Assembly (NCBI RefSeq): GCF_029504745.1
Contig: NZ_JAQFIQ010000011.1
Location: 1 to 32,000, forward strand
DNA: 32,000 nucleotides
Source: Breznakia sp. PF5-3
Lineage (GTDB): Bacteria > Bacillota_I > Bacilli_A > Erysipelotrichales > Erysipelotrichaceae
Direction of reading: 5' to 3'
Shown here: piece after piece, positions 1 to 32,000 of the stretch
Layout of the letters: every line of letters begins with the position of its first letter
How positions within the stretch are numbered: the first letter of the stretch is position 1
Notes under the pieces: generated by a model
The model's input: only the letters and a program-made list of their open reading frames with translations
Databases searched by the model: none
What the model was told of the DNA's origin: nothing
Position numbers and translations under genes: made by a program

Positions 1-951
1 GTAGCAGAGGTAAAAGGGGATAAAGTAAAACTTGCAAGTTATAGTGATTATGGGTATAGTAAACATGGAGAAGGACACTATTACAATGGAGAGCACAAAG
101 AAGAAACAGGGCTAATATATTTAAGAGCTCGATATTATGATCCAAGTATAGGAAACTTCATACAGATAGATAACAACTATGCAGGAGAGAAGGAAGATGT
201 AGGAACACAGAATCGGTATAACTACACCTTATCTAACCCGTATAAGTATGTGGATAGGGATGGGAATAAGGCAAAGAAACCGAAAAAAACTGCAAAGAAG
301 CCAAATATTGCATCTTCTTTAGTAAAAGGAACTACCAATATAATAAATAAAGCAAATAATGCAGCAAAAGATGGTAAGAAAAAAGACCCTCCAAAGACGT
401 TTGATACAACCATCGGAACTCAATTTGATCCAAGTATATTGGGTACTGTTGGTGGATTAGTTATTGGTTGGATAAACCCATTTGCACTTATAATTACAGC
501 TGCAGTGATGGTAGCGTGTGTTGGGTTTGCAGGAAGTTTTCAAGATGCATCTAGGGCAACAGAATCCGTATATCCACCACATTCCCAAGATGGTGCTATA
601 CAAAATCGAGATCTTGGAAACTATAATATAATCAAGAATAAGTTGAAAGATATTGCAGGCAAGTTTGATACTTTTAAATGTGTAGAGGCTACTAAGGCGA
701 TGGTCAGTTATTTAAAGAATAATAAAATTAAGTATGAATTGATTACTATAGATTTTTCTGATAAAGGATTTATTTGGAGTGACATAAAGAAAATAAGTAT
801 TAGTGAAAATGGGCATCATGAGGGGATTGTCATTGATGAATATTCAGCATTTTGCAATGTACACCCATATGGATTGCCAGTAAAAAATTGGATTAGAGAT
901 TTTCATGGACAAGGAATAAAAACAGTTAATCCAGCAAAATACAAAGATTAG
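1..951 (+). CDS. RHS/YD-repeat polymorphic toxin, C-terminal end with variable toxin tip (5' part lies outside the window)
   Basis: Frame 1 is open from base 1 and runs into tracked ORF 250..951. Translation reads ...GLIYLRARYYDPSIGNFIQIDNNYAG...NRYNYTLSNPYKYVDRDG, the canonical end of an RHS core. It is followed by a Lys-rich linker, one hydrophobic helix (ILGTVGGLVIGWINPFALIITAAVMVACVGFAG) and a ~130-aa Cys/His-containing tip. Confidence 0.85.
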   Translation, partial: VAEVKGDKVKLASYSDYGYSKHGEGHYYNGEHKEETGLIYLRARYYDPSIGNFIQIDNNYAGEKEDVGTQNRYNYTLSNPYKYVDRDGNKAKKPKKTAKKPNIASSLVKGTTNIINKANNAAKDGKKKDPPKTFDTTIGTQFDPSILGTVGGLVIGWINPFALIITAAVMVACVGFAGSFQDASRATESVYPPHSQDGAIQNRDLGNYNIIKNKLKDIAGKFDTFKCVEATKAMVSYLKNNKIKYELITIDFSDKGFIWSDIKKISISENGHHEGIVIDEYSAFCNVHPYGLPVKNWIRDFHGQGIKTVNPAKYKD

Positions 952-964
952 AAAGGAAGATTTT

Positions 965-1669
965 ATGAACACAGAAAATAAAGAATTGATTAAACTACTA
1001 GAAATCAAAAGTAACTATTCTTCAGCATTTGATTATAATATTAAAAATATATCGGCATATCTCTCTGGTTATAATTATAGCCAAAGAGAAGCAGGATATA
1101 TTCCTGTTGATCCATTCTCAAAGAATCTATTTTTTAATAGATTGGATTCTTATATACGTAATTATTATCATATAAATATGACTGCAAGTATGTATAGTAT
1201 TATAAATTTTTTTACAGAGAACAATGAAGATGCATTCCATAATTTTTATGAAGCTATTGACATAGTTTTAAACCAGTCTTTAGAGTCATATGTACAATCT
1301 ATAAAAGATAATGCTGCATATGTGCTTGTGTTTCCTAATAAATCTGATAAAGTAGATTTAAATAGATTAGTAGATTTATTACAAAAGATAAAAGAAAGAC
1401 CAGGTATGTATTTAGGTGAAAAATCACTTACAAAATTGAGTTGGTTTTTGACAGGGTATCTTGTTAGTGAAGCAGAAGTTTATGAGAATATGAAACCTAA
1501 CTATATAGTTGGTTCTTTTGAACAATATCTAAATAAAGAATATGGATATTGTAATAAGAAGTGGAATAAAATATTAGATTTTCATCAAATAACAGAGGCA
1601 AATAAATTTGATACATTTTTCAATGAATTATCGAAATATAAAGAATTGTTAAAAAAATCAGCTAAATAA
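965..1669 (+). CDS. putative cognate immunity protein of the RHS toxin tip (family not recognised)
   Basis: 234-aa ORF starting 14 nt after the toxin stop, with RBS AAAGGAAG upstream of the ATG. No signal peptide or TM segment. Toxin-then-immunity order is typical of RHS loci; the function is inferred from position only. Confidence 0.6.
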   Translation: MNTENKELIKLLEIKSNYSSAFDYNIKNISAYLSGYNYSQREAGYIPVDPFSKNLFFNRLDSYIRNYYHINMTASMYSIINFFTENNEDAFHNFYEAIDIVLNQSLESYVQSIKDNAAYVLVFPNKSDKVDLNRLVDLLQKIKERPGMYLGEKSLTKLSWFLTGYLVSEAEVYENMKPNYIVGSFEQYLNKEYGYCNKKWNKILDFHQITEANKFDTFFNELSKYKELLKKSAK

Positions 1670-1794
1670 TTAAACTGAAATTTATGTAGATAGAATTATA
1701 AAGTGTCTATTTTTGAAAATACAAACTTAGGCACTTTTCTTAAATTGAAATTTCAATCATAAGACGTTTTGCTAAATAAAATTCTATCTCATAA

Positions 1795-2184
1795 AGAAGT
1801 GTAGTATCTATTTATGGATATGACAACAATGGAAACGTAATCAAAAAGGATACAACGAAGAACGGAAAAGCAATTCATACAACAAGTAAGAGTTGTGATG
1901 CCAATAACAACCTCGTAAAAGAATATGGAAGTAATGAAGTGTATACGTATGATGAGAATGACCAACTGATACAACTACAAAAGGGAGCATATGTGTATGA
2001 TTACACATATGATGCACAGGGAGAGCGAGTAAAACAAATAAAGAGTGATATTAGAGAGTGTCCAATGACATTATGGTATGACTATACACTATCATTAGAA
2101 TTTGATGATGTGAGTGAAAAAGAAGTAGAAGATAGCTTTGATATCTTAAGAGATCAAGTAAGAAAGAAAAAAGCGAAGAGATAG
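1795..2184 (+). pseudogene. orphan RHS YD-repeat fragment without a start codon
   Basis: The frame is open from the stop at 1792-1794. It reads RSVVSIYGYDNNGNVIKKDTTKNGKAIH...NNNLVKEYGSNEVYTYDENDQLIQLQKGAYVYDYTYDAQGERV, several YD repeats. There is no RBS or ATG before the repeats, and it ends in three consecutive stop codons (tag tag taa). Confidence 0.6.
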
Positions 2185-2191
2185 TAGTAAA

Positions 2192-2452
2192 AAAAATGTA
2201 TAAAAAATATGATTTTTACTATTTTGCATAAAAAAACAATTTACTTTATACTTTAAACCATAATCAAGCAGACACATCTGTAAAGAAGATAATAGAATGA
2301 ATAAAATAAAAATAGCCTATACTGGACTTGATTGACCAGTTGTAGGCTGCTTTTAATATATTAAATCGTAATTCGAACGGACTTCGGCAGACGAAAACAG
2401 CGCTCTGGGGGAAGAGTGCTTAGGCTCAGCAATTTCTAATTAATGATTGTCT
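2192..2452. repeat. left copy of long inverted repeat (core 2241..2446)
   Basis: 2241..2446 is the reverse complement of 4755..4960 with no indels (paired coordinates sum to 7201); I count 7 mismatches in 206 nt. Weaker similarity with indels extends out to about 2192 and in to about 2452. Confidence 0.9.
2300..2348 (-). terminator. intrinsic terminator of the minus-strand cassette operon (lies inside the left repeat)
   Basis: On the minus strand: stem AGCCTAcaACTGG, loop tcaatcaagt, stem CCAGTaTAGGCT, then ATTTTTATTTTATT. It lies about 90 nt downstream of the stop of the 2440..2916 gene. The mirrored copy is at 4853..4901 on the plus strand. Confidence 0.6.
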
Positions 2453-2916
2453 AACTCTAAAAAACCATGCCAGCTTAATATAACGAAAAGAAAACCAATA
2501 ATCATATACATGATTGTAAGAATCAATAGAAATACAAAATATATCGAGAATAAAAATAGTAGGTATTGTACCGATATTAAAAAGACTTGTATCAATAAAA
2601 AACTGTAATAAGTATTAATCAAACTAGTGCCTTCGGTAATAAATATTCCCTTTGTTTTTCTCTGAACGCTTAACTTTTTTAGCATTTTCTTAAAATCTAT
2701 ATTTTCCATGCCAAAAAGAAAAAAAGTAGATAAAATACTAATAGCATTTAAAATTTCTAAATAATTATCAGTAATGTTTTTTATAATAGCATCATTTTTA
2801 ATTAAGAAAAAAATAACAAAAATAAGAATACTGATTATCCACGGAATAAAATGAATGCTTTTATAAGATTCTGTAAATATTTGTCTTATTTTCTTTAGTG
2901 TGCTAAAGACCAGCAT
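2440..2916 (-). CDS. small multi-pass membrane protein (about 4 TM helices), third gene of cassette
   Basis: 158 aa with hydrophobic stretches FIPWIISILIFVIFFLI, ILNAISILSTFFLFG, YYSFLLIQVFLISVQYLLFLFSIYFVFLLILTIMYMIIGFLFVILSW. The RBS AGGAGG overlaps the TAG stop of the upstream gene, which suggests translational coupling. Confidence 0.8.
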   Translation of the reverse strand: MLVFSTLKKIRQIFTESYKSIHFIPWIISILIFVIFFLIKNDAIIKNITDNYLEILNAISILSTFFLFGMENIDFKKMLKKLSVQRKTKGIFITEGTSLINTYYSFLLIQVFLISVQYLLFLFSIYFVFLLILTIMYMIIGFLFVILSWHGFLELDNH

Positions 2917-2926
2917 AATAAACCTC

Positions 2927-3694
2927 CTAAATATTCTTCTTTAATTCCATTACCAAATGAACTAAAGATAATTCTTTTCTAGTTGTATAATCTTTATAAG
3001 AATCAGCAGAAAAAATTTCGATTTTTTTAGCAAAAAAACCATCTTGATAAGCGATAGCTTTGCCATTCTTATCGATACCATCAAATGAATATTTAACTAA
3101 TGGATTATCCCTTGTGGATAGGAGGAAGGATTCTAAATCTTTATGTCTTCCAAATTTCTTTTCTCGAAAGTAATAGACGTGTTCCTCTTTATCTCGAACT
3201 AACTCAGAAAATATCTCTTGAACCTTAATAGGCAATGGTTCTTCTTCTCTTTTTTCAAATAATTGTATTTGATTTTTATTAGTACCTTTATATTTAGTTA
3301 CCCTTAATTTTGTGACTTCCATAAAATCATCAACGGAAACTAGACTTTTTATCATTTTATCTTTAATATTAAAATAATACTTTAGTATTATTGCAATATT
3401 TTTCTTTGAACCTGTATAAAAACCATCACATTTTATATAATCTAATATAAAAAAGTCACAAATATATGCACTTTTTGCGCCTATTTTTTCCTCAATACCC
3501 ACAATATCATCATTTATAGGAACTCCATATTTTACTACTGCATCATCAAGTCTTGTTATTCTAAAAACAAAAAATTGATTATCATAATCATAGATTTCAA
3601 CAACTTGAAAATCTCCAAAGTCATTCTTTACTAAATCCCTTACTTGTACTAGCTCATTATTATTAGAATCTATATATAGACATTTTAATTCCAT
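2927..3694 (-). CDS. hypothetical cytosolic protein, 255 aa, no family recognised; second gene of cassette
   Basis: I chose the ATG at 3694 (MELKCLYIDS...) over the tracked 3709 because GGGAGG sits 6-8 nt upstream of it. No TM segment and no catalytic motif I can name. Confidence 0.75.
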   Translation of the reverse strand: MELKCLYIDSNNNELVQVRDLVKNDFGDFQVVEIYDYDNQFFVFRITRLDDAVVKYGVPINDDIVGIEEKIGAKSAYICDFFILDYIKCDGFYTGSKKNIAIILKYYFNIKDKMIKSLVSVDDFMEVTKLRVTKYKGTNKNQIQLFEKREEEPLPIKVQEIFSELVRDKEEHVYYFREKKFGRHKDLESFLLSTRDNPLVKYSFDGIDKNGKAIAYQDGFFAKKIEIFSADSYKDYTTRKELSLVHLVMELKKNI

Positions 3695-3836
3695 TTCGCT
3701 TCCTCCCAATGATTATATATAATATATCATAATATTGAAGATAAGAGCTAAAATAAGTTTAACATTACAAACTTACATCATTTATGTTAATATACTAAAT
3801 TATAGTGAAAATATCTTATAATAGACTAATTTTAAG

Positions 3837-4715
3837 TCACCAGTACATTTGATATTTATAGTTAGGCATATATAGCTTATCTCCCTTTTTTAGATTACAA
3901 TTATCGCATAATATTTGGAAATTAGTTGCATCATTTGTTCCCCCTTTTTCTAATGGAATAATGTGCTCTAAATGCAATTCTTTTGATTTAGTAATAGTTA
4001 ATAACCCTGATAATTCTTTTCCACAATGTTGGCATTTTCCGTTATCTCTATAAAGAACACCTTTCTGCAGCCATTTTGATATATATTTTAATCTTTTAAT
4101 ATGCTTATAATTATTAAAACAATCACTGCCTAAATAGTTACTATTTACATATTCAGCTAAATAACTGTTAAATTTAAATAAAAAGTTTTTATTATTAAAC
4201 AATAAATAAAAAACTGAATCTACAATATCCAATTCTATTTTGTCAAAAAATACTAAAATGTCATCAATTAACCATTTTATAAAGCAACGATAATTTTTTT
4301 CATTGCTATAATCTGTAAGCTTGTATTCATTGTCTAGAACCAGAATCTTTTGAATATAATCGTTACTATAAAACACTCCATATTCATCAAGAATGCTTAC
4401 AATACTTGAAATGTGCTCTATCAATATTTTAGCATCTAAGTCATCACAAAGCTCATCTATTAAATAGTATTTTTCATTCATTAAATAAAAATATAAATAT
4501 TGCTCACAAAACGAATGTAGTAATGTATACTTTAATGGCTTTATAGCAACATTATCTATCTCAAATGTTTTTTTAATTATATCTTTAGAATTTAAACTAT
4601 GAATGTAACCTAGCATATCAATTTCTTCAGAAATATTGCTACTATTGAAGCAGTCAATAATATTAGAAGCTAAGCGATAATTAAATTTCATTTGAAGTAC
4701 TTTGAAATTATCCAT
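3837..4715 (-). CDS. HNH endonuclease domain protein with unrecognised ~220-aa N-terminal domain; first gene of cassette
   Basis: The C-terminus reads CQHCGKEL...LHLEHIIPLEKGGTNDATNFQILCDNCNLKKGDK, i.e. CxxC ... H ... N ... CxxC, a zinc-ribbon HNH. RBS AGAGG lies 8 nt before the ATG at 4715. Confidence 0.85.
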   Translation of the reverse strand: MDNFKVLQMKFNYRLASNIIDCFNSSNISEEIDMLGYIHSLNSKDIIKKTFEIDNVAIKPLKYTLLHSFCEQYLYFYLMNEKYYLIDELCDDLDAKILIEHISSIVSILDEYGVFYSNDYIQKILVLDNEYKLTDYSNEKNYRCFIKWLIDDILVFFDKIELDIVDSVFYLLFNNKNFLFKFNSYLAEYVNSNYLGSDCFNNYKHIKRLKYISKWLQKGVLYRDNGKCQHCGKELSGLLTITKSKELHLEHIIPLEKGGTNDATNFQILCDNCNLKKGDKLYMPNYKYQMYW

Positions 4716-4740
4716 TATTAAAGTCCTCTTTTTTATACTA

Positions 4741-4746
4741 ATTATA
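4741..4746 (-). promoter_or_regulatory. candidate -10 box (TATAAT) for the HNH cassette
   Basis: Plus-strand attata equals minus-strand TATAAT, about 25 nt upstream of the ATG and just inside the inner edge of the right repeat. I found no convincing -35. Confidence 0.35.
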
Positions 4747-4749
4747 CTA

Positions 4750-5012
4750 CAAAATCATCAATTAAAAATTGCTGAGCCTAAGCACTCTTCCCCCAGAGCG
4801 CTGTTTTCGTCTGCCGAAGTCCGTTCGAATTACGATTTAATATATTAAAAGCAGTCTACAACTGATTAATCAAGTCCAGTATAGGCTATTTTTATTTTAT
4901 TCATTCTATTATCTTCTTTATAGATGTGTCTGCTTGATTACGGTTTAAAGTATAAAGTAAATTTTTTTTGTAAAATAGTAAAGGTCATATTTTTTTTTAC
5001 ATTTTTAAACAT
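4750..5012. repeat. right copy of long inverted repeat (core 4755..4960)
   Basis: Reverse complement of 2241..2446 (see left copy). Its outer part overlaps the last ~25 codons of the ParB-like orphan ORF. Confidence 0.9.
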
Positions 5013-5387
5013 ATTGTTTAATAAGTTTTGTATTGTTCTTCCATAATTAATAATTTGATTTTCATGAATATATTTAATAGGTATTCTTTCATAACCTAAT
5101 TCTACAAATGCTTTATACCTGGGATGTCTATCCATAATTAGAGCTTGTCCATTGTGTACGCGTACTGGAATTGGATCAACGACATTTGGACCTTTGGTTT
5201 TAATACTTTCTTTTCTACCTTCTATTGTAGACCTATTAGCATGGCTATCTGGTTGTGTTTTATATAATTGTTTAGCATCATATGAAGTACCACTTATTTC
5301 TGTATTCCCTAACCCTTGTCTAAGAAACATTAATCCCAATATTGAAGTAAGAGTAACACCTCCAATTTCTGTTTTACAAACCTTATT
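4938..5387 (-). pseudogene. orphan polymorphic-toxin C-terminal module, ParB/sulfiredoxin-like nuclease fold (possibly degenerate)
   Basis: The stop-to-stop frame opens at 5387 directly after the upstream gene, with no ATG or RBS (the tracked start is a TTG). The segment DPIPVRVHNGQALIMDRHPRYKAFVELGYERIPIKYI resembles the ParB-type core, but DRHPR stands where DGHHR would be expected. Confidence 0.45.
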
Positions 5388-5832
5388 TCATTAATAAATT
5401 AAAACATTTCAACATATCTGATAAATTTTTTAATGATTCCTGTAAAAAGGTTTGATCAGTCTTAAACTTAAAAGAAAGGTTTAGTTGGTTTTCACTATAT
5501 TCTGAATAGTCTATTTCCACTTCTGCATGACCTTGCCCAATCATTTTAATGTTAATTTTCAAGTTGTCATCATATTCAGGGATATAGGAAGCTTCTCCAC
5601 ACAAGGTGTTATAAATTTGTTTTAGATTATCGTGAAAATTTTCAATTATTATTGTAGAAGAATAGAAATTGTTTTCACAGAATGTTAATCCGTTATATTT
5701 GATATAAAGTGCACCTCTAAGAGAAAATCCTCCATTCCAATTTTGAGATTCAGAGAAAATTTCATGTATAGTTAATTTTATATATCCTTTATTTCCTTTT
5801 AATTCAAAGGATTGTGGTTTTTCTAAAATCAT
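5383..5832 (-). CDS. hypothetical small cytosolic protein, immunity-like by context
   Basis: 149 aa, RBS GGGAGCG before the ATG at 5832, no TM segment. It sits immediately upstream of the orphan toxin tip, as orphan immunity genes do in rhs arrays. Confidence 0.6.
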   Translation of the reverse strand: MILEKPQSFELKGNKGYIKLTIHEIFSESQNWNGGFSLRGALYIKYNGLTFCENNFYSSTIIIENFHDNLKQIYNTLCGEASYIPEYDDNLKINIKMIGQGHAEVEIDYSEYSENQLNLSFKFKTDQTFLQESLKNLSDMLKCFNLLMK

Positions 5833-6004
5833 ATTATCGCTCCCATGATTACAGTATATATTCCTAAATTACTTTGAATTCATTTAAAATGATAGTATAG
5901 TCGATTCTAAGTTTTTTAAGTAATGTGATATACTAATTCTAATAAATATTATATGCAAAATATAAAAAACTCTCAATGTTTATATTTTATATAGGAGGGG
6001 AATA

Positions 6005-6508
6005 ATGTTTGAAATTAATGTGAAAAATTTAAGCTGGATTAGAGGAGCGCAAGATAATCCTAATGATCTATGTGCACATGGAACAGTGACAGCAATTATA
6101 GGCAATGAAACTTTTTCTTACAATGCAACAGTAAGTTCCACAGCATTATCTTTGTTAAGGACACTAAAAAACAATCATATAATTGGTAAAGAACATAATC
6201 AAATGCTGCCATGCTGTGGACATAGTTTTTTTCAAAATGAGGAGCAAACAAAGGCTGTAATTATTGGATGTAATAATGGAATAGACTGGAGTGTTCTTCA
6301 TGAAGATGAAGAAATAAAGATAGTAACTGAGTCAAATAAAGTTACATATGTAACTTTTAATGTTTATAAAGAAGTAGTTTTTAAGTTTGCGGATGAAGTG
6401 AAATCAATATATGATAATTCATCTGCTAAAATATTACCAAATGATACTTACCTTAAGGATGGGTACTTATTATTTTGGGAAGAGTGGAATGCGTTGCGGA
6501 ATTTATAG
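6005..6508 (+). CDS. hypothetical protein, immunity-like orphan
   Basis: 167 aa with a strong RBS (AGGAGGGG). Cytosolic, no recognisable catalytic motif; located in the toxin locus. Confidence 0.65.
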   Translation: MFEINVKNLSWIRGAQDNPNDLCAHGTVTAIIGNETFSYNATVSSTALSLLRTLKNNHIIGKEHNQMLPCCGHSFFQNEEQTKAVIIGCNNGIDWSVLHEDEEIKIVTESNKVTYVTFNVYKEVVFKFADEVKSIYDNSSAKILPNDTYLKDGYLLFWEEWNALRNL

Positions 6509-6528
6509 ATTTTAATAGGAGAAAAAGA

Positions 6529-7566
6529 ATGTTTAAAAATACAATTGATTTAGAAAAATTGAATATTTTTTATACTGCATTTCCAATGTCTTTAAAAAAT
6601 GATGTGGAAATAGTTTTGAAGAAAATATCTAAGACAGTAAAAAATCAAAAAAATATATATTTAGATAATTATATTCGATACAGATATCTTAATGAAGATA
6701 TTTATATTCCATATAGAATTTGTTTTAGTGAAATCCCAACAAAAAAAATAAAAAAACTAACATCAACGCAAAAGATGATATTGTTTTGCATTTACTCTAG
6801 ACATCATAATGGGTATGTTAGAGAAAAATATATTAATAATATATTAGATACAAATTTTTCAGATTGGTGCATTCCGTATATTTTAAAGATAATAGACGAA
6901 TATGTATATCCTATTATAGTTCAAATTAATGATAAATTAAATATTGAAAATGAAGAAAGAATCAAGAAAATATGTATGCAAAACACTAATGAAATGTGTT
7001 TAAGTTTTAATCGAATGATAAGCTATTGGAATGAATTTTATAGGGAACAATTTTCTAATATAAATGATTATGCAGGTTTCAAATTATTTTGTCGAATAGG
7101 CTACAACAAAACTATTGTTAATGAGCATTTTGAGCAATTGCATTATAGTAAACAAATTTTAGATAACGAAATTGAGCGATTAAAAATTGTTATTGTTGGT
7201 AGGGGATATATCGATATGATTACTCCCTATAGTGTAATAAAAGATTTTATAAATGTTTTAAATAATTTGAATATTCGGATTGATGGATTTACTTGGTGGT
7301 GTCATGCAAAAGATGAGCATAAAGCTTGTGGTTTTGGAGGACCACCAGATTATGATGGAAAAGGGTATTATTCGGAAATTCAAATGGGAAGTGTAATGGA
7401 ATTATGTAATGAATTTGATGTATTAAAATGTAACAATACATATTTAAATTTCTTTTTGAATGAATACCCTTATAGGAATGATTATAAAAAATGTTATGTT
7501 CCAGGATTTTGGATTGACATTCCTAATAGTTGGAAAAATATTACAGGTAACAAAAAAACACATTGA
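6529..7566 (+). CDS. hypothetical protein (345 aa), probably two immunity-type domains
   Basis: I prefer the ATG at 6529 (MFKNTIDLEK...), which is preceded by TAGGAG, over the tracked 6475 start that overlaps the previous gene. The C-terminal part is Cys/Trp/His-rich (WWCHAKDEHKACGFGGPPDYDGKGYY). Confidence 0.65.
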   Translation: MFKNTIDLEKLNIFYTAFPMSLKNDVEIVLKKISKTVKNQKNIYLDNYIRYRYLNEDIYIPYRICFSEIPTKKIKKLTSTQKMILFCIYSRHHNGYVREKYINNILDTNFSDWCIPYILKIIDEYVYPIIVQINDKLNIENEERIKKICMQNTNEMCLSFNRMISYWNEFYREQFSNINDYAGFKLFCRIGYNKTIVNEHFEQLHYSKQILDNEIERLKIVIVGRGYIDMITPYSVIKDFINVLNNLNIRIDGFTWWCHAKDEHKACGFGGPPDYDGKGYYSEIQMGSVMELCNEFDVLKCNNTYLNFFLNEYPYRNDYKKCYVPGFWIDIPNSWKNITGNKKTH

Positions 7567-7588
7567 ATTATATCAATGTGTCTTTTAA
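7558..7588 (+). terminator. intrinsic terminator between convergent genes
   Basis: ACACATTGA-attata-TCAATGTGT followed by CTTTTAAT. The stem includes the TGA stop of 6529..7566. Confidence 0.55.
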
Positions 7589-8040
7589 TAATCACTAGAT
7601 AGATAAGTTTCTAAAAGCTTGACGATTGCTTCCAACAATATTTGATCATCTTTTTTGAAACGAGCAAAGCTTGTTGAATCAAGGTCAAGAACACCATATA
7701 AGTAATCATCTACAAGAATTGGAATGACGATTTCACTGTTAGATGCACTATCACATGCAATGTGACCTTCAAATTTATGAACATCTTCCACTAGTAAAGT
7801 TTCCTTTTTATAAGCGCTGACTCCACAAACACCTTTGTTCATTGGGATTGAAGTACAAGCTATCTTTCCTTGGAAAGGCCCAAGAATGAGCTTCTCATGG
7901 TCGTAAAGGTAAAAGCCAACCCAACTAACATCTTCTAAGATTTCGTTTAAGAATGCGCTTGTATTTGCTAATACACTAATTTCATTATCAATACCTTCAA
8001 TTAAAGATTGGTATTGTTTTAATATTAAATCTTTCTCCAT
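7585..8040 (-). CDS. GAF domain protein, free methionine-(R)-sulfoxide reductase family (MsrC/YtsP-like)
   Basis: Reads MEKDLILKQYQSLIEG...WVGFYLYDHEKLILGPFQGKIACTSIPMNKGVCG...HIACDSASNSEIVIPI...GVLDLDS, the typical single-GAF fRMsr pattern. I chose the start at the MEKD ATG (8040) rather than the tracked 8076. Confidence 0.8.
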   Translation of the reverse strand: MEKDLILKQYQSLIEGIDNEISVLANTSAFLNEILEDVSWVGFYLYDHEKLILGPFQGKIACTSIPMNKGVCGVSAYKKETLLVEDVHKFEGHIACDSASNSEIVIPILVDDYLYGVLDLDSTSFARFKKDDQILLEAIVKLLETYLSSDY

Positions 8041-8193
8041 ATATATCACCTTCTTTATTATACAAATAATTATCATTGTTCGTAAAGTGAATTTATAAAA
8101 TGGAGGAAGATTACAAATTCTACTAGTAAGTATTTGATAAACTTTAAGAAGTGTAGGAAATATACATTAGTTAGTGAAGAGTGAGGTGAAATT

Positions 8194-8202
8194 TGCTATA
8201 AT
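8194..8202 (+). promoter_or_regulatory. extended -10 promoter element (TGcTATAAT)
   Basis: tgctataat lies about 20 nt upstream of the ATG at 8222. Confidence 0.4.
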
Positions 8203-8221
8203 AAGTTAGTTGAGGTGTAGT

Positions 8222-8761
8222 ATGTTACCAAAGGAAAATGAATATATTTATATACAGAGTTATAAACATGATAAAAGTTTACATCGTACTTGGTCTAAGG
8301 GATTTGTGATTGAATCAAACGAGGATCGAATTGTAGCGATTACAGATCGTTCTTATGTAATTGAAGCAGATGGAAGAAAATGGCTTACTAGGGAACCAGC
8401 AATTTGTTTTTTCTATCCTGATAAGTGGTATAATGTCATTTGCATGATTCGAAAAAAAGGAATTTTTTACTATTGTAATCTGGCTAGCCCAAGTATTTAT
8501 GATGGCGAATCTTTAAAGAATATTGATTATGATTTGGATATTAAAGTAAATAATGAATTTGAATATATCATCTTAGATGAAGATGAATATGAAGAACATA
8601 GTAAAGAAATGAAATATAGTGATGATTTAGATAAAGTAATTCATAAGCAGATGGATGATTTAATTAGTCATATTAAAATGCGTGTTTCGCCATTTGATCA
8701 TGATGAGATTAGAAAGCTTTATAATCGTTATTTAATTATGAAGGAAAGTAGAGGTAAATAA
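8222..8761 (+). CDS. ntdP: DUF402 / UPF0374 nucleoside tri- and diphosphatase (Ntdp/YgaC-like)
   Basis: Reads MLPKENEYIYIQSYKHDKSLHRTWSKGF...FYYCNLASP...IDYDLDIKV, the characteristic pattern of this family. ATG at 8222 with GAGG 6 nt upstream. Confidence 0.75.
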   Translation: MLPKENEYIYIQSYKHDKSLHRTWSKGFVIESNEDRIVAITDRSYVIEADGRKWLTREPAICFFYPDKWYNVICMIRKKGIFYYCNLASPSIYDGESLKNIDYDLDIKVNNEFEYIILDEDEYEEHSKEMKYSDDLDKVIHKQMDDLISHIKMRVSPFDHDEIRKLYNRYLIMKESRGK

Positions 8762-8762
8762 G

Positions 8763-9971
8763 ATGTATCAATTTAAAGTAGGTGTTGATGCGAAAGTTCA
8801 TGATGATTTTGTGGAAAGTCATGAATTGTGTAATTTATTGCAGTCTTCATCATGGGCAAAAGTAAAAGAAAACTGGGACTCTACGATTGTTGGCGTTTTT
8901 GATGATGATACGTTGATAGCTTCAAGCTTAGTACTAATTAAACATTTACCAATGGGGTTTACGATGTTTTATACTCCTCGTGGACCTATTATGGATTATA
9001 CTGATAAGCGAATTGTGAAATACTTTCTACAAGAATTGAAAAAATATGCAAAGAGTAAACGTTGTTTATTTATTAAGATGGATCCAGGAATTCATATCAA
9101 TGATTATCCGATTGGAGAACCTAATGATAATCACTATGATGTATCTACAGTACTAGAAAATATGAAACTTGCTGGAGCTATTCATCAAGGATATCCAAAG
9201 GAGATAGCAAAGGTGATTCAGCCACGTTTTCAAGCCAATGTGTATAAAAGTGATACTTTTGAAAAAGATTTACCACGTCATACAAAACGGTTGATTAAAG
9301 ATGCTTTAAAACGTGATGTGCAAGTGGAAATAGCAGATAAGAATCGTATTGATGAATTTAGTGAGGTTGTTGCATTAACGGAAAAACGTAAAAATGTAAA
9401 TTTACGAAATCATGAATATTTTCAGTTGTTAATGGATACTTATGGAGATGATGCATATTTGTTTTTAGGAAGTGTAAATATTCCTCAAAGTCTTGAGAAG
9501 TTAAAAAAACAATATGCCGAAAATGAACAAGAATTAAAAATGGTAGATGAGAAATCACGTAAGAAAATAAATCGTTTACAAGATATTAAGAATTCTTTGG
9601 AAAAGAGTATCAAAGAATTTGAAGCTTTCGTTGGGATGAATGAGAACACAGTGATTGCTGGAGTGTTATCGATTAAATTTGGAAACACGATGGAAATGTT
9701 ATATGCAGGGATGAATGATGATTTTAAAAAGTTTATGCCACAATATCATATTTATGTTGAAAATATGAAGTATGCATTTGAACATGGTTGTGATTTTTGT
9801 AATATGGGTGGTGTTGAAGGTGATTTGCAAGATGGACTTACGAAGTTCAAAAGCAATTTCAATCCAATGATCAATGAGTTTATTGGTGAATTTGATTTAC
9901 CTGTAAATACATTGTTATACAAAGCGAGTCATCGCTTGTATGAGCAAAGAAAGCAGCGGATGAACGGATAG
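8763..9971 (+). CDS. FemAB-family peptidoglycan interpeptide-bridge aminoacyltransferase
   Basis: 402 aa. The N-terminus FVESHELCNLLQSSSWAKVKENW...FYTPRGP, a central coiled-coil insertion and the C-terminal YAGMNDDFKKFMPQY...NFNP match the FemX/MurM architecture. Confidence 0.8.
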   Translation: MYQFKVGVDAKVHDDFVESHELCNLLQSSSWAKVKENWDSTIVGVFDDDTLIASSLVLIKHLPMGFTMFYTPRGPIMDYTDKRIVKYFLQELKKYAKSKRCLFIKMDPGIHINDYPIGEPNDNHYDVSTVLENMKLAGAIHQGYPKEIAKVIQPRFQANVYKSDTFEKDLPRHTKRLIKDALKRDVQVEIADKNRIDEFSEVVALTEKRKNVNLRNHEYFQLLMDTYGDDAYLFLGSVNIPQSLEKLKKQYAENEQELKMVDEKSRKKINRLQDIKNSLEKSIKEFEAFVGMNENTVIAGVLSIKFGNTMEMLYAGMNDDFKKFMPQYHIYVENMKYAFEHGCDFCNMGGVEGDLQDGLTKFKSNFNPMINEFIGEFDLPVNTLLYKASHRLYEQRKQRMNG

Positions 9972-9979
9972 AGGTTATT

Positions 9980-10420
9980 ATGAAAGAGATAAAAGCACGT
10001 ACAATTGAAGATACGAATAAGTTAGCTGAAAAGATTGCTATGCTTTTAAACGGAAATGGTTGTATTTGTCTATCTGGTGATCTTGGAGCTGGAAAAACTA
10101 CTTTTACGAAGGCACTTGGTAAAGTGTTGGGAATTGAAGAAGTAATTACTAGTCCAACTTTTAATATTTTGAAGATATATGAAGGAAAACATAATTTATA
10201 TCATATAGATGCATATCGTTTAGAAGGGCTTAAACAGGATTTGGGTTTTGAAGAAGTGTTTGAAGAAGATGGTATTTGTGTAATTGAATGGTATGAGTTT
10301 GTCAAAGACATAATTCCTCAACAACGCTTGGAAATAGAAATCGTTTTAGATGGAGAAATACGTGTTTTTAAAATCCATGGTACGTCTTCAAGATATGTAG
10401 AAATAGAAGGTGAAATATAA
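9980..10420 (+). CDS. tsaE: tRNA t6A37 biosynthesis ATPase TsaE
   Basis: P-loop GDLGAGKTTFTK and SPTFNI motif, 146 aa, first gene of the tsaE-tsaB-rimI-tsaD order. Confidence 0.9.
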   Translation: MKEIKARTIEDTNKLAEKIAMLLNGNGCICLSGDLGAGKTTFTKALGKVLGIEEVITSPTFNILKIYEGKHNLYHIDAYRLEGLKQDLGFEEVFEEDGICVIEWYEFVKDIIPQQRLEIEIVLDGEIRVFKIHGTSSRYVEIEGEI

Positions 10421-11004
10421 TGAAAACATTATGTATGGATACATCGCATCGTTATTTGGTTTTGGTATTAATGGAAAATGATGAAATCAAAGCTAGTAAA
10501 AGTATGTATGCATGGAAAAAACAAAGTGAAACAATATTCGTGGAGTTGATTAACTTAATGGAAGCCGTATCATGGCAACCAGATGATATAGATGAAGTTG
10601 TTATTACGGTTGGTCCAGGTAGTTATACAGGGATTCGTATTGCGATGAGTATTGCGAAAGTATTTTGTTCAAGTAAGAAGAAAACTTTATATACAATATC
10701 AACCCTACAATTATATGCTGGATTAGATACATGTAGTGTAATGTTAGATGCACGAAGCAATCGTGTATATTATGGTAAGTATCAACAGGGAAAATGTTTA
10801 GCAGAAGGAATCAAAACATTGGATGAAATTAAAGCTTTATCAGAAAATATGATTGGTGATGTAAGTTTGATAGGAAAAGAAGATAAGAATCCAGATTTTG
10901 TATTAAACTTTAAAGAATTAAGACCATATTATAAGAAAGTAGATAATATTCATGGATTGGTACCAAGGTATTTAAAAGAAGAAAGTGCATATTTGGTGAA
11001 ATAA
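10420..11004 (+). CDS. tsaB: tRNA t6A37 biosynthesis protein TsaB (YeaZ)
   Basis: GPGSYTGIRIA motif, 194 aa. Its ATG overlaps the tsaE stop (TAATG). Confidence 0.85.
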   Translation: MKTLCMDTSHRYLVLVLMENDEIKASKSMYAWKKQSETIFVELINLMEAVSWQPDDIDEVVITVGPGSYTGIRIAMSIAKVFCSSKKKTLYTISTLQLYAGLDTCSVMLDARSNRVYYGKYQQGKCLAEGIKTLDEIKALSENMIGDVSLIGKEDKNPDFVLNFKELRPYYKKVDNIHGLVPRYLKEESAYLVK

Positions 11005-11005
11005 A

Positions 11006-11455
11006 ATGATACGTAAAGCAACGATGGAAGATTTGGATATAATCTTAGAAATAGAGAAGGAAAACTTTCCTTTCCCATATACAAGAAAACAATATGAATA
11101 TGAGATTGAAGCAAATCCTTGTGCTTATCTATATGTATTAGAAGAATGTGATGAAGTGATTGGTTATATTGATTATTGGATTACCTTTGATAGTTGTCAA
11201 CTTTGTAAGATTGCAGTAACAAAAGAATGCCAACGCAGTGGGTATGGGAAAGAAATGCTTGAGTTTATGTTTAAAGATGCACTTTCTAAAGCATGTGAAA
11301 CAGCGTTTTTGGAAGTTCGTGTTTCAAATAAAAAAGCGATTTCTTTTTATGAAACCTTTGATTTTTTAGAAGTGAATCGACGTAAGGATTATTATCGTGA
11401 TCCCAAAGAAGATGGGATTATCCTTGGTAAAGTGTTAGTAGGTGATGTAGATTGA
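11006..11455 (+). CDS. rimI: ribosomal-protein-alanine N-acetyltransferase (GNAT)
   Basis: GNAT acetyl-CoA motif QRSGYGKEML, 149 aa, in the conserved position between tsaB and tsaD. Confidence 0.8.
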   Translation: MIRKATMEDLDIILEIEKENFPFPYTRKQYEYEIEANPCAYLYVLEECDEVIGYIDYWITFDSCQLCKIAVTKECQRSGYGKEMLEFMFKDALSKACETAFLEVRVSNKKAISFYETFDFLEVNRRKDYYRDPKEDGIILGKVLVGDVD

Positions 11456-12465
11456 AAGATGTAGTTATATTGGCAATTGAATCTAGTTGTGATGAAAGTG
11501 CTTGTGCAATTGTGAAAAATGGAAAAGAGATATTATCTAATGTTGTGGCAACCCAAATTGAAGTTCATGAAAAGTTTGGTGGTGTACTTCCTGAAGTTGC
11601 TAGTCGTTTGCATGTGGAAAAGATTTCAGCCGTTGTGGAAGAGGCATTAGAAGAAGCAAAGCTTTCGGTTGATGATGTTGATGCGATTGCGTATACACGT
11701 GGACCAGGACTAATTGGAAGCTTACATGTCGGTGTACAAGCAGCGAAGACCTTAGCTTGGGCATATCAAAAACCATTGATACCAATTCATCATATCAAAG
11801 CTCATATCTTCGCAAATCATTTGATTACCGATTTAAAGTTTCCATTACTTTCACTAGTTGTTAGTGGAGGACATAGTGAAATTGTTTTGATGAGTGATGA
11901 AGGTTCTTATGAGATTCTTGGTCAAACCCAAGATGATGCCATTGGTGAAGCTTATGATAAAGTAGCAAGAGTACTTGATTTAGGTTATCCAGGTGGTCCT
12001 AAGATTGATAAGCTGGCAAAGGATGGAGAAGCTGTTTATAAGCTTCCTCAACCGAAAACAGAAGGCATATATGATTTGAGTTTTAGTGGACTTAAGAGTG
12101 GTGTCTTACAATTTATTGATCGAATGAAACGCAAAGGGGAAGTAATTGTTGATGCTAACCTAGCGGCTTCGTTTCAAGAGACGGCCTTAAATGAGATTAT
12201 GGAGAAGCTTTTATTAGCAGTTGACCACTATGATGTAAAGCAAGTTTTGCTTGCAGGAGGAGTTGCTGCAAACAGTGCCTTGCGTAAAAAAATGGAGACG
12301 GCATTTGAAAATCGTCAAGAAGAATTGGTATTGCCACCACTTTGGTGTTGTACGGATAATGCGGCGATGGTAGCAGTTGCTGGTTACTTTGCATTTATAA
12401 ACGGTGAGCGAGGAACATTTGAACAATCAGCAAAGCCTAGTTTACGCGTAAATGAAGAAAATTAA
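11452..12465 (+). CDS. tsaD: tRNA N6-adenosine threonylcarbamoyltransferase TsaD (Kae1/Gcp)
   Basis: Motifs ILAIESSCDESA, GPGLIGSLHVG, HHIKAH metal-binding His pair, VSGGHSE, LAGGVAANS. TTG start overlaps the rimI stop. Confidence 0.9.
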   Translation: MKDVVILAIESSCDESACAIVKNGKEILSNVVATQIEVHEKFGGVLPEVASRLHVEKISAVVEEALEEAKLSVDDVDAIAYTRGPGLIGSLHVGVQAAKTLAWAYQKPLIPIHHIKAHIFANHLITDLKFPLLSLVVSGGHSEIVLMSDEGSYEILGQTQDDAIGEAYDKVARVLDLGYPGGPKIDKLAKDGEAVYKLPQPKTEGIYDLSFSGLKSGVLQFIDRMKRKGEVIVDANLAASFQETALNEIMEKLLLAVDHYDVKQVLLAGGVAANSALRKKMETAFENRQEELVLPPLWCCTDNAAMVAVAGYFAFINGERGTFEQSAKPSLRVNEEN

Positions 12466-12469
12466 TTAT

Positions 12470-12497
12470 TTCACAAGTAGGTAAGTTATGATACAAT
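12470..12497 (+). promoter_or_regulatory. candidate sigma-A promoter of rex-asnS (TTCACA, 16-nt spacer, TGaTACAAT)
   Basis: -35-like ttcaca at 12470-12475 and an extended -10 tgatacaat ending at 12497, about 18 nt before the rex ATG. Confidence 0.4.
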
Positions 12498-12514
12498 ATC
12501 TACAGGTGATATAG

Positions 12515-13147
12515 ATGAACAAAAAGAAAGTACCAAAGGCAACATTACAGCGTTATCCAATTTATTTGAAAGCTCTTAGAAGACTTCAAAAGTATGATCA
12601 TAAACGGGTGATGTCGAAAGAGTTAAGTGAGTTAGTAAATATTGAATCAACGACGATTCGTCGTGATTTTTCACTATTAGGAAATCTTGGTAAACAAGGT
12701 TATGGATATGACATTGATTCATTGATTGAAATCTTTAATCAGCAGTTGGGTGTTGATTTTGATGAGAAGATTATTTTGGTAGGTGCTGGTAATTTAGGTA
12801 GAGCTTTACTAAAATATAATAAATGGGATCATGTGGTTGGAGAAATTGCTTGTGCGTTTGATATCAATCCAGATCGCCAAGGGGTGCGCTTTAATATCCC
12901 TGTATATTCCATGGATGAATTGGAAGAGAAGATTCCAAAAGGGTGTCGCATTGCCATTTTGGCAATTAGTGATAATGTACAAACAACTGTGGATCGTTTG
13001 ATTGCTTGTGGCATTCGTGGGATTGTTGATTTTACACATAAACATGTACAAGTTCCAAGTAATGTATCGCTAAAGATTGTGGATGTTGTATCCAGTGTAC
13101 AGGAATTGGTATTTGAAACGAATAGTTTAGATAATAAAGGAGAATAA
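12515..13147 (+). CDS. rex: redox-sensing transcriptional repressor Rex
   Basis: N-terminal winged helix [20 protein letters not shown] plus Rossmann motif [10 protein letters not shown]; 210 aa. Confidence 0.9.
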
Positions 13148-13149
13148 GT

Positions 13150-14532
13150 ATGTTTGAATATATGACAGTAAGAGAACTGTATGAAATGATGTTAAACGGT
13201 TCTACAATGGAAATCGATAGTTTAGAATATGTTCAATTGGAAGGATGGATCCGTACCAACCGTTGCAATGGTAAGTTAGGGTTTATTGAATTAAATGATG
13301 GATCTTATTTTCGTAATTGTCAATTAGTGTATAAAGATACATTGAAGAATTTTGCTGAAATTGAAAAATATGCAACGGGTAGTGCTATTTCGATAATTGG
13401 AAAATTAAAAGCAACACCAGAGGGAAAACAACCATTTGAAGTTGAAGTAACGGAAAGTGAATTGGTAGGGGCTTGTGACTCTTCTTACCCACTTCAAAAG
13501 AAACGTCATTCTTTTGAATACATGAGAGAGATTGCACATTTACGTCCAAGAGCAAACACATTCTATGCGATTTTCCGTTTGCGTTCTGTATTATCAATGG
13601 CAATTCATGAGTTTTTCCAAAACCAAGGGTTTGTATATGTGCATACTCCAATTATTACAGGAAATGATGCTGAGGGTGCAGGTGAATCTTTTACCGTTAC
13701 AACACGTCAAGATGGAGCGTATGAGAAAGATTTCTTTGGTAAACATGCAGCGCTTACTGTATCTGGCCAATTGCATGCAGAAGCCTTTGCTTTAGCGTTT
13801 AGAGATGTGTATACATTTGGACCAACGTTCCGTGCAGAAAACTCAAATACCTCACGCCATGCGAGTGAGTTTTGGATGATTGAACCAGAGATTGCTTTTG
13901 CAGATTTGGATGATGATATGGATTTAATCGAAGATATGGTGAAATTCTGTATAGACTATGTTCTTGAGAATGCACCAGAAGAGATGAAATTCTTTAACTC
14001 GATGATTGATAAAGAAGCGATTGAGCGAATCACAAAAGTAAGAGACTCTGAGTTTAAACGTATGACATATACTGAAGCTGTTGAACATTTACAAAAAGCA
14101 GATGTGAAGTTTGAATATCCAGTTGAATGGGGAACAGACTTACAAAGTGAACATGAACGCTATATTTGTGAAAAGATTGTGGATGGGCCAGTATTCTTAA
14201 CGGATTATCCAAAAGATATCAAAGCTTTCTATATGCGTATGAATGATGATGGAAAAACGGTTGCAGCATGTGACTTGTTAGTTCCAGGTGTTGGTGAACT
14301 TGTTGGTGGATCACAACGTGAAGAACGTTATGATGTACTACTTAAGCGAATGAATGAAATGGGAATTGAAGAAGAATCATTGGATTGGTACATGGATCTT
14401 CGTAAATATGGTGGATGTAAACATGCAGGATTTGGTCTAGGTTTTGATCGTTTCTTGATGTATATTACCGGAATGCAAAACATTCGTGATGTACAACCAT
14501 TTGCTAGAACACCAAAGAACTTAAACTTCTAG
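13150..14532 (+). CDS. asnS: asparagine--tRNA ligase
   Basis: Class IIb OB-fold N-terminus ([22 protein letters not shown]) and the AsnRS-type motifs [37 protein letters not shown]. Confidence 0.9.
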
Positions 14533-14540
14533 AATAATAG

Positions 14541-14585
14541 AAAAAACAAGGTTGAAAACAGGTTGGTTTTCAACCTTGTTTTTTA
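14541..14585 (+). terminator. intrinsic terminator after asnS
   Basis: AACAAGGTTGAAAAC-aggttg-GTTTTCAACCTTGTT followed by TTTTT. Confidence 0.85.
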
Positions 14586-14670
14586 TCATTTAAGAAAGGT
14601 ATAGCAAGCAATGAAACTTTTCTTCAAGATAAAAAGTATATATAATAGATACAGATAAGGGGAACAGAAG

Positions 14671-16098
14671 ATGAAACGCAATTGGATAATAATCATGATT
14701 TTTTGTATCTTCCTAGGTGTTGGCGGATGCGATAAAGGAAGAGAAGAGCATTTTACCAAACAAGAAGCGCAGACATATATAGAAGAAAAATATGGAGAAG
14801 CTTTTACTTTTGTAGAGGAAAAGAATAACCAAGATGAAGATAAGAGAACCTTTATTTTTCAAGCAAAGGAACAAGATAACCTTGAATTTGAAGTTTATAG
14901 TAATCGTGCTAGTGGAGGCTTGTTTGGCTGTGCTGGAAAAGGTTGTGAATATAAGTTGAGTGATACTTATATTGAAAAAAGTGAACAGACAAGATTGGCA
15001 GAGTATCAAAGTGAAGTAAATGATGATACGATGCAATTCGATGTGGAAAATTATTCCATAACGATTGTATATAAAACATATGCTGATATTAAGCCTAGTA
15101 TTACAAAAGCAAAAAAAGTTTATAAAAAACTGAATAAAGGTTTACCCAAAGGAGCGAATATCTTAGTGGATATTAAATATTCTCAAAATTCTTTTGGAGG
15201 AATATTTCCAGATACGTATGTGAGTAATAAGAAATTTAATGTGGATAAGGAATCAAACAAAATGCAAGAAGCTTATGTACGAACATTGTATACATATCGA
15301 TTAGCTGATACGAGTGTTCCACAAGAATTTTTAGAGAAGATAAAGGGTAAGAATTATGTTGTTCATTTACAATATGGAGATACTTATAAATTGTATTCTT
15401 TAAAAGCTTCTTCTGAGATTACATATGGGGTATTGTTTGAAATCTTTAGTGATTTAGGATATCCAATAGAAGGAAATGCAAGTGACTATAAAGTTACTTA
15501 CAATAGTGATGTATATCATTTTAGTTATGAATTTTATGATTCTGAAAATAAAAATACTTACTATTTAAAAAATGGTGAGCAAGTACAATCTAGTTATTTT
15601 GGTGTAAACAATGTTGCAGGAGTCACAATTTCATTGCTTGATAAAAATGTTTGTGTATATGATGAAACAAAGGGAGAGAAAATTTCTATTTGTTTTGATA
15701 AAGCAAAAGAAGTTTATGTGAATAATAGAAAGAGTAATCTTGATACAGCAGGGAATTTAATTAGTGAATTGGATTATGTAATTGAATATTCAAATAATTG
15801 CGCTAGTACTTGTAATAAAGAAGAACGTGAACGATATAATAAGTATCTAAAATTGGAGGAAGAATTTGGATCTTCTTTAATTTCTTATAATGTTTATGAA
15901 ATTGATGAAGATGTTTATATTATTGATGATTCTTTCAAAGATAAAAAAGGTTTTTATTTCTATAAGAATTTAGAAAAGATATATTTGCCTGAGAAATCAA
16001 ATTATGAATCAAAAGAGAATCTAGAAGTTTTATTTGCTTGTGATATTGTTTATGATGAGAAAAGTAATACGTTTAGAATACATAAAAAAAGCAAGTAA
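14671..16098 (+). CDS. hypothetical lipoprotein
   Basis: Signal peptide MKRNWIIIMIFCIFLGVGGC with lipobox-like LGVGGC; 475 aa; no domain recognised. Confidence 0.75.
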   Translation: MKRNWIIIMIFCIFLGVGGCDKGREEHFTKQEAQTYIEEKYGEAFTFVEEKNNQDEDKRTFIFQAKEQDNLEFEVYSNRASGGLFGCAGKGCEYKLSDTYIEKSEQTRLAEYQSEVNDDTMQFDVENYSITIVYKTYADIKPSITKAKKVYKKLNKGLPKGANILVDIKYSQNSFGGIFPDTYVSNKKFNVDKESNKMQEAYVRTLYTYRLADTSVPQEFLEKIKGKNYVVHLQYGDTYKLYSLKASSEITYGVLFEIFSDLGYPIEGNASDYKVTYNSDVYHFSYEFYDSENKNTYYLKNGEQVQSSYFGVNNVAGVTISLLDKNVCVYDETKGEKISICFDKAKEVYVNNRKSNLDTAGNLISELDYVIEYSNNCASTCNKEERERYNKYLKLEEEFGSSLISYNVYEIDEDVYIIDDSFKDKKGFYFYKNLEKIYLPEKSNYESKENLEVLFACDIVYDEKSNTFRIHKKSK

Positions 16099-16113
16099 GG
16101 TTACTTGGTTTTT
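16092..16113. terminator. short hairpin terminator between convergent genes
   Basis: CAAGTAAggTTACTTG followed by GTTTTTAT. It overlaps the stop of the lipoprotein gene and has a very small loop, hence weak. Confidence 0.35.
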
Positions 16114-16489
16114 ATAGTTTTACTTCAAAGACACTGCCTACTTTTTCGCATCCTTGTTTTTCGTAATATGGATCTACATCACTTGTTACATAGATGGTTT
16201 CTTTAGGATAAGCATCACAGATAGTTTTCATCAGTTTGCGTCCATAGTCTTTTCCACGATGTTTCTTACTAACAAGTAAGTCAAAGATATAAATCCCATA
16301 TCCATCATCTTCTTTACAGCGGATATATCCACTTATCACATCATCAATGAGTAAGACATAGGCAATGGAATGTTCCATTGCTTTTGCATATTTATCAGGA
16401 TGTTCATAATAGTCAGCCCATTCTTCACTTTCTTCACGCATTAAGTGGAAAAGTGCTGCTTGGTCTTGTTGCTTATATTTTCGTATCAT
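16112..16489 (-). CDS. GNAT family N-acetyltransferase
   Basis: 125 aa with the acetyl-CoA-binding pattern LLVSKKHRGKDYGRKLM. Confidence 0.75.
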   Translation of the reverse strand: MIRKYKQQDQAALFHLMREESEEWADYYEHPDKYAKAMEHSIAYVLLIDDVISGYIRCKEDDGYGIYIFDLLVSKKHRGKDYGRKLMKTICDAYPKETIYVTSDVDPYYEKQGCEKVGSVFEVKL

Positions 16490-16499
16490 ATTAACTCCT

Positions 16500-17726
16500 T
16501 TATGGTTGTTTTATTTTTCGTTTGCTAGAACTAAAGATGAAATTACTATCACGATATTTTGCTACGGTTCTACGAGCGATGTGAATTCCTTCTTCTTCCA
16601 ACATTAAGCGAAGTTGTTCATCGCTTAATGGCTTGGTTTTATCTTCTTGTTCAATCATTTCTTTAATTCGTTTCTTGATATGATTTTGCGAATGCTCTTC
16701 ACTACCACCACTAGATAAAAATGAATTTAATAAGTAATACTTATTTTCAAATTCACAGCTTTTGTTGCTAAGTGCACGACTAACGGTTGAAATACTAACG
16801 CCAACATTGTCGGCAATCATTTTCAAGGTACACTTTTTTAAATCTTTGTGGTAGAGAAAGAACTCTTTTTGAATATCACAGATACTTTGCATGATTTGAG
16901 TAAGGGTGACATTACGGCGTTGTAAATAGTTCATTAGCATATTTACTTGGGCACGTTGTTCTTTCATAATCGTTTTCATTTCTGAGCTATCTTCTTCATT
17001 TACATAAACTTTTAAATCATCATTTAGAAGTTGAATCTTAATCTGTTCATGTTCAACACTAATTTTAAATTCAGGATTTGCATATTGAGCTTCACTGCTG
17101 TAATTCGCAGCAGGTTTTGGATTTAGTGTTTTAATGAAAGAGATGGCATCTAAGATGGTTTCTTCATCTAATTTTGTATGAGCTTTGATTCCATCAAGAT
17201 TACTAGTCGCAATTTCTTCTAAATAATCACATAGTAGAAGTGCAGAGTGGGAAATCTTTTTTGGTGAAAGAATACATTGTAGTTTTAAACATTCTTCTAA
17301 AGTGAAAGCAAAACAACCATAAGGTTCACATTTACGTAAAATGGTTAGATTGCGTTTATATTCTTTATCATCTGTGGGAATCATCATTCGTAAGTCTGTT
17401 TTTGAAGGTTTAAAATATCCATTGCTATCAAGATTGGCAAGGAATATTTCACAAATATTAATATCTGGATTTTCTTTACTAAAACGTAATTGATCCATGA
17501 TTTCATCATAGAGTGAAAGCTGGGTATGATCATAGTTTAAAAAAGCATCACTATCTTCATCACGTGAAGAGTAAAAACCAAGAAACGGAGAATTAGAAAT
17601 TTGGCTTTTGATATAGGTAAAAAGCTCATCATTGTTTAATTCTAAGATCTTAAGTGATGCAGCTTTTGATGTATTAAATGCTTTTGTTTGCTTTAATTGC
17701 TGTTTTAGTTTTAATTGTTGCTTCAT
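16500..17726 (-). CDS. rpoN: RNA polymerase sigma-54 factor
   Basis: Gln/Leu-rich region I (MKQQLKLKQQLKQT), HTH VSISTVSRALSNK and the RpoN box ARRTVAKYR near the C-terminus; 408 aa. Confidence 0.8.
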   Translation of the reverse strand: MKQQLKLKQQLKQTKAFNTSKAASLKILELNNDELFTYIKSQISNSPFLGFYSSRDEDSDAFLNYDHTQLSLYDEIMDQLRFSKENPDINICEIFLANLDSNGYFKPSKTDLRMMIPTDDKEYKRNLTILRKCEPYGCFAFTLEECLKLQCILSPKKISHSALLLCDYLEEIATSNLDGIKAHTKLDEETILDAISFIKTLNPKPAANYSSEAQYANPEFKISVEHEQIKIQLLNDDLKVYVNEEDSSEMKTIMKEQRAQVNMLMNYLQRRNVTLTQIMQSICDIQKEFFLYHKDLKKCTLKMIADNVGVSISTVSRALSNKSCEFENKYYLLNSFLSSGGSEEHSQNHIKKRIKEMIEQEDKTKPLSDEQLRLMLEEEGIHIARRTVAKYRDSNFIFSSSKRKIKQP

Positions 17727-17790
17727 ATACTCTTATTATAGCAGTTTTATTTGGGAAAAAGACAGTAAAGCAGCTTTTTGAAAATAGATA

Positions 17791-18897
17791 TTATTTAAAG
17801 GTTAGTTTGATATTTACAATTTCTGCATTACTACCAATACGCATGGGGATACCCCAAGTACCTGCTCCAGAGCTTGTGATTAGAGGATAGGGTTCTTTAT
17901 CGAAACCATAGCCATTTTTATATACCAATGGAACAATAAAGTTAGCAGGGAAGATTTGACCATTGTGAGTATGACCAGATAATTGTAAATCAATTGCATC
18001 ATATTCATCCACAATTGGTTGATGGTCTAAAACAATTATTGGCTTTGATACATCAATGTCTTTTAATAGGGTCGATAGAGATTTACGGTTTTTATGTTTA
18101 CGGATATCCAAGCGACCAACAATTGTAAATGCATTCTCAATGGTAATACTCTCATCTTCTAAAATATGAATATTACTTTGTTTTAAAATGTTGTTGTAGC
18201 GACTTTGGCTTTCACTATAAAATTCATGATTTCCATAAATATAATAACTTCCATATGTTGCTTTCATTTGCTTGAAGTAGGGAATAGATGATTGTAATTG
18301 TTGTTTACTAGTATTTTCATCAAATATATCACCACCATATAAAATAATATCTGGATGTATAGAATTTACTTTATCAACGATGTTCTTTAATTCATCATGA
18401 TGGATAGAATTACCTAGATGAAGATCACTTATATAAATAATGTTTAAAGCATCTTGTTTACTTTGTTTTTCAATTTGATAAGTATATGTAGTCACCTTGA
18501 TTTGCTTTGCATGGATATTTCCATAAATTGAAACAATAATAGAAATACATACACATAAAAACATATATCGTTTTGCTTGAAAGATAGAGAAAGTACGTCT
18601 TTGTTTACGATAGATGAAATGTAAGATATCACCAAGGATAAAAAACAGAAAAGAAAAAATAATCAAAGCTAAATAAATCCCTGTGGTAAATAAAACGGTT
18701 TGCATCAACCATGAAGTTGTTTCAATGATTGAAAGGTGAACAAAGCGTAAGACAAAGATAATTTGTAAAGTGATGAAAGCGATATAGATTCCATAGTACA
18801 TCATAGAGTGTCGCTTACATAAGCGGGTATATTTATTAGCTGTATATAACGTTATTAGTAACAATACAAATAACGTTCCTAATTTGAATAAAAACAT
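17791..18897 (-). CDS. membrane-anchored metallophosphoesterase (YkuE-like calcineurin fold)
   Basis: N-terminal ~4 TM helices followed by the motifs DLHLG, GGDIFD, GNHE and GHTHNGQ. Confidence 0.8.
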   Translation of the reverse strand: MFLFKLGTLFVLLLITLYTANKYTRLCKRHSMMYYGIYIAFITLQIIFVLRFVHLSIIETTSWLMQTVLFTTGIYLALIIFSFLFFILGDILHFIYRKQRRTFSIFQAKRYMFLCVCISIIVSIYGNIHAKQIKVTTYTYQIEKQSKQDALNIIYISDLHLGNSIHHDELKNIVDKVNSIHPDIILYGGDIFDENTSKQQLQSSIPYFKQMKATYGSYYIYGNHEFYSESQSRYNNILKQSNIHILEDESITIENAFTIVGRLDIRKHKNRKSLSTLLKDIDVSKPIIVLDHQPIVDEYDAIDLQLSGHTHNGQIFPANFIVPLVYKNGYGFDKEPYPLITSSGAGTWGIPMRIGSNAEIVNIKLTFK

Positions 18898-18920
18898 AAA
18901 AACTCCTTTTTCCTATAGTA

Positions 18921-18953
18921 ACATAAAAGAAAAACTGTTTTACAACAGTTTTA
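18921..18953 (-). terminator. intrinsic terminator after the lipoprotein gene
   Basis: Minus strand reads AAAACTGTT-gtaa-AACAGTTTT followed by TCTTTTAT, starting at the stop codon. Confidence 0.5.
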
Positions 18954-19400
18954 CTTACATTCTCCACCTTGAACTTCTTTGAAATTCTTTTTTGCTGCTT
19001 TTAAGCTAACATATTTCTTGTCGCCATCTTCTTTGATGATTGCTTCAGAAATAATACCTTCTTGAACAAGGTCATCCAATTTACCTTCATCTAAATCAAT
19101 GTCGATTGAGATGGTCATCTTATCATCCGTTACTTTCGTCGTTGGTGTTACACCTTTGATTTTACCTAGACCTTCTTTAGATGTTTTCGCAAAAGTTTTT
19201 GCTTCTTTTTTGGTAATGCCTGATGCTTCTAAATCAAAGGCTACCGTTTGTTTGATTGCAACAACTTCATCATCTTTTGCCTCGTATTCATTAACGTACA
19301 TATCGTCGTTGAATGAACAAGTTGTTGTCTTTGTATTACTTCCACAAGCTGCGACAAAGAATAAAGAGACAAAAAGTAATTTTATAATATTTTTCTTCAT
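18951..19400 (-). CDS. small lipoprotein (possibly YehR/DUF1307-like)
   Basis: Signal peptide plus lipobox (LFVSLFFVAAC); 149 aa, Lys/Asp/Glu-rich. The family call is tentative. Confidence 0.65.
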   Translation of the reverse strand: MKKNIIKLLFVSLFFVAACGSNTKTTTCSFNDDMYVNEYEAKDDEVVAIKQTVAFDLEASGITKKEAKTFAKTSKEGLGKIKGVTPTTKVTDDKMTISIDIDLDEGKLDDLVQEGIISEAIIKEDGDKKYVSLKAAKKNFKEVQGGECK

Positions 19401-19455
19401 ACTATTCTCCTTCTGTACTATTATACCAAAAAAAATTGAATTGTATAATTATTTT

Positions 19456-20193
19456 TTATGTGTGGAAGCGGGTTAAGAAGGCTTTTGTTCGTTCATTCTT
19501 TGGAGCATGAAAAACTTCTTCAGGAGTTCCTTCTTCGGCAATGACACCTTGATCCATGAAGATAACACGGTTGGATACATCTTTAGCAAATTGCATCTCA
19601 TGGGTAACAATGGCCATGGTTAAACCTTCTTTTGCTAGATCTTTCATAATCTTTAAAACATCACCAACCATTTCAGGATCTAAAGCACTGGTTGGTTCAT
19701 CAAAAAGTAATACTTCAGGTTCCATGCAAAGCGCTCTAGCAATTGCTACACGTTGTTTTTGACCACCAGATAGTTGAACACTACCAGCATTGGCAAATTG
19801 CTTCATACCTACTTTATCTAAGTAATAGAGGGCTTTTTCTTTTGCTTCTGCTTTACTTCGTTTTAATACTTTTACTTGCCCAATCATACAATTTTCTAAA
19901 ACGGTTTTGTTGTTGAAGAGATTAAAACTTTGAAATACCATTCCTACATGAGTACGCAATTCATTTACTTCAATTTCATCTTCAATAATATTTTTACCAT
20001 GAAATAATATTTCTCCATGATCTGGTTTTTCTAATAAGTTGATACAACGTAATAACGTTGACTTACCACTTCCACTTGCTCCAATAATCGTAATCACTTC
20101 ACCTTTATCAATATGAAAGTTAATATCCTTTAATACTTTTAATTTATCAAAATGTTTTTCTAAATGGTTAATCGTAATAATTGTTTCAGCCAT
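19456..20193 (-). CDS. amino-acid ABC transporter ATP-binding protein (GlnQ-type)
   Basis: Walker [10 protein letters not shown], signature [15 protein letters not shown], Walker [12 protein letters not shown]. The start at [13 protein letters not shown] (20193) lies one nt after the permease stop. Confidence 0.9.
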
Positions 20194-20194
20194 A

Positions 20195-21739
20195 TTATGC
20201 TTCCTCGCTTTCGATATTTTGGGGTACATGATTTAATCGTTTTTCAACAAAATTCAAAATCAATGTTGCAACCGAAGTTAAAAGTAAATAAATAATACTT
20301 GTGATAAAGAATGTTTCTGTAAATAACATCACACTTCCAGCTACTGATGAAGATTGGAAATATAATTCAATAAGACCAATTACATTCAACATACTACTAT
20401 CTTTGATATTTACGATTAATTGATTTCCAATTGAAGGGAAAGAGTTTTTAATCGCTTGCGGAAGAATGATATTAAACATCGTTTGTGTATTGTTCATTCC
20501 AATACTACGTGCTCCTTCACTTTGTCCACGATCCACTGCCTGAATACCAGAGCGGATAATCTCTGCCATATAAGCACCTGTATTGATGGAAATAATTACA
20601 ATTCCAGCAGTCAATGCATTCCAGTGGAGGATTGGTCTAAAGATAGAATATAAGAAGATTGCTTGTACCATCATAGGAGTTCCTCTAAAAATCCATACAT
20701 AAAGACTTACAAAACCATGGGCAATTCTTTTTAATCCTTTAACAAGGGTACTATCTTTGTCATCTACTTCTACTGCACGAACTCCACCAAGGATTAAACC
20801 AATGATAAGACCACATAAGGTACCAACAATGGATAACAATAAAGTAATTTGAATTCCATATAAGAATAGTGACCAGTTGTTTTCAAAAATCCATCCAACT
20901 TTACCAAAGAAGTTTGTTGGAACTCCTTCTTTTGGTTGTAGTTTTGTGGATAATTTCATCATTTCACTACGATCAGCTGCTGATATTTTATCTAAGGAAG
21001 CTTGGACATCGTTAAAGAACTTTGTACCTCGTGTACCATCTTTTAAACCAATGGAAACAGATGTATCCACATTGAATCCTTTTCCTTTAGCAAAGGTAGT
21101 AATGGCTAAATCATCGTTGGTTTCAAGAACTCCTTCAGCTACTGGCATTTCGGCTGTAATCCCATCTACTTCTTTGTTTTGTAACGCCAAAAGCATTTCT
21201 GGATACGTCGCTTTTGGAGTAGCATGATCAACGCCTTTAATCTGATCGATGATTTCATCATAAGTTGTATTTTTTTGTCCGATTACGGTTTTACCACTAA
21301 AATCTTGAATCGATGAAGCTTTTTCCTCAGCACTGTCTTTACGAACAATCATAACCATTTCAGATTCATAATATGGTGTTGTAAAGTCAATTCCATTTTC
21401 ACGCTCATCATTGGCTGTCATACCAGCGATGATGGCATCGATTTCACCAGATTCAAGCGCTGGTTGTAAACCATCCCATGATAATTTCTTAATCACCAGT
21501 TCACGATCTAAATCATCGGCAATCTTTTGGGAAATCATAACATCATACCCATCACAGTACCCAGCGCTACCAATCGCTACCGCACTCTCTGTTTCGGTGT
21601 TTGTCTGCCAGTTGAATGGTGCATAATTACATTCCATTCCAACCGTGAAAGTTTCTTGTTTCTTTTCTGCTGCTACAAGTTGTATGAATCCTGTAAAGAG
21701 AATCCCACAAACAAGTAAAACTTTTGTTAGCTTTTTCAT
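20195..21739 (-). CDS. fused substrate-binding domain + permease of a polar amino-acid ABC transporter (candidate lysine importer)
   Basis: Signal peptide [15 protein letters not shown], a ~270-aa type-3 SBP domain, then a permease with the coupling loop [35 protein letters not shown] at 21739 with GGAGG upstream. A lysine riboswitch precedes it. Confidence 0.85.
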
Positions 21740-21759
21740 TTCTATTCCTCCCAATCATT

Positions 21760-21964
21760 AAAAAACGTCAATAAGAACCCACTCTTATTGACGTTATCAA
21801 CCTCATTTAAGATAGTGCTCCTACAAAATGTAGACAGTGCTATAGATATTCTCTATAGTCCCACAACTCATATATGCCTATGTGAATCATTCGGCAGATA
21901 ACTCCTAAGTAATGTGTCTAACGAATGCCTTCTTCACATCACGTCTTAGTATCTGCGCCTCTAT
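21760..21964 (-). promoter_or_regulatory. lysine riboswitch (L-box) with terminator expression platform
   Basis: The minus-strand leader reads AGAGGCGCAG...GGAGTTATCTGCCGAATG...GTTGTGGGACT...AGCACTGTCTAC...GGAGCACTATC. These match the conserved L-box blocks (GAGGCGC, UGCCGAA, UGGGA, CACUGUC, GGAGxxCUAUC). The hairpin AACGTCAATAAGAgtgggTTCTTATTGACGTT plus TTTTT (21760-21796) follows, just before the RBS. Confidence 0.7.
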
Positions 21965-22155
21965 CGATATTTAATTGTTAGGTTTATTATAGCAGTTAAT
22001 GAAAATAGTGCAAGGATTTCAATGGTAATGAGAAAACTTAGATTTTATGAATATGTCTTTGTATTTTTAGTATCTGAGAAATTGTGTACATATTCATGGA
22101 AAAAAATGATGATAAATGATATTATAATAACGTTTATAAAACGAAGGAGATAACA

Positions 22156-23697
22156 ATGGCAGATAAGATTATTGTGTTAGACTTTGGTAGTCAATATAAT
22201 CAGTTAATAGCTCGAAGAATACGAGAGTTTGGTGTTTATAGTGAATTGCATTCACATGAGATGACACTAGCAGAAATAAAAGCTTTGGGTGATGTAAAAG
22301 GGATTATTTTTAGTGGTGGTCCCAATAGTGTATATGATGAAGATGCGTTTAAGTGTGATCCAGCAATTTATGATTCAGGGATTCCGATTTTAGGAATTTG
22401 TTATGGAATGCAAATGACCCATTTCATGAACGGAGGAAGTGTAAAAGCTTGTGCTTCTAAAGAGTATGGAAGAACCGAAATAGAGATTGAAACAGGTTCT
22501 TTATTGTTTAAAGGATTGCCTAAAAAACAAGTTGTTTGGATGTCACATGGAGATCAAGTATCAAGTTTAGCTAATGGTTTTCAAAAAGATGCTTTCAGTG
22601 ATACATGTGTGTTTGCAGCTACTAGTAATCCAGAAAAACAAATCTATACATTGCAGTTCCATCCAGAAGTAAGACATTCTGAGTATGGGAATGATATTTT
22701 AAAAAACTTTGTATTTGAAGTTTGTAAAGCAAAAAATAACTGGTCAATGCATGATTTTATCGATGTGGAAATAAAGAAGATTCGTGAACAAGTAGGAAAT
22801 GATAAGGTGTTGCTTGCCTTAAGTGGAGGAGTAGATTCATCGGTTGTTGCAGCACTGTTGCATAAAGCAATTGGTGATCAATTGTATTGTATGTTTATTG
22901 ATCATGGATTGTTGCGTAAGGGCGAAGCAGAAAGCGTTATGGAGATGTTTGGGAAAGAGATGAATATTAACCTTACCAAAATAGATGCCCGTGAGAGGTT
23001 CTTATCTAAGCTTAAGGGAGTAAGTGACCCTGAACAAAAAAGAAAGATTATAGGTAATGAGTTTGTGTATACATTTGATGAAGAAGTAAAGAAGCTTGTA
23101 GCTGGTGAAGATATTAAATGGTTAGCACAAGGAACTCTGTATACTGATGTAATTGAATCAGGAACAAAAACAGCTCAAACAATTAAATCACATCATAATG
23201 TTGGTGGTTTACCAGAAGATATGCAATTTAAGTTGATTGAGCCATTGAATACATTATTTAAAGATGAAGTTCGTGAACTAGGAAGTGAGTTAGGTTTACC
23301 TGAATCAATGGTTTGGAGACAACCATTCCCAGGACCAGGACTTGGGATTCGAGTATTAGGAGAAATAACCGAAGCGAAACTTGAAATCGTAAGAGATTCA
23401 GATTTAATCTTAAGAGAAGAAATAGCAAAAGCTGGACTTGAAAGAGATATTTGGCAATACTTTACATGTCTTCCAGATATTCGCTCTGTTGGTGTCATGG
23501 GGGATCAAAGAACATACGATTATACAGTTGCAGTTAGAGCAGTTACTTCGATTGATGGAATGACATCAGATTGGGCTAAGATTCCTTATGAGGTATTAGA
23601 TGCTATATCTAGAAGAATTGTAAATGAGGTGGTTCATGTGAATAGGGTAGTGTATGACATTACAAGTAAACCTCCTTCAACGATAGAGTGGGAGTAG
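22156..23697 (+). CDS. guaA: glutamine-hydrolysing GMP synthase
   Basis: GATase domain ([12 protein letters not shown]), PP-loop [10 protein letters not shown] and a conserved C-terminus ending PPSTIEWE; 513 aa. Confidence 0.95.
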
Positions 23698-23936
23698 AAA
23701 AAGCCAATTTTTAAGTTAAATAGGAGTCTATAATATGAAAAAATGTAGAAATGACACCGAACGACGAAGTTTCGGATTAGTATGTCAGAGACTCTCTAAT
23801 TTAAGGGATTATGTGAATTGTACTATTAACAATGGAGAGCTAAATGACTAGAAGAGATAACGATACAAGGTTATAAGAATATAAGCATTTATAAAGTTAG
23901 CAGAAGAAGATTTGAAATAATTGAATTATTTTAATA

Positions 23937-23945
23937 TGGTATAAT
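23937..23945 (+). promoter_or_regulatory. extended -10 promoter (TGgTATAAT) for the DUF262-HEPN pair
   Basis: tggtataat lies about 30 nt upstream of the ATG at 23976, which has the RBS GAGGAGG. Confidence 0.5.
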
Positions 23946-23975
23946 AAAGCAAATGAAAATTGAGGAGGACAGAAA

Positions 23976-25106
23976 ATGGAAACAGAAAATTTTGAAGTGT
24001 TAGAAGAAGAACAACAACCATATTCTAATGACGATTTATATAATATAAGCTCATGGGGAGCAGATTTAACGTTTAGAGAACTTATTCAAATGTACGACGA
24101 GGGCGATTTGATTAAGCCGGAGTTACAGAGAAAGTATGTTTGGACCAAGGATGAAGCAAGTCGTTTTATAGACTCCATTTTATTAGGACTGCCAGTTCCA
24201 AGTATTTTTTTAGCTGTTGATGATGATGAAAGAAGATTAATTGTTGATGGATATCAACGTATAATGAGTGCTCGTGATTATGTGCGAGGTGTTTTTACAT
24301 CAGATGAAAAATTATTTAGATTATCGGATAAGGAAATTATTAATTCTAGGTGGCGTGGGAAAAGCTTTGAAGAACTTGAAGCTGAAGAAAAAAGAAGGAT
24401 AAGAACTACAACAATTCATGCAATTATATTTGAGCAAAAATATCCTAATAACGATACAGGAATGTATCAAATATTTGAAAGAATAAATACAAGTGGAAAA
24501 ACTCTTAAACCGCAAGAAATTAGAAATTGTGTTTATCAAGGGAGTTTCAATGAACTATTGTTTGAATTGAATAGATTGTCAGTTTGGAGAACAATTGTTG
24601 GGTCTGAAAAAGAAGATCCAAGAATGTACGATATGGAGCTTATACTACGTTTCTTTGCTATTTGTGACATAAAAAATAGTGATGAGTTTCAAGAAAAGCA
24701 GATAAACTTAACTAAATTTTTGAATGTTTACATGGGCAAAAACAAAAATTTGAATGACGATTCATCAACAGCTTTAAAAAATCGTTTTTTATGTGTAATG
24801 ACGATTGCTAGAGAATTATTTGGTCAGAGTGTTTTCAGAAGGTATAATGAGAAAACTTCAAAGTTTGCTAAGTCGATTCACCCCATTACTTTTGAGGCTA
24901 TATCAGTAAGTATTTATTTTGCTCATAAAGAGGGATACGATTTTAATTCAATTGATAACTATTCCGAAAGATATCACGAATTATTGCAAAATGATGCTTT
25001 CATTGATGCTACTAGTGTAAGGACAACTAATGTAGAGAACATTAAGCAAAGAATTAAAATTGCTTTAAAAATATTATTTGGTATGGAATATGACTGGGGA
25101 AATTAA
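23976..25106 (+). CDS. DUF262 (ParB-like nuclease/NTPase superfamily, GmrSD N-terminal type) protein
   Basis: N-terminal pattern LIKPELQRKYVWTKDEASRFIDSILLGLPVPSIFL...LIVDGYQRI (a QR...W...DGxQR core); 376 aa, no DUF1524/HNH tail. Confidence 0.8.
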   Translation: METENFEVLEEEQQPYSNDDLYNISSWGADLTFRELIQMYDEGDLIKPELQRKYVWTKDEASRFIDSILLGLPVPSIFLAVDDDERRLIVDGYQRIMSARDYVRGVFTSDEKLFRLSDKEIINSRWRGKSFEELEAEEKRRIRTTTIHAIIFEQKYPNNDTGMYQIFERINTSGKTLKPQEIRNCVYQGSFNELLFELNRLSVWRTIVGSEKEDPRMYDMELILRFFAICDIKNSDEFQEKQINLTKFLNVYMGKNKNLNDDSSTALKNRFLCVMTIARELFGQSVFRRYNEKTSKFAKSIHPITFEAISVSIYFAHKEGYDFNSIDNYSERYHELLQNDAFIDATSVRTTNVENIKQRIKIALKILFGMEYDWGN

Positions 25107-25569
25107 TAATGCTTTCAATGATGTAGATAACGAGCTGAAAAATATTAGAAAATACATAAATAAAAATAAATTTGATGTTAATACAAAATATCTCATATCA
25201 TATGCGGTTGTTAGAGCATGTGGTACAATAGAGACTGTTTACAAAAAACTCGTTCATGATTTTTTGACTGATGGAGCGAAACCTGAAACAGGTCAATATT
25301 TATCGAAAATAATCATCGATAGCTCAAGTAATCCTAAAACAGGGAATATAGAAAAAATGTTAACTGATATAAATTCTAAACTATGTAATGATTTTAAAAG
25401 TAGAATTAGCAACCAGGAAAAATCTGACCTAAACTCATTAGTTCAGAATAGAAATGACTTTGCTCATGGAAGAACAGTTACTATTTCGATAGAAATAGTA
25501 ATAAAGTATTTTGCATCATCAAAAAAAATTATAGTTGACTTAAAAGAAACACTAGATAAAATAGTGTGA
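25090..25569 (+). CDS. HEPN-domain protein (MAE_28990/MAE_18760-like), partner of the DUF262 gene
   Basis: All-helical ~160 aa with the Rx4H motif RNDFAH at 25450-25467. It overlaps the DUF262 stop by 17 nt (ATG 25090; a TTG at 25078 is also possible). Confidence 0.65.
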   Translation: MTGEINNAFNDVDNELKNIRKYINKNKFDVNTKYLISYAVVRACGTIETVYKKLVHDFLTDGAKPETGQYLSKIIIDSSSNPKTGNIEKMLTDINSKLCNDFKSRISNQEKSDLNSLVQNRNDFAHGRTVTISIEIVIKYFASSKKIIVDLKETLDKIV

Positions 25570-26073
25570 TAGCAATTTGATAACAATCAATAATAGTGTA
25601 ACGAATATTAAAGAATATAAAATGGTGTATAACATCATAAACTCGTTTATATCCATTCAATATACTATAATATTAATTGGAAGGAAGTAATATAAAAGTT
25701 TTATTTTTAAGCGTTATTTAACTTCAAAGTGGAACACCTAGGTAGTTATGATTATTTACTTAAATGCAGGTGATTCTAACTCCCCATTTTTATTTTGCAA
25801 ATCAGTTCATGATATGCAAAAAACAGTAGGAATGACATTAAAAGAGGAGTTGCAAAGTTTCGTGTAGGAGCATTAGAGAATATTTTGTTTAGTGAGTTGT
25901 GTGAACTTTGTTACAAGCAATGTAGAGTAAAAGGATTAGAAGAGGTTACATTGAAAGTGTTTATGTCAAGTGAAAAGTACCCCACCGTTGCCGTTGAAAA
26001 AGGGACCACTACGTTTAAAAAAGAACCCATATCATATGGATTAATGGCTTCTTTTTTATAAGATTAGATTATT

Positions 26074-26826
26074 CTATTTTTGATTATTATCCACACCTAA
26101 CCAATCTTGTGTCTTTTTGATTCGATAGCTTTCTCCACGCATATCTATAACGTGTGACTTATAAGCTAGTCTGTCAATAATCGCACCAGTTAGCACTGGA
26201 TCCTTAAATGTTTCTTCCCATCTATCGAAAGCTAAATTTGTAGTGATGATAATGCTCCCTTTATCATTTCGGTTAGAAAGCAGATTGAAGAGCATTTCGC
26301 TTCCATCCTTATCAAAGGATACATATCCTAGTTCATCTAATATCACCAAATCATATTTTTCGAATCTACGTTTAAATAATGTCATTTGACTAAGGCTATA
26401 TGCTTCCTTCATTTCTGTCACTAAATTTGGAACACTGGAAAATAATACAGTATGCCCTTTCGTACACGCTTCTATGCCAAGTGCTACTGCATAATGTGTT
26501 TTGCCTGTTCCTGGATTACCTATCAATATGATATTCTCTTTCCGTTTTATAAATGACAGATCAGTAAGCGTTTTTAGCTTTTCTTTTACCTCTGCTTTAT
26601 ATGGTTTGAATTCAAAGTCCACTATGTATTTTTTGTTAGTGAATCGTGCTCGTTGTATTCTTTTTGTAATTCCTGTTTCTGCTCGTAAGTCTATTTCATT
26701 TTGCAGTAATTCCTCTATAACTTCTTCAATTTCTAATCCTCTCTGCTTTGCTTCTTCAATAAATTGTTTGTGATTATGCCGTGTATACGGTAATCGCAAA
26801 TCATATGCTAATGTTTCAATTGACAT
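26074..26826 (-). CDS. istB: IS21 helper ATPase IstB
   Basis: Walker A GNPGTGKTH, Walker B LVILDELGY, 250 aa; overlaps the istA end by 19 nt. Confidence 0.9.
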   Translation of the reverse strand: MSIETLAYDLRLPYTRHNHKQFIEEAKQRGLEIEEVIEELLQNEIDLRAETGITKRIQRARFTNKKYIVDFEFKPYKAEVKEKLKTLTDLSFIKRKENIILIGNPGTGKTHYAVALGIEACTKGHTVLFSSVPNLVTEMKEAYSLSQMTLFKRRFEKYDLVILDELGYVSFDKDGSEMLFNLLSNRNDKGSIIITTNLAFDRWEETFKDPVLTGAIIDRLAYKSHVIDMRGESYRIKKTQDWLGVDNNQK

Positions 26827-28292
26827 GTTTCTTCTCCTTCCTTTTCTTGCTGTAAACCAAACATTTGATTCAGTTTTATTAACTCCGTTTTTACTGCATC
26901 CTTTACTTCATTTGATTTGCTAACCATGACTTTATTCGTTGCTTTATTTACCAGTAAATCTGGTAGTTCACTAATGTGTTTGTCTGTGTTTTTTAATAAT
27001 ATCTCTATGAATTCTCTTTCATTTTGTTTAAAATAGGTTTGATAGATGGATAATAACTGTGGGCATTGCTTCAGTGCCAATGAATGCTTTAAGGCCCCCG
27101 GTTTGTTGCGTAATGTCTTTAGATAATGTTGTAATTCTAATTGATATTGACCAACTCCATCTATTTTTTTATGCGATTCAACATAGTTATTATTTGCATA
27201 GATATCATAATGATCATGATACTTCTTTACTTTAACGTTTTTCCCAACTAAGTAATCAGGGACAGAATAGTGGTTGTTATCCAAACATACGCAACTATAT
27301 TTATCCACTTTAGATTCCACGAGTACTGCTAATTCATAGGGTACTTTGTATCCTCTTAAACATTTCTTTTCTTCTTCAATTTTACAGTTTTGATTCATCA
27401 TCATTAGTCCTTCATGTAAATGTTCTTGTGCATGCTCCAGAGAAGTAAACTTGTACTTTTTTGTAAATAGTCGCTTCCTTATAATTTCTACCGTTCTCTC
27501 AACACTCCCTTTTTCATTTCCTGCGTATGCATTCGTTGTAGTGATATCAAAGCCATAATAGAGTGACATTTGAATCAATTGCGGATTCAGCTCCTTTTTA
27601 TGACCAATGAATTTAGATACAACATTGCGCATGTTGTCATAAACAACTTCTGCATATACTCCTTTCACCATTTTAAAGAAACGAACATGTGAATCCAAGA
27701 AGATATCCATTTTTTGATTCTTATATAAGTATCCCCACCGAAAACCACTAGCAGGGGCTGCAAAAGTAGCTAAGTGATATTTCACAACTTCTCCATTGAT
27801 ATATAGTTTAACTTCTCCAAAATCATATTCAACTCGCTCTCCATACTCATAGTCTTGACGAATGAAAGCTTCCTGTGCCTTTTCAATAATAGTTTTCCAG
27901 TAAGACATCATCGTTCGATAAGTAATATCAAACCCTTCATCAGTAATCATCTCATGCACACGACAACCATCAAGTTGCTGCTTGTGAGTCTTACCAAGAA
28001 GATTTGTTTTTTTCACTTCACCTTTCGCAATTTCTTCAAGTCGTCGAAGCAAGTGTGCTGTCATCTTCCGTGGTTTTCGGTTTGTGCTATCATATGATTT
28101 TACTTCAACTATGGTACGTATGATTTCATCTTTTTCTTCATTTGTTAGTTCCTCACTTTCTAATAGTTTTTGATTTGCATCGTATTCCTTACAAGTTCGC
28201 GTAATCGTTTTTCTGTTAATTCCTGTTTCCCTTTCAATGAATCGATAGTATTTCCCTTGTAAGTGCAACATAATAATTTCTCGTTTCTTCAT
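26808..28292 (-). CDS. istA: IS21 transposase IstA
   Basis: N-terminal HTH (MKKREIIMLHLQGKYYRFIERETGINRKTI) and a DDE core (EYDFGE..., YDNMRNVV). I chose the start at 28292, preceded by GGAGGTGAAGGAG; the tracked 28355 start lies in the terminal repeat. Confidence 0.9.
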   Translation of the reverse strand: MKKREIIMLHLQGKYYRFIERETGINRKTITRTCKEYDANQKLLESEELTNEEKDEIIRTIVEVKSYDSTNRKPRKMTAHLLRRLEEIAKGEVKKTNLLGKTHKQQLDGCRVHEMITDEGFDITYRTMMSYWKTIIEKAQEAFIRQDYEYGERVEYDFGEVKLYINGEVVKYHLATFAAPASGFRWGYLYKNQKMDIFLDSHVRFFKMVKGVYAEVVYDNMRNVVSKFIGHKKELNPQLIQMSLYYGFDITTTNAYAGNEKGSVERTVEIIRKRLFTKKYKFTSLEHAQEHLHEGLMMMNQNCKIEEEKKCLRGYKVPYELAVLVESKVDKYSCVCLDNNHYSVPDYLVGKNVKVKKYHDHYDIYANNNYVESHKKIDGVGQYQLELQHYLKTLRNKPGALKHSLALKQCPQLLSIYQTYFKQNEREFIEILLKNTDKHISELPDLLVNKATNKVMVSKSNEVKDAVKTELIKLNQMFGLQQEKEGEETCQLKH

Positions 28293-28872
28293 TAATTTCG
28301 TCACTCCTTCACCTCCGGATTTTATTATTTCATAGTCCAGAGTATAAAAAAACAAGTGGTCCCTTTTTCAACGGCAACATACCGTGAAAATGGTCCACTT
28401 TTAAATTACAACAAACAGAAAGACTATAAATTTTCTTGTGATTATTTTTTGAAGTATGCAGGAAAGGGATTGGTATGTTTAGAAATCAATCAGGAATTAA
28501 TTGATGATTATATACTTCACCATAAAGAAAAAGTTAGTGATGAATCAGTAAACTCTTATCAGTTTAAGATATCTCCTGTTATCCATTATGGCTACGATAG
28601 AGGCTCCATAAGAGATGAAATAACTAAACTAGGAGAAGATAAAAGAGGTTTATACAGGCTATGAGCTAAAACTATTATTAAAGAAACCAAAGAAGAAAAG
28701 TTTTGCTCAGTATAGAACCTAGGTAATTATCAATATTTTGATTTCTACAGGAATTAGAGCAAAGAAATTAAGAGAGTTATTAGTGTCAAGTATTGATTTG
28801 GAGAATAAAGTAATTTGTTTACCACATACAAAGAATAAAAAGGGTACTTACCTATAATTTTAACACTAAATG

Positions 28873-29495
28873 ATTAGGATATTTTAAAAAAGTTGAATTA
28901 TCCGAAAGGTATGGAAAAGGTAAAGTAAAACTATTAATTGATGAATTAAGAGAAAATGGACAACTTAAAGAAGGTACTGGTATTGAAAAAGAAGAAAACG
29001 ATTTAGTAAATGTTGTGGGTAATATTATTGGAGAAGTTGAAGTAGTGGAAAGAGAAAATAAAAATGGAGGACCATTCAAAGTAGCGACTTCTCTATTGTG
29101 TCAAATGATGAAAACGGAGAGAAGTTTTATACAAATTGCTTTGCCTATGGAGAAAATGCGATATTTCAAAAAATTTAAAGCAAGGAAATTCTGTAAAAGC
29201 GTTTGGTCAAGTTAGAACTTCAATGGATGACGATGGTAAAGTTTATAGTAATATAAAAGTATTGCTTTCAAAGCTTTCAAAAGCAAAAGAACAGATGGAG
29301 CTCGTGGAAGAAAAAAAAGAATCTGTTCTTGGTGCTATCAAGAAATATAAGGTTGAAGAAAAAGGAAAGAATCTAAGAAAAAAGAAACATCAAAAGAAAC
29401 TGAAAGATAAGATGCGTTGGTGTGGTCTTATAACTGCACCGATATTTTTTTGTATGAAAGTTCGAGAAAACGTAATAATATACTGTGAAAAGTGA
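28873..29495 (+). pseudogene. SSB-like OB-fold protein gene with at least two frameshifts
   Basis: Three frames stitched together read VNVVGNIIGEVEVVERENKNGGPFKVA / FSIVSNDENGEKFYTNCFAYGENAIFQK / NLKQGNSVKAFGQVRTSMDDDGKVYSNIKV, the layout of a phage/ICE single-stranded DNA-binding protein. There is no start codon at the 5' side. Confidence 0.45.
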
Positions 29496-29554
29496 ATATA
29501 TTATGCTATAATGTAACAGACTAATTTTGAAATAGAGTAAGGATGGAGGTTGCT

Positions 29555-29770
29555 ATGTCAAAATTAAGCTATAAAAAGTTATTTAAAATATTGATAGATA
29601 TTGATATGACAAACGCAGAACTTATGGATAAAGCAAAAATCAGCAAGAGTACATTTTATAAAATGAAAAATGGTGAAAACATTACCACTGACGTATTACT
29701 TCGAGTTTGTGATGTGTTGAAATGTGATGTTTCTGATATTGTTGAATGTGTGGAGGTAAAAAAATGTTAA
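29555..29770 (+). CDS. small XRE/Cro-type HTH regulator (candidate controller protein of the R-M module)
   Basis: 71 aa; HTH MTNAELMDKAKISKSTFYKMKNGENITTDVLLRVCDVL. GGAGG lies 5 nt before the ATG at 29555. Its stop overlaps the methyltransferase start. Confidence 0.75.
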   Translation: MSKLSYKKLFKILIDIDMTNAELMDKAKISKSTFYKMKNGENITTDVLLRVCDVLKCDVSDIVECVEVKKC

Positions 29771-30843
29771 AAGTAGCTACAGGTTTTAGTGGAATTGGTG
29801 CTTTTGAACAAGCTTTAAAAAGATTGAATATAGACCATGAGATTCTATTCGCTTGTGATAATGGAGAAAGATACTTAGATTTAGATAAAGATGAAATTAT
29901 TGAAAATTATGATTTAAAAAAATATGACACATTCGAAGATTATATAAGAGATTTATATGATAAAACTGGAAAAGAAAACAATGTTAAGAAATCATATTTT
30001 GCAAATTATGATATTGATGAAAATAAATGGTATGAAGACATTAGGTTTATGGATGTAAAACAGTATAAGGATCAAATTGATATTTTTGTTGGAGGTAGTC
30101 CTTGTCAAAGCTTTTCTACATATGGTTTTAGGCGTGGCTTAGAAGATACTAGAGGAACTCTTTTCTATGATTACGCAAGAATTATACAAGACACTCACCC
30201 AAAAGTTTTTATTTTTGAAAATGTTACTGGTCTATTAAATCATGACAATGGTAAAACTTGGGAAATAATAAAAAGTACATTTTTGGAGTTAGATTATGAT
30301 ATAAAAATGGAAATATTGAATGCTAAAGATTACAATTTGCCGCAACTTAGAAGAAGAGTATTTGTAGTTGGAATAAAAAAAGAATTCGACATTAAAGATT
30401 TTACATTCCCAAAGAAGGTTGAATTAACAAGAAATAGTTCTATGTTCCTTGATAAACATGTGGATAATAAATACTATTTGGGTGAAAAAGGATTTAAATT
30501 CGTTACTGACCCGTCTCGAAATGGCAGACGAGCAAGAGTGAATCAGGAAGTGATTGGATGCCAAACAGCAAATCAGCAATTTAATTGGGTAGGTGATTTC
30601 AGGGTAGAAAAACCAACAAAAGGTCAACTTGAGGATGATAAAATATATAAAGGTATGTACGAAGGGGAAATATCAGTGGCAAGGAAGATGACACCGAATG
30701 AGCTTTTACGCTTAATGGGATTTGAAAAATTTAATATTGTAGTTCCAGATAAAGTTATTTGGAGACAAACTGGAAATTCAATAGCAGTCGATGTTTTAAT
30801 GGCATTAGTAAAAGAAATACTCGACCAAGTAGATTTGATATAG
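29764..30843 (+). CDS. DNA (cytosine-5)-methyltransferase
   Basis: Motif I FSGIGAF, motif IV GGSPCQSFS, motif VI ENV, motif VIII QLRRRVF, motif X GNSIAVDV. ATG at 29764 with GGAGG upstream. Confidence 0.9.
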   Translation: MLKVATGFSGIGAFEQALKRLNIDHEILFACDNGERYLDLDKDEIIENYDLKKYDTFEDYIRDLYDKTGKENNVKKSYFANYDIDENKWYEDIRFMDVKQYKDQIDIFVGGSPCQSFSTYGFRRGLEDTRGTLFYDYARIIQDTHPKVFIFENVTGLLNHDNGKTWEIIKSTFLELDYDIKMEILNAKDYNLPQLRRRVFVVGIKKEFDIKDFTFPKKVELTRNSSMFLDKHVDNKYYLGEKGFKFVTDPSRNGRRARVNQEVIGCQTANQQFNWVGDFRVEKPTKGQLEDDKIYKGMYEGEISVARKMTPNELLRLMGFEKFNIVVPDKVIWRQTGNSIAVDVLMALVKEILDQVDLI

Positions 30844-30856
30844 GAGGATGTGAGAT

Positions 30857-32000
30857 ATGAATGAAAGTCTTAACGATTGGTATATAGATCGAGCTAGTAA
30901 TGTATATGTCGATGGATTTGAAGATATGCTAATCTTTTTTTATAAAAACTGTAAAGAGAAAATTAGTAGTTCTAGTTTATCCAATTTAATAACTTTAGAT
31001 AATAAGCTTAAATTTTCTAAAGGCAACCCAAATGCAACATTAACACACTATAGAGATATTGGGGTATTAAACAAAGAGAATAAAATAGGTTCATCGGCAA
31101 GTGAGTTTGTCAATGGAAAACTTGATTTATCTTCACTTATAATTGATTTGTTTTTTAGACGATTTTCGAAAAAACAACATACTAGTAAGGTTGTCCGTCC
31201 TTTTGTTGTTATATGTAAATTTTTTGATATTTTATTCAAAATGGAAATTGATAAAGATGATGTATTTTTAAATAGTAGAGAATGTATAAAATATTTGTAT
31301 CTTATAAATGAGTATGCTGAACTAGATTTTGAGTATGTTGAAGATATGCTTTCTAATCGAATATATGATGCAAAAAATAATAAAATAGGTAGCTATGAAT
31401 TTAAATCCAATGAGGCAACTAATATAAATATATGGTTTAATGCTCTAAGGGAAACTCCATTATTTTTGCCAGTAGATGGAAACAAGGAAAATTTATTCCC
31501 TAATGTTGATCAAAGAGAATTTTTTGCATTTGTAGCAGCCAATGGAGAATTTGTATCAAGTAAAAAAATTGAAAACAGTGAAGATTTATATAATTATTAT
31601 TGTAACAAAAATTTTGGAATTACAGAAATATTGCCTAGGGTTATTTTAAAAGAGGCAAAAATTACAGATGAAAAAGAAATAGAAAAAATATTTGATTATT
31701 TATTCGGTTATAAAATGTTTAAAGATTTTGAGTATTTTAGATATTTCAAATACCCTTGTTTTGGAGTGTATTTTCCTTTTATTTCAGTCCCTCAAATTGC
31801 TATTAGACAAATAGATTATGATAATCCTAATATTGGTAATAGTTTGTATCAATATTTGAGAGATTATAAGAAAGTAATACAAAGAAGGGAGAATTCAATG
31901 AGCAATTTGTTGGCAGATAATTCTAGTGTATTTAATGATATTAAATGTAATAAATTGGATTACAATATTCAAAATTTATATTTTGGTGCTCCAGGTACAG
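30857..32000 (+). CDS. restriction subunit with long novel N-terminal domain followed by a McrB-like AAA+ (GTPase) domain; 3' end outside the window
   Basis: Not in the ORF track because it has no stop. I read 381 consecutive sense codons from ATG 30857 (RBS AGGAGG) to base 32000. The last residues, NLYFGAPGT(G), begin a Walker A box of the McrB/AAA_5 kind. It lies directly downstream of the m5C methyltransferase. Confidence 0.7.
   Translation, partial: MNESLNDWYIDRASNVYVDGFEDMLIFFYKNCKEKISSSSLSNLITLDNKLKFSKGNPNATLTHYRDIGVLNKENKIGSSASEFVNGKLDLSSLIIDLFFRRFSKKQHTSKVVRPFVVICKFFDILFKMEIDKDDVFLNSRECIKYLYLINEYAELDFEYVEDMLSNRIYDAKNNKIGSYEFKSNEATNINIWFNALRETPLFLPVDGNKENLFPNVDQREFFAFVAANGEFVSSKKIENSEDLYNYYCNKNFGITEILPRVILKEAKITDEKEIEKIFDYLFGYKMFKDFEYFRYFKYPCFGVYFPFISVPQIAIRQIDYDNPNIGNSLYQYLRDYKKVIQRRENSMSNLLADNSSVFNDIKCNKLDYNIQNLYFGAPGT

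Follow-up and report, generated by a model that had tools for sequence, protein, structure and literature searches.

Gene content and setting of the locus

The window, i.e. the whole 32,000-nucleotide stretch of Breznakia sp. PF5-3 (Erysipelotrichaceae) DNA that was analysed, carries three co-oriented ORFs on the minus strand, which form a compact cassette between two long inverted repeats (Table 1). An original prediction, made from the letters of the sequence, had described such a repeat-bracketed cassette in an accessory locus. All three ORFs were found where they had been placed, the repeat arms were confirmed as 225 nt each, 95% complementary and 2294 nt apart, and the surroundings consist of RHS toxin and immunity genes. 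The window's left end is occupied by the 3' end of the gene for an RHS protein of more than 1227 aa, which carries a Tox-PL-2 toxin tip. The window also contains a WapI-family immunity gene and two orphans, a YD-repeat fragment and a toxin ORF with weak likeness to ParB_N. The GC content of the cassette is 24.7% compared with 32% in the rest of the window.

Table 1. Features of the three-gene cassette (positions in the window)
Feature	Position	Strand	Description
Left inverted-repeat arm	2229-2453		Recognisable similarity ~2192-2453; bidirectional terminator-like hairpin; core with 47% GC
Gene 3	2440-2916	-	158-aa membrane protein, ~4 TM helices; candidate RexB-like effector; translationally coupled to gene 2
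Gene 2	2927-3694	-	255-aa soluble protein; ORF with RBS; candidate sensor or DNA-binding component of RexA/RdgC fold
HNH gene	3837-4715	-	292 aa; CQHC...HLEH...N...CDNCN; Pfam HNH/HNH_5
Right inverted-repeat arm	4748-4972		Recognisable similarity 4748 to ~5007; upstream of the HNH gene

The spacing of the genes is uneven. Between the stop codon of the HNH gene and the start of gene 2 there is a gap of 142 nt. Genes 2 and 3, by contrast, are coupled: the AGGAGG of gene 3 overlaps the TAG stop codon of gene 2, as had been noticed in the original prediction, and its ATG lies 10 nt past the stop. The ATG of gene 2 at 3694 is preceded by GGGAGG. An upstream TTG would give a mechanical ORF of 260 aa; the NCBI protein call (P0038) is the 255-aa form. 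A promoter scan of the cassette gave 40 sites against 32 ± 6 in shuffled sequences, i.e. no enrichment, and no methyltransferase gene adjoins the HNH gene in the window.

Genes 2 and 3 travel as a pair

A word-index protein search with gene 2 returned nothing but the protein itself, and an exhaustive phmmer search yielded 14 remote relatives of approximately 250 aa. At all eight other loci the gene 2 homologue is directly followed by a homologue of gene 3; with the Breznakia locus the two are adjacent in 9/9 independent loci, gene 2 always first, and the gap between them ranges from -8 to +34 nt. Gene 3 is better conserved than gene 2 in every locus (29-48% vs 19-34% identity). A search with a gene 3 alignment profile found nothing in the genome contigs and a single extra phage locus in the metagenome and viral collections.

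Most of the pair loci are phages or prophages in which the pair usually lies just upstream of the terminase gene. At L013, L014-16, L019 and L026 it is located between early or regulatory genes and terminase, and at L008 and L017 it adjoins recombinases or an integrase. No cI-like repressor gene was found beside the phage copies. At L014 terminator-like hairpins are present on both sides of the pair with promoter-like sites between them, and at L026 a terminator-like hairpin lies past gene 3. These sequence signals suggest that the pair may be an independently transcribed accessory unit.

Predicted fold of the gene 2 protein

In agreement with its earlier description as a soluble protein of 255 aa, hydropathy analysis revealed no hydrophobic segment in the gene 2 product. 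The AF2 model (pLDDT 78.1, pTM 0.74) consists of an N-terminal beta-sheet domain (aa 2-135), a low-confidence hinge, a region of four strands and helices (169-226) and a C-terminal helix. In the predicted model this order of secondary structure elements fits that of RexA, with its split globular beta-sheet domain and its dimerisation domain of four strands. When the model was compared with the PDB by Foldseek, the best match was lambda RexA (8TWQ, 8twq_B; E 3.2e-3, prob 0.96), nearly equalled by RdgC (2OWL, 2owl_A; E 3.5e-3, prob 0.97), and the first unrelated match was far weaker (E 0.23). In BFVD the best matches were two uncharacterised siphovirus proteins (E 1.5e-7 and 2.8e-7), followed by RdgC-annotated phage proteins; the matches to RdgC-like phage proteins had a prob of 0.98-1.0. 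The TM-scores were low (0.29-0.44) and the rmsd large, which is compatible with the two hinged domains of the model. As modelled, the gene 2 protein has the RexA/RdgC two-domain fold, a match that does not discriminate between RexA-like and RdgC-like proteins.

The likeness was detected at the level of fold and not at the level of sequence. The RexA models of Pfam and PADLOC (PF15969, PDLC02339) matched none of 13 gene 2 family members at E <= 1, and the Pfam RdgC models matched none of the 13 either; lambda RexA, used as positive control, matched the RexA models at 1e-97 and 9e-110. Profile alignment of gene 2 with RexA by hhalign, including a 4-sequence RexA profile, gave probabilities below 1% (0.2% with the RexA profile). 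The sole aligned stretch, aa 196-215 of gene 2 against 210-229 of RexA, covers equivalent positions of the second domain and is not significant. RdgC is a ring-forming, recombination-associated DNA-binding dimer; the possibility that gene 2 is itself an RdgC was rejected on the Pfam result and on the constant presence of the membrane partner, the fold being all that the two have in common. A NADAR domain match (16.6 bits against a cut-off of 35.1 bits, in 1/13 members) was considered noise.

The gene 3 protein

Hydropathy analysis of the gene 3 product showed hydrophobic segments at approximately 20-45 and 52-70 and a double-length stretch at 99-155, corresponding to the approximately four TM helices that had been predicted. 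Members of the family are 152-158 aa long, the six that were profiled share a 2 + 2 TM hydropathy pattern comparable to that of lambda RexB, and conservation is seen in the motifs NYLxxLNxIxxLSTF, QYxL and, at the C-terminus, WHG. None of five family members scanned matched the RexB models of Pfam and PADLOC (PF15968, PDLC02340), both of which were strongly matched by the lambda RexB control, and hhalign against RexB, including a 4-sequence profile, was negative (probability 0.1%). The likeness of gene 3 to RexB is one of size and of the 4-TM topology predicted from hydropathy. One gene 3 homologue gave a weak match to the PADLOC ZorA (MotA/ExbB) model (E 2e-5), which was not seen with the other members.

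The relationship of the pair to Kiwa (4-TM KwaA plus the DUF4868 protein KwaB) was also considered. Neither gene 2 nor gene 3 had a Kiwa match in PADLOC at E <= 1, the gene order is reversed (in Kiwa the membrane protein comes first), and no Kiwa structure was among the best 50 PDB fold matches of gene 2.

The HNH protein

The HNH protein consists of an all-helical N-terminal domain (aa ~9-187) followed by a zinc-ribbon HNH domain at the C-terminus (aa ~214-281). That the latter is complete, as the original prediction held, was borne out by the motif and by Pfam matches to HNH_5 (E 2e-11) and HNH (E 3.7e-11) at aa 228-281. The protein belongs to a rare family of ~294-aa polypeptides with 37 homologues, of which ~30 are full length, 27-54% identical; residues C228, C231, H251, N265, C270, C273 and N274 are invariant. 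The AF2 model (pLDDT 89.2) is confidently all-helical in the N-terminal domain, for which neither a PDB fold match nor a sequence match was obtained. Pfam detected no trafficking region, so that the claims of an unrecognisable N-terminal domain and of missing RHS, LXG and WXG elements were both upheld.

Foldseek matched the HNH domain alone (EcoKMcrA 6ghc, Cap5 and the Cas9 HNH domain, all with E > 0.01), the PADLOC profiles REase_II and mREase_IV matched the same region, and tblastn against deposited phage genomes gave matches in the HNH domain only. The best fold match was 6ghc, and the best PADLOC matches were also to HNH domains of the McrA or restriction-enzyme type. EcoKMcrA-type (type IV) enzymes likewise are single polypeptides in which an accessory domain precedes a zinc-ribbon HNH domain at the C-terminus, but the match is limited to ~75 residues of the HNH domain and the helical N-terminal domain is unrelated to that of McrA. 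Septu (PtuA ATPase plus PtuB HNH) was rejected: the PtuB matches were weak and in the HNH region alone (E 2e-4 to 3e-3), and the cassette has no ATPase gene. An RNA-guided nuclease of the IscB/Cas9 type was rejected as well: NCBIfam and PDB matches were confined to the HNH domain and far below curated cut-offs, and Rfam gave no match, HEARO/omega-RNA or other, between 1700 and 5400, repeat arms included.

Elsewhere the neighbours of HNH-family genes include TIR-SEFIR, bAvd, type I R-M, resolvases, an integrase and an AAA_13 ATPase, and the downstream neighbours differ in all six contexts, the Breznakia locus included. Since the homologues sit beside varied defence and mobile genes, the HNH protein is probably a stand-alone defence nuclease; by analogy with McrA, it is most likely a single-gene nuclease of the type IV restriction style. 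Our guess is that the helical domain would recognise foreign DNA or gate access to it.

Two modules in one cassette

In a tblastn matrix the HNH loci and the gene 2/gene 3 loci separated cleanly. Five other HNH-family contexts contained neither gene 2 nor gene 3, eight other pair loci contained no HNH-family member, and Breznakia alone has both. The reading that we favour, with about as much confidence as doubt, is that the cassette consists of two neighbouring modules in an RHS toxin island that are unrelated to each other, one a remote RexAB-type pair and the other a stand-alone HNH endonuclease. Judged by fold and architecture, genes 2 and 3 by themselves are best read as a putative remote abortive-infection pair of the RexAB type in Bacillota. 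The original prediction had proposed a defence-type function, and a role in defence still appears to be the best interpretation. It had also been unable to match the cassette to any named system; for genes 2 and 3 this holds in so far as standard profile libraries name neither, and has to be amended in that the fold (RexA/RdgC) and the layout (RexA/RexB) have a precedent.

The layout is that of lambda RexA/RexB. Both are tightly coupled two-gene operons carried by temperate phages or prophages, in which a soluble protein of ~250-280 aa with the RexA/RdgC fold is followed by a 4-TM protein of ~145-160 aa. The rexA-rexB gap is 15 nt, within the range seen at the nine pair loci, and RexB, an inner-membrane protein of ~16 kDa, has 144 aa and 4 TM helices compared with the 158 aa and ~4 TM helices of gene 3. 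The differences are that neither gene 2 nor gene 3 has detectable sequence similarity to its lambda counterpart, that the pair comes from low-GC Bacillota and lambda RexAB from enterobacteria, and that the phage copies of the pair are located upstream of terminase or beside recombinases whereas the lambda pair lies beside cI. RdgC and phage RdgC-like proteins match the fold of gene 2 as well as RexA does, but RdgC is a stand-alone protein of ~300 aa with no obligate membrane partner, and gene 2 always has one. RexA is itself structurally homologous to RdgC (PMC11077077).

A precedent for this reasoning is P. putida PP_5643/PP_5644, a prophage-borne pair of a remotely RexA-like DNA-binding protein and a 4-TM partner. 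It was called RexAB-type from remote RexA similarity and from the presence of a 4-TM protein without detectable RexB homology, and was then validated as a membrane-damaging defence system (PMC12894663). Here too the assignment relies on remote or structural similarity and on architecture; in the P. putida case, however, RexA was detectable by HHpred (probability 98%) and experimental validation followed (PMC12894663), whereas the signal of gene 2 is at the fold level only. The Rex-like pairs of actinobacteriophages (Sbash gp30/31, CarolAnn, Butters) are, by their description, also soluble plus 4-TM exclusion pairs of temperate phages in Gram-positive hosts, in this case high-GC Actinobacteria, and they do not keep a constant position with respect to the repressor (PMC11077077).

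Lambda RexAB, whose two proteins interact to exclude superinfecting phage by depolarising the membrane or halting growth, and the P. putida system allow the following mechanism to be envisaged by analogy. The pair would normally travel as an accessory unit in temperate phages of low-GC Bacillota. The gene 2 protein would act as a DNA-binding dimer sensing an infection-specific signal, probably phage DNA or a DNA-protein intermediate, and would then activate its 4-TM partner, with which it would interact. The gene 3 protein would compromise the membrane, growth would stop and the infection would be aborted.

No abortive-infection system has been known for longer than RexAB, and the curated RexAB sequence models find their matches mainly in enterobacterial lambdoid phages. 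If the assignment is correct, RexAB-type systems would occur in far more bacterial groups than defence-finding tools report, the Bacillota pairs would provide new sequences for finding the essential features of the RexA-RexB interface, and a candidate defence pair would be at hand for organisms with few characterised systems. In these Bacillota pairs the membrane partner is well conserved and the soluble partner fast-diverging.

Alternative interpretations

A bolder interpretation is possible, though less likely than not. Genes 2 and 3 could be an unrecognised, sequence-orphan branch of exclusion systems that combine a RexA/RdgC-fold protein with a 4-TM protein and are spread among temperate phages of Bacillota from the gut and the insect gut; or they could function in a Kiwa-like manner, the membrane protein sensing the attack and releasing a DNA-clamping partner. 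The HNH family would in addition represent a new type of defence nuclease encoded by a single gene, its helical domain being a new kind of sensor of DNA or of a signal, and in Breznakia the pair and the nuclease would have come together in the toxin island within one cassette, bounded by repeats and possibly invertible.

It was also considered that the pair might serve the phage itself, either as an RdgC-like DNA-binding protein that is tethered or regulated by its membrane partner and modulates recombination, replication or the choice between lysogeny and lysis, or as an unusual module for lysis, perhaps akin to a holin, encoded where the late operon begins. The equally good fold match to RdgC and the location of most copies between replication or late-regulator genes and terminase are what one would expect from such a role, and RexA is known to have defence-independent functions (PMC11077077) and also biases the lambda switch. 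We nevertheless consider a phage-service function unlikely. The pair is also found free of phage genes, in the Breznakia RHS island and beside recombinases, and the terminator-promoter-terminator arrangement at L014 is that of an accessory unit. Gene 2 has no similarity to endolysin families. At tblastn sensitivity neither gene had a match in 50,697 deposited phage genomes, which argues against a core phage function.

The 2.8-kb repeat-bounded unit as a whole may be mobile, as a non-autonomous foldback-type insertion, or invertible via its 225-nt arms, and this would be compatible with the two-module reading. The arms are long and nearly perfect, and the cassette is lower in GC than its surroundings. 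In addition, the ParB_N-like orphan toxin ORF runs into the right arm, which overlaps its 3' end and supplies its last codons, as though an insertion had truncated the ORF. The left arm, however, includes the last ~20 codons of the same ORF in a frameshifted copy and could equally be what remains of a duplicate of the toxin gene's 3' region. A transposase or recombinase gene is found neither inside nor beside the cassette, there is no evident target-site duplication at the outer ends, and the 52-nt core occurs twice in the window (none expected from shuffled sequences), with no further copy beyond the two arms. Searches for the repeat elsewhere were likewise negative: a 24-mer or 20-mer of the core was absent from the genome-contig and viral-contig collections (the former evidently does not include Breznakia sp. 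PF5-3), and blastn of the left arm against plasmids gave no real match. A terminal-inverted-repeat transposon or insertion sequence was rejected for lack of a transposase domain, an outer direct repeat or another copy in the window and the collections searched. No such repeats surround the homologues elsewhere; the inverted repeats are specific to the Breznakia locus and characterise neither gene family. On this evidence mobility or inversion seems improbable.

The original prediction had viewed the three genes as one new defence system composed of a nuclease (the HNH protein), a possible sensor (gene 2) and a membrane effector (gene 3). The genes are indeed co-oriented and compact between the same repeats, and a 2390-bp Logan contig contains exactly these three genes, but the ends of this contig are explained by the assembly having broken at the repeats. 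The proposal did not survive the comparison of gene order across genomes: among the loci compared the triad occurs in Breznakia only, and genes 2 and 3 alone stay paired. With the 142-nt gap in front of a coupled gene pair and no system matched by PADLOC, a three-gene system is very unlikely. A multi-gene system should not be called from a compact repeat-bounded cluster in one genome alone; here the comparison of synteny between relatives separated the cluster into two modules.

The other possibility raised there, a stand-alone HNH toxin with gene 2 as immunity protein and gene 3 as export or lysis helper, here widened to a toxin-antitoxin system or an orphan RHS tip, would suit an RHS island with other orphan toxin fragments but is scarcely credible, being contradicted by the same lack of co-occurrence, by the absence of an RHS, LXG, WXG or other trafficking region, by the lack of any conserved neighbour, the downstream gene included, over the six HNH-family contexts, and by the retention of the full 292-aa architecture, N-terminal domain included, in genomes without RHS context or gene 2.

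The repeat core was also examined for RNA features. The only matches to a structured RNA or CRISPR repeat were sub-threshold hits to CRISPR-DR30 (21 bits against 50), and no tRNA was found. The fold z-score of the core is -2.7, a value driven by the terminator hairpin.

Organization of the locus

All three minus-strand genes of the original prediction were found as open reading frames at the Breznakia sp. PF5-3 (Erysipelotrichaceae) locus, and the HNH protein and the gene 2 protein are 100% identical to NCBI entries M2475_000796 and M2475_000795, respectively (contig JAQFIS010000009.1). The HNH protein carries the expected zinc-ribbon motif (CQHC...HLEH...N...CDNCN), and its residues 228-281 match Pfam HNH_5 (2e-11) and HNH (3.7e-11). 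The hydrophobic segments of the gene 3 product (about 20-45, 52-70 and a double-length segment at 99-155) bear out the earlier prediction of about four TM helices, residues 73-98 being a putative cytoplasmic loop. As had also been noted, the ribosome-binding site of gene 3 (AGGAGG) overlaps the TAG stop codon of gene 2.

Features of the cassette and the adjoining toxin island
Feature	Position in window	Strand	Remarks
RHS/YD-repeat gene	1-951 (L011 locus record, 12744-16429)	plus	>1227 aa; C-terminal Tox-PL-2 papain-fold toxin domain (E 3.8e-15); window begins inside gene
234-aa ORF	965-1669	plus	Directly 3' of RHS gene; no known family
RHS/YD-repeat fragment	~1795-2184	plus	Orphan; no proper start codon; short unique tail at end; just outside left arm
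Left repeat arm	2229-2453		225 nt, 95% complementary to right arm
Core of left arm (inner part)	2360-2435		47% GC in a 25-30% GC region; two predicted hairpins
Gene 3	2440-2916	minus	158 aa
Gene 2	2927-3694	minus	255 aa, counted from ATG; GGGAGG ribosome-binding site
HNH gene	3837-4715	minus	292 aa
Right repeat arm	4748-4972		225 nt
Core of right arm (inner part)	4766-4841		As for left core
ParB_N-like ORF	4938-5339	minus	After WapI-family gene; sub-threshold match (E 1e-4; 22.7 vs 26.3-bit cut-off)
WapI-family immunity gene	5383-5832	minus	Right of cassette; E 2.2e-13

The cassette consists of two modules

Searches with the HNH protein gave 37 relatives; about 30 are full-length proteins of 284-304 aa, with 27-54% identity. 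Besides the window, five contexts of this family were inspected. The homologue was followed by a 375-aa unknown protein, with an integrase nearby (L001), was preceded by four serine recombinase genes and followed by an HTH-methyltransferase gene (L003), stood alone amid a resolvase, a TIR-SEFIR protein, bAvd and a type I R-M system (L004-L007), stood alone (L022), or was followed by a 790-aa AAA_13 ATPase (L023/L024). None of the five contained a homologue of gene 2 or gene 3.

Gene 2 comes close to being an orphan: a word-index search returned only the protein itself, and exhaustive phmmer searching yielded 14 relatives of about 250 aa with 19-35% identity. In all recovered loci (L008, L010, L013, L014-16, L017, L019, L025 and L026/27) a gene 3 homologue (29-48% identity) lies directly 3' of the gene 2 homologue, with gaps of -8 to +34 nt. 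A tblastn matrix over all loci showed that the HNH family is absent from every one of these gene 2/gene 3 loci, and that both modules occur together at the Breznakia locus only. The cassette thus consists of two modules, and the proposal of one three-gene system is not supported. The spacing of the genes fits this division, the HNH gene and gene 2 being separated by 142 nt whereas genes 2 and 3 are coupled. A single system made up of nuclease, sensor and membrane effector is made very unlikely by the clean split between HNH gene and pair across the loci. What survives of the defence interpretation is the function: a defence role is likely, exerted by two modules.

Genes 2 and 3 resemble RexA and RexB

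Neither gene 2 nor gene 3 had a significant match in Pfam, NCBIfam, PHROGs or PADLOC, and for gene 2 this agrees with the previous failure to recognise a motif. The AlphaFold model of gene 2, made with a 13-sequence alignment (pLDDT 78, pTM 0.74), found its best PDB match in lambda RexA (8twq_B), with an E value of 3.2e-3 and prob 0.96. E. coli RdgC (2owl_A) came second (E 3.5e-3, prob 0.97), and the first unrelated structure behind these two had an E value of 0.23. Among predicted viral structures the model matched two uncharacterised proteins from siphoviruses (E 1.5e-7 and 2.8e-7), followed by phage proteins annotated as RdgC. According to the paper on the RexA structure (PMC11077077), RexA is, unexpectedly, structurally homologous to RdgC; its globular beta-sheet domain (residues 1-139 and 248-279) is split by a dimerisation domain of four strands (143-234). 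The order of elements is the same in the gene 2 model: a beta-rich N-domain (2-135) is followed by a hinge of low confidence, then by four strands and helices (169-226), and a helix forms the C-terminus. The Foldseek TM-scores were only 0.29-0.44, which two hinged domains could plausibly explain. In lambda, rexB follows rexA immediately and encodes an inner-membrane protein of 16 kDa with four TM helices; gene 3 is like it in size, topology and position.

The Pfam and PADLOC models of RexA and RexB recognised the lambda proteins, used as positive control, at E values of 1e-61 to 1e-110; they matched none of the 13 gene 2 relatives and none of the five scanned members of the gene 3 family. Profile-profile comparison with 4-sequence RexA and RexB profiles gave probabilities below 1%. 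Since neither the models nor the profile comparison found a match, the pair is, as judged from sequence, outside the RexA and RexB families; the resemblance lies in the predicted fold of gene 2, the topology of gene 3 and the architecture. There is a direct precedent for calling such a pair RexAB-type: PP_5643/5644 of P. putida were given this name on the basis of remote RexA similarity and a 4-TM partner without detectable RexB homology, and were shown to defend against phage through RexB-dependent membrane damage (PMC12894663). Among the papers searched, none described a Rex-like pair from Bacillota. We regard the pair as a candidate new, sequence-divergent form of the already known RexAB type.

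One gene 3 homologue only (L017, 2861-3331) had a weak PADLOC match to ZorA (MotA/ExbB/TolQ; E 2e-5, residues 21-73), and a Klebsiella phage record (L028, 1556-1984) labels its RexB 'ExbB (RexB)'. These two observations may hint at a shared distant kinship to proton-channel stators.

The mode of action of the pair is likely to follow the analogy with RexAB. The gene 2 protein would bind DNA as a dimer and sense an infection-specific DNA or DNA-protein state; it would then activate the gene 3 membrane protein, which would compromise the membrane, so that growth stops and the infection is aborted. Gene 2 diverged faster than gene 3 in 8 of 8 comparisons, which fits, without proving, a sensor under diversifying pressure.

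The pair is carried mostly by phages and prophages

Most copies of the pair reside in phages or prophages, between the terminase and early/regulatory genes (SSB, methyltransferases, YjcQ, an antiterminator-Q-like protein); others adjoin recombinases or an integrase. At L014 the pair is bracketed by terminator-like hairpins, and the stretch from the upstream hairpin to the start codon contains promoter-like sites; at L026 a terminator-like hairpin lies 3' of gene 3. Such a layout would be expected of an accessory pair that is expressed independently.

In one phage (L019, 1612-2484) a DUF2971 protein is encoded directly upstream of the pair, and at L008 a gene of the SieB superinfection-exclusion family is found about 3 kb upstream. 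At these sites accessory or exclusion genes seem to occur in clusters.

The HNH protein

The confident model of the HNH protein (pLDDT 89) has an all-helical N-domain (residues 9-187) and an HNH domain (about 214-281). Fold and profile matches (EcoKMcrA 6ghc, Cap5, Cas9 HNH; all E > 0.01) were confined to the latter, and these searches gave nothing for the N-domain. PADLOC matches were to restriction-enzyme and weak PtuB profiles, in the HNH region only. Across the family, whose neighbours are varied defence and mobile-element genes, neither the zinc ligands nor the catalytic His and Asn residues vary. Taken together, these features suggest, as our best guess, a defence nuclease that acts on its own and has a McrA-like build, in which the N-terminal domain would serve in recognition or regulation. 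No copy of the N-domain was found in deposited phage genomes; this is a rare nuclease family, whose N-domain is novel.

In an Oscillibacter genome the AAA_13 ATPase gene (L023, 3615-5987) starts 72 nt downstream of the HNH homologue, possibly a two-gene arrangement of that lineage only.

Inverted repeats and toxin island

The inverted repeat said to bracket the genes is real. Similarity between the arms reaches outward to about 2192 and 5007, and a 52-nt core occurs twice where zero occurrences are expected by chance. Each arm contains a GC-rich core and a hairpin resembling a terminator on either strand; the core of the right arm lies just upstream of the HNH gene. The ParB_N-like ORF takes its last ~20 codons from the right arm, and the left arm has a frameshifted copy of these codons. 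The repeat region contained no transposase, no clear target-site duplication and no Rfam match, no further copy was found in any collection searched, and no such repeats flank the homologues at other loci. A 2390-bp Logan contig covers window positions 2406-4795, as expected when de Bruijn assembly breaks at repeats. The repeats may mark an insertion, a duplication-inversion of the 3' region of a toxin gene, or an invertible segment.

The proposed accessory setting proved to be an RHS polymorphic-toxin island. The GC content of the cassette is 24.7%, against 32% in the rest of the window. The 234-aa ORF after the RHS/Tox-PL-2 gene presumably encodes its immunity protein; the ParB_N-like ORF, which has no immunity gene 3' of it, is possibly an orphan toxin tip. 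Housekeeping genes begin about 7.6 kb into the window. Two overlapping plus-strand ORFs without family match (6005-6508 and 6475-7566; 167 and 363 aa), located between the toxin island and these genes, may belong to the island. Farther along, a lysine riboswitch (Rfam RF00168, 74.7 bits) was detected at 21805-21971 on the minus strand, upstream of a 519-aa ORF (20195-21754).

Follow-up and report, generated by a model that had tools for sequence, protein, structure and literature searches.

An inverted repeat in the Rhs orphan array of Breznakia sp. PF5-3 is composed of immunity-gene tails and spacer and is probably a rearrangement scar

The Rhs orphan array of Breznakia sp. PF5-3 contains two inverted copies of ~260 bp on both sides of a small HNH operon. 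We consider that these arms are probably the scar of an illegitimate, microhomology-mediated rearrangement and not the ends of a mobile element. Judged from its sequence, the arm unit is the last 11-19 codons of a DUF6896-type immunity gene together with about 220 bp of downstream spacer (a hairpin, then a block of 44% GC). The identity of this unit, three joints at microhomology, absent hallmarks of a mobile element and unequal strength of the two hairpins were established by the analysis. An apparent mobile or switchable cassette with toxin ends is in this way corrected to a probable scar of immunity tails and spacer. All positions refer to the window, the 32-kb stretch of contig analysed here, and the features are collected in Table 1.

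Through a script check, we confirmed that positions 2241-2446 and 4755-4960 are reverse complements over 206 bp, with 0 indels and 7 mismatches that are all transitions; the longest perfect block is 89 nt (2347-2435 / 4766-4854). Variants that tell the arms apart include 2334G, 2336C and 2346G (opposite 4867, 4865 and 4855) on the outer side and 2436C and 2442A (opposite 4765 and 4759) on the inner side. The inverted-repeat search gave arms of 225 nt with 95% complementarity (2229-2453 / 4748-4972) and an outer extension at 80% (2191-2235 / 4962-5006), and gapped BLAST aligned 258 nt at 93.4% (2192-2448 vs 5006-4753, E about 1e-108). This repeat was the sole long one that BLAST found in the window, and the 2.3-kb segment between the copies is single-copy. 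The original prediction of ~260-bp repeats with a 206-bp core, seven mismatches and no indels was thus borne out by script and gapped BLAST (to 2192/5006). The hairpin and the GC-rich block that it placed in the arms are both present by fold and composition, with the right hairpin degraded.

The repeat had been described as a copy of the 3' end of a toxin gene, but the toxin homologues stop before it and the coding remnant in the arms is the 3' end of a DUF6896 immunity gene. Homologues of the ParB-like toxin (P0002-P0004) all finish at '...MFK' and a stop codon. The 21-residue tail 'NVKKNMTFTILQKKFTLYFKP' of the orphan toxin ORF lies beyond this MFK and is read-through into foreign DNA, not the native tail that the right copy was thought to encode. 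The same toxin and cognate immunity pair (ParB_N-like, DUF6896) is also found in other genomes, L004 and L015, in which the DUF6896 gene begins about 13 nt after the toxin stop. Translated correctly, the left arm gives 'EEIVVKKMYKKYDFYYFA*' at its outer end, with the frame open, and the right arm gives 'KM*KKYDLYYF' (asterisk, stop codon); both are the DUF6896 immunity C-terminus, and therefore each arm is an immunity tail followed by spacer. The left-arm remnant showed 15/22 identical residues with the C-terminus of the L015 immunity protein (BLASTP, E 3e-7) and 78% identity over 95 nt with L015 939-1029 (blastn, E 9e-13). The 'IKNMIFTILHKK' and the 'triple stop' reported at the left copy are wrong-frame readings, the immunity frame being open there, and they show how reading a gene remnant in the wrong frame can mislead.

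Table 1. Features in and around the inverted repeat (positions in the window)
Feature	Position	Strand	Evidence
Pseudo-orphan fragment of main rhs core, pieces 1793-1923 and 1915-2182	1793..2182	+	blastn to main gene, RHS_repeat Pfam match
Left remnant of DUF6896-type immunity gene, last 19 codons 'SEEIVVKKMYKKYDFYYFA', stop TAA 2230-2232	2175..2232	+	frame-3 translation, BLASTP, blastn, three-way junction sequences
Left arm of inverted repeat	2192..2453	+	inverted-repeat search, BLAST, script
Intact hairpin (stem 2313-2349), then UAUUUUUAUUUUAUU on minus strand	2298..2349	-	RNA fold
Block of 44% GC that holds a pair of small hairpins (near 2366-2394 and 2399-2420)	2362..2435	.	composition, fold; inside 89-nt perfect block
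158-aa predicted membrane protein; last 4 codons and stop within left arm	2440..2916	-	gene call
255-aa protein, small unnamed family	2927..3694	-	homologues; AF2 model pLDDT 77, weak RdgC-like match
292-aa protein, C-terminal HNH nuclease domain	3837..4715	-	Pfam HNH/HNH_5, E about 1e-11
Right arm of inverted repeat	4748..5006	-	inverted-repeat search, BLAST, script
Degraded hairpin copy, 3 transitions in one stem arm at 4855, 4865, 4867	4852..4888	-	RNA fold
Orphan ParB_N-like toxin ORF; native 5004-5339, 21-codon read-through 4938-5003 in repeat	4938..5339	-	Pfam ParB_N; homologues P0002-P0004 end at MFK
Right immunity-gene remnant 'KM*KKYDLYYF' (~11 C-terminal codons), joined without a gap to the final native codon of the toxin	4966..5006	-	junction sequences, comparison with L015
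WapI-like immunity gene upstream of orphan toxin	5383..5832	-	Pfam WapI, E 2e-13
Best promoter-like site of region, TTGAGA-17-TATAAT, 11/12	5948..5976	-	consensus match only; upstream of minus-strand gene string

On the side of the left arm, the gene of the Rhs protein (1227-aa-plus, Tox-PL-2 tip) is followed by a 234-aa gene and then by the rhs fragment. As in an orphan module, the remnant comes immediately after the main toxin gene (YD-repeat) and the immunity gene that goes with it, and a fragment homologous to the core of the main gene is present. The two pieces of this fragment copy main-gene nt 1891-2021 and 2274-2543 (L008 coordinates), with blastn identities of 95.4% for the first (131 nt) and 95.2% for the second (270 nt), and they overlap by 9 nt where the internal deletion was joined. 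An immunity remnant in frame 1 of 2040-2184 was also considered and was rejected, since the main rhs gene matches this stretch at 94-95% identity.

At the left joint, the rhs-derived DNA passes into immunity-tail DNA at a microhomology, GTAAgAAAGAAAAaaGC, of about 15 nt; at the right joint, ATGTTTAAA meets AATGTA inside a run of A. The arm ends are not equivalent: they fall in the immunity remnant at 2175 and at 5004-5006, which leaves 19 and 11 codons, respectively. We found no target-site duplication at the arm ends, and the flanks GAAAAAAGC and AAACATATT share no common direct repeat. The two deletions end at most 24 nt apart in the immunity tail, a mild coincidence that counts against the scar reading. 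The rhs fragment diverged about 5% from its parent and the repeat core 3.4%, which makes the events similar in age.

We propose that the immunity tail and spacer underwent inverted duplication around the HNH / 255-aa / 158-aa operon, and that deletions would have accompanied or followed it. The right arm would stand in the native context, in the order toxin, immunity, spacer and HNH operon, and a later in-place deletion of the immunity gene would have fused the toxin ORF to the frame-shifted tail. The left arm, as judged from this one genome, may be an ectopic inverted copy, or else what remained of a displaced orphan after loss of the core end, the toxin and most of the immunity gene. Substitutions were denser in the outer 50 nt of the arms than in the core (5/50 vs 7/206, p = 0.06), which could mean that the arms descended from two already diverged modules with a conserved spacer instead of from one duplication. 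Among the readings offered before, a fossil inverted duplication made by recombination at the rhs locus comes closest to the evidence, but the duplicated unit is the immunity tail and spacer and not the toxin 3' end. The high identity of the core had also been taken as a sign of recent formation or of selection. Selection is not needed for it, because the rhs fragment is about equally diverged (about 95% identity) and the perfect block is not longer than expected by chance; in simulation, an 89-nt run given 7 mismatches in 206 nt had p = 0.14, by which selection on the block was rejected.

Modules of orphan toxin and immunity genes that follow rhs/CDI/WapA main genes, with C-terminal displacement, were reportedly described by Jackson in 2009, Poole in 2011 and Koskiniemi in 2014. 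The locus here is similar in that the main Rhs gene with its Tox-PL-2 tip and its immunity gene are followed by a ~95% identical core fragment and by remnants of a second pair (ParB_N-like, DUF6896), and the same pair is found within the orphan arrays of L004 and L015. It differs from such modules in three ways: one of the module remnants runs opposite to the main gene, the homology that is repeated consists of immunity tail and spacer in place of the tip-swapping core segment, and an unrelated HNH operon is located between the copies. Inverted duplications can also arise through template switching or through microhomology-mediated repair, among them the tandem inversion duplications reportedly described by Roth and colleagues. 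The short inverted copies, the joints at short or imperfect homologies and the later remodelling by deletion resemble them; unlike in those duplications, only about 260 bp is present twice here and the 2.3 kb between is single-copy, and the mechanism here is inferred. The locus gives a probable, base-resolved example of how an orphan toxin-immunity array decays, with microhomology joints, an immunity gene lost next to an inactive toxin tip, and an ORF that read-through has lengthened.

The hairpins of the two arms are not of the same strength. On the minus strand, the left hairpin folds at -17.9 kcal/mol (z -5.7), and 0/200 shuffles were as good; it is a stable GC-containing hairpin with the U-tract UAUUUUUAUUUUAUU, and, judged from this fold, it is likely to serve as intrinsic terminator of the three-gene HNH operon. 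A simple terminator scanner missed it because the stem is bulged. The right hairpin on the minus strand reaches only -8.2 kcal/mol (z -1.1), is followed only by GCUUUUAA and does not have the features of an intrinsic terminator. By the same folds, all genes between 5832 and 2440 may be transcribed together as a single minus-strand unit, which would run through the decayed right hairpin and end at the left one. The GC content of the block is 44%, compared with 31% in the window and 25% in the cassette.

One of the readings offered before takes the arms for terminal inverted repeats that bound a non-autonomous mobile cassette; this cassette, HNH and two other genes, would have inserted between two toxin flanks. 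Like the ends of transposons or MITEs, long inverted repeats (93-97% identical) do bound a discrete three-gene unit of 25% GC, and HNH homologues elsewhere are located in variable, recombinase-rich islands. Unlike such ends, however, the outer ends are unequal (19 vs 11 immunity codons) and each is accounted for by a joint in local DNA at microhomology; there is no target-site duplication, and the arms hold a fragment of the host immunity gene that is proper to the adjacent toxin. Pfam revealed no transposase or integrase domain inside. No second copy was found in the collections searched: scans by exact 20-22-mers of the core gave no true core copy in GTDB representative genomes, JGI metagenomes or IMG/VR, and two chance matches, one in Oceanicaulis and one in a soil contig, both in GC-rich DNA; blastn of 1700-5900 had no match in the plasmid and phage collections. 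In PF5-3 itself the 32-kb window was covered, and further copies of the spacer may exist elsewhere in the genome. Four loci homologous to the HNH locus contained no inverted repeat of at least 40 nt. We therefore regard a mobile cassette as extremely improbable.

Another reading is a functional RecA-driven switch, in which a flip of the segment swaps the hairpin upstream of the HNH operon and the toxin flank that feeds transcription. As in invertons and shufflons, the segment lies between inverted repeats and could be flipped. The 89-bp perfect block is located between the hairpins and the cassette, so that after a crossover in it the intact and the degraded hairpin would trade places with respect to the operon. 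The Logan short-read contigs stop inside the repeat, and these assemblies break exactly at it; but such breaks are expected at an 89-bp exact repeat with k = 31 and are uninformative on orientation. The only resolved assembly carries one orientation, and exact-protein look-ups of the flanking genes retrieved nothing but this arrangement again or contigs interrupted at the repeat. Unlike in invertons and shufflons, the repeats greatly exceed the usual length of a recombinase site and no invertase gene is adjacent, nor is there a site-specific recombinase nearby or a promoter demonstrated beyond the repeat that would give the orientation an effect. A functional switch is thus unlikely. It is very unlikely that homologous recombination makes the HNH / RdgC-like / membrane-protein operon a flip-switch, in which an exchange of the intact and degraded terminator hairpins couples or uncouples a defence-like operon from transcription coming out of the toxin-immunity array. 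An occasional RecA-mediated flip of the 2.3-kb segment via the 89-bp block, with no demonstrated role, is possible; if shown, such inversion would add a modest case of regulatory flipping that depends on RecA.

The GC block and hairpin could also be a functional RNA kept identical by selection, either an outward-strand sRNA bearing a UCCCCC loop or the leader of the HNH operon; we consider this quite unlikely. Two stable small hairpins and a terminator are present, a 146-nt left-arm segment folds at z about -3 on both strands, and both arms agree at all 89 nt of the block. Against this, the corresponding right-copy segment folds no better than shuffles (z -1.3 to -1.4), an 89-nt run is ordinary for 7/206 mismatches (p = 0.14), and just two copies are there to be compared for covariation. 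Rfam 15, at gathering and permissive thresholds, gave no family in the GC block, the best being CRISPR-DR30 at 21 bits vs gathering 50 (E = 1). The block as a conserved leader of HNH genes was rejected, as the upstream regions of three HNH homologues have no similarity to it. ARAGORN found no tRNA or att-like remnant in the block. The only Rfam match in the window is a lysine riboswitch away from the repeat.

By Pfam and PADLOC, the cassette genes have no transposase, integrase or recombinase domain, and only HNH was found. The flanking genes also have no recombinase domain, over 10 kb on the housekeeping side and on the rhs side to the contig end about 6.6 kb off. The 255-aa and membrane proteins were considered as a Kiwa-like pair and this was rejected: PADLOC gave no match, the fold search gave only a weak RdgC, and the Kiwa paper is without RdgC. 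A literature search revealed nothing on the assembly accession or on DUF6896. The HNH-plus-variable-partner gene family inside the repeat may merit separate study as a candidate defence system. Full-length homologues of the 292-aa HNH protein are about 294 aa with about 50% identity, and in L016 a homologue of the 158-aa membrane protein follows a homologue of the 255-aa protein.

The window contained one inverted repeat, whose position and geometry were as originally claimed. By direct count, its core (2241-2446 against 4755-4960) is 206 bp with no indel and seven mismatches, all of them transitions, and the longest perfect block within the arms is 89 nt (2347-2435 / 4766-4854). Through a repeat search of the window, we found arms of 225 nt (2229-2453 / 4748-4972, 95% complementary) with an outer extension (2191-2235 / 4962-5006, 80%); gapped BLAST aligned 258 nt at 93.4% (2192-2448 against 5006-4753, E about 1e-108). 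BLAST found no other repeat in the 32 kb except a 44-nt palindrome at 14541-14584 (86% self-complementary), which lies just past a 460-aa tRNA-synthetase gene (end 14532) and is probably a bidirectional terminator. Both arms contain a hairpin and a GC-rich block (44%, against 31% in the window and 25% in the cassette) that matched no Rfam family. The homology ends inward at about 2453 / 4748, four codons ahead of the 158-aa gene's stop on the left and 33 nt upstream of the HNH start codon on the right. The three cassette genes between the arms (2440-4715) have good ribosome-binding sites.

Genes around the inverted repeat
Feature	Position	Strand
Large Rhs gene, 3' end, Tox-PL-2 tip	from beyond the window's left edge to 951	+
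234-aa gene, presumed immunity	965-1669	+
YD-repeat fragment	1793-2182	+
158-aa membrane protein	2440-2916	-
255-aa protein	2927-3694	-
292-aa HNH protein	3837-4715	-
133-aa ParB_N-like ORF, right of right arm	4938-5339	-
WapI-like immunity gene, right of right arm	5383-5832	-

The coding remnant common to the arms is the tail of an immunity gene and not of a toxin, because the toxin homologues stop at MFK and the arms match the DUF6896 C-terminus. Only three homologues of the ParB-like ORF were found among 5.8 billion proteins, and all three terminate '...LLNxMFK'. The Breznakia ORF carries 21 extra residues past this end (NVKKNMTFTILQKKFTLYFKP); the start of this tail coincides with the right arm's outer boundary (K112 codon, 5006-5004). 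In two relatives' loci with the toxin and its immunity gene (L004 and L015), the DUF6896 gene starts about 13 nt past the toxin stop (Pfam match, E 2e-21 and 1e-18) and its protein ends '...KRKCEEMVAEGKMYKKYDLYYFK'. The left arm in frame 3 was translated as '...KEKSEEIVVKKMYKKYDFYYFA' (stop 2230-2232), with 15 of 22 residues identical to this C-terminus (E 3e-7), and its DNA showed 78% identity over 95 nt with L015 939-1029 (E 9e-13); the right arm in the immunity frame reads 'KM*KKYDLYYF'. The original prediction had the repeat copying the 3' end of a toxin gene, which these results contradict; the peptide 'IKNMIFTILHKK' and the 'triple stop' it described are other-frame readings of the immunity-tail bases. 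An ORF of 40-43 codons starting MCLLDYGLKYKVN, antisense to the immunity tail, is present twice because of the repeat (2146-2277, minus strand; 4924-5046, plus strand) and is probably spurious.

Two rhs fragments precede the left arm (1793-1923 and 1915-2182); they are joined with a 9-nt overlap and match two internal portions of the main rhs gene (L008 1891-2021 and 2274-2543) at 95% identity. At the left joint the main rhs gene reads ...GTAAGAAAGAAAAAAGC|AAACGGAG, the window ...GTAAGAAAGAAAAAAGC|GAAGAGATAGTAG and the L015 immunity gene GTAAAAAGAAAATGC|GAAGAGATGGTAG; the window switches here from rhs to immunity sequence, and therefore the rhs fragment is fused to the last 19 immunity codons, with about 15 nt of microhomology. 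At the right joint, ...ATGTTTAAA (toxin MFK) meets AATGTAAAAAAAAATATGACC (immunity tail) within an A run, which reads as an in-place deletion that removed almost all of the immunity gene and would have left the toxin ORF running into a frame-shifted tail. Microhomology was present at all three visible joints.

The ParB-like toxin is no longer accompanied by its cognate immunity gene, and a Pfam scan of ORFs in the window's first ~7.6 kb gave no DUF6896 gene; the cell could tolerate this only if the tip were neither expressed nor delivered. In the alignment of the catalytic region it carries substitutions, reading DRHPRY where the homologues have DGHHRY. In L015, the closest relative, direct repeats of about 200 bp (1-220 and 1140-1357), which contain the beginning of the following toxin ORF, flank the toxin/DUF6896 module, and the immunity gene carries a frameshift. 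The direct-repeat linker is usual for orphan arrays, whereas Breznakia has the inverted arrangement instead.

The inverted repeat is best read as an ordinary scar that rearrangement left in a polymorphic-toxin locus. The proposed fossil inverted duplication from rhs-locus recombination is supported in a changed form, its unit being the immunity tail plus spacer. Most simply, the right arm would be in its native position, since toxin, immunity tail and spacer adjoin naturally in L004 and L015, and the immunity deletion would have come later. The left arm could be what remains of a displaced orphan (core fragment, toxin, immunity, spacer) after loss of the whole stretch separating 'RKKKA' from the immunity tail, or an ectopic inverted copy made by template switching, forming a patchwork with the two rhs fragments; under either origin the tail-and-spacer piece is present twice, inverted. 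The rhs fragment differs from its parent by about 5% and the repeat core by 3.4%, so by divergence both duplications look similarly recent. The high core identity had been taken as a sign of recency or selection; the 3.4% agrees with recency, but the 89-nt perfect run does not argue for selection (p = 0.14, given seven mismatches in 206 nt). The outer immunity-derived 50 nt show slightly more divergence than the core (p = 0.06), so the arms may derive from two diverged modules with a conserved spacer in common.

The alternative that the arms are terminal repeats of a mobile cassette was rejected. No target-site duplication was found at the arm ends, and the two outer ends are not equivalent. 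Pfam and PADLOC gave only the HNH domain in the cassette, and no gene called within 10 kb on the housekeeping side, or as far as the end of the contig on the rhs side, had a recombinase domain. Recurrence of the core with other cargo was also not borne out: exact scans of GTDB representatives, JGI metagenomes and IMG/VR with 20-22-mers of the core gave no true copy, the two matches (GTDB representatives and JGI metagenomes; none in IMG/VR) being in GC-rich unrelated DNA, and blastn of 1700-5900 matched nothing in plasmid and phage collections. Four loci with HNH homologues had no flanking inverted repeat, so the repeats do not belong to the architecture of the cassette's family; a similar upstream block was absent at the three of these loci that were checked for it.

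The cassette itself is a genuine operon, probably of defence type, given the HNH-homologue neighbourhoods and the conserved 255-aa/158-aa pair. Homologues of the HNH protein number about 35; they are about 294 aa long and share roughly 50% identity, and at the four loci the downstream partners differ and serine recombinases or SLFN_AlbA_2 genes are nearby. The pair is also found in a metagenomic contig (L016, 39-1111), where a 35%-identical 255-aa homologue is followed by a clear membrane-protein homologue with a 4-nt overlap; an AF2 model of the 255-aa family (pLDDT 77) gave only a weak RdgC-like match (2owl_A, E 3e-3, TM 0.36). Directly downstream of the HNH family we observed a Peptidase_C14 gene (454 aa), a 375-aa unknown, an HTH-methyltransferase or the Breznakia pair, and integrases also occur in the neighbourhoods (L010, L011, L012, L014 and L017). 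PADLOC found weak HNH-domain matches only (REase, PtuB). The family resembles a defence-island system whose partner gene can be exchanged.

All genes between 5832 and 2440 are encoded on the minus strand. On this strand the left-arm hairpin (-17.9 kcal/mol, z -5.7, then UAUUUUUAUUUUAUU) is predicted to be a good intrinsic terminator right behind the 158-aa gene; the right-arm hairpin has -8.2 kcal/mol and z -1.1, then GCUUUUAA, with three transitions in one stem arm. The region's best promoter-like site (11/12, 5976-5948) is located ahead of the WapI-like gene. The hairpin strengths and this site make plausible a single transcription unit that would start with the WapI-like gene, take in the toxin remnant and the HNH operon, and stop at the left arm. 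Recombination between the two copies of the perfect block would put each hairpin in the other's place with respect to the operon; the proposed RecA-driven inversion, if it occurs, could therefore have an effect in principle. The sole assembly spanning the region has one orientation. Short-read Logan contigs break off within the repeat (L002 consists of the cassette only, L006 stops at the perfect block's inner edge), and such breaks at an 89-nt exact repeat are expected and uninformative on orientation.

Between the toxin remnants and the housekeeping genes, two overlapping plus-strand genes (6005-7566; 167 aa and 345-363 aa) matched no family in Pfam, PHROG or others, and may be further immunity-type or island genes. 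A lysine riboswitch (21805-21971, minus strand; Rfam RF00168, 74.7 bits) lies upstream of a 519-aa gene at 20195-21754.

Follow-up and report, generated by a model that had tools for sequence, protein, structure and literature searches.

A DUF262-HEPN gene pair of Breznakia sp. PF5-3, a probable two-gene anti-phage module of the PD-T4-2 type

PD-T4-2 is an anti-phage system of Escherichia coli ECOR65, listed as 'DUF262, HEPN', which protected against T4 both when cloned in MG1655 and in its native strain (Vassallo 2022, PMC9519451). The ECOR65 strain with the native system deleted was viable and became phage-sensitive (PMC9519451). By HHpred, the first protein (A) was assigned to PF03235 and the second (B) to PF18735, i.e., HEPN_RiboL-PSP (PMC9519451). 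An operonic association of DUF262/ParB genes with both HEPN families, i.e., RiboL-PSP and MAE_28990, is given by Anantharaman 2013 (Table 1); a preliminary description of the present locus had pointed to an association of its HEPN family with DUF262 proteins. The DUF262 domain is a sensor of modified DNA in GmrSD and SspE, and a sensor role is also assigned to BrxU (PMC10952713, PMC12065111). The motifs of the domain were defined in the Menshen paper (PMC12065111), and the role of DGxQR in GmrSD-like proteins has been addressed in PMC10952713 and with HEC-06 mutants. A literature search for the mechanism of PD-T4-2 or of DUF262+HEPN pairs returned listings and reviews, and no mechanistic study was found. 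The preliminary description, which knew of neither a mechanistic nor a phenotypic characterisation of the minimal pair, agrees with this search on mechanism but does not stand on phenotype, because PD-T4-2 was validated in 2022 and is included in PADLOC. A protection phenotype exists for the same architecture, in PD-T4-2 of ECOR65 (PMC9519451).

The gene pair studied here is located in a window of 32,000 nucleotides, i.e., the whole stretch of DNA that was analysed, from Breznakia sp. PF5-3. Its features are listed in Table 1. Both reading frames and their overlap were recovered at the positions given before. The preferred reading, with a probability of about 0.7, is that the pair is a two-gene anti-phage module of the PD-T4-2 type, in which A would be a sensor or switch that gates the HEPN RNase B.

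Table 1. Positions of the gene pair, its motifs and signals, and the neighbouring restriction-modification (R-M) genes in the window
Feature	Positions	Strand	Remarks
Candidate extended -10 element TGgTATAAT	23937..23945	+	Direct reading; 30 nt 5' of the ATG of A
Shine-Dalgarno GAGGAGG of gene A	23962..23968	+	Read from the sequence; 7 nt 5' of ATG 23976
Gene A	23976..25106	+	376 aa, ATG start; DUF262 (GmrSD_N) NTPase domain, predicted ParB fold, then helical ParBDB-like C-terminal domain
DUF262 motif I QRKYVW (QRxxxW)	24126..24143	+	Q51, R52 and W56 invariant, 36 homologues
DUF262 motif II DGYQR (DGxQR)	24246..24260	+	D91, G92, Q94 and R95 invariant, 36 homologues
DUF262 motif III FERIN (FxxxN)	24474..24488	+	F167 to N171 invariant, 36 homologues
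Overlap of A and B, 17 nt	25090..25106	+	ATG of B within conserved Y-D-W codons of A; A stop at 25106
Gene B	25090..25569	+	159 aa from ATG; HEPN of the RiboL-PSP family; alternative in-frame TTG 25078
HEPN signature RNDFAH (Rx4H)	25450..25467	+	Predicted catalytic; R121/H126 from ATG = R125/H130 from TTG
R-M HTH gene	29543-29770		LlaJI-type R-M system
R-M m5C MTase gene	29746-30843		LlaJI-type R-M system
R-M region, 675-aa ORF			Followed by RE_LlaJI gene outside the window

Gene A is proposed as the sensor or regulator of the pair. The GmrSD_N/DUF262 domain (PF03235) was recognized at aa 34-187 (E 1.2e-25) as the sole Pfam match. No DUF1524/HNH domain was found in A by Pfam, and the neighbouring genes were likewise without DUF1524. 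These results agree with the initial assignment of A as a DUF262 protein that carries DGYQR and lacks the DUF1524/HNH tail. Since A has no DUF1524 domain, a GmrSD-type enzyme was ruled out. By analogy with characterised relatives, motif II is predicted to be the centre of NTP binding or hydrolysis. In the PADLOC search, the best match of A was NsnA (1.4e-72, 243 bits, full length), and PD-T4-2_A was matched with 4.2e-54 and 182 bits at profile positions 41-361 of 363. Many homologues of A have variable N-terminal extensions of 100-125 aa, in which no Pfam family was matched.

The AF2 model of A (pLDDT 83.8) was helical in the C-terminal half. BrxU (7p9k) was its best fold match in the PDB, followed by the N-domains of ParB, Noc, and KorB, and the model supports a ParB/BrxU-like fold, with a DUF262 domain of ParB/sulfiredoxin fold. 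In profile comparison, the region aligned with BrxU was limited to BrxU residues 7-68. The closest solved relative of A is thus a type IV enzyme, and targeting of DNA in the manner of type IV restriction has to be weighed: A, or an activity not recognised, would attack phage DNA that carries modifications, with the HEPN protein as a non-catalytic adaptor or regulator. The sensing of modified DNA by the DUF262 proteins of GmrSD and SspE fits this explanation, as does the selection of PD-T4-2 with T4, whose DNA carries glucosyl-hmC. However, A is without the DUF1524 His-Me nuclease, the cleaving part of GmrSD, BrxU, and SspE, and the conservation of B described below speaks for an active enzyme. 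Targeting of DNA by A is therefore judged quite unlikely.

Gene B is the proposed RNase effector. The start of B is ATG 25090 in the NCBI annotation (P0001, 100% identical, Breznakia sp. PF5-3) and in all homologues. HEPN_RiboL-PSP (PF18735) was found by Pfam with E 5.3e-16 and 59.5 bits (cut-off 28.4), whereas the match to PADLOC PD-T4-2_B was weak (E 7.2e-7, 27 bits, positions 6-158 of 168). Other PADLOC matches within the B family, i.e., AbiD, Csx1, and Cas13-ApeA, were all weak cross-matches. The family is large, with 1,526 clusters at 50% identity. Among 129 diverse representatives, R121, H126, and E48 were the sole invariant columns, and N122 and G127 were conserved in at least 90%. The second protein was therefore correctly described as a HEPN protein with RNDFAH, on the grounds of both the Pfam match and the invariant R121 and H126. 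That invariance is confined to R and H of Rx4H and to E48 argues for a catalytic RNase and against the scaffold that the DNA-targeting explanation would need.

In the AF2 model (pLDDT 93.6), B was all-helical with seven helices. Seven of the eight best Foldseek matches in the PDB were HEPN proteins, including 2hsb, 4nqf, and HepT, but these matches were weak (E 0.12-1.2, TM 0.42-0.62). The model is compatible with a HEPN-like helical fold for B. No solved structure was found for any relative of B.

The overlap of the two genes is a regular feature of the family. In most homologous loci the same junction (tATGAATGGTGA, 11-nt overlap) was found, and the C-terminal Y-E/D-W codons of A are conserved. 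Because the overlapping junction is conserved in homologues, we infer that A and B are translationally coupled. The preliminary description had credited the pair with an extended -10 promoter of its own. The element is present, but it had no good -35 at 16-18 nt, it was not picked by the consensus scan, and no intrinsic terminator was found between guaA and the pair; for these reasons a promoter belonging to the pair itself is only plausible. No intrinsic terminator was found after B either. Inside or adjoining the pair, no RNA element was detected with Rfam.

The pair is placed 3' of guaA, and its G+C content (27-30%) is slightly lower than that of guaA (34-36%). The window contained no att-like direct repeats of the 3' end of guaA that would mark the borders of the island. 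Downstream of B, 400 nt of non-coding DNA are followed by an IS21 element. A LlaJI-type R-M system is located 4 kb 3' of the pair. The earlier statement that the pair lies next to an R-M system is accordingly true of the neighbourhood but not of direct adjacency, because the IS21 element and an integrase fragment intervene.

The linkage of the two genes was also found in other genomes. A relative of A was encoded directly 5' of B in 13 of 13 full-length relatives of B from genomes, and also in loci of Aggregatibacter, Phascolarctobacterium, Clostridium butyricum, and E. coli. Only two loci were found on viral contigs (IMG/VR), both with the A relative directly 5' of B, and a search of the phage GenBank collection with B gave no match. 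A and B were adjacent in the same order, and usually overlapping, in all related loci that were inspected, which come from several phyla. This recurrence, like the invariance of R121 and H126, speaks against a chance arrangement. Two candidate fusions (L014 and L015) were rejected; B residues 94-148 alone were matched, in short decayed fragments with stops.

The high score of A on NsnA and the IS21 element 400 nt 3' of B could be read as traces of a decayed Menshen (NsnABC) system, i.e., A would be NsnA, NsnB and NsnC would have been lost through the IS21 insertion, and B would be unrelated. NsnB and NsnC are absent directly 3' of the pair, here and in the homologous loci. However, more than 20 related loci consist of exactly A and B followed by unrelated genes, without NsnB ATPase or NsnC, and the overlap of the two genes places B in the operon of A. 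The A proteins of the E. coli and plasmid DUF262+HEPN pairs also all scored best on NsnA, so the NsnA model is generic for DUF262+ParBDB proteins. A decayed Menshen system is highly improbable.

The genomic contexts of the related pairs are typical of defence. In three Lachnospiraceae loci the pair is placed in BREX, between pglX and pglZ, and in one related locus it adjoins an HpaII R-M system with Vsr. By DNA search of E. coli genomes, a variant (A 51%, B 35% identical) was found between the cI and int genes of a P2-like prophage. On 3.9-kb E. coli plasmids the pair is almost the sole cargo, and on IncX1 plasmids it is placed directly after the rep gene. Members of the clade are common in Bacillota of the gut and in Pasteurellaceae, and also on the prophages and plasmids of E. 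coli. Both genes move as a unit, from phylum to phylum as well as into BREX operons, prophages, and plasmids.

The plasmid loci bear on a further explanation, i.e., a toxin-antitoxin or addiction module in which B would be the HEPN RNase toxin and A the protein antitoxin. Such a module would mainly stabilise its carrier element, with defence as a secondary effect. A pair that is nearly the only cargo of a 3.9-kb plasmid or directly follows rep would suit such a role. In addition, the overlap suggests a fixed stoichiometry, HEPN proteins are the toxins of HEPN-MNT systems, and HepT was among the best structural matches of B. A HEPN-MNT system as such was ruled out, since the locus contains no MNT and B is partnered by a DUF262 protein. 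As for addiction in general, A differs from a small labile antitoxin or an MNT in being an enzyme of 376 aa whose NTPase motifs are invariant; the same architecture protects E. coli from phage, and its native deletion left a viable strain that was just phage-sensitive. The pair also recurs within BREX and beside R-M systems. Addiction is thus an unlikely main function.

The relation of the pair to the PD-T4-2 prototype appears to be a distant one. The prototype is RCO39066.1 with an unannotated partner (ECOR65, QOYX01000002:338334-339873), and it was compared here by means of the PADLOC models and the domain layout. It was not among the 150 nearest B representatives. Among the nearest 129, the best E on PADLOC PD-T4-2_B was 1.5e-10; the Aggregatibacter B protein gave no match to this model, and no variant from E. 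coli prophages and plasmids reached a prototype-level score on the PADLOC models. The weak matches to the PD-T4-2 models (B 27 bits) and the higher score of A on NsnA suggest that the Breznakia pair belongs to a clade divergent from PD-T4-2. A more far-reaching reading, tentative and less probable than not, is a distinct and so far unrecognised DUF262-HEPN subtype. In such a subtype, an NsnA-like ParB NTP-switch, sometimes with polymorphic N-terminal sensors, would read a feature of invading DNA and gate a separate HEPN RNase. The subtype would serve as an accessory layer within BREX or beside R-M systems that catches restriction-evading phages, and it would respond to another trigger and act on another RNA target than E. 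coli PD-T4-2.

HEPN effectors of defence systems act as RNases. For the module of the PD-T4-2 type preferred here, a mechanism can be proposed by analogy. As sensor or switch, A would bind DNA, possibly phage DNA that is modified or foreign in another way, as GmrSD, BrxU, and SspE suggest, and binding or hydrolysis of NTP would change its conformation. As effector, B would dimerise like other HEPN proteins, so that a composite RNase site arises, and A would either keep B inactive or be required for its activation. With the start of B overlapping A, the ratio of the two proteins would stay fixed. On infection, A would license B to cleave RNA, i.e., tRNA, rRNA, or mRNA, so that translation is shut down and phage production is blocked.

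The pair adds an example from Bacillota, in the insect-gut genus Breznakia, to a system type known to defend E. coli, which is of value for annotation and is not surprising. Because current defence-finder models detect the clade weakly, DUF262-HEPN pairs of this clade are probably under-counted. With about 1.6 kb, the pair would be a compact model for the coupling of DNA sensing to an RNase by a ParB-fold NTPase. If the distinct-subtype reading were true, the pair would connect a sensor of the type IV restriction kind with an effector that cuts RNA.

Among the known systems, PD-T4-2 resembles the Breznakia pair in its two co-directional genes of about 1.5-1.6 kb, with a DUF262/PF03235 gene without DUF1524 in first place and a HEPN gene of about 160 aa, best matched by RiboL-PSP/PF18735, in second place. 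Both PADLOC models were matched in full length, and mobile-element and defence-island contexts are shared. The two are remote in sequence, with PD-T4-2 model scores of 27 bits for B and 182 bits for A, and they differ in host, i.e., E. coli versus Bacillota; the phenotype is known for the E. coli prototype only. The pairs of DUF262 with MAE_28990-family HEPN, e.g., on E. coli IncF plasmids, also have the DUF262 gene followed by the HEPN gene, but their HEPN is of another family, and their A proteins are about 30% identical with a lower PD-T4-2_A score.

Menshen (NsnABC; Millman 2022; Li et al. 2025, PMC12065111) has, like A, a ParB-DUF262 protein with QRxxxW, DGxQR, and FxxxN and a helical ParBDB-like domain, and Type II NsnA shows variable N-terminal extensions like many homologues of A (PMC12065111). 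However, Menshen works with the NsnB ATPase and the NsnC effector, whereas A of Breznakia is partnered by a small HEPN protein.

The HEPN defence RNases, i.e., DARNA/PD-T7-3, ApeA, HepS, AbiD/F, and HepT, share with B a HEPN domain with the Rx4-6H motif, which presumably works as a dimeric RNase and stays off until infection. DARNA carries a C-terminal ssDNA-binding domain and HepT is paired with an MNT antitoxin, whereas B is combined with a ParB-like NTPase from a gene of its own that overlaps the gene of B. As in A, a helical domain follows the DUF262 NTPase domain at the N-terminus of GmrSD, BrxU, and SspE, with BrxU as the best structural match of A, and BrxU is embedded in BREX loci like relatives of the Breznakia pair. 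These enzymes have a DUF1524 His-Me nuclease, in contrast to the separate predicted RNase of the present pair, and such an effector would probably act on RNA rather than on DNA.

Two overlapping genes, i.e., ORF A, encoding a DUF262 (GmrSD_N) protein, and ORF B, encoding a HEPN protein, were recognized downstream of guaA. Their products showed 100% identity to NCBI entries M2475_000819 and M2475_000820, and several Breznakia assemblies carried the same locus. ORF B can also be opened at TTG 25078, but in NCBI and in every homolog it started at ATG 25090. Counted from this ATG, the overlap with ORF A was 17 nt, as had been read in the preliminary description, whose observation of a DUF262 + HEPN module was confirmed overall and its interpretation as a candidate defense pair supported. 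An own extended -10 promoter had also been proposed. TGgTATAAT is present but was not listed by the consensus promoter scan, because no -35 lies at the right spacing; it is a candidate promoter of the pair by sequence reading only. No recognizable terminator was found between guaA and ORF A, so ORF A may be transcribed by read-through from guaA. Between these genes lies a 38-aa ORF (23735-23851, +; beginning MKKCRNDTERRSFGLVCQ), which was predicted by gene callers in all Breznakia contigs and had no family match. The G+C content of the pair (27-30%) was slightly lower than that of guaA.

Coordinates of the ORF A-ORF B pair and its neighboring features
Feature	Position	Strand	Remark
guaA	22156-23697		upstream of ORF A
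TGgTATAAT	23937-23945	+	candidate promoter element upstream of ORF A; sequence reading
GAGGAGG	23962-23968	+	upstream of ORF A; sequence reading
ORF A	23976-25106	+	376 aa
DGYQR motif (A)	24246-24260	+	sequence
ORF B	25090-25569	+	159 aa from ATG; alternative start TTG 25078
RNDFAH motif (B)	25450-25467	+	sequence
IS21-family element	~25964-28410	-	downstream of pair; span approximate
IS21 inverted repeats	25987-26010 and 28355-28378		perfect, 24 nt
istB (IS21)	26074-26826	-
istA (IS21)	26808-28355	-
Integrase SAM-like fragment, probably truncated	28356-28664		102-aa ORF abutting IS21 end
LlaJI-type R-M cluster	29543-32000 and beyond		after integrase fragment; L029 15580-20125
Cro/C1 HTH (LlaJI-type R-M)	29543-29770
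m5C methyltransferase (LlaJI-type R-M)	29746-30843
675-aa ORF (LlaJI-type R-M)	from 30857, beyond window end		GAPGT at ~aa 378 (full contig)
RE_LlaJI protein	beyond window, after 675-aa ORF		401 aa (full contig)

In Pfam, GmrSD_N/DUF262 was the sole match of A (E 1.2e-25, aa 34-187), and B matched HEPN_RiboL-PSP (E 5.3e-16, 59.5 bits; gathering score 28.4), with other HEPN families below threshold. Neither protein was covered by an NCBIfam model. Across 36 A homologs (54-89% identical), all three published DUF262 motifs, QRxxxW, DGxQR, and FxxxN (PMC12065111), were invariant. R121, N122, F124, A125, H126, and G127 were invariant in 17 close B homologs. When 129 of the best B representatives were aligned, only the columns E48, R121, and H126 remained invariant, as would be expected for a catalytic Rx4H RNase. 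The catalytic signatures of both proteins are kept under strong purifying selection, and A was consistently better conserved than B. At 50% identity, an exhaustive profile search for B relatives yielded 1,526 clusters with E <= 1e-3, of which 113 reached E <= 1e-30. Standalone proteins of ~160 aa made up almost all of them.

The AlphaFold2 model of B was confident (pLDDT 93.6) and showed seven helices. Its best PDB matches were HEPN proteins, i.e., AF_0298 (2hsb), 4nqf, and HepT toxins (6m6w, 7bxo, 5yep), at weak statistics (E >= 0.12, TM 0.42-0.62). The fold is consistent with HEPN rather than decisive, and the assignment therefore leans on the HMM and the motif. No solved structure was related to B by sequence. 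In the model of A (pLDDT 83.8), the N-terminal half is alpha/beta and the C-terminal half helical. Its best structural match was BrxU, a GmrSD-family enzyme (E 5.9e-4), and the next best were the CTPase N-domains of ParB, Noc, and KorB and sulfiredoxin; the sequence profile of A matched BrxU at the N-terminus only.

B relatives were found at 15 loci by a pattern scan covering one genome per species. At all 13 full-length loci, an A relative (49-59% identical) ended where B began, and the other two were decayed. These two fragments (L014 5999-6168 and L015 6001-6168), covering B residues 94-148 only, are pseudogene remnants with no A gene upstream, and their neighbors are a PIN-type toxin-antitoxin pair and an ATPase gene. 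In IMG/VR, A lay upstream of B in both matches. In Aggregatibacter, Phascolarctobacterium, and Clostridium butyricum, each A relative had a PF18735 gene downstream that overlapped it by 11 nt. In most loci, the ATG of B is embedded within the conserved C-terminal Y-E/D-W codons of A (tATGAATGGTGA), where Y-E-W-stop of A overlaps M-N-G of B. This junction was near-identical in nucleotides in Bacillota, Negativicutes, and Pasteurellaceae (loci L001-L021; e.g., L016 6115-6125). The embedding settles where B truly starts, and translational coupling of A and B can reasonably be inferred from it. The two genes are co-inherited as one unit.

The settings of the pairs are typical of defense islands and mobile elements. 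In the window, the 102-aa ORF beside IS21 showed a sub-threshold Phage_int_SAM_5 match (E 5.6e-4) without a catalytic domain and is probably a truncated integrase left from the arrival of the island. In three Lachnospiraceae genomes (L002 32-12422, L003, and L013), the pair was inside a type 1 BREX operon, in the order PglX, DUF3990, A-B, Schlafen/AlbA_2, PglZ, BrxL; the DUF3990 protein and the Schlafen AlbA_2/HATPase_c_4 protein are two further inserted genes. The Phascolarctobacterium pair, present in hundreds of gut metagenome contigs, adjoins HpaII R-M and Vsr, and the Clostridium butyricum pair is within a phage-like element. The window also contains a lysine riboswitch (21805-21971, -; Rfam RF00168 at 74.7 bits), upstream of a fused substrate-binding/permease ABC transporter gene (20195-21754).

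In Escherichia coli, a P2-like prophage carries one pair, flanked by the cI repressor gene and the integrase gene (A 51%, B 35% identical), and 3.9-kb plasmids carry another (A 49%, B 34%). Several distinct DUF262 + HEPN pairs were seen in this species (L023 3978-7841; L024; L025 2091-4605; L026 2941-4641). On the 3.9-kb plasmids the pair is nearly the sole cargo, beside a VbhA antitoxin gene; on IncX1 plasmids a pair directly follows the rep gene, and a further E. coli pair is on IncF plasmids. Carriage on tiny plasmids and rep-adjacent positions would suit an addiction or toxin-antitoxin module, a less well supported reading than defense.

In GmrSD, BrxU, and SspE, DUF262 is an NTPase that senses modified DNA and then activates the attached nuclease (PMC10952713, PMC12065111), and HEPN defense proteins are described as dimeric RNases that are off until infection. 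By analogy, A would most likely sense invading DNA and license B through an NTP-dependent conformational change, and B would then cleave RNA and stop translation. A DNA-targeting type IV-like system, in which the HEPN protein is non-catalytic, is less well supported.

The operonic HEPN-DUF262 association, mentioned in the preliminary description, is indeed on record, as 'Ribo L-PSP-HEPN ... operon with ParB' was listed by Anantharaman et al. 2013. The description's premise that the minimal pair had no known phenotypic characterization does not hold. PD-T4-2, isolated from E. coli ECOR65 and described as 'DUF262, HEPN', protects MG1655 when cloned with its native promoter, and its deletion in ECOR65 greatly increased T4 plaquing (Vassallo et al. 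2022, PMC9519451). By HHpred, PD-T4-2A was PF03235 and PD-T4-2B was PF18735, with ORFs spanning 1,540 bp (PMC9519451). Reviews and the 2025 Menshen study place PD-T4-2 among the DUF1524-less DUF262 systems that 'remain largely uncharacterized', and no mechanistic paper on such pairs was found in the literature searched. Interest remains in their mechanism and in this clade, which is large and poorly detectable.

In PADLOC, A matched NsnA of Menshen (1.4e-72) and PD-T4-2_A (4.2e-54), and B matched PD-T4-2_B (7.2e-7), each at full length. The clade members scored, among them those from the E. coli prophage and plasmids, gave 217-240 bits for NsnA, 169-187 bits for PD-T4-2_A, and 18-33 bits for PD-T4-2_B. 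Since every one of them preferred NsnA, this model behaves as a generic DUF262 + ParBDB model. Menshen identity was rejected for the window's locus because the ATPase NsnB and the effector NsnC are absent. A decayed Menshen system is a less well supported reading. Many A homologs of 460-500 aa (e.g., P0047, P0053, and P0027; loci L002-L004, L007-L010, L012, and L013) carry variable N-terminal extensions of 100-125 aa, for which Pfam gave no match. These parallel the polymorphic N-terminal sensor domains of Menshen Type II NsnA and suggest that sensor swapping also occurs in DUF262-HEPN pairs. PD-T4-2_B matched 94 of the 129 nearest B representatives, none better than E 1.5e-10, and did not match Aggregatibacter B. 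The IncX1 and IncF plasmid pairs, the latter with a HEPN of the MAE_28990 family, were still more distant. The module belongs to a known defense system type, experimentally validated in its E. coli prototype. It shares the architecture and Pfam families of PD-T4-2 but is remote in sequence, and, as gauged by model scores, was filed as a divergent new member of the PD-T4-2 type.
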